28,431 bases of DNA from Thermoplasmatota archaeon (lineage in GTDB: Archaea; Thermoplasmatota; E2; DHVEG-1): contig JAZKSQ010000001.1 of NCBI GenBank assembly GCA_036625995.1, forward strand, positions 1-28,431. Direction: 5' to 3'. Positions 1 through 28,431 of the stretch are shown here, one piece after another; position 1 is the stretch's first letter; every line of letters begins with the position of its first letter. The notes under the pieces were generated by a model. The model did no database searches, had not been told where the DNA came from, and saw only the letters and a program-made list of their open reading frames with translations. The position numbers were made by a program, and so were the translations under genes.

Positions 1-91
1 GAATGCTTTAGAAAACTCAATTATAACTTCAAAAGAACATATATCAGAAAATGTTAATAAACATCTAAAAAAAGTTTTATTAAACCAATAA
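1..91 (+). CDS. Possible 3' end of an upstream CDS (partial, unknown function)
   Basis: The frame starting at nt 2 reads NALENSIITSKEHISENVNKHLKKVLLNQ to TAA at 89-91 and is followed by AT-rich intergenic sequence. No family recognised. Confidence 0.35.
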   Translation, partial: NALENSIITSKEHISENVNKHLKKVLLNQ

Positions 92-236
92 CCCGAATTT
101 TTTGGCTAGAAAGATTCTTTTTCATGGTTTCAAAATATTTAGATAAAAAAAATTTGTTAGTAGTTTTTAATGAAGATTATTAAATCTTATTAAGTAAGGC
201 TTATTAGGGATAAATTGATACCTAGGCTGAAAAAAA

Positions 237-244
237 TATAAATA
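237..244 (+). promoter_or_regulatory. Candidate TATA box of the group 3b hydrogenase operon
   Basis: TATAAATA preceded by an A-rich BRE-like tract (CTGAAAAAA), 30 nt upstream of the ATG at 275. Confidence 0.4.
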
Positions 245-274
245 AAGCAAATAGGTCAACTGAAGTGGTTTGAT

Positions 275-2215
275 ATGAAGATTATATCAAAAGAAGATTT
301 CAATAATTTTATTGATGAATTAATCAGTGATGAAAAATATGACGTGCATGGACCTAAAGAAAAATATGGTGCAAAAAACAAATTTGTGTTTGGCCCTTTA
401 GACTCTTCGGATCAGTTAAGACTAGATTATGATACGACTATATTGCCTCCTAAAAAATATTTTTTACCACAGTATGAAACCATGATGGAATTCAATCTAG
501 ATAAACCACTTGATATTAAAAAAGAAAAGGAAAATAAAAAGAAGCTGCTACTGGGAATTCATCCTTATGATCTGATAGCTATCCTCCAAATGGATAACTA
601 TTATCTTGACAAAGAAGATGTTTCAAAATCCTATTTGGAACGTAGAAAGAATACAATATTAGTTGGTTCCGATGTACTTAATGTATCAGAAAAAGCATTT
701 TTTGGAAGTATGAATACTGGTTCCCTTAACGAAGGATATGCCCTGTTTTTAACTGATTTAGGCAGTAAGGTAGCTATCGAGATAGGCAGCAAGGAGGGAG
801 AAAAATTAATAAAAAAAGCTTCAAGGATGAGAGAAGCTGAGGATTTCGAAAAACAAAAAGTAAAATATGTAAGGAAAATAGCTAACGAAGAATCGGGAAG
901 AGGACTTAAGGTTCATCCTTCTGAATGGTATAATTTACTTGAAGAAAATTATGATAGTGATGTATGGAAAAAACAATCTGATAAATGCCTGTCCTGTGGA
1001 ACATGTACGATGGTTTGTCCAACTTGTTTTTGTTATGATGTAAATGATTATGTCGATTTAAACAAAAAAGGTAAAAGGGTTAGGACATGGGATGGTTGTC
1101 TACTTAGAGATTTTACAAAAGTTGCTTCAGGTGAAATTTTTAGAGAAGACATAATGGATAGATATAGACATCGTTTTTTTAGGAAAGGAAAATATCTACC
1201 TGATAGATTAGGTTATATCGCATGTGTTGGCTGTGGAAGATGTTCAAGTCAATGCGTCCCTGATATTGCAGATCCAGTTAAAGTTATGAACATGGTTTTT
1301 GATGAATCGGATCATTTAATAGAAAAAAAAGAATTTAATTCAAAAAGTATTAAATTGAAACTTGATGAGGTTGATGAAAAAAAATCTAGGAATTTACATA
1401 AACCCTCCCCGGCAACTATCAAAAGGGTAAAAAAATTGACTGAAAATGATACGCTTTTTGAAATACAGTTAGATGAGGGAAAAAAACTTGGCCATGACCC
1501 AGGTCAGTTTGTAGAGTTGTCAATTGCAGGTATAGGAGAAGCTCCTTTTTCAGTTTCTTCAGCTCCTAACGGTAAATCATTTGAACTTGTTATCCGTCGG
1601 ATTGGAGATGTCACAACGGCATTAGAAGACATGAAGACTGGTAACAAAATAGGTATACGCGGACCGTTAGGTAAAGGTTTTGATGTAAATGAATTAAAAG
1701 GAAGAGATTTGTTGTTTATAGCTGGAGGAATAGGAATTGTTCCTTTGCGTTCACTTATAAATTATGTTATTGATAAAAATAATAGGAAAGATTACGGGGA
1801 AATTACGATATTATATGGATGTAAAGAACCCTGTGAGATGTTATTTAGAGAGGAGGTAGATGAATGGGATAAACGTGATGATATTAATCATCGTTTAACT
1901 GTAGATAGCTGTCCAGAAGGAGAATGTTGGGATGGAGACATAGGATTGATAACGAAACTTATTCCTAAAGTCACTTTCGATCCAAAAAACACTTACTCAA
2001 TTATTGTGGGTCCGCCTGTTATGTATAGATTTTGTATCCAACTTTTGCTTGATATGGGTGTACCTGATGAAAACATTATCGTGTCTCTTGAAAGACGAAT
2101 GAAATGTGGAGTAGGTAAATGTGGACATTGTCAAATAAATAACCTTTATGTATGCAAAGATGGACCTGTTTTTAATTATAAAGAAATCAAGGATTTACCG
2201 GAGGCTTTTACATGA
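275..2215 (+). CDS. hydB/hydG: Group 3b (sulf)hydrogenase beta+gamma fusion (4Fe-4S dicluster domain + FAD/NAD(P)-binding 2Fe-2S domain)
   Basis: N-half has CLSCGTCTMVCPTCFC and CVGCGRCSSQC (HydB/AsrA type). C-half has GEAPFS, GPLGKGF, AGGIGIVP, VGPPVMY and ERRMKCGVGKCGHC...CKDGPVF (HydG/AsrB type). One continuous 646-aa frame, directly upstream of hydD and hydA. Confidence 0.9.
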   Translation: MKIISKEDFNNFIDELISDEKYDVHGPKEKYGAKNKFVFGPLDSSDQLRLDYDTTILPPKKYFLPQYETMMEFNLDKPLDIKKEKENKKKLLLGIHPYDLIAILQMDNYYLDKEDVSKSYLERRKNTILVGSDVLNVSEKAFFGSMNTGSLNEGYALFLTDLGSKVAIEIGSKEGEKLIKKASRMREAEDFEKQKVKYVRKIANEESGRGLKVHPSEWYNLLEENYDSDVWKKQSDKCLSCGTCTMVCPTCFCYDVNDYVDLNKKGKRVRTWDGCLLRDFTKVASGEIFREDIMDRYRHRFFRKGKYLPDRLGYIACVGCGRCSSQCVPDIADPVKVMNMVFDESDHLIEKKEFNSKSIKLKLDEVDEKKSRNLHKPSPATIKRVKKLTENDTLFEIQLDEGKKLGHDPGQFVELSIAGIGEAPFSVSSAPNGKSFELVIRRIGDVTTALEDMKTGNKIGIRGPLGKGFDVNELKGRDLLFIAGGIGIVPLRSLINYVIDKNNRKDYGEITILYGCKEPCEMLFREEVDEWDKRDDINHRLTVDSCPEGECWDGDIGLITKLIPKVTFDPKNTYSIIVGPPVMYRFCIQLLLDMGVPDENIIVSLERRMKCGVGKCGHCQINNLYVCKDGPVFNYKEIKDLPEAFT

Positions 2216-2997
2216 AAAAACCAAAAATAGCTTTTTTTGATTTCTCAAGCTGCGAAGGATGTCAGCTACAGGTAGCAAATCTAGAAGAAAAAATAATAGA
2301 TGTGGCTGAAGTCGTAGAAATAGTGTCATTCAGAGAAATCATGAAAGAACATAGTGATGATTATGATATAGTATTTGTAGAAGGTTCAATATGTAGGCCT
2401 ATTGATGAAAAAAGATTGAAAAAAATCCGAGAAAAATCAAAGACAGTTATAGCTTTGGGAGCTTGTGCTCATCTTGGAGGAGTTCAAAGGTTAAGTAATA
2501 AATGGAGTTCTGATGAAAACAAAAAACAGGTATATCCGGAGGCGAATAAAAAAGATATATCTGATAAAAATAAGTATTTCGAAAAACCTCGTCACCGTGC
2601 TCTTGATGAAATAATTGAGGTTGATTATGTTATCCCTGGTTGTCCGATTGATAGAGATGAATTTATAAAAGTTTTAGTGGCTCTTATACAGGGAAAAAAA
2701 CCTCCAATCCCGGATTATCCAGTTTGTGTTGAATGTAAAAAAAGAGAGAATATATGTCTTTTTTCGATAGGTAAATTTTGTATGGGACCTGTTGCAAGGG
2801 CTGGATGTGGTGCAATTTGTCCTACGTTTGGGGCTGAATGCGAGGCTTGCCGAGGTTATGTAAGTCATCCTCATGAGAAAGCCCAAACTGATGTACTCGA
2901 AGAGTATGGGTTAGACGCTGAAGAAATAATGAATAGAAAAACTATGTTTACCAATAAATATGTAGAAACTAAGACGAAGGGGGAAGAAAATGAGTAA
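2212..2997 (+). CDS. hydD: Group 3b [NiFe]-hydrogenase small (delta) subunit
   Basis: SSCEGC, GACA, GCP proximal-cluster motifs plus Cys-rich C-terminus (PVCVEC...CMGP...GCGAICP...CEACRG). ATGA overlap with the previous gene; GGAGG SD. Confidence 0.93.
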   Translation: MKKPKIAFFDFSSCEGCQLQVANLEEKIIDVAEVVEIVSFREIMKEHSDDYDIVFVEGSICRPIDEKRLKKIREKSKTVIALGACAHLGGVQRLSNKWSSDENKKQVYPEANKKDISDKNKYFEKPRHRALDEIIEVDYVIPGCPIDRDEFIKVLVALIQGKKPPIPDYPVCVECKKRENICLFSIGKFCMGPVARAGCGAICPTFGAECEACRGYVSHPHEKAQTDVLEEYGLDAEEIMNRKTMFTNKYVETKTKGEENE

Positions 2998-4288
2998 AAA
3001 TGTATCCATTAATATCGACCATGTAACCAGAGTTGAAGGTCACGGAAATATCGTGTTAAATGCAAAAAACGGTGAAATCAAGAAGTTAGAATGGCAGATA
3101 TCTGAAGCACCTAGATTTTTCGAGTCCTTTGTTAGAGGTAGACCTTATGGCGAAATATCTCATATAACTTCAAGGATATGTGGGATTTGTTCTATTGGAC
3201 ATGCTTTAACTGCTTTAAAAGCTATTGAAAACGCTATGAATATAGATATATCTAAACAGACAGAGCTTCTTAGAAAAATAGCTCTGCACGGTGAAAATAT
3301 GCAGAGTCATATCTTGCATGTTGGATACCTGGTTTCGCCTGATTTATTTTCTGCAGGGAGTGTAATACCTTTAATCGGATCAGCACCGGATACAGTTAAA
3401 AAAATTATTAAACTTCATAGACTGGCTAATGAAATGTCAGAGCTCCTATGTGGTAGAACAACCCATCCGATAAGTCTAATTCCAGGTGGTTTTTCATATA
3501 TCCCATCAGAAAAAAAATTAAAAAATCTTAAAAAAAGACTCGAAGAAATACTTCCTGTTTGTGATGAAGTAGCTAAGGTGATCAAAAAAAATTCTGATAA
3601 ACTCCCAGATTTCAAGCGTGAAACAGAATACATAGGACTTAAAAAAGAAGATGAATATGCATTATATGATGGAGTGATAGCCTCAACAGATACTGGTGAA
3701 CATAAAGTAAAGAATTATGATAAGATTATAAAAGAATTTGTAGTGCCTCAATCAACTGCTAAATATGCAAAACACACCCGAGACTCATATATGGTAGGTG
3801 CTCTAGCGCGTTTTAATCTCAACTCGAAATCATTAAGAAAGAAAGCTAAACAATGGGCTAAAAGCTTCGGTCTCGAGGCGATTAACTATAATCCTTTTAT
3901 GAACAATATCGCTCAAATCGTTGAATATATCCATTCAGTTGAAGATAGTATAGCTTTAATAGATGAACTATTTGAAGAAGAGGTTGATCGTTACGAAAAA
4001 CCTGATTTTGAAGTTAAACCAGGGAGAGGAGTGGGCGCAATTGAAGTTCCAAGAGGTATATTATTTCATGATTACACCTTTGATAAAAACGGTACTTGTA
4101 CAAATGGAAACTGTATAATTCCAACCAATCAAAACCATAACAACATCCAAAAAGATATGGAGGAATTTGTACCTCAGATAATAGATAAACCAAAAAAAGA
4201 AATTGAGTTAAATCTTGAAATGTTGGTTAGAGCTTATGATCCATGTATTTCCTGCAGTACACATTATCTTGATGTAGAATTCAGATGA
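2990..4288 (+). CDS. hydA: Group 3b [NiFe]-hydrogenase large (alpha) subunit
   Basis: RVEGHG, L1 SRICGICSIGH, L2 YDPCISCSTH followed by a 7-aa cleavable extension (YLDVEFR). Confidence 0.95.
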   Translation: MSKNVSINIDHVTRVEGHGNIVLNAKNGEIKKLEWQISEAPRFFESFVRGRPYGEISHITSRICGICSIGHALTALKAIENAMNIDISKQTELLRKIALHGENMQSHILHVGYLVSPDLFSAGSVIPLIGSAPDTVKKIIKLHRLANEMSELLCGRTTHPISLIPGGFSYIPSEKKLKNLKKRLEEILPVCDEVAKVIKKNSDKLPDFKRETEYIGLKKEDEYALYDGVIASTDTGEHKVKNYDKIIKEFVVPQSTAKYAKHTRDSYMVGALARFNLNSKSLRKKAKQWAKSFGLEAINYNPFMNNIAQIVEYIHSVEDSIALIDELFEEEVDRYEKPDFEVKPGRGVGAIEVPRGILFHDYTFDKNGTCTNGNCIIPTNQNHNNIQKDMEEFVPQIIDKPKKEIELNLEMLVRAYDPCISCSTHYLDVEFR

Positions 4289-4292
4289 AAAC

Positions 4293-4769
4293 ATGAAAAA
4301 AAATGCGGTGATTGGATTAGGTAATCCGTTGAGAAGAGACGACGGTATAGGGATATCAGTTTTAAAAAGGTTAGATGAAATTAAAAAAAGATTACCAGCG
4401 GATACAGAATTCATAGATGGTGGCACCGGTGGTTTTAATCTTTTTCACATAATTTCAAAATATAATTCAGTATTGATTATAGATGGGATTTACTTGAGTT
4501 TAAATCCCGGGGAATCTAAACTTTTCAATTTTTATGATATAGAATCAAGTAAAAAAAAATCGTTGAATATTTCTACTCATGAAGAAGATTTCTTAAAAAT
4601 AATTTCCATTGCAAGAAAAATCAATAATAAACCAGAAAAAATTTATATTTATGGAATTCAACCTAAAAACACAGGTTTAGGAAATTCTTTATCAAAAGAA
4701 ATTAAAAAAAATATAGGAAAATACACAAGAGAACTGGAAGAAATAATTAATGATCTATTTGTAGAATAA
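4293..4769 (+). CDS. hycI: Hydrogenase maturation endopeptidase (HycI/HybD family)
   Basis: GLGNPLRRDDGIG, DGGTGG, IIDG and STH motifs; immediately after hydA. Confidence 0.9.
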   Translation: MKKNAVIGLGNPLRRDDGIGISVLKRLDEIKKRLPADTEFIDGGTGGFNLFHIISKYNSVLIIDGIYLSLNPGESKLFNFYDIESSKKKSLNISTHEEDFLKIISIARKINNKPEKIYIYGIQPKNTGLGNSLSKEIKKNIGKYTRELEEIINDLFVE

Positions 4770-4790
4770 AATGTTATGAATTTAAGGGAA

Positions 4791-5093
4791 TTAATCATTA
4801 AATTTACTTTTGTTAATTAGTGAAAATAAGAAAATAAATAGCCAGACTGTTGCTGTAAAAAAATCCGCTATAAAAGTAATCCAAAACTCTAATGTATAAA
4901 AAGTAAAAGCCATAATATACAAACCCACGGTTGTGAGTGCAGCGGTATAAAGATTTAAAACTAAATTCTTTCTCCAAACATCAATAAGTTGAGGTAAAAG
5001 GATAAACCCAAATAATAAGCCGATAACAGCTATGACTATATCCTGCCAACAAGTTATATTTCCCAAAATTAACTCAAATAAACTTTCTAACAT
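4791..5093 (-). CDS. Small 3-TM membrane protein, PQ-loop/SemiSWEET-like
   Basis: 100 aa with three hydrophobic segments; ILLPQLIDVWRK after TM1 resembles the PQ-loop signature. Confidence 0.55.
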   Translation of the reverse strand: MLESLFELILGNITCWQDIVIAVIGLLFGFILLPQLIDVWRKNLVLNLYTAALTTVGLYIMAFTFYTLEFWITFIADFFTATVWLFIFLFSLINKSKFND

Positions 5094-5197
5094 AATCTAA
5101 TTTTGAGAAGAGAAAAAGCATAGACTATAAATAAAAGTTATCCATCGAAAGATTAGAAATAAAAATTAGTTAGAATATTGGTATGAGGTATTATTCT

Positions 5198-6250
5198 ATG
5201 AGCAAAAAAATAATGCTTTCGCAGGGTGCCGGCGGAAAACAGATGGATGATTTTATTCAAAAAAAGATTACTAAATTTTTTAAAAATAAAAATAATGCGG
5301 AAATACCCCTATCTATGATGGATGACGCAGCTGTCATAGATGATGTGGTATTTACAACAGATTCACATACTATTAGGCCTTTAATTTTTCCTGGGGGAAA
5401 TCTAGGTTCTTTATCTGTTTGTGGAACAGTAAATGATATAGCTGTTATGGGTGCAAAACCTTTGGCTTTATCTGCAGGTTTCATAATTGAAGAAGGGCTC
5501 GCCTATAATATTTTCGAAAAAATCGTTAAATCGATGGGTGAGTATGCTGAAAAATCAGGTGTAGATATTGTGACTGGAGATACCAAAGTTGTAGAAAAAA
5601 AAGCGATTCAAGAATTTATGATTAATACCTCAGGAATAGGAAAAAGAACAGAACTTTTAGAAGAAAATCTTAGAAAATTAAATCAAAAAAGATATACAAA
5701 TTATAGATGGCTTACAGATTCAAATTTAAAAAAAGGCGATAAAATTATTATATCTGGAAATATCGGAGAACACGGTATTGCACTGATGTCATTTAGAGAA
5801 GGATATGGTTTTGAAACAAAAGTAAAATCAGATGTCGCTCCTATAAATTCTTTAGTCGAATCAGCTCTAAAAGTAGGAGGTGTTGTATCTGCAAAAGATC
5901 CCACTCGAGGAGGACTTGCTAACACTTTAAATGAACTAAGCGAGAAATCAAAAATAGGGATTAAAGTATTTGAAGATAAAATCCCTATGTCAAAAGGTGT
6001 AAAATCAGCTTGTGATATATTAGGTTTAGATCCTTTAAGTATTGGAAATGAAGGAAAGGTAGTTTTAGGAGTTAGCCCAGAAAAAGCAGACGAGGTTTTA
6101 GAAAGTATAAAGAACAAAAGATATGGTAAAAAAGCATCTATCATAGGCGAAGTATCAGATGAAATAGATGGAGTAATTCTTGAAACTTCGATAGGTGGAA
6201 AAAGAAATCTCGATAAGCCTTTAGGTGATCCTGTTCCAAGAATATGTTGA
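5198..6250 (+). CDS. hypE: Hydrogenase maturation protein HypE (carbamoyl dehydratase)
   Basis: GAGG, TTDSH, GTVNDIAVMGA, TGDTKVV, DPTRGG and C-terminal PRIC. Start moved from 5183 to ATG 5198, which lies 8 nt after GAGGT (5185-5189). Confidence 0.95.
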   Translation: MSKKIMLSQGAGGKQMDDFIQKKITKFFKNKNNAEIPLSMMDDAAVIDDVVFTTDSHTIRPLIFPGGNLGSLSVCGTVNDIAVMGAKPLALSAGFIIEEGLAYNIFEKIVKSMGEYAEKSGVDIVTGDTKVVEKKAIQEFMINTSGIGKRTELLEENLRKLNQKRYTNYRWLTDSNLKKGDKIIISGNIGEHGIALMSFREGYGFETKVKSDVAPINSLVESALKVGGVVSAKDPTRGGLANTLNELSEKSKIGIKVFEDKIPMSKGVKSACDILGLDPLSIGNEGKVVLGVSPEKADEVLESIKNKRYGKKASIIGEVSDEIDGVILETSIGGKRNLDKPLGDPVPRIC

Positions 6251-6342
6251 TATATTCCACAAATTATTAAATACCTTAGAGGATTACCTTCAAATAAAAA
6301 TGCATTTAACTCTTACGTTAAAATGGAGGTTTAATAGTAAAA

Positions 6343-6780
6343 ATGGACAAACCCCTTCCTAAATCATTTAAAAAAGCACTATGGGTATATCATTGTAATT
6401 CAGGATCTTGTAATGGTTGTGATATTGAAATAATTGCTGCTTTATGTCCTCGTTATGATGTAGAAAGATTTGGAATCAAATTGGTAGGAACACCCCGTCA
6501 TGCTGATGTTTTACTTGCAACTGGCCCAGTTACACGTCAACAAGCTAAAAGAGTTAAAAGAATATATGATCAAATACCTGATCCAAAAGCAGTTATCTGC
6601 GTTGGAAACTGTGGCAATACTGGAGATGTATTTTATGAATCATACAATCTAGTTGGACCGATCGATAACATAATACCAGTAGATGTACATGTAATAGGAT
6701 GTCCTCCACGTCCAGAGGCGATAATTAATGCTGTGGCAAAAGCTTGGACTAAACTTGAAACTTTGGAGGCAAAAAAATGA
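6343..6780 (+). CDS. mbhJ: Group 4 [NiFe]-hydrogenase small subunit (MbhJ/EchC/NuoB-like)
   Basis: GSCNGCDIE, PRHADVLL.TGPVT, VGNC and GCPPRPE motifs. Confidence 0.9.
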   Translation: MDKPLPKSFKKALWVYHCNSGSCNGCDIEIIAALCPRYDVERFGIKLVGTPRHADVLLATGPVTRQQAKRVKRIYDQIPDPKAVICVGNCGNTGDVFYESYNLVGPIDNIIPVDVHVIGCPPRPEAIINAVAKAWTKLETLEAKK

Positions 6781-7322
6781 GCGGAAAAGATAAACTTAGT
6801 CCTGAAGAAATTGTCGATTATTTCAAGGAAGAGTTTTCAAAAAAAATTATGGATTCACGAATTGAAAGACATTCAATCGGTCCTAAAAAAAATGATCTAA
6901 TTCAAATATGGTTTAGGATAGATAGAGAAATATTTAAAGATATAGTTAAACATCTAATGAATTTAGAAGAATATCCTCATTTTGCAGTATCCTCCGGATA
7001 TGAATGGAAAGATAAAATAGAAATCGTAAATCATTTTTCGATATATAATGGTAACAAAGGGAAAGAAATAACTATAAACTTCACTGTTCCTCTTCCAAAA
7101 TCCGACCCAACTATAGAGACAATAAGCGATCTTATACCAGGTGCATTAATTTCAGAACAAGAAAAACAAGAAATGCTTGGTATAAAGGTTAAAAATATAC
7201 CAAAAGATAAACGTGTTTTTATATCAGAAGATTTTCCCGAGGAAATGTATCCTTGGAGAAAAGACGAAAAGTCAGCTGAAAAAATGGGTAGAAATCTGCA
7301 TGAGGTGAAAGAAAATGAGTGA
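6777..7322 (+). CDS. mbhK: Group 4 hydrogenase NuoC-like subunit (MbhK/EchD-like)
   Basis: Lies between the small and large subunits with overlapping stop/start codons. The EQEKQEMLGIKV...KRVFISEDFP..YPWRKD pattern matches the NuoC C-terminal motif. Confidence 0.85.
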   Translation: MSGKDKLSPEEIVDYFKEEFSKKIMDSRIERHSIGPKKNDLIQIWFRIDREIFKDIVKHLMNLEEYPHFAVSSGYEWKDKIEIVNHFSIYNGNKGKEITINFTVPLPKSDPTIETISDLIPGALISEQEKQEMLGIKVKNIPKDKRVFISEDFPEEMYPWRKDEKSAEKMGRNLHEVKENE

Positions 7323-8544
7323 AAACGTTGAAAAAGGAACATACAAGATCCCTATAGGTCCTATTCACCCTGCTTTAAAAGAACCAGTAATGTTTGGTTT
7401 TGAGATAGATGGAGAACGTATAGTTGATGCAGATGTTTATCTTGGACATGTCCATAGAAGTATAGAATGGACTGGAATGAGGAGAAATCCTATTCAAGTA
7501 TTATATCTCGCTGAAAGGATCTGTGGTATATGTTCTTATTGTCATCCAATGTCTTTTGCGCTCGCAGTTGAACGAATCTCTGACATTGAAGTACCTGAAA
7601 GAGCTGAATATCTTCGTGTAATACATGGCGAGCTTGAACGTATTTGTTCCCATACTCTTTGGGCCGGAGTAGCTGCCCACGAAATAGGTTTTGATAGCGT
7701 TTTATATTTCACCTGGCAGATCAGAGAAAAAGCATTAGATTTGACCGAATATTTAACCGGTAATAGAGTTACCAAGGCTATTACTATGATAGGGGGAGTT
7801 AGAAGAGATATAACTGAAGATATGCATCCTAAAATAAATGAAACATTAAAATTCTTAAAAGACAATTTCGAAAAATTGAGAAAGATATTTCTTGACGACA
7901 AAACTGTTAAGATTAGGACAAAAAACTGTGGAGTATTAACTAAAGAGAAAGCATTAAAATTATGTGCTGTTGGACCCACAACAAGAGCGTCAGGAGTTAA
8001 AAAAGACGTGCGTTTAGATCAATCCTATTTTGCCTATGATCAATTGGATTTTGACTATGTAACTCCAGATGTACTAACTGGAGAAGTAAATGGAGATGTA
8101 TATGATAGAATAATAGTTCGTTTATTAGAAGTGAAACAATCTATCGAATTAATAGAGCAAGCAGTAAAACAAATGCCTGAAGGAGACATAGTGGCTGAAG
8201 AAAAAATTGCAAAACTTCTATCACAATTAAAAAAAGTTGAGGGTGAAGGAGTAGGGAGAATGGAAGCTCCTCGTGGTGAAGTTATTCATTATGTTAAAAT
8301 GGATAAAAGCGAACATCCTTATTCATGGAAAGTTAGAGCACCCACCTATAACAATATATTACCTTGGATACCGATGCTTAAAGGCGAACAAATAGCAGAT
8401 ATTCCAATAGTTGCAGCTTCAACAGATCCATGTATGTCATGTACAAATAGAGTAGCTATTGCACATGAAGATAAAAAATATAAGCTATCAAAAGACCAGC
8501 TACATAAAATGAGTGTTGAAAAAACAAGGAGGCTAACGAAATGA
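7315..8544 (+). CDS. mbhL: Group 4 [NiFe]-hydrogenase large subunit (MbhL-like)
   Basis: IPIGPIHPALKEP, L1 ERICGICSYCH, EAPRGE, L2 DPCMSCTNR followed by a 30-aa extension resembling that of Thermococcales MbhL. All four Ni-ligating Cys are present. Confidence 0.92.
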   Translation: MSENVEKGTYKIPIGPIHPALKEPVMFGFEIDGERIVDADVYLGHVHRSIEWTGMRRNPIQVLYLAERICGICSYCHPMSFALAVERISDIEVPERAEYLRVIHGELERICSHTLWAGVAAHEIGFDSVLYFTWQIREKALDLTEYLTGNRVTKAITMIGGVRRDITEDMHPKINETLKFLKDNFEKLRKIFLDDKTVKIRTKNCGVLTKEKALKLCAVGPTTRASGVKKDVRLDQSYFAYDQLDFDYVTPDVLTGEVNGDVYDRIIVRLLEVKQSIELIEQAVKQMPEGDIVAEEKIAKLLSQLKKVEGEGVGRMEAPRGEVIHYVKMDKSEHPYSWKVRAPTYNNILPWIPMLKGEQIADIPIVAASTDPCMSCTNRVAIAHEDKKYKLSKDQLHKMSVEKTRRLTK

Positions 8545-8942
8545 AATTTTCTATGCTTCCACAGGTTCTAATTCAGCTTTTTAAAAAGCCGTTTACAAAT
8601 AAATTCCCTGCGAAATATATTCCTTCTTCAGTAACAAATTTTTTTAAGGATGTAGAAGAAGGAAAAAAGGAGATGATTCCACCGGTTGAAACACCCTCAG
8701 GTTTCAGAGGAAAAATAAAGTATGACAGGGAATCATGCATAGGATGTAAATTATGTATTAAGGTTTGTCCGACAGAAGCAATTGAATTCAAACCTGAAGA
8801 TAAAAAAATCAAGATTTATCTTTCAAGATGCTGTTTTTGCAGTCAATGCAATGATATATGTCCAAAAAACTGCCTTACAATGGGAGATGAGTTTCTTCTT
8901 GCCGATACAGACAAATACTCTGATGATTTGATAGTAGAATAA
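8541..8942 (+). CDS. mbhN: 2x[4Fe-4S] ferredoxin-like subunit (MbhN/EchF/NuoI-like)
   Basis: KPFTNKFP, FRGKIKYDRESCIGCKLCIKVCP and CCFCSQCNDICP. Confidence 0.9.
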   Translation: MKFSMLPQVLIQLFKKPFTNKFPAKYIPSSVTNFFKDVEEGKKEMIPPVETPSGFRGKIKYDRESCIGCKLCIKVCPTEAIEFKPEDKKIKIYLSRCCFCSQCNDICPKNCLTMGDEFLLADTDKYSDDLIVE

Positions 8943-8980
8943 AAAAATAATAAAATCTTAAATTTATTTTATTGAAATAT

Positions 8981-11176
8981 ATGCGTATTATTTTCAAAGG
9001 AATAGTTCAGGGAGTCGGATTTAGACCTACAGTCTATCGAACCGCAAAAAAAATGGGTCTCAAAGGCTACGTTTTAAACAAAGGATCAGAAGTAGAAGTA
9101 TTAGTCGATAAAAAACATGAAGAATTTATTAAAAAATTAAAACATAATCTTCCTTCAATTGCCGAAATAAAAGAAATCGAACTAAAAAAAGATGACCGTG
9201 TTTTTAATGACTTTAAAATAATCAAAAGTAAAACAGGAGAAAAAGAATCGCTTATTCCCACTGACACAGCTACTTGTAAAAGATGTCTCAAAGAAATGTT
9301 CGATAAAAACGATAGGAGATATCATTTTCCTTTTACGAACTGTACTGTCTGTGGGGCAAGATATAGTTTAATAGAAGATGTACCTTATGATAGGGAAAAA
9401 ACAGCCATGAAGGATTTTCCTCTATGTAAAAAATGTAAAAATGAATATGAAGATCCATTTAATAGAAGGTACCATGCTCAAACTATCTCTTGTCCAGATT
9501 GTGGTCCACAATACCATTTGTATGACGAAAAAGGAGATAAAATTGACTCAGATAACATAATAAAAACTTTTTCATCACATATAGAAAAAGGTTCAATCGG
9601 TGTAATTAAATCATGGGGTGGTATGCATATATGTTGCAAATTAGAATTAATAAAAAAACTTAGGAAATGGTATAAACGCCCTCAGAAACCTTTTGCGATA
9701 ATGGTTAAAGATTTAGATACTGCAAAAAAATTCGGTAAAATAAATGATTTTCAAAAAAAGGTTCTTTTATCTAAAAGTAGACCAATTATTTTAGTTGAAA
9801 AAAAACGATCTAAAAATATTGCCCCGGGGCTAAATACAATAGGTATATTTCTGCCTTATACGGGTCTACATCATCTATTATTTTCATATCTAGACTCTGA
9901 AGCTTTAATTATGACCTCGGCAAATCTTCCAGGTGAACCTATGATCATAGACAATAAAAAAATATTTTCTTTGAACGCAGATATATACCTTTTACATAAT
10001 AGAAAAATTCCAAACAGAATTGATGACTCTCTGTTAAGAACATATAAAAACAAAAGATTTTTTATAAGAAAATCAAGAGGACATGTGCCCAAACCTATTA
10101 AAGTAGAGTATAAAGAAAGAATTCTAAGTGTCGGTCCTGATGAAAATGTGACAGGAAGCATATCTTCAAATAATAACATATTTACTACTCAGTATATTGG
10201 AAATTCTAGGTATTATTCAACTTTGAAATTCCTTGAGGAAAGCCTAACTCATCTAATGAATCTCACTATGGAGAAACCAAGTTTGGATGCAGTAGGTATG
10301 GATCTTCATCCAGGATATGATACACGTATAACTGCAAAAAAATTTTCTGAAGAATATGGAGTTAAAATCTTCGAGGTTCAACACCAATGGGCTCATGCTG
10401 CCTCATTGATGTTGGAAAACAATGTGGATGAAAGCGTTGCGTTGACTCTTGATGGTCTTGGATTTGGAACAGATGGAAATCTTTGGGGTGGTGAAGTGCT
10501 CAGATCTGATTTCAACTCATTTGAAAGAGCCGGACATTTATCATATTTACCTTTGATAGGAGGTGACAAAGCTTCTAAGGATCCCAGACGTATTGTTTTC
10601 GCTATATTTGACAAACTTGGAGAAAAAAAAATTTTCAGAGGGAAAAAAGCTGAAATTTTCTCTAAAATAATAGAAAGCTCTCCCTTATCCAGTAGTATGG
10701 GTCGATTTTTAGACGCCATTTCGTGTTATTTAGAAATCTGTACAAAAAGGACATATTCCGGTGAGCCGGCTATGAAACTTGAAAAATATCTATCATCTGG
10801 TAAAAATAAATATGAATTTGATGTTTTTGTGAAAAATTCAGTGATAGATACTATAGATCTCTTCAAACAACTGGATGGGAAAAGTAAAAAATTAGAATTA
10901 ACAGAGAAACAAAAATCTGATCTTTCATATTCTTTGGTTAAATCTGTTGTCGAAGCTCTAACAGATATTGCCATAAATGAAGCCGAGGATAAAAATATAA
11001 AAAATATAGGTATAACAGGGGGAGTTTCCTACAATATTCCTATTGTAAGCATATTTAGAAAAAGATTAGAAAATACGGATTTTAATGTACTTCTTCATGA
11101 CAGGATACCTAATGGCGATGGAGGTATATCCATAGGGCAAAATGTAATAGTTGGAAATAAAATAAGCAAAAATTAA
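8981..11176 (+). CDS. hypF: Carbamoyltransferase HypF
   Basis: Acylphosphatase-like GIVQGVGFRP, two Zn-finger pairs (CKRC...CTVC; CKKC...CPDC), YrdC-like TSANLPGEP and Kae1-like HQWAH...DGLG.G / NGDGGISIGQ. ATG 8981 is preferred to TTG 8972. Confidence 0.95.
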   Translation: MRIIFKGIVQGVGFRPTVYRTAKKMGLKGYVLNKGSEVEVLVDKKHEEFIKKLKHNLPSIAEIKEIELKKDDRVFNDFKIIKSKTGEKESLIPTDTATCKRCLKEMFDKNDRRYHFPFTNCTVCGARYSLIEDVPYDREKTAMKDFPLCKKCKNEYEDPFNRRYHAQTISCPDCGPQYHLYDEKGDKIDSDNIIKTFSSHIEKGSIGVIKSWGGMHICCKLELIKKLRKWYKRPQKPFAIMVKDLDTAKKFGKINDFQKKVLLSKSRPIILVEKKRSKNIAPGLNTIGIFLPYTGLHHLLFSYLDSEALIMTSANLPGEPMIIDNKKIFSLNADIYLLHNRKIPNRIDDSLLRTYKNKRFFIRKSRGHVPKPIKVEYKERILSVGPDENVTGSISSNNNIFTTQYIGNSRYYSTLKFLEESLTHLMNLTMEKPSLDAVGMDLHPGYDTRITAKKFSEEYGVKIFEVQHQWAHAASLMLENNVDESVALTLDGLGFGTDGNLWGGEVLRSDFNSFERAGHLSYLPLIGGDKASKDPRRIVFAIFDKLGEKKIFRGKKAEIFSKIIESSPLSSSMGRFLDAISCYLEICTKRTYSGEPAMKLEKYLSSGKNKYEFDVFVKNSVIDTIDLFKQLDGKSKKLELTEKQKSDLSYSLVKSVVEALTDIAINEAEDKNIKNIGITGGVSYNIPIVSIFRKRLENTDFNVLLHDRIPNGDGGISIGQNVIVGNKISKN

Positions 11177-11181
11177 TTTGT

Positions 11182-11200
11182 CTTAAAATATTATTTTAAG
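11182..11200. promoter_or_regulatory. Perfect 9-1-9 inverted repeat (candidate operator or hairpin)
   Basis: CTTAAAATA-T-TATTTTAAG between the hypF stop and the next ATG. Very AT-rich, so it could be chance. Confidence 0.3.
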
Positions 11201-11231
11201 GATAAACTAATTTGGATGGTTTAAAAAAAAT

Positions 11232-11483
11232 ATGGCTGAAAATAAAGATTTGATTCAAATTTTAACTATAATAATAATCGGAATGTTTATCCCTCTATCT
11301 GGATCTCTTATGTTAAGTTATGGTACAAATATTTTAAAAATTGATGGTTTAATACAATTGATTACTACTTTTATTTATTTTTTAATTATTTTTGCTGTTG
11401 AACTACTTTTAGTTTTTCTTTACTTTATAATCTCTAGCAAAATCGCAGACAAAAAATTAGAAGATTATAAACCAAAAAAATAA
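11232..11483 (+). CDS. Small 2-TM hypothetical membrane protein
   Basis: 83 aa with two hydrophobic segments and a charged C-tail; followed by a T-rich tract. Confidence 0.7.
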   Translation: MAENKDLIQILTIIIIGMFIPLSGSLMLSYGTNILKIDGLIQLITTFIYFLIIFAVELLLVFLYFIISSKIADKKLEDYKPKK

Positions 11484-11548
11484 AAATAAAAAATTAACTC
11501 TGTTTTTTTCCAAACGTTTTTAATAGTTTTTAATATGCACTCTTATCT

Positions 11549-12334
11549 ATGAACACGTTCATATTACAAACTCTGCTCCCGTTCCTTATTTCTGCTTCCG
11601 TTGTTATACTTATAACCGTTATAGCCGAGAAATTTGGAACTAAAGTTGGTGGTATACTTGGCACTCTGCCATCTACAATAATTATTGCCTTTATTTTCAT
11701 AGCTCTTAATAAAAACCTTGTCTTTGCCTCTACGGCAGCTATTGTAGTTCCAGCAGAGATGGCTATAAACCTGTTTTTTCTATTGATTTTTTCAACGCTA
11801 GCTTATCGGTCTAAATCATTAGCATTATTTGGTTCTTTAACTATCTGGGCTATACTTTCCACGATACTTTATTTATCTCAAATAAATAACATACTGATAT
11901 CTATATTGATTTATATTGCAGCGTTAATAGTGTCTTTTATATTCCTTGAAAAAGTTAAAAAGATTTCTTCGCATCAAAAAGTAAAAGTATCATATACTTT
12001 TAAAAAAATTTTGTTAAGAGGTATACTTGCCGGTACAGTTATAGCTGTAGCTGTATCTTTATCTAACATCAACGCTACTTTAAGCGGTATTTTTTCAATT
12101 TTTCCAGCGATATTTTTATCCACCATGTTGATAACAGTATTAGAGCATGGACCACATTTTACATCTGGTATGGCTAAGTCAATGATATTAGGGAGTCAAA
12201 CAGTGATGACATATGTAATAGCGGTACACTTTCTATATCCATCTCAAGGGCTGATATTTGGAACAATATATTCGTTTGTAATTTCTTTTTTTATGGCACT
12301 TATCCTTCTCCGGATAAGGAATAAAATAACTTGA
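11549..12334 (+). CDS. Polytopic membrane protein, DUF3147-like (internal duplication)
   Basis: About 8 TM segments in two similar halves (KFGTKVGGILGTLPST / TLSGIFSIFPAIF), the pattern I associate with DUF3147. Confidence 0.6.
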   Translation: MNTFILQTLLPFLISASVVILITVIAEKFGTKVGGILGTLPSTIIIAFIFIALNKNLVFASTAAIVVPAEMAINLFFLLIFSTLAYRSKSLALFGSLTIWAILSTILYLSQINNILISILIYIAALIVSFIFLEKVKKISSHQKVKVSYTFKKILLRGILAGTVIAVAVSLSNINATLSGIFSIFPAIFLSTMLITVLEHGPHFTSGMAKSMILGSQTVMTYVIAVHFLYPSQGLIFGTIYSFVISFFMALILLRIRNKIT

Positions 12335-12392
12335 AAAAATTTATTATTTTAGTATTGAATAAAAAAATTGTGTCTTTTGTGGTTAACTATTT

Positions 12393-13469
12393 TTATTTTC
12401 TAAAACGATATTCTATATTACAGGTTCCTTCTCTGCTTACCATACAAGGCCCTATAGGTTTTTCAGGTGTACATTTTTTTCCAAAGTGAGGGCAATCACA
12501 CGGTTCGTTAAGTCCTTTAAGTATGTTACCGCATAGACAACCAGCAGGTTCTCTAAATTCTTGTTCTTTGATGCAGCTTAGTTTGTTTTCATATTTTTTT
12601 CTCGCATCAAATTTTTGATATTTTTCTTTAATCTTTAAACCAGATTTTGGTATGGTAGGAAAACCTCTCCATTTTATATCAATAGGTTTGAAGACTTTTT
12701 TCATTAATTTTTTTGCTTTTATATTTCCCTCTTTTTTAACTACTCTGGTATATTCATTTTCGATTTTTGGTTCTTTTGTTTTTATTTGCCTTATAAGCAT
12801 TAAGCAGCCGGCTAATACATCTAAGGGTTCAAAACCTGCTATAACCTGAGGGATATTGTATTTTGTTGAAATAAAATCAAATGGTTTACTACCTATTATA
12901 GTTGAAACATGTCCTGGTTCTATGAGTCCATCAATGTTTATTTCTCGGCTATCTATTAGTGTTTTCAAAGCATTAGGCATAGTGCGATGACAGCATAATA
13001 CAGAAAAATTATCTGGAGGGTTTTGATCTATAATCGCTGCAGTAGTAGGTGCAGTTGTTTCAAATCCTACAGCCATAAAAACAATTTCTTCAGATGGATT
13101 TTTTCTTGCTATATCAACTGCATCTTCAATACTATAAACAGTTCTTATTTTACATCCTTCAGATTTAAGGTCGTTTAACGATTTTTCTTCACCTGGTACT
13201 TGAATCATATCGCCGAAAGTTGTGATAACAAGCCCGTTTTTTGCTAAAGTCAAAACCTCTTCAATTTCTCTTGTAGTGGTCACACATACAGGGCAACCTG
13301 GTCCTGGTCTTATTTCTATTTTATTATCTTTAAGTAGGCTGTCTATACCGTTTTTAATAATAGTATCCTGATGGGTTCCACAGACATGCATGAAATTGCT
13401 TTTAATATCATTTTTTTTAATTTCTGATAGTATTCTCCTTGCTGTTTTTTTATCTTTAAGCGAAAACAC
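12393..13469 (-). CDS. hypD: Hydrogenase maturation protein HypD
   Basis: MHVCGTH, GPGCPVC, GFETTAP, PGHVS and the C-terminal Fe-S motif (CLC...CPHFGKKCTP...PCMVSREGTC). GTG start directly abuts the hypC TAG. Confidence 0.96.
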   Translation of the reverse strand: MFSLKDKKTARRILSEIKKNDIKSNFMHVCGTHQDTIIKNGIDSLLKDNKIEIRPGPGCPVCVTTTREIEEVLTLAKNGLVITTFGDMIQVPGEEKSLNDLKSEGCKIRTVYSIEDAVDIARKNPSEEIVFMAVGFETTAPTTAAIIDQNPPDNFSVLCCHRTMPNALKTLIDSREINIDGLIEPGHVSTIIGSKPFDFISTKYNIPQVIAGFEPLDVLAGCLMLIRQIKTKEPKIENEYTRVVKKEGNIKAKKLMKKVFKPIDIKWRGFPTIPKSGLKIKEKYQKFDARKKYENKLSCIKEQEFREPAGCLCGNILKGLNEPCDCPHFGKKCTPEKPIGPCMVSREGTCNIEYRFRK

Positions 13470-13706
13470 CTACTTTTCACTCTCTTCTTGGTTTAACATA
13501 TTTTTAAAAAGATCTAATGTTCTTTCAGCTTCATTTTTGTCTATTTTCTGTATTGCAAATCCTGCATGTACTATTACATATTCGCCTTTTTTTGCATCGA
13601 CTAGTGAAATGTTAGCTTTTCTTCTAGTTCCTTGTCCATAGTCGATTATTGCATGGTTCTTATCCCCTTTAATTTCCACTATCCTTCCAGGTATTGCAAG
13701 ACACAC
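13470..13706 (-). CDS. hypC: Hydrogenase maturation chaperone HypC
   Basis: True start is GTG at 13706, giving the canonical MCLAIPG; VIVHAGFAI also present; 78 aa. Confidence 0.95.
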   Translation of the reverse strand: MCLAIPGRIVEIKGDKNHAIIDYGQGTRRKANISLVDAKKGEYVIVHAGFAIQKIDKNEAERTLDLFKNMLNQEESEK

Positions 13707-13730
13707 AGATTGGGCACATAGGGGAAGTAA

Positions 13731-13738
13731 TTTATAAA
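13731..13738 (-). promoter_or_regulatory. Candidate TATA box for a leaderless hypCD transcript
   Basis: TTTATAAA about 25 nt upstream of the hypC GTG; no SD visible. Confidence 0.5.
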
Positions 13739-13835
13739 AGTTAGCTCTAATATGAACAGTTAAAGCTAAATACAATAATATTCTTTTGACGGAGCGTTAC
13801 TACATTGTTAAAAAAATTCTAAAGGTTGGATTTAT

Positions 13836-15359
13836 ATGAGGGAATTAGATACTACCGAATCTGTCTGTCCTGCATGTTTTAAAGAAGGGAAAATAAATAA
13901 AATTCCTGCTAAAATAATAGAGGAAGATGGAAAAGTATACATTACTAAAAGTTGTTTTGATCACGGTGATTTTAAAGATATTTATTTTGGGGATGCAGAC
14001 TTATATAAAAAATGGATTAAATATAAGAGAGAAGGGACACACTCCCCTGATGTTAAAACTAAACTTTTTGATTATCCAAAACTTTATGATATCCATAAAT
14101 CACAGAGTGTTTTAACTAATTTATTGGTTACCAATAGATGTAACTTAAGATGTAGTTATTGTTTTATGAACGCAGGTGCAGCCGGTTATGTTTATGAACC
14201 AAGTTTAGAAGAAATCAAGGATATGATGTTAAAAGCTAGAAACGAAAGCCCTATTGGATCTAAGGCAATTCAAATAACTGGTGGTGAACCTACTGTCCGT
14301 GAAGACCTGTTAGATATCGTTAAGATGGCTAAAGATGTGGGATTTTCCCATGTTCAAGTTAATACTAATGGTCTAAAATTAGCCGAAAGCGCCGATTATT
14401 GTAAAAAACTTAAAGAAGCGAAAGTAAACACAATCTATATGAGTTTCGACGGTGTAACAAAAGATACAAACCCTTGGATAGAACAAAATAAAAAGGCTAT
14501 CGATAACCTTAGAAAAGCAAATCTTAGAGCTGTTCTTGTACCGGTTCTTATTGGAGGAAAAAATCTTCATCAAGCAGGAAAAATCGTACAATTCGCTATT
14601 GACAATATGGATATAATAAGAGGGGTTAACTTCCAACCGATATCATTTTGTGGTAGAGTAACTAAGATTAGAGATGAAACTAGAGAGAAACAACGTGTCG
14701 ATTATGTAAAAATGATGGAAGTATTAGAGGAAGAATTTGATAATATGATTTCTCGTGACGACTTCTATCCTGTTCCATTCGTGTTTCCAATATCAAAACT
14801 AATTGAAATGATTAAAGGCGAAACACAGGTAGAGTTTACTGCACATCCAGGATGTGGAGGAGCTACATATCTATTTGTTAAAGATGGAAAACCCCTACCG
14901 GTTACACGTTTCATAGATGTAGAAAGCCTTTTGGATTTTATTGATGAACAAAGTAAAACTAAAGGCCCTTTCAAGAAAATTAGAATAGCCTCTGCTTTTA
15001 TGAAGGATGTAGATAAATTCGTTGATTATGACAAAGCACCCGATGGTTTTAACCTTAAGAAATTATTAAAAGAAGCTGCTTTAGGAGGCAGCTACGATTC
15101 GCTGCGAGGTTTTCATTATAAGAGTCTATTCATTGGATCAATGTGGTTCCAAGATTCATTTAATCTCAATATAGATAGACTCAAAAGATGCGTTATACAT
15201 TATACTACTCCTGAAGGAATCATTCCGTTTTGTGCATATAACGGTTTAGGATACGGAGATATTATTAGAGAAAAACATTCTATACCTGTTAAGGAATGGG
15301 AAGAAAAAAACGATAAGAAACTGAAAGAAGATTTAAGAAAAGATGTGGCCTTGACTTAG
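13836..15359 (+). CDS. tes: Radical SAM enzyme, tetraether synthase (Tes/GDGT-MAS, MJ0619) family; atypical
   Basis: Rubredoxin-like CPAC...CFDH, radical SAM CNLRCSYC, GGEPT, RGVNFQPISF.GR, DFYPVP, HPGCG, MWFQD...RCVIHY and IPFCAYN all match my recollection of MJ0619. The CxxxCxxC upstream of the SAM motif is missing (see findings). Confidence 0.85.
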   Translation: MRELDTTESVCPACFKEGKINKIPAKIIEEDGKVYITKSCFDHGDFKDIYFGDADLYKKWIKYKREGTHSPDVKTKLFDYPKLYDIHKSQSVLTNLLVTNRCNLRCSYCFMNAGAAGYVYEPSLEEIKDMMLKARNESPIGSKAIQITGGEPTVREDLLDIVKMAKDVGFSHVQVNTNGLKLAESADYCKKLKEAKVNTIYMSFDGVTKDTNPWIEQNKKAIDNLRKANLRAVLVPVLIGGKNLHQAGKIVQFAIDNMDIIRGVNFQPISFCGRVTKIRDETREKQRVDYVKMMEVLEEEFDNMISRDDFYPVPFVFPISKLIEMIKGETQVEFTAHPGCGGATYLFVKDGKPLPVTRFIDVESLLDFIDEQSKTKGPFKKIRIASAFMKDVDKFVDYDKAPDGFNLKKLLKEAALGGSYDSLRGFHYKSLFIGSMWFQDSFNLNIDRLKRCVIHYTTPEGIIPFCAYNGLGYGDIIREKHSIPVKEWEEKNDKKLKEDLRKDVALT

Positions 15360-15375
15360 AAAAGAACATGTTTGT

Positions 15376-16134
15376 TTAGCCTAGGTTTATCAAAGGCATA
15401 GTGATTTTTATCAGCCACATTATTAATATCCCTGTTATAAATACTAATAGGGTTAGCATATATCTTTTGAAATTAAGTTCTTTTTTAATTTCTGGTACTA
15501 GATCAGTTGCTGAAATATATAAAAAACCTCCAGCAGCAAAAGGAAGTAGATATCCTGCTGCGGTGTCAACGGATTTTGACAAAAAGAATCCAAAGATACC
15601 GCCTACCACAACTGTTAAAGCTACAATAAAATTTAATATTAGGGCTTTCTTCTTTTCAAATCCCCCATATACAAGAACACCAAAATCTCCGATCTCTTGG
15701 GGTAGTTCATGTGCAGCTATGGCCACTGTTGTCGTTAAGCCTAGGGGAGTTGATACCACAAAGCTTGTAGCAATAATTAGGCCATCGATGAAATTGTGTA
15801 TTGCGTCTCCAAACAGATTCATATAATGAAAAGTATGAATTTCACATTTATCATTGTGGCAATGCCTCCAATGTAATATTTTTTCTATAACAAAAAATAA
15901 AATAAATCCAATTAATACGAAAATAAAAACATCTGTTCCACCTGTTTTTTCAACTGCTTTAGGTAAAAGATGAATGAAGGCTCCGCCCATTAAAGCCCCT
16001 GCTGAAAGACTTACAAGTAAAATAAGAAATTTATTTAGACTCTTTTCTCTTACATAAAGCGATAATATTCCAACAAAAGCAAGTAATGCAATAAATAAAG
16101 TTGTAATAACTATCATTAATAAATCCATTATCAT
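15376..16134 (-). CDS. ZIP-family divalent metal transporter
   Basis: AFIHLLP, His-rich loop HWRHCH...HTFH, HNFIDG (TM4), HELPQEIGDF (TM5), AAGGFLYIS..DLVPE; GAGGTGA SD. Confidence 0.92.
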   Translation of the reverse strand: MIMDLLMIVITTLFIALLAFVGILSLYVREKSLNKFLILLVSLSAGALMGGAFIHLLPKAVEKTGGTDVFIFVLIGFILFFVIEKILHWRHCHNDKCEIHTFHYMNLFGDAIHNFIDGLIIATSFVVSTPLGLTTTVAIAAHELPQEIGDFGVLVYGGFEKKKALILNFIVALTVVVGGIFGFFLSKSVDTAAGYLLPFAAGGFLYISATDLVPEIKKELNFKRYMLTLLVFITGILIMWLIKITMPLINLG

Positions 16135-16155
16135 ATTTTATTATCTCACCTCTCA

Positions 16156-16184
16156 ACAAATCTTTAATAGATTAATAGATTTGT
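16156..16184. promoter_or_regulatory. Long inverted repeat in the ZIP promoter (candidate repressor operator)
   Basis: ACAAATCT-TTAAT-AG-ATTAA-T-AGATTTGT gives 13 paired positions with a single 1-nt bulge. It lies between a TATA-like element (about 16193-16199, minus strand) and the SD. Confidence 0.5.
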
Positions 16185-16212
16185 AGAAAAAAGATATATT
16201 TTTTTTATTATT

Positions 16213-16953
16213 TTATTTTTTGATTTCTTTAGCTGGGACACCACCGTACATCTTTTCTTTTTTTAAAGTCATGTTTTTAGTAGCGAGACTTTTTCCTCCT
16301 AGTATAGCTCCCTCCTCCATGGTTACTCCAGGCATTATATATGATTCACCGCCTACTAAGCAATTCTTTCCAATTTTAACTTTTTTTACTATAAGATCAT
16401 TTTCTCCCAGATGGGCAAGTATGGAAGCTCCTCCTCCAATTAACGTATTATCTCCAATTTCAGTTACGCAGGGGTCGGCTATGTTTAATCTGCTTGCGAA
16501 AAAAACATTTTTCCCTATTTTCGCGCCAACTAGTCGCATATATTTTTTATATAAAGGAGGTATATGTAAAGCTTTCATTAAATTTATAGTTGGTCTATAT
16601 AGTATGAAATGAAGAGCAAATTTGAATGTATTTTTGTCTTCAATACTTTTTTTGTACACTCCTTCATCATATTGAATGTTAAATGATTTTATAAAATATC
16701 CAGAGAAGAGAGGTGTCCAAATAACTAATATGAAAAAAGCGATAAATAGAATAAATGGCAGAATGATTAATTCAATTAGCCAGATACCTTTAAAGAAATG
16801 AAGGAAACTTCCGACTATTAATATTGAGGGTAATGCAGAGATAGAAAAAACGACTAGTGGTGAAACAAATAATGCCATTATTCTTAATATACTTTTCAGA
16901 GAAATGTTAAACTTCTTTATTTCGCCTTTAAATGCCGTGTTTTTATTATACAT
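16213..16953 (-). CDS. Membrane-anchored hexapeptide-repeat (left-handed beta-helix) acyltransferase
   Basis: Two N-terminal TM segments, then LVGAKIGKNV, TEIGDNTLIGGG, VKIGKNCLVGG, ILGGKS and YGGVPAK. Confidence 0.85.
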   Translation of the reverse strand: MYNKNTAFKGEIKKFNISLKSILRIMALFVSPLVVFSISALPSILIVGSFLHFFKGIWLIELIILPFILFIAFFILVIWTPLFSGYFIKSFNIQYDEGVYKKSIEDKNTFKFALHFILYRPTINLMKALHIPPLYKKYMRLVGAKIGKNVFFASRLNIADPCVTEIGDNTLIGGGASILAHLGENDLIVKKVKIGKNCLVGGESYIMPGVTMEEGAILGGKSLATKNMTLKKEKMYGGVPAKEIKK

Positions 16954-17011
16954 ACAGAATACTTATAACTCTTAATAATTAATTTTCAAGAAATATAAAA
17001 AGAGGTTTTTT

Positions 17012-18868
17012 TTATCTTTTTATTTTTCCGAATAGACTTTTCTTCTTTTTGTTTTTAGTTTTGCTAAAATTACATGATTCGTTCATAGGACATTTTGAAC
17101 AATCAGGATTTTGTTTATGACAGAAATCTTTTCCTAAGCGGGCAAGAGATTGTAGATATTTATATACATTTTCGTTCATTTTCTCAGCTTCTTTAGTTAG
17201 TTTTTCCATAGCTTCATTAGCATCATCTGTAGAAACCCATCCTAGTCTATTTGCGACTCTTGATACATTAATTGCTTTTTTTGTAGGCTTTTTTTTCTTA
17301 TTTTGCTTATTTTTTGTATTTAAATCTGTTTTTTCTTTTTTAATGGGTTTCGAATCGGACGTTGCTGTAGGGACTCTAAGTTTTGAGCTGGATTTTCCAG
17401 AAGAAATTTTTATTGAGCCTCCGCCATGTTTTGTCTCCCTAGTTCTGATCTCAGTCATTATAGGCATCTGAAGGCCTGAACCAGAGATAAGGGCTATACC
17501 TACAGGTAAACGCTGTATTTCATCCGCTGTTTTGGTGGTTAAACCTTCAACTGATTGAACTATTGCCTTTATGTCGTTGGGGTTAGTTACCTTCAAAATC
17601 ATATGTGTGTTACATTGGCTGATAATGTTTTTATCGACTTTAGCTGGACGTTGACTGACTATACATAGACCCATACCAAATTTTCTGCCTTCTGAGGCTA
17701 CAGTTCTAAGCATTCCTGATGATACTGACTTTCCAAATCCTCTTTCAGGACAGTAATTATGTGCTTCTTCAACTACCATGAGAAAGGGTGGTACATTTCC
17801 AGATTTTCTTTCTTCAAAGAGTTCTTTTGTAAGTCTGGCTACTACTACACTTTGTACATCTGGTGGAACACCTTTCATATTTATTATAGAACACCTACCT
17901 TTTTTGACTATTTCATCTGGTGGTGTACCTTCTTCTGAAAATACATTTGTAGAAGCTAAAGATTCCAGGGAAGCGATAACATTCCATCTGGCGTTACTCT
18001 TACTTCTACTTACTGCATCCTTTATATCTTCAAGTGTATAGACTTCTTTGTATTCTTTTACTTCCTTTATAGCCTGATAGAGAACCCCTTTTTGAGGACC
18101 AGTAAGTTTTGCAGGTAGAAGATCTGTAATTTCGCCTGCTTCTAGATTCAAACCATTCATAGTAAGATGATCTATTTTACCTTTCTTTCCTACCGGAGAG
18201 AACTCTTTTATTTGTTTTTCATAAGAATTTTTCTCTACTCCAAATCTCTCCATATTTTTTGCTTCTTTTTTACTTTTGTTAGAAGTTGATAGTGATGCGT
18301 ATTCACCATGTGTATCTATTATAACCATCGGTATTTTTTGTTTTAAAAGTTCTTCTACGAGTACCCCACATGCATAGCTTTTTCCTCCCCCCGTTTTAGC
18401 AAGAATACATATATGTTTTTGAACTAATGAATCGATATTTAAGTAAACAGGCAGATCATGTCCTTTTAAAAGACCTATATATGCTCCGTCTTTCTTTGAG
18501 GAACTTAAGCCTAAAACATTTTTAATTAAATTTTCATCGGCATGTTTTATTGCACTTCCTGAATTAAAAGGAGTTCGAGGTGATTGTAAAAGTCCTTTTT
18601 TATCTCTATATCCTATAACATCTGCGAAGGCAGATATTTTAGTCTTCATTTCTGGTCCTTCTTCGTCTACCATAAGAGATGTCGCTTCGTCGAATTTTAG
18701 GTCTGAAATTTGTTTGATATCTATTACTTGAGCAAGAATTTCCCCTTCTTTATGTGGTGCAGTGATATAGTCAAATTTTTTTACTTTATGTCCATTTACT
18801 GCAAAATTAAAATCTGTTGATCCTACATCTCCATAAATAAATCCTACTACATCATTTTCTTGTTGCAT
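17012..18868 (-). CDS. HerA-like (DUF87/FtsK-HerA) P-loop ATPase with C-terminal EndoIII-type [4Fe-4S] module
   Basis: N-terminal HAS-barrel-like region, Walker A LAKTGGGKS, DTHGEY, Walker B LMVVEEAH, EGRKFG, SQRPAKV. C-terminal C-x6-C-x2-C-x5-C. Start set at ATG 18868, 5 nt after GGGGA. Confidence 0.88.
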   Translation of the reverse strand: MQQENDVVGFIYGDVGSTDFNFAVNGHKVKKFDYITAPHKEGEILAQVIDIKQISDLKFDEATSLMVDEEGPEMKTKISAFADVIGYRDKKGLLQSPRTPFNSGSAIKHADENLIKNVLGLSSSKKDGAYIGLLKGHDLPVYLNIDSLVQKHICILAKTGGGKSYACGVLVEELLKQKIPMVIIDTHGEYASLSTSNKSKKEAKNMERFGVEKNSYEKQIKEFSPVGKKGKIDHLTMNGLNLEAGEITDLLPAKLTGPQKGVLYQAIKEVKEYKEVYTLEDIKDAVSRSKSNARWNVIASLESLASTNVFSEEGTPPDEIVKKGRCSIINMKGVPPDVQSVVVARLTKELFEERKSGNVPPFLMVVEEAHNYCPERGFGKSVSSGMLRTVASEGRKFGMGLCIVSQRPAKVDKNIISQCNTHMILKVTNPNDIKAIVQSVEGLTTKTADEIQRLPVGIALISGSGLQMPIMTEIRTRETKHGGGSIKISSGKSSSKLRVPTATSDSKPIKKEKTDLNTKNKQNKKKKPTKKAINVSRVANRLGWVSTDDANEAMEKLTKEAEKMNENVYKYLQSLARLGKDFCHKQNPDCSKCPMNESCNFSKTKNKKKKSLFGKIKR

Positions 18869-18911
18869 CGCTATCCCCAACTATTAATGTAGATGAATAT
18901 AAATCTGTGTT

Positions 18912-19721
18912 TTATAGTTTTTGTAATTTTTCTGCTTCTTCTGTAGGTAGGTGTGCAAGTATTTTTAAAGCTTCAATTTCTTTAAAATGAAGTCGTCCCG
19001 GAACCACAAGTGATTGTAATGGTTGACCTAAATCTTTTTTCACTAAATTTTTTAATGAATCGGCAGATACCTCTGGTTTTTTTGATCCAGCGTTAGAAAC
19101 TACACAAATTATTGTATCAGAATTTATTATTTCTTTTTTTCTCTTTTTTTCCATCTTTCTTAGAATTTTAATTCCCTCTTTTGCAGTCATATATCTGCCT
19201 TCTTCTATTATGTCTAATAGTACAAGTGTATGAAGATTCATTTTTTTATTGCTCATTATTACGTCATATGGACTAGTAGGGAAATAGTCCCCTTGGGGAA
19301 AAACAAGAGTCGTCGATCGGCCGAACTTATAGTTTTGTAGTCCTAAAAGCCCTGGAACAGCAGTTGTAATGCTATTGCCATGGATCAACTCTGTATATAA
19401 GTCCTTTTTTATTGCTTTCATCCTGAGATCTATATGAGTGGTTGCAGTCATCGTGTCGCCTCCTGTTAGAAAAACTATTTTTTTTCCAGAAAGAGCTGGG
19501 CCAATAATTTTATCTCCGTTTTCAGTTTCTTTTCTATTTAATACATTTATCTTTTTACCAATTGTATTTTCTATTTTACTTATTGAACTTCCAACTAATT
19601 GAGATGTATAGAATTCCGCAAAAACTATGTCAGCTTTTTTTATTTCTTCGATGCCTTTTAACGAAATATCTTTTTCATCATAAAGCCCTAGTCCTATAAA
19701 AGTAAGTTTTCCTTTCTCCAT
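18912..19721 (-). CDS. dph5: Diphthine synthase (diphthamide biosynthesis methyltransferase)
   Basis: FIGLGLYDEKDISLKG, AEFYTS, GDTMTATTHIDL, GLQNYKFGRSTT, HTLVLLDI and LVVPGRLHFKE. Confidence 0.95.
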   Translation of the reverse strand: MEKGKLTFIGLGLYDEKDISLKGIEEIKKADIVFAEFYTSQLVGSSISKIENTIGKKINVLNRKETENGDKIIGPALSGKKIVFLTGGDTMTATTHIDLRMKAIKKDLYTELIHGNSITTAVPGLLGLQNYKFGRSTTLVFPQGDYFPTSPYDVIMSNKKMNLHTLVLLDIIEEGRYMTAKEGIKILRKMEKKRKKEIINSDTIICVVSNAGSKKPEVSADSLKNLVKKDLGQPLQSLVVPGRLHFKEIEALKILAHLPTEEAEKLQKL

Positions 19722-19852
19722 AGTAAAAATATTTCACAAATAGATTTGAATGATATATTATTCATAAAACTTTGTCTTTTCAAAAGTTTTGTACTAGACG
19801 GAAATTTTTTTAGGGATATTTAAATAATTGTTCTTTATTTAACCGTATTAAA

Positions 19853-20806
19853 ATGTTATCTTTATATCTTGCTTTGCCAGCTTTTATAGCAGGTATTATT
19901 CTTCTTTACAAGTTTTCGGATTTATTGGTTGAAGGTACTTCGAAAACAGCTGCTCATTTTGGCATCTCTGCTTTGGTTATTTCATTAATTATAGTTGCTT
20001 TCGGTACTTCTGCACCTGAATTTGCAATTTCTGTAGGCGCCGCAGCTCAGGGTGAAGCTGAAATTTCTCTTGGTAATATAGTTGGATCCTGTGTTGCTAA
20101 TCTTCTTTTAGTTTTAGGTGTAAGTGCTTTGATATCTCCAATAAAAGTAAAAAAAAGTGTTGTGAAAAGGGAAATGCCGGTTATGGTTATTTCTACGTTA
20201 ATACTTGGTTTATTTTCTTTTACAGGTCTTTTAGATGATTATCATTTTTTAGGAGGAATTTTGTTTCTTATTTTCTTTTTCTTTTTTGTATTTTATTTTT
20301 ATAGATGTGCAAAAAAGGAAAAGAATCACAATAAAGCAGTGAATCAGGATAATCCAATAAAAAATCTTTTTTTTATTTTTATAGGAATAGCAGGGGTTAT
20401 ATTAGGTGCTTGGCTTTTAATAGAATCTTCAAAGTCTATAGCCGAATATATTGGGGTACCTACCATTATCATTTCTTTGTCCATGGTAGCTATTGGTACT
20501 TCTCTACCCGAACTAGTTGTTTCAGTAGCTGCTTCCTACAAAAAAGAAGCAGATATATCTATAGGGAATGTTTTAGGATCAAATGTTTTCAATATTTTTT
20601 TGGTTTTAGGGGCTAGTGCATTGTTTTTACCTCTTAAAACTACGTTAGCATGGGGTTCTCTAATTTTTCTATTTTTTGCAACGTTCATGATGTTTCCAGT
20701 GATATATACGGGATATATTATTTCTCGAAAAGAAGGTTTCGTTTTGTTAGTACTTTACTCAATATTTATATGGTATATTTTCTTTGGAAGTAATATTCCA
20801 ATATAA
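19853..20806 (+). CDS. Calcium/sodium antiporter (CaCA, YrbG/NCX_Mj-like)
   Basis: Two alpha repeats, VAFGTSAPE...GNIVGSCVAN and VAIGTSLPE...GNVLGSNVFN; about 10 TM segments. Confidence 0.92.
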   Translation: MLSLYLALPAFIAGIILLYKFSDLLVEGTSKTAAHFGISALVISLIIVAFGTSAPEFAISVGAAAQGEAEISLGNIVGSCVANLLLVLGVSALISPIKVKKSVVKREMPVMVISTLILGLFSFTGLLDDYHFLGGILFLIFFFFFVFYFYRCAKKEKNHNKAVNQDNPIKNLFFIFIGIAGVILGAWLLIESSKSIAEYIGVPTIIISLSMVAIGTSLPELVVSVAASYKKEADISIGNVLGSNVFNIFLVLGASALFLPLKTTLAWGSLIFLFFATFMMFPVIYTGYIISRKEGFVLLVLYSIFIWYIFFGSNIPI

Positions 20807-20863
20807 AGCTAAAAATTTTTTATTAAATCAAACTATATTTATAGGAGAGACTGTTTTTTTGTA

Positions 20864-21790
20864 TTGAAAATAATGATTGGAAAAGTCGATAAGAAAGAGA
20901 TAATTGCATCGTTGATAATGGTTTTATTTTTTTTAGTTATTCATGGTATTGCTTTGTTTTTAGCTGGGCCTTTTGAAGAAGCAGGGGTTAAAACTTTTGA
21001 GAATCCGGAAGATCCCTTAAATATCGCTTTTATCCTTATAATACTGTTAGCTTTTACTGGAATAATTCTTTTGATAGCAAAATTTTGGAAAAAAAGAGTA
21101 ATTCATTTGATAGTTTTAGGAGCTATAGGTTACACTTCAGCATATGTTTTTTATCCAGTTTTTAATATGATTTTTACGGAGATCTTTTCGCTTATATTAG
21201 CGATAATAGCTGCAGTTGTTATTGTTTTATTGATTTTTTATTATCCAGAATGGTATATTTTGGATTTATGTGGGATTGTAGTAGGAGCGGGTGCCATTGC
21301 AATCTTTGGGATTTCTTTGAGTATCCCCTTGGTAATACTATTATTGTCAGTTTTATCTGTATATGATGCTATATCTGTATATAAAACTAAACATATGGTG
21401 GATCTTGCTGACACTGTTATGGATTTAAAGTTGCCTGTTTTATTGGTTGTACCTAAAGTAAGAAATTATTCTTTATTAAAAAAGGATATGAGTTTGAAGG
21501 CGAATTTAAAAAAAGATAAAGAAAGGGATGCTTTTTTTGTAGGTCTTGGAGATGTAGTTATGCCTGGGATATTAGTAGTTTCAGTTTTTCATAACATACC
21601 ACATGCTTTGTTTCTTTCTTTGGGAGTAATTTTAGGTACTTTAGTAGGTTTCGCGGTTTTGATGACCTTTGTTATAAAGGGACGGCCTCAAGCTGGTCTT
21701 CCCTCTTTATGTGGGGGAGCTATAGCAGGATATTTGGTATTTAGTTTACTTTTATTTGGAAAAATCGTTGGTTTTAGCGGTGTTTCCTAA
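20864..21790 (+). CDS. Presenilin-type (GxGD) intramembrane aspartyl protease, archaeal PSH family
   Basis: Catalytic YD (VYDAISV), GLGD and PQAGLP; about 9 TM segments. The start may be ATG 20873. Confidence 0.92.
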   Translation: MKIMIGKVDKKEIIASLIMVLFFLVIHGIALFLAGPFEEAGVKTFENPEDPLNIAFILIILLAFTGIILLIAKFWKKRVIHLIVLGAIGYTSAYVFYPVFNMIFTEIFSLILAIIAAVVIVLLIFYYPEWYILDLCGIVVGAGAIAIFGISLSIPLVILLLSVLSVYDAISVYKTKHMVDLADTVMDLKLPVLLVVPKVRNYSLLKKDMSLKANLKKDKERDAFFVGLGDVVMPGILVVSVFHNIPHALFLSLGVILGTLVGFAVLMTFVIKGRPQAGLPSLCGGAIAGYLVFSLLLFGKIVGFSGVS

Positions 21791-21791
21791 C

Positions 21792-22766
21792 TCAGTATTT
21801 TGTTTTAAAACCGCATTTTTCACACCAAATTTTTCCTGAAAAATGATTTAATTTATTTCCACATTTTGGACAACTTGTTTTTTCAAGGAAATGTTCTAGC
21901 CATAAATCTCTAACTTGTTCCACATTTTCATTCTGTATTCTTTTCAACATCTCTTTTAATTCTTTTGTATCCGCCAACTCTTTTAGATTTTCATAGTTTA
22001 CTTTTTTAGATAATGGCTTTTCAAAATTATCCAAATAGATTTTCTGTGGTCCTCTTCTAGAATTTCTTTTATGTTTTTTACCTACTAGTAAAGCAGCCAA
22101 TAATACTCCTCCGGCAAGACCTCCAAGGTGTGCAAAATGTGCTGTAGAATCTTGTACGCCGACAATTACGATTACTGTCTCTATTACCGCAAACAGTAAA
22201 ACAGCATATATGACTTTTATTCTCCTGAAAATCATAATTATTCCCAATGGAATAGGGAGAACAACCTTATCATGTGGATACGAAAAAGCAAAGGCACCCA
22301 TGATTCCAAATATTGCTCCAGAGGCACCGATAAGTGAGGTAACAGAACCTAAGTTTAAAATAGAGTGAGTTAAAGTACCAATCACTCCAGATATAAGATA
22401 TATTCCTAAAAATTTTTTCCATCCAACTCTTTCTTCAAAATGCATTCCTATAAAAAAGAATATAAACATATTTCCTAGTATATGGAGGAATCCTCCATGA
22501 ATAAACATTGATGTAAATATCGTATATATATTTTCTAGCTGACCTATATTTAGATATACAGGTTTAAAACCCAATTCTAGGACGAGTCTACTAATTGAGC
22601 CGCCTTGAGGTAATGGAACCTGAAAAATTAGGGTTAATACAAAAACAAAAAAATTTGCAGCTATAAGAATATAAGTTATCATCCATTTTTTTAAAGCTCC
22701 AATTATGAGGGCTCCAACCATTATGCATATTGCCACTATTGATTCAGGGTGCAGCATTAATTCCAT
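21792..22766 (-). CDS. Rhomboid intramembrane serine protease with C-terminal Zn-ribbon
   Basis: TSMFIHGG..HILGNM, GASGAI (catalytic Ser), AHFAHLGG (catalytic His); C-terminal CPKC-x12-CEKC. Confidence 0.92.
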   Translation of the reverse strand: MELMLHPESIVAICIMVGALIIGALKKWMITYILIAANFFVFVLTLIFQVPLPQGGSISRLVLELGFKPVYLNIGQLENIYTIFTSMFIHGGFLHILGNMFIFFFIGMHFEERVGWKKFLGIYLISGVIGTLTHSILNLGSVTSLIGASGAIFGIMGAFAFSYPHDKVVLPIPLGIIMIFRRIKVIYAVLLFAVIETVIVIVGVQDSTAHFAHLGGLAGGVLLAALLVGKKHKRNSRRGPQKIYLDNFEKPLSKKVNYENLKELADTKELKEMLKRIQNENVEQVRDLWLEHFLEKTSCPKCGNKLNHFSGKIWCEKCGFKTKY

Positions 22767-25700
22767 TTTCGTTTTCTCCAGTCTCTTACTATTATTAATA
22801 CAGTTAAAAGGTATATGGAAGTAATATAAATAGTGTTTTTATTGGAAAATATTAAAAGTTTTTTTCCTTTCTCTTTGTAATTATTTTTTACATTACTCGT
22901 TTTTATATTCCAATCATATTTAAACGTGGATTTAAAATAGGAAGTTATTTCCTTATCTTTTATTATTACCCCTGTTTCTCTGTTTTTTAGAAAAGAATTA
23001 CTATTCCAATTTATACTACCTATAAAAACACTTTTGTTATCGACGATTACGCCCTTATTATGTATGTTTATAAAAGGAGTATTTTTTGTACCTATGAATT
23101 TAACTTTGATGTTTTTTTCTTCAAGGTAACCCTTAGTCTGTTTGCATTTCTTTATAGAATCTTCATAATTACTATTGTAGTTAATTATTATTCTGATATC
23201 TATCCCTTGTTTTGATTTTGATACTAATTCTTTTAATAAAGGATTGATTTTTCCGTCTGTCCAATTTTTGTATATGTAGAGTTGTTCGATGTATATGCTT
23301 TCCTCTGCGTTTTTTATCATATTCAGAATAGAAATTAGGCTATTATCAGGTGAAAAAACGGGTGTTATGCTGATATTTTTTTCAAAATACTTAGATTTTT
23401 GTTTTGGTTTATATGAACCACTAATCTTTTGTTTTTTTGTATCTATTCTGTAGGGATTTACTTTTATTGTATCTACATCTCGGCTGTCATGTCTTTTTGG
23501 ATTCCAATCATCTAAAAAAACTTTTTTGAAGTAATTAGAGATTACTTTATTTTCAATGCATATACCCCATTCACGGTTTCCATATGTCGGTTCAAAAGGA
23601 TATCCTTCCTCTACAAAATTACAACTTCCAATAATTAATGTTTCATTGTCAATTATAATATATTTTCCATGATTGAAAGTATATCTTTTGTAGATTTTTC
23701 GATCTTTAACAGACCTTAGAGCCCGTATTTTTCCGCCGTGGTCTCTAATTTTAGATAAAACATATTTTTGTTTTTCTGAGATTCCCCCTACAGGCGATAC
23801 TTCTAGCAATATTTTTACAGAAACATTTCTACTTAAGGCTCCAATTATTTCATCGAGGATGAAAATACTTTCGAATTCATACATATTGATATAAATGGAG
23901 CTATTAGCTTTTCTGATTTGATTAATTAGTACATCATAGCTACAATCAGGTGAAACAAAAGTAGTGATATTTGAATTTAAAGTAAATTTTGAGGGATTAA
24001 ATCTTGATTGACCTATCTTATATAACCTAGGGTTCCTCCAGTCAGATGCCTGATCTTGGTCGATATAGGATTTTTCATCATTATCTTCTTTTCTTTTTAG
24101 AATAATTCCTTCTCCAGAAAGAGAAATAGTTTTTCCGTTCCACTCCGAAGAGTTATAATTTTTTTTATTTCCATAAACAACTAAATCAATTGTATGATTG
24201 AAATCATTTTTGAGACTTACAAAATCCCCTATGTTGTTTAAATAAAAATCATTTCCTGTAATCATTTGACTAATATTTTCCATAGAATCTTCTAGATATT
24301 CAAAGTCGGGAAAGTAACCTGTTTCAAAATTATAATAATATGCGTTTTGTGTCACCACAAGAGTGGCATGTGGAGATATATATGTTTTATCTGGGAAAAT
24401 AATTTTATTTTGTTTAAAAAAAGGAGAAAAAGGATCATCAGTTATATACCATTTAGAAATATCTATTCTTTTTTTTGTAGGGTTATATATTTTAATAAAT
24501 TCATTTTTTAAATTAGGACGAGAATGATAATAAATCTCAGTAATCAATAATTGTCTTTCTTTACCATTTGGAGAAGTATCAAATATTTTTATATACTCCC
24601 TAATATCGTTATTAAGAGGATTTAATTCAAATTTATTTTCTGTTGAGTTTACAGTTATAAAAACTTTATATTCTCCCGGCTCGATATTAGATGTAAAAAT
24701 TTCGATGGTTGGATATTTCTGATATTTTCCAATATGTTCATAATATTCTGTTCCAATAATTCTTTTTGAGTATTTTTCTATGAGATAAAATCTAACATTG
24801 ACTTTAGAGCTTTTTTCATTTCCTCTATTCTTTAAAAATGCTTTTATTTTGATTTTTTCTCCCTGTCCAAAAAGTTTCTTGGCCTTATTTTTAGAATCAA
24901 GTATCTTTATTTTCTTGAAATCTAAATCAGGCCCTCTTGCCCTTATAGCCATCCTTCTAGTCTTTATTATATTGATATCATTTGTTGAAGAAATGTTGAT
25001 AGTTAATTCATTTTCTTTTGATATCACTCTGCCATAATTTTTTATTTCTAATGAAATATTTTTTTCTTTATTGGGTTCAAGATTAATTTTTCTTTTATTT
25101 AAATCAAGCTGTAATTGCCTATTTTTTTGTTTCAAATCAATTTTTATTGTATCTTCAAAATCGCCTGTATTTTTTATTGAGATTAAAATACTCTTTTTTT
25201 GATTTTTTCTCAAAAAAATAATTTCTGGTGTTTTTTTGACTTTAAAATTATATCTACCTTGCTTTACAGATAGTTTATCCTTAATAATTTCTTTTTGTTT
25301 TGTAAAAATTCTTAGAGTATAATTATCTCCGACAGGGGCAGGCAATTTGTAATAACCATTTTTTGATATATGGCCCTCATCTATCTGATTGTTTTCTGTC
25401 CTGTAGATTGCTTTAGTAACATTATTCTTTGTAAGAAGTATGGTCTCATTTCCATATACTGTTTTATTGATCTTGGCTTCCCCGATTATAAATCCACCTG
25501 AAGTAGCATTTTTTGTAGAGTTGTCTAAATCTAAAAGAGCAACCTTTGTTGCGTCTTTATATATGTAATTCTCTTTTTTTATTTTAACAAATATATATGC
25601 GGAACTGCTGTTCTCTATATTTTTAATATAATGGTTATAGCCTTTACTTAATCTTAGATAAAAAATTTTTAAGAAACTGTCTTTGTCTTTTTTATTTGTC

Positions 25701-26563
25701 ATGTTTGTAAAATAATAGGAGTATTTCCAGCCTTTATTTTTTATCCAGGTTTGTGAACAAGGCCAAGTACTGGATTCGTTTTTCGAAATAAATACTTTAA
25801 ATTTAAGTGTTGAGTTTTTTTCAAAATCAGTAAATTTTATTTTTACAGCAAAGGGTACACTATATTTTTTATTTTTTTCAACTTTAGGTATAAACCTAGG
25901 GTATTTTTCAATTCTAATTTCTACAAAACTCTTTTTTTTATTTATTTTACCCGGAGTGGGTTTTTTTGATAAATAAAAATCTTTTATTGTATTGTTTTGA
26001 TCTGTTTCTTTTCTCCTGGCTAATGAATTCCCCTCTATAAATTTTTTTATAGGTTTTCCTGGAATATCCTTATAGTCTTTTCCCCATTCTAGAGAATCTA
26101 TTACATTATTTTTTTCGTCTAAAAGAATTAATTTATCTTGTTTATTTCCTAGACCATTTCCTATGCTTTTATCATCTGTACATAATTTTTTTGTTTCATT
26201 TGGTAAATCATATTTTTGGTATATTTTCGTTCCTTTATCTGTTATTATTGCGTATTTTTTAGGGTTAATAACTAAATTGTTTGACCCATACTTTTTATTT
26301 AACTCAATTTTATCTTTTCCATAATTGTCTTTTATTTTCCATCCGGTAATATTTATCTTTTTAGAAGTAGGGTTATACAATTCTAGCCATTCGTAATAAT
26401 TATCATTGTTTTTTGGATTGTACATCACTTCATTTATTAATATATGATTAAAACTTGAGTTGTTTTCGTTAGAAATGCTGATTGCAGATAGGTTAAATAA
26501 TAGTATTAAAAAAGTTAAAATTAGAAATATCGTTATTTTTGTTATTTTAAAGTTGATCTTTAT
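22757..26563 (-). CDS. Secreted, C-terminally anchored lamin-tail-domain / phospholipase D-superfamily protein (about 1268 aa)
   Basis: Two lamin-tail-like starts (ILINEVMYNP...EWLELYNP; LLITEIYY...EFIKIYNP), a CARDB-like domain (PDL...KAFLKNRGNEKS), two HKD motifs (HGKYIIID...GSCN; HNKGVIVD...GSINWN) and a C-terminal TM followed by RDWRKRKWN. The frame extends 45 codons upstream of the listed GTG through a signal peptide to ATA 26563. Confidence 0.85.
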   Translation of the reverse strand: MKINFKITKITIFLILTFLILLFNLSAISISNENNSSFNHILINEVMYNPKNNDNYYEWLELYNPTSKKINITGWKIKDNYGKDKIELNKKYGSNNLVINPKKYAIITDKGTKIYQKYDLPNETKKLCTDDKSIGNGLGNKQDKLILLDEKNNVIDSLEWGKDYKDIPGKPIKKFIEGNSLARRKETDQNNTIKDFYLSKKPTPGKINKKKSFVEIRIEKYPRFIPKVEKNKKYSVPFAVKIKFTDFEKNSTLKFKVFISKNESSTWPCSQTWIKNKGWKYSYYFTNMTNKKDKDSFLKIFYLRLSKGYNHYIKNIENSSSAYIFVKIKKENYIYKDATKVALLDLDNSTKNATSGGFIIGEAKINKTVYGNETILLTKNNVTKAIYRTENNQIDEGHISKNGYYKLPAPVGDNYTLRIFTKQKEIIKDKLSVKQGRYNFKVKKTPEIIFLRKNQKKSILISIKNTGDFEDTIKIDLKQKNRQLQLDLNKRKINLEPNKEKNISLEIKNYGRVISKENELTINISSTNDINIIKTRRMAIRARGPDLDFKKIKILDSKNKAKKLFGQGEKIKIKAFLKNRGNEKSSKVNVRFYLIEKYSKRIIGTEYYEHIGKYQKYPTIEIFTSNIEPGEYKVFITVNSTENKFELNPLNNDIREYIKIFDTSPNGKERQLLITEIYYHSRPNLKNEFIKIYNPTKKRIDISKWYITDDPFSPFFKQNKIIFPDKTYISPHATLVVTQNAYYYNFETGYFPDFEYLEDSMENISQMITGNDFYLNNIGDFVSLKNDFNHTIDLVVYGNKKNYNSSEWNGKTISLSGEGIILKRKEDNDEKSYIDQDQASDWRNPRLYKIGQSRFNPSKFTLNSNITTFVSPDCSYDVLINQIRKANSSIYINMYEFESIFILDEIIGALSRNVSVKILLEVSPVGGISEKQKYVLSKIRDHGGKIRALRSVKDRKIYKRYTFNHGKYIIIDNETLIIGSCNFVEEGYPFEPTYGNREWGICIENKVISNYFKKVFLDDWNPKRHDSRDVDTIKVNPYRIDTKKQKISGSYKPKQKSKYFEKNISITPVFSPDNSLISILNMIKNAEESIYIEQLYIYKNWTDGKINPLLKELVSKSKQGIDIRIIINYNSNYEDSIKKCKQTKGYLEEKNIKVKFIGTKNTPFINIHNKGVIVDNKSVFIGSINWNSNSFLKNRETGVIIKDKEITSYFKSTFKYDWNIKTSNVKNNYKEKGKKLLIFSNKNTIYITSIYLLTVLIIVRDWRKRKWN

Positions 26564-26567
26564 TTTT

Positions 26568-28431: not shown

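Follow-up and report, generated by a model that had tools for sequence, protein, structure and literature searches.

A clade of tetraether synthases without the cysteines of the N-terminal [4Fe-4S] cluster

Does a tetraether synthase (Tes) that has lost the cysteine ligands of one of its iron-sulfur clusters still join lipid tails, and does it do so by the established chemistry? The question is raised by a gene in the window, the 28,431-nucleotide stretch of Thermoplasmatota DNA analysed here. The tes gene (13836-15359, + strand) is an open reading frame of 507 amino acids followed by a TAG stop codon. Tes is used as a gene marker for the capacity of uncultured archaea to make GDGTs, the lipids that underlie TEX86 and related sediment proxies. 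The reading we favour, with a probability of roughly 0.65, is that the gene encodes a working Tes that carries two [4Fe-4S] clusters instead of three.

The original prediction identified the product as a Tes (GDGT-MAS) homologue, and profile score, alignment and fold agree on this point. NF045702 (‘tetraether lipid synthase Tes’) is an equivalog-level NCBIfam profile with a curated threshold of 450 bits, against which the product scored 566.7 bits over profile positions 2-485 of 486; the canonical Tes of two related genomes, G018 and G029, score about 100 bits more (671-678 bits). The control genomes of M. jannaschii, S. acidocaldarius and M. acetivorans also exceeded the cut-off; the Tes of the last two, which Zeng et al. 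2022 (PMC8941075) investigated, are among the members of the profile. TrsS, a radical SAM (seleno)protein, gave only a partial match (NCBIfam NF045646, 289.5 bits, cut-off 490) that was confined to residues 6-312. The comparison with characterised Tes was made through PDB searches and covers MJ0619 from M. jannaschii (PDB 7TOL and 7TOM; PMC9433317), the M. acetivorans, S. acidocaldarius and T. kodakarensis enzymes lying outside it. HMMER aligned the product with 7TOL over its full length (E 3.8e-126, identity about 42%), while Foldseek matched the AF2 model (pLDDT 92.4) to the two structures with an E value of 1e-59, a TM-score of 0.89-0.91 and an rmsd of 2.5-2.8 Å over ~513 columns. The model displays the four-domain fold of MJ0619, comprising the rubredoxin domain, the N domain, a partial TIM barrel and the C-terminal cluster domain. 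By profile score, modelled fold and the phylogeny described below, the product is a Tes orthologue. On its substitution rates the gene is under purifying selection (dN 0.12-0.19, dS saturated, omega 0.04-0.09 where computable).

The other metal and active sites are retained, as had been claimed, and are conserved in the clade to which the protein belongs. The rubredoxin-like mononuclear Fe site, C11-x2-C14...C40-x2-H43 (13866-13964, + strand), lies in the Pfam domain Zn_ribbon_HMPTM (PF23545, residues 4-51) and matches the published motif C9X2C12X20C33X2H36 (PMC9433317). In the alignment of 136 clade members C11 and C40 never vary and C14 is present in 131, while H43 is invariant in alignment A1 and is kept in all 25 clade rows of the tree set. 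The radical-SAM cluster motif CNLRCSYC (C102, C106 and C109 in a CX3CX2C arrangement; 14139-14162, + strand; Pfam Radical_SAM, residues 97-254) does not vary within the clade or in any tree row. [quoted passage not shown] Its three cysteines, C340 (in HPGC, the expected HxxC motif), C452 (RC) and C466 (PFC), are invariant in the 136 clade members, and the labile Met436 and Tyr456 (Tyr459 in MJ0619) are kept in 25/25 clade rows, separated by the 20 residues originally noted. F110, Q267 and P268 are also conserved and align with Phe106 and Gln268, the published 5'-dAH contacts of MJ0619 (PMC9433317).

What is missing is the site of the N-terminal cluster, [4Fe-4S]N, which in MJ0619 is located on the protein surface and is ligated by C73, C77 and C80 together with a His (Lloyd et al. 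2022, PMC9433317; 2026 preprint; review PMC13459092). The MJ0619 segment CPYDCGLCPNH (7TOL chain A, where the native C73/C77/C80 are numbered C93/C97/C100) was aligned by HMMER to FDYP-KLYDIH here, such that C73 corresponds to F78, C80 to Y84 and H83 to H87, with C77 facing a gap between P81 and K82. The entire former site, K74-H87 (KTKLFDYPKLYDIH; 14055-14096, + strand), contains no Cys when the codons are read directly. Both parts of the original observation, a segment devoid of Cys and the loss of all three residues equivalent to the MJ0619 ligands, are borne out by the alignment to 7TOL; the Cys triad is wholly gone and only the His (H87) survives. In the AF2 model K74-H87 is an ordered coil with a pLDDT of about 94.

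The loss extends well beyond this protein. In 118 of the 120 closest protein clusters the 32 residues preceding the radical-SAM motif contain no Cys, and the remaining two have one Cys each, outside the N site. The triad is absent from 136/136 aligned clade members; these all share Y84, H87, S89 and Q90, and D79/D85 occur in many of them. The Cys-less segment occurs in 37 loci from named MAGs (22 from Thermoplasmatota and 15 from other phyla) and was read directly in 15 further genomes of the Thermoplasmatota family. In the wider superfamily, Cys-Cys-Cys-His is kept in 102 of 115 representatives (50% identity), distant TrsS-like paralogs included. TrsS and other Tes-like paralogs share with the product the rubredoxin ribbon, the position of the N-cluster motif and the radical-SAM core, but they keep the N-cluster Cys that the product lacks. 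Because the Cys3-His signature of the N site is missing throughout the clade, the product is filed as a variant of the Tes family, not as a standard member.

Whether the Cys loss marks a clade was a point raised by the original prediction. Neither tree contains the named Tes of M. acetivorans and S. acidocaldarius. In both, the Cys-less rows fall together in a single group (SH-aLRT 83 and 98), and on this topology the loss defines a single clade that arose from one ancestral event. A canonical Hadarchaeia protein, L033 (JBKHIS010000026.1), is sister to the clade with SH-aLRT values of 99 and 100; when TrsS-like outgroups are included, the clade nests among Tes representatives with three Cys, beside the canonical Hadarchaeia Tes. 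As these outgroups keep CPxDCGLCxxH, the Cys loss is the derived condition. The query, L033 and P0125 match MJ0619 with 425-471 bits. The sister protein is 60% identical to the Cys-less clade and shares its downstream signature, HKSQSVLTNL-VTNRC-LRCSYCF, but, unlike the clade, L033 retains CPYDCGLCARH. The two also differ (L033/clade) at W51/F, A60/W, C84/Y, G142/S, A189/C and S289/D, with F51, W60, S142, C189 and D289 being clade-fixed residues. A literature search of partial coverage found no mention of Tes homologues without the N-cluster Cys; the Cys-less branch is large and apparently undescribed in the literature searched, a coverage that does not amount to proof of novelty.

Members of the clade come from Hadarchaeota, several DPANN phyla and a single Thermoplasmatota family. 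A Tes match was found in 98 of the 107 genomes sampled from that family, and 94 of these are of the Cys-less type by identity. Three genomes (G018, G078 and G088) have only a canonical three-Cys Tes, one that clusters with Tes from the class's other families, and three more (G035, G081 and G053) carry both types, the canonical copy in G053 having an internal stop. The Cys-less Tes therefore occurs mostly instead of the canonical enzyme in this family and rarely beside it, and seems from this distribution to have displaced it. The family would have acquired the Cys-less Tes horizontally, with replacement of the canonical Tes in most genera.

The consequences of the loss for catalysis depend on what each cluster does in MJ0619. 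In that enzyme the C-terminal cluster has Met439 as its labile ligand and traps the first lipid radical on a sulfide, and the literature assigns the N cluster neither a demonstrated role nor a requirement for activity (PMC9433317; 2026 preprint; review PMC13459092). The original prediction had Met439 ligating the N cluster and this cluster capturing the lipid radical; the published structure puts Met439 on the C-terminal cluster, and the literature gives radical capture to the C cluster. The related suggestion that the Cys-less enzyme might use a different radical-capture chemistry is not upheld either, as the C-cluster site is fully intact and nothing points to such a change.

A Tes with two [4Fe-4S] clusters would most likely make ordinary tetraether lipids, since both clusters that perform the chemistry are kept. 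Its cofactor load is expected to be two [4Fe-4S] clusters and one Fe, compared with three and one in MJ0619. The chemistry would be that established for MJ0619, in which the radical-SAM cluster (C102/C106/C109) would reductively cleave SAM, and the resulting 5'-deoxyadenosyl radical would abstract a hydrogen atom from a phytanyl chain at its terminal methyl carbon. A sulfide of the C-terminal cluster (C340/C452/C466) would then hold the lipid radical, Met436 having swung away, until a second SAM cleavage gives a second lipid radical that attacks the C-S bond to form the biphytanyl C-C link. The products would be GTGT or GDGT, or macrocyclic archaeol.

Electron entry would be the sole change. 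Without the N cluster, the radical-SAM cluster would have to receive its electrons either straight from a soluble donor or via the retained rubredoxin-type iron. The space vacated by the cluster may be filled by the side chains of the invariant Tyr84 and the clade-specific Trp60, although this packing role is a guess. An electron-hopping relay through Tyr84 and Trp60 was set aside as unlikely, since aromatic hopping serves high-potential hole transfer, not the low-potential reduction of a radical-SAM cluster, and thus operates in the wrong potential range. Metal-domain content is known to vary among related lipid-coupling enzymes. The GMGT synthase Gms, like Tes, is a radical-SAM enzyme with auxiliary clusters and couples lipids through a C(sp3)-C(sp3) bond, but it belongs to another family (SPASM type), acts on GDGT-0 and has no rubredoxin domain (review PMC13459092).

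The gene lies in a genome that also encodes the archaeal ether-lipid pathway, the source of its substrate. The genome, a MAG that is 84% complete and comprises 212 contigs, carries PcrB/GGGPS (GGGP synthase), CarS and two GGR genes; among the DPANN carriers of the Cys-less Tes, GGGPS is present in 4/4 and CarS in 3/4. The search for a second, canonical tes suggested originally found no further copy, canonical or other, in the 84%-complete genome, making this the sole Tes found there. When the open reading frames within 2.5 kb of tes were clustered across 25 loci, no ferredoxin-like or other partner gene proved to be conserved, and the idea of an electron partner encoded alongside tes was rejected on the grounds that no neighbour is conserved across the clade. 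Of the 22 Thermoplasmatota loci, many of which are short, 11 retain a divergent hypC-hypD neighbour, which no locus from another phylum has; we read this adjacency, on gene order, as inherited arrangement, not functional coupling. The analysis came upon no carrier of the Cys-less Tes in culture, and PMC11868695 notes that sedimentary Thermoplasmatales have never had their lipids assessed. The sequencing runs that best match the sequence are hypersaline or salt-lake metagenomes, at shares of 0.46 and 0.20 that are too low to name the sample, and no RNA dataset carrying the gene was present among the runs found.

The first alternative, which we consider unlikely, is a shift in function. The enzyme would still join lipid tails, but with another product spectrum (macrocyclic archaeol or GTGT alone, for instance), another substrate or a separate electron partner protein. 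The N cluster presumably matters under normal circumstances, given its retention in most of the superfamily, and its loss could consequently alter rate, donor or product. The five clade-fixed residues that distinguish the Cys-less proteins from their canonical sister agree with such a shift. In addition, at least eight related genomes contain a clade-derived paralog that has also lost the radical-SAM motif, evidence that the lineage is experimenting with function. Furthermore, Tes homologues exist in organisms without detectable GDGTs, such as Halobacteria (PMC8941075), so that Tes homology alone is no proof of GDGT production. Against this, no change is seen in the residues of the active site and the C cluster, in Met436 or in Tyr456, the score exceeds the Tes equivalog cut-off, no partner gene adjoins tes, and in most genomes of the family the Cys-less protein is the only Tes, in place of the canonical one. 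The same distribution disfavours the proposed neofunctionalised paralog: the gene is the sole Tes of its genome, and its type is the main one in 94 of the 107 family species sampled, by identity. A broader version of the alternative, also doubtful and ranked after it, holds that the clade is a re-wired lipid-coupling system with a changed donor or product (such as a bias towards GTGT or macrocyclic archaeol), in which the enzyme acts, in some genomes, jointly with the derived paralog that has no radical-SAM cluster any more but still has the C cluster for trapping the radical.

It is less probable still that the N site has been rebuilt for another metal or cofactor, with His87, Tyr84 and nearby Asp residues, or the clade-enriched Cys189 and Cys272, as ligands. 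The invariance of His87, the presumed fourth ligand, despite the loss of its three Cys partners, the invariance of Tyr84 and the frequency of D79/D85 are features to be expected of such a site. The same His, however, is invariant in proteins that keep the cluster, and may therefore simply be structural, and no known metal-site motif is formed. C189 is found in 133/136 clade members, and in 23/25 clade rows compared with 6/66 other rows of the tree set. Nevertheless C189 is absent from 3/136 clade members and C272 from 11/136, and both residues (C189 in helix 186-194, C272 in the strand motif QPISFCGR) are located in the radical-SAM core, not in the N segment. As substitute cluster ligands the two were rejected on these grounds.

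An inactive relic, that is, a decaying Tes gene out of use, is close to refuted. One cofactor site has indeed been lost, and the radical-SAM motif is likewise gone from related paralogs in sister genomes, but the frame is intact, all catalytic ligands are invariant, the model is confident, and Tes remains 72-81% identical across ~90 species of the family despite saturated synonymous sites. An assembly or sequencing artefact that removed the Cys codons, one of the outcomes named in the original prediction as fatal to it, is already refuted by clade-wide conservation. The Y84 codon (TAT) is one base from a Cys codon and the MAG is fragmented, but all 14 N-site residues recur in P0002, which comes from a different ENA assembly and is 96% identical to the product. 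The nearest clusters and the named-MAG loci likewise lack the triad, and a 539-base Logan contig from an independent run (X1) spans 13995-14533 without gaps at 98% likeness, with no difference within 14055-14096 among those listed, which is weak support as 64 more are unlisted.

We therefore return to a working Tes with two [4Fe-4S] clusters and to what it would mean for the lineages that carry it. The main Tes type of a benthic Thermoplasmatota family (107 species sampled) and of several DPANN and Hadarchaeota genomes is without one of the four described metal centres. It appears to have spread by horizontal transfer and to have taken the place of the canonical enzyme. For geochemistry, genes of the Cys-less clade warrant a test of activity before they are counted as GDGT sources, and if the clade did prove to be a re-wired system, the many ‘Tes hits’ from benthic Thermoplasmatota, Hadarchaeota and DPANN could not be taken to mark ordinary makers of GDGT-0. 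For enzymology, the Cys-less Tes lends no support to a new radical-capture chemistry. The clade instead represents a natural experiment which suggests that C-C coupling can do without the N-terminal cluster, and which indicates the route of electron entry as the point at which these enzymes differ.

The AT-rich window (∼32% G+C) encodes, at 13836-15359 on the forward strand, a 507-residue protein (Tes) that comprises an N-terminal zinc-ribbon/rubredoxin module of the MJ0619 type (residues 4-51; Pfam PF23545) and a radical-SAM core (residues 97-254; Pfam PF04055). The protein scored 566.7 bits against the NCBIfam equivalog for tetraether lipid synthase (NF045702, cut-off 450 bits), and its sole close solved structure is the M. 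jannaschii GDGT-MAS/Tes (MJ0619; 7TOL/7TOM, E 3.8e-126). An AlphaFold2 model built from a 56-sequence alignment (mean pLDDT 92.4) overlays 7TOL/7TOM with a TM score of 0.89-0.91 and an r.m.s.d. of 2.5-2.8 Å, at 41-42% identity. HMMER places residues 78-87 of the window's protein (FDYP-KLYDIH) opposite CPYDCGLCPNH of the crystal chain, where C93, C97 and C100 equate to native C73, C77 and C80 because the chain has 20 additional N-terminal residues. F78, a one-residue gap and Y84 occupy the positions of C73, C77 and C80, respectively, while the His is retained as H87. This alignment and the codons at nt 14055-14096, read directly as KTKLFDYPKLYDIH, confirm the original prediction that all three cysteines of the N-terminal cluster, [4Fe-4S]N, are missing. 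The other metal sites are kept, as was also proposed: the rubredoxin-type site (C11, C14, C40 and H43), the radical-SAM cluster ligands (C102, C106 and C109), the C-cluster cysteines (C340, C452 and C466) and M436 and Y456, spaced 20 residues apart, are all present. In the model the former cluster loop is an ordered coil (pLDDT ∼94), and the space of the lost cluster may be taken up by Tyr84, which is invariant, and Trp60, which is specific to the clade.

A 96%-identical protein in a second assembly has the same N segment. Of the 120 nearest clusters (90% identity), 118 lack Cys within the 32 residues ahead of the radical-SAM motif, and the remaining two have a single Cys outside the N site. 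The Cys-less segment is also present in 22 loci of named Thermoplasmatota MAGs and, at 56-64% identity, in 15 loci from other phyla (Hadarchaeota, Undinarchaeota, Aenigmatarchaeota, Woesearchaeota, Parvarchaeota and other MAGs). Assembly error, previously raised as a possible explanation for the missing cysteines, is effectively excluded because the segment recurs in the second assembly and across the clade, including these 37 MAG loci. Across 136 aligned Cys-less sequences, Y84, H87, S89 and Q90 never vary, and comparisons of species within the genus and family gave a dN of 0.12-0.19 with dS saturated (ω 0.04-0.09 for computable pairs only). Decay of the gene is likewise effectively excluded by the sequence conservation of the clade.

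The Cys loss defines a clade, as sequences of the query type formed one group in both trees constructed. In the first (91 rows, N-segment columns left out) they comprised a 25-row group (SH-aLRT 83) within a 27-row group (99) in which L033, a canonical, three-Cys Tes from Hadarchaeia (JBKHIS010000026.1; CPYDCGLCARH), was basal. In the second (40 rows, rooted on the canonical Tes found in the query's class) a 32-row group was wholly Cys-less (98), with L033 as its sister (100), and within this group the Thermoplasmatota sequences were monophyletic (100), branching among rows from Hadarchaeota and DPANN. Changes between the clade and L033 include W51F, A60W, C84Y, A189C, G142S and S289D.

The window's genome (1.54 Mb, 212 contigs, 84% complete) contains a single Tes, the next best match being an unrelated radical-SAM protein; a second, canonical tes, considered in the original prediction, was not found in this 84%-complete genome. 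A search of 197 genomes of the class returned a Tes match in 98 of the 107 belonging to the window's own family. Of the 98, 94 were of the query type as judged by identity (71-81% in full-length matches and 72-78% in fragments), and the Cys-less N segment was read directly in 15 of these. Three own-family genomes from three genera (G018, G078 and G088) encode only a canonical three-Cys Tes (VCPYDCGLCNLH, 43-44% identity; loci L043, L072 and L073), which clusters with the canonical Tes of the class's other families. Both types occur in G035, G081 and G053 (canonical loci L074, L075 and L076), and the canonical copy of G053 has an internal stop (TAA). In the class's other families, Tes is either canonical or a two-Cys variant (SCGLC..HKNS). 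The trees, and the fact that genomes mostly carry one Tes type or the other, are most simply read as the displacement, in most genera of the family, of a native canonical Tes by an incoming Cys-less xenolog.

Across the superfamily, sampled as the best 150 representatives (one per 50%-identity cluster), 115 were usable, with the N segment covered and the radical-SAM motif intact. Cys-Cys-Cys-His was present at the four N-site positions in 102 of the 115, only about six had lost two or more of the cysteines, and TrsS-like outgroups retained CPxDCGLCxxH. As judged from these sequences, [4Fe-4S]N is ancestral, and its loss derived and rare. The two-Cys variant represents another Tes lineage in the class (L058-L063 and L066 in family f2; L085, genome G161, f9; L086, genome G179, f4), in which the position of C73 is not Cys and a His lies a few residues upstream; these proteins score at or slightly under the NF045702 cut-off (422-458 bits). 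Together, the Cys-less and two-Cys lineages indicate that the N-cluster site varies in several lineages of the class.

In MJ0619 [4Fe-4S]N is bound by C73, C77, C80 and a conserved His and lies at the surface together with the rubredoxin domain, Met439 is the labile ligand of the C cluster, the first lipid radical is caught by a C-cluster sulfide and seen as a thiolated lipid, and M439A and Y459F/L variants are still active (PMC9433317; 2026 preprint; PMC13459092). We infer that the His, unnumbered in PMC9433317, is H83 of the CxxH motif, as that residue is invariant. The auxiliary metal centres have been assigned no role other than to tune redox potentials and electron transfer (PMC9433317), and mutagenesis of the N cluster was not found in the three sources. 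These reports contradict the earlier assignments of Met439 to the N cluster and of radical capture to that cluster. The suggestion of a different radical-capture chemistry is unsupported, as the site of the radical-capturing C cluster is intact in the window's Tes.

Since everything the published chemistry requires is present and invariant, the protein most likely functions as a Tes that holds two [4Fe-4S] clusters and the rubredoxin-type iron. The radical-SAM cluster would cleave SAM reductively, the 5'-deoxyadenosyl radical would take an H atom from a terminal phytanyl carbon, the C cluster would store the lipid radical, and the two tails would be coupled in a second round. The difference from the published chemistry would lie in electron delivery to the radical-SAM cluster, either directly from a soluble donor or via the retained surface iron site. 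The substrate pathway is encoded in the window's genome (GGGP synthase and CarS, with two genes for GGR), and among DPANN genomes with Cys-less Tes GGGP synthase was found in 4/4 and CarS in 3/4. It is conceivable, given how well the N cluster is otherwise conserved, that the Cys-less clade has a shifted product or donor requirement. A metal site rebuilt around His87/Tyr84 is possible, although it has no positive support.

At least eight own-family genomes contain, always beside a normal copy, a second full-length Tes paralog (L071, L077, L078, L080, L081, L089, L090 and L091 in G005, G103, G106, G118, G105, G115, G116 and G107, respectively) that derives from the clade and in which the radical-SAM CX3CX2C motif is missing as well (for example TNRCNLRHNQDFLDAN). 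These proteins form one clade beside the family's main Tes, have open frames of 486-538 residues and a Cys-less N site, and are 50-63% identical to the window's Tes. All of them retain the rubredoxin C/C/C/H, C340/C452/C466, Met436 and GGEP, and all except one retain Q267; at the position of Y456, seven have Cys and L071 has His. Together they look like a conserved paralog of Tes without the ability to cleave SAM, which is stranger than the Cys loss itself.

Upstream of tes, hypD and hypC (12393-13775, reverse strand) are divergently oriented, and a ZIP metal transporter gene (15376-16134, reverse strand) follows. Half of the Thermoplasmatota loci (11 of 22; many of the loci are short) share the hypD-hypC/tes arrangement, which no locus from another phylum shows and which is probably an inherited gene order. 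Two [NiFe]-hydrogenase modules occupy 275-11176 on the forward strand: the first (275-4769) encodes a Fer4/FAD/NAD subunit, small and large subunits and a HycI protease, and the second (6343-8942) is a compact, four-gene, group-4-like module; hypE-like (5183-6250) and hypF (8972-11176) genes are interleaved with them. Next to tes in loci from DPANN and Hadarchaeota is a small gene for a winged-helix-type regulator, lying upstream in L027, L029, L031, L039, L024, L033 and L041; it accompanies the canonical sister L033 as well as Cys-less genes. L028 (DAOWLG010000045.1, titled Candidatus Nealsonbacteria), from a MAG labelled as a CPR bacterium (G201), encodes a 60%-identical Cys-less Tes; neither GGGP synthase nor CarS was found in G201, and the locus is either an archaeal-type Tes in a bacterium without the archaeal lipid pathway or a mis-binned contig. 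Public runs sharing most sampled words with 13836-15359 were hypersaline-lake (0.46) and salt-lake (0.20) metagenomes, followed, with small shares, by marine and tidal-flat metagenomes; the named MAG relatives were recovered at cold seeps, in marine sediment and from a sulfidic spring.

Published gene hits to Tes exist for uncultured Thermoplasmata, DPANN and others (PMC8941075, PMC11868695), and the presence of the gene in such organisms is therefore already known. The literature searched yielded no report of N-cluster ligand loss in a large Tes clade, of its single origin, or of the replacement of canonical tes in a benthic Thermoplasmatota family, and a 2026 review still presents Tes simply as a four-metallocentre enzyme (PMC13459092). 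The Cys loss is real, broad and testable, and the enzyme that carries it is most likely functionally ordinary.

Follow-up and report, generated by a model that had tools for sequence, protein, structure and literature searches.

A HerA-paralogue ATPase with a C-terminal endonuclease III-type iron-sulfur cluster module, conserved across an archaeal class

Results

The window analysed here, a stretch of 28,431 nucleotides from a Thermoplasmatota archaeon, contains a gene for a 618-aa protein that consists, from N- to C-terminus, of a HerA/DUF87 ATPase core, a 45-aa variable linker, a 71-aa [4Fe-4S] module of the endonuclease III (EndoIII)/MutY type, and a basic tail (Table 1). The open reading frame (ORF) spans positions 17012–18880 on the reverse strand. 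As its start, the ATG at 18868 was preferred to the TTG at 18880 on the basis of the homologue alignment, in which full-length homologues (67–73% identical) have the same starting Met. The stop codon occupies positions 17012–17014, and the reading frame is continuous (0 stops, 0 frameshifts). The source genome is a metagenome-type assembly of 212 contigs and is 84% complete.

Table 1. Features of the ATPase gene and its immediate neighbours (window coordinates)
Feature	Residues	Position	Strand	Basis
Whole gene, 618-aa HerA-paralogue ATPase with C-terminal Fe-S module	1–618	17012..18868	(-)	ORF list and translation
N-terminal beta-rich domain, HAS-barrel-like	about 7–110	18539..18850	(-)	Pfam and AF2
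HerA/DUF87 RecA-like ATPase core	130–483	17420..18481	(-)	PF01935, 4d2i profile match
Walker A, A-K-T-G-G-G-K-S	157–164	18377..18400	(-)	Invariant in 35 aligned family members
Walker B region, F-L-M-V-V-E-E-A-H	362–370	17759..17785	(-)	Family alignment
Lys/Ser/Thr-rich linker, predicted disordered	484–528	17285..17419	(-)	AF2, alignment
EndoIII/MutY-type [4Fe-4S] module, 71 aa	529–599	17072..17284	(-)	Sequence and fold matches
Four putative Cys ligands, C583-x6-C590-x2-C593-x5-C599	583–599	17072..17122	(-)	Translation
Basic tail with basic-aromatic end	600–618	17015..17071	(-)	Alignment, charge
Diphthine synthase-like gene (TP_methylase), upstream, 43 nt from ATPase start		18912..19721	(-)	Pfam
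Membrane-anchored hexapeptide (LbH) acyltransferase, downstream, 58 nt past ATPase stop		16213..16953	(-)	Pfam Hexapep

The upstream diphthine synthase-like gene holds the same position in 28 of the 41 loci compared. The downstream acyltransferase gene sits where relatives have a transglutaminase-like lipoprotein, and a ZIP transporter gene is also among the neighbours. Pfam identified no nuclease beside the gene in the window, in keeping with the first-pass annotation, which had noted that neither NurA, Mre11, Rad50 nor any other nuclease is adjacent; secretion and conjugation genes are likewise missing from its surroundings in the window. Many neighbours across the compared loci are ribosomal or translation genes. 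Hydrogenase maturation genes also lie within the window, and the hosts look like anaerobes.

In relatives, the ATPase gene is tightly coupled to a gene for either an exported transglutaminase-like (Transglut_core) lipoprotein or a DUF357 protein, both of which are absent from the window. The lipoprotein gene is present in 28/30 loci of families f1–f3 (f1 being the family of the source genome), where it starts between −58 and +42 nt from the ATPase stop, mostly within 20 nt, and it recurs in family f5 and in the lineage of protein P0135. The window and one other locus (L061) lack this partner, and the ATPase gene is intact in both. An apparent fusion of the module with a transglutaminase (P0130) was rejected because a frameshift makes two adjacent genes read as one. 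A literature search on DUF357 yielded only unrelated DUF357x matches.

The N-terminal domain has beta strands over residues 7–109 in the AF2 model of the full-length protein, which is of moderate confidence (pLDDT 66). HAS-barrel PF09378 scores 16.5 bits against the protein (cut-off 25.2) and likewise remains under its cut-off in the relatives P0135 and P0237 (E 1e-4 to 3e-4); some homologues are annotated with this family. The ATPase core is matched by DUF87 (PF01935) over residues 130–349 (E 8.9e-37; 127.7 bits, cut-off 23.2) and weakly by HerA_C, and, searched with the family profile, the best solved relative is Sulfolobus HerA (4d2i; E 1.8e-41). Walker B residues E367, E368, A369, and H370 are invariant in the aligned family members, as is the SQRP motif, and the core ends in a conserved R-E-T-x-H-G-G. 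Over residues 1–487, mean pairwise identity within the family is 0.79.

The linker that follows has an AF2 pLDDT below 50 across residues 481–526. Within the family its pairwise identity is 0.24 and its length 36–54 aa, and it is far longer in other families (whole protein 669–831 aa), so that linker length ranges from 36 to >200 aa overall. Being disordered and very variable in length, the linker fits a tethered arm better than a docked domain.

The module itself has a fold of three helices plus a Cys loop, and profile and structure searches agree on its origin. Positions 137–215 of TIGR01084 (mutY) match residues 533–608 (E 9.7e-8), positions 139–192 of TIGR01083 (nth) match C-terminal residues within the same interval (E 1.3e-4), and the Nth encoded by the genome itself matches the module with an E value of 2e-9. 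A module-only profile searched against solved structures matched ROS1 (E 3.8e-9), EndoIII (9nzc; 3.2e-7), and MutY (5.5e-4). The isolated module was modelled by AF2 with a pLDDT of 81.5, and a Foldseek search of the PDB with this model returned EndoIII, MutY, MUTYH, ROS1, or thymine-DNA glycosylase chains for all of the top 48 matches; superposition on 2abk gave an rmsd of 1.9 Å over 70 columns. The first-pass description of a HerA core joined by a linker to a truncated EndoIII-type cluster module is supported by its DUF87, TIGR01084, and PDB profile matches.

The C-x6-C-x2-C-x5-C spacing reported in that description is exact (C583, C590, C593, and C599) and is kept in 120/120 best homologues; one lineage has a C-x5-C spacing instead. 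The four Cys, Pro588, Met595, and Arg537 are invariant, and these residues and the spacing persist across lineages whose cores are only about 50% identical. Within the family, the module has a pairwise identity of 0.71 at a constant 71 aa, compared with 0.24 for the linker, and is, by this measure, under strong constraint. The module probably binds an Fe-S cluster.

Catalytic elements have been lost. The module contains K-A-I-N-V-S-R-V-A-N-R-L-G-W, a stretch that includes the R-[IL]-G-W motif common to the module and archaeal Nth. Alignment to the genome's own Nth and to PDB chains places Ala532 at the position of the EndoIII/MutY catalytic Asp, as had been proposed from the sequence, and at least 90% of the family likewise have Ala there. 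The HhH-GPD domain (PF00730) has no match in the 618-aa protein (Pfam), again in agreement with the initial reading, and two true HhH-GPD genes, including a normal Nth, are found elsewhere in the genome. The protein has neither the HhH-GPD barrel nor the catalytic Lys or Asp, which supports the earlier judgement that glycosylase activity is unlikely. In MUTYH and MutY, a hydrogen-bond network leads from a cluster Cys through Arg and Asn to the catalytic Asp (PMC12000561). From this network, the Cys and the bracing Arg537 are invariant here, and the Asp is replaced by Ala.

The cluster loop of EndoIII and MutY presents Arg and Lys residues that contact DNA. In the module, by contrast, the residues that separate the first two Cys are mostly acidic or neutral (consensus H-E-E/D-N-P-x); the cluster loop has a net charge of about 0 and the module one of about +1. 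This composition weakens the suggestion, made in the first-pass annotation, that the module offers an EndoIII-like DNA-binding loop.

Positive charge is found in the tail, which has a median net charge of +6 over about 18 aa. Its family consensus is K-K-G-L-F-x-R, and the protein's own sequence contains K-K-K-K-S-L-F-G-K-I-K-R. Variants at the extreme C-terminus are K-K-G-L-F-x-R, R-R-L-W-x-R, and R-R-L-L-S-R-F-K, and an analogous tail is present on the module-less orthologues of family f10. The basic-aromatic tail is probably an older feature, common to module-less orthologues. As it also occurs without the module, tail and module may differ in purpose.

The fusion is real and conserved across a whole archaeal class: it is kept in 120/120 best homologues, in 107/107 sampled genomes of family f1, and in six other families belonging to that class (f2, f3, f5, f6, f8, and f9). 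The genomes that carry it include single-contig ones. Module-less orthologues were found in families f4 and f10, and in the rest of the phylum sample no long ORF showed the fusion. Candidate stand-alone modules were rejected: P0137 and P0139 each represent the C-terminal part of a protein from the same HerA family, and P0136 is probably also such a fragment, but no HerA core residues are visible in it.

The protein scores far below the cut-offs of the NCBIfam HerA equivalogs NF040819 (148.3 vs 970 bits) and NF040937 (139.2 vs 800 bits), and in a quick tree its clade, here called Fe-S HerA, is separate from NurA-linked HerA. By these scores and this tree, it is a distinct HerA paralogue and not the NurA-coupled HerA. 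It is the only DUF87 gene found in the 84%-complete genome, in which NurA (PF09376) has no match either, extending genome-wide the absence first noticed beside the gene. A Rad50 zinc-hook also had no match in the genome, with a model that was insensitive in the control. NurA was detected in 3/107 f1 genomes, 0/10 genomes of f2 plus f3, and 16/32 sampled f6 genomes, and five sampled f6/f8 genomes (G141, G151, G129, G126, and G040) hold a NurA-linked or canonical-type HerA together with Fe-S HerA. A simple exclusion, in which Fe-S HerA replaces NurA, was rejected on the strength of these f6 and f8 genomes.

Discussion

The fusion of HerA with an EndoIII-type cluster module is apparently undescribed. 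Searches of the literature on HerA/DUF87 with iron-sulfur or endonuclease III parts found no description of it, in keeping with the first-pass annotation. With the HerA of the HerA–NurA end-resection complex (Sulfolobus solfataricus, 4d2i), Fe-S HerA shares the DUF87 core, Walker A and B, SQRP, and probably a HAS-barrel-like N-domain; it differs in belonging to another paralogue clade, far under the equivalog cut-offs and with NurA neither adjacent nor found in the genome, and in adding the linker, Fe-S module, and basic tail. FtsK/SpoIIIE, Ced, and conjugative pumps (CedD, TdtA, VirB4/TraG-type) belong to the same ATPase superfamily, and there are weak matches to the TrwB/TraG P-loop and CedD, but these scores are far sub-cut-off and Fe-S HerA has neither a membrane-spanning nor a gamma-type DNA-recognition domain.

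The module is colinear with the last ~70 residues of the EndoIII/MutY/ROS1 cluster domain and shares its Cys spacing and ligand-bracing Arg. Unlike that domain, it comes without HhH-GPD barrel and catalytic Lys, has Ala for Asp and an acidic or neutral instead of a basic loop, and stands alone on the flexible linker of an ATPase in a genome that retains a normal Nth. [4Fe-4S] clusters serve as structural elements in other DNA-processing ATPases and nucleases (XPD/DinG helicases, AddB, Dna2, and Cas4), in which the domain bearing the cluster forms an insertion in the catalytic core or packs on it, whereas the module described here is tethered, separate, and glycosylase-derived. To our knowledge, all EndoIII-type cluster domains recognised so far are built into HhH-GPD glycosylases, in which the function of the cluster is still debated. 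Fe-S HerA would be the first stand-alone use of this domain, free of catalysis and tethered to a motor, and would allow the domain's own contribution, whether to DNA binding, to redox signalling, or to structure alone, to be examined cleanly. As a slowly evolving HerA clade without NurA, it also bears on DNA-end handling or chromosome transport in abundant sediment Thermoplasmatota.

The explanation that we favour, at a confidence just short of even, is that of a translocase that works independently of NurA and bears six tethered Fe-S arms for capture or anchoring. The gene encodes a P-loop motor of the FtsK–HerA superfamily, presumably ring-forming, from a HerA paralogue clade working without NurA. 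Each subunit carries, on its disordered linker of variable length, a self-contained three-helix domain presumably derived from the C-terminal third of an archaeal EndoIII, which has kept the four cluster Cys and the Arg bracing a cluster ligand and has lost the barrel and the catalytic Lys and Asp. The hexamer would act as an ATP-driven translocase of nucleic acid, most probably DNA; that DNA is the substrate we regard as an evenly balanced proposition. The six modules and tails may then serve as flexible arms keeping the substrate or site of action near the ring, a role that we put forward tentatively. In such an arm, the [4Fe-4S] cluster would be mainly a structural staple that folds it, so that arm function would depend on cluster loading, and contact with a polyanion would be made mostly by the tail and less by the cluster loop. 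Several observations stand against the arm: the loop lacks the DNA-contact Arg/Lys of EndoIII and MutY and the module is near-neutral; there is no linked DNA-repair or nuclease partner, the conserved neighbours being housekeeping genes, the lipoprotein, or DUF357; the tail is also found on proteins that lack the module; and the full-length AF2 model is of moderate confidence.

The loss of loop DNA-contact residues alongside invariant Cys and bracing Arg would also suit a regulatory or sensor module. Instead of binding substrate, such an Fe-S domain would sense cluster loading, redox state, or O2 and control ATPase activity or the assembly of the ring, perhaps through docking against the ATPase face. 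The module-less orthologues in f4 and f10 suggest that the motor can work without the module, as expected if this were an add-on regulator, and the apparently anaerobic hosts are compatible with such sensing. However, clusters of the EndoIII type are as a rule stable in air and, away from DNA, redox-inert, and a linker of such variable length sits uneasily with a precise intramolecular switch; we consider this alternative unlikely. Lesion sensing or redox or O2 gating by the module, as raised in the first-pass annotation, is pure speculation.

The recurrent lipoprotein might instead hint at the envelope. Fe-S HerA could be a membrane-proximal pump or envelope-linked machine, FtsK- or Ced-like, that works with the putatively co-transcribed exported transglutaminase-like lipoprotein, which lies close to the ATPase stop in most f1–f3 loci. 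The core matches NCBIfam CedD with an E value of 2.8e-30, though far under the model cut-off, and the C-terminal tail, conserved even in module-less orthologues, is one that we take to resemble MinD-type membrane-targeting tails; these basic-aromatic tails would be weak amphipathic anchors made effective by six-fold avidity. Basic tails suit nucleic-acid binding equally well. The protein has 0 transmembrane segments and its gene cluster no channel protein, the gene remains intact where the lipoprotein is missing (the window and L061), and the many ribosomal and translation neighbours suggest mere housekeeping co-location. On balance, an envelope machine has a low probability. Improbable, too, is a broader scheme in which Fe-S HerA is the general chromosome or DNA pump of the lineage (FtsK-like or a resection motor), the six tails tether it, and the modules form a redox or Fe-S-supply switch on its recruitment or activity, one conceivable route being DNA-mediated charge transfer with the EndoIII/MutY-type glycosylases of the cell.

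Less probable still is a cofactor-less or zinc-binding relic, a folded spacer or protein-docking knob whose Cys bind Zn or nothing. The C-x5-C lineage and the Pfam EndIII_4Fe-2S score (13.5 bits, cut-off 20.5) would accord with it, but the exact spacing in all of the best homologues and the invariance of Pro588, Met595, and Arg537 despite diverged cores argue against it. The idea that misassembly or a frameshift fused two unrelated genes, a chimeric junction that the first-pass annotation had allowed for as a refutation and that a contig from a fragmented assembly might invite, is refuted by the same continuous ORF in well over 100 independent genomes and by the strong constraint on the module, leaving this explanation a negligible probability. 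The sub-cut-off Pfam score has hidden the module from annotation, and databases consequently label these proteins only ‘DUF87 domain-containing’.

Identity and conservation of the fusion

The ATPase gene (Fe-S HerA) lies in a single open frame of the ORF list and encodes 618 aa from the ATG at 18868, where its homologues begin in alignment. Pfam assigns residues 130–349 to DUF87, the HerA central domain (E 8.9e-37), with only weak matches to HerA_C and the HAS-barrel, and the NCBIfam HerA models match far under their equivalog cut-offs. Residues 533–608 match the NCBIfam models mutY (E 9.7e-8) and nth (E 1.3e-4). Pfam EndIII_4Fe-2S scores the 71-aa module (residues 529–599) under its cut-off, so databases show only DUF87 for these proteins; we found no paper that reports an Fe-S or EndoIII domain in a HerA.

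The C-x6-C-x2-C-x5-C spacing described in the first-pass annotation is present (C583, C590, C593 and C599). Alignment to the genome's own Nth and to PDB chains confirms the proposed replacement of the catalytic Asp, by Ala532; the helix ahead of the Cys motif reads K-A-I-N-V-S-R-V-A-N-R-L-G-W, and the corresponding stretch of Nth P-I-D-T-H-C-H-R-I-P-N-R-I-G-W. The claimed loss of the HhH domain also held, with no HhH-GPD match in Pfam. Fe-S HerA cannot be a glycosylase. The genome also encodes an intact Nth of 228 aa, 29% identical to the module, as well as another HhH-GPD protein, making the module an extra copy.

Searched against the PDB, a module-only profile matches ROS1 (E 3.8e-9), EndoIII 9nzc (3.2e-7) and MutY (5.5e-4). 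The module predicted alone (pLDDT 81.5) superposes on 2abk with an rmsd of 1.9 Å across 70 columns, and the best 48 Foldseek PDB matches of this model are all EndoIII, MutY, MUTYH, ROS1 or related thymine-DNA glycosylase (TM by query 0.5–0.6; E-values weak, as expected at such a small domain size). In MUTYH and MutY a hydrogen-bond chain links a cluster Cys, Arg, Asn and the catalytic Asp (PMC12000561); the Cys and Arg (R537) are invariant in the Fe-S HerA family and the Asp is Ala. By sequence, the cluster side is retained and the chemistry side lost.

The best 120 database homologues are full length and 67–73% identical, and all retain a basic tail. Mean pairwise identity in a 35-sequence alignment is 0.79 for the core (486–489 aa), 0.24 for the linker (36–54 aa), 0.71 for the module (always 71 aa) and 0.40 for the tail (16–20 aa). 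When 197 genomes of the window's class (families carry f numbers, f1 being the window genome's own) were scanned, the module profile matched a 600–830-aa open frame in 107/107 f1 genomes and also in f2, f3, f5, f6 and f9; the f8 fusion was seen by direct inspection. Outside the class, all module matches at E ≤ 1e-8 in a phylum sample of 251 genomes lay in glycosylase-sized frames (205–376 aa). In Fe-S HerA, a HerA-paralogue motor is fused to a non-catalytic EndoIII-type cluster domain and carries a basic tail; the fusion is conserved and under selection.

Coordinates of Fe-S HerA and of features in the window and in compared loci
Feature	Location	Strand
Open frame of Fe-S HerA	window 17012-18880	-
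Fe-S HerA from its ATG	window 17012-18868	-
Cys motif	window 17072-17122	-
Synteny break after the ATPase stop	window 16954-17011 and downstream	
Radical-SAM (Pfam)	window 13836-15359	
Region with HypC/HypD genes (Pfam)	window 6343-8942	
Region with a rhomboid gene (Pfam)	window 21792-26579	
DUF357 beside Fe-S HerA	L020:10136-10435; L018:6740-7039; also L080-L091	
PAC2-family gene, G175	L039:2847-3614	-
Recurrent gene order	L053:6500-12000; also L056, L059, L063, L066	
Cys-spacing variant, G151	L029:859-3003	+
P0133	L047:1720-2649	

Relation to NurA-linked HerA

The window's genome (84% complete) has one DUF87 gene, and NurA was not found in it. NurA-bearing genomes number 3/107 in f1, 0/8 in f2, 0/2 in f3, 24/25 in f4, 16/32 in f6, 4/4 in f8 and 9/13 in f10. 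Canonical-type HerA coexists with Fe-S HerA in five sampled f6/f8 genomes, adjoining NurA in four of them. A quick maximum-likelihood tree (483 core columns) groups the NurA-linked HerAs and two further DUF87 rows (SH-aLRT 95); a second clade, with short branches, unites the Fe-S HerAs and the shorter f4/f10 proteins (SH-aLRT 84). We conclude that Fe-S HerA works independently of NurA.

Gene neighbourhood

In the window, the gene on one side of Fe-S HerA is diphthine-synthase-like and the one on the other side codes for a membrane hexapeptide acyltransferase. Of the 41 loci compared, 30 come from f1–f3, and in 28 of these a Transglut_core protein begins between −58 and +42 nt relative to the stop of the ATPase gene (mostly within 20 nt); ribosomal S12-S7-EF2 often comes next. 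The recurrent order is diphthine synthase, Fe-S HerA, transglutaminase-like lipoprotein, S12, S7 and EF-2, the HerA pair thus being flanked by an EF-2-modifying enzyme and EF-2 itself.

This partner is absent from the window, with only a weak paralogue (E 1.1e-6) elsewhere in the genome. Synteny with the same-genus genome G002, which has the lipoprotein gene, ends right after the ATPase stop codon; the acyltransferase is the next gene in the window, and some relatives have it ~3 kb farther downstream. The arrangement looks like a deletion or rearrangement.

A DUF357 gene (~100 aa) overlaps or closely trails the Fe-S HerA stop in f5, f6, f8 and the P0135/P0237 lineages and lies ~2.6 kb downstream at the f9 locus; a search of the window's genome found none. 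In the f4 genome G175, a PAC2-family gene (E 3e-59) sits immediately ahead of the 448-aa orthologue that lacks the module, and another genome, G185, has a similar 258-aa frame at that position.

Mechanistic interpretation

Our preferred mechanism, to which we give a little under even odds, is that Fe-S HerA would translocate nucleic acid, using its six Fe-S arms and their tails to capture or anchor the substrate, and that the cluster would act as a structural staple. The linker varies from 36 aa to >200 aa across lineages, which argues for a tethered, trans-acting arm. Arg and Lys in the EndoIII/MutY loop contact DNA, whereas the Fe-S HerA loop (consensus C-H-E-E/D-N-P-x-C) lacks these residues; net charge is ~0 for the loop, ~+1 for the whole module and ~+6 for the tail. 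The f4/f10 orthologues (448–519 aa) end directly after a conserved R-E-T-x-H-G-G, without the module, and basic-aromatic tails (e.g. K-F-S-F-R-F-G-K and R-R-L-L-S-R-F-K) persist in those of f10, so the tail predates the module or is independent of it. The module either entered the core–tail junction or disappeared from it; the tree fits both.

A regulatory or redox-sensing module is an unlikely alternative to the translocase. We consider equally improbable a membrane-proximal pump tied to the exported lipoprotein, whose lipoprotein-type signal was assigned from visual inspection of the G002 copy. A relic module without cofactor is very doubtful, the Cys motif being kept in 120/120 of the best homologues. 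An artefact is barely credible: several fusion-bearing genomes are single contigs, and an assembly chimera is excluded by recurrence of the same long frame in other genomes, these included.

Related architectures

Only 20 of 1.8 billion cluster representatives reach E 1e-10 with the module profile, all of them HerA fusions or their fragments except P0133 and P0140. In P0133 (309 aa), a small P-loop NTPase (Walker A G-G-R-G-K-G-K-S; weak matches to Schlafen-helicase, DUF815 and DnaC-like families) is joined to the truncated EndoIII-type module seen in Fe-S HerA; the C-x6-C-x2-C-x5-C spacing is present and the basic tail is absent. This second, independent ATPase-plus-module architecture has been seen on a single 4.2-kb metagenome contig only. 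P0140 (558 aa) comprises two tandem ~280-aa copies of an unannotated domain, each closing with an EndoIII-like Cys loop, and has no match in Pfam or PHROG. Within Fe-S HerA itself, one lineage (genome G151) has C-x5-C-x2-C-x5-C in place of the C-x6-C spacing, a natural variant of the cluster loop.
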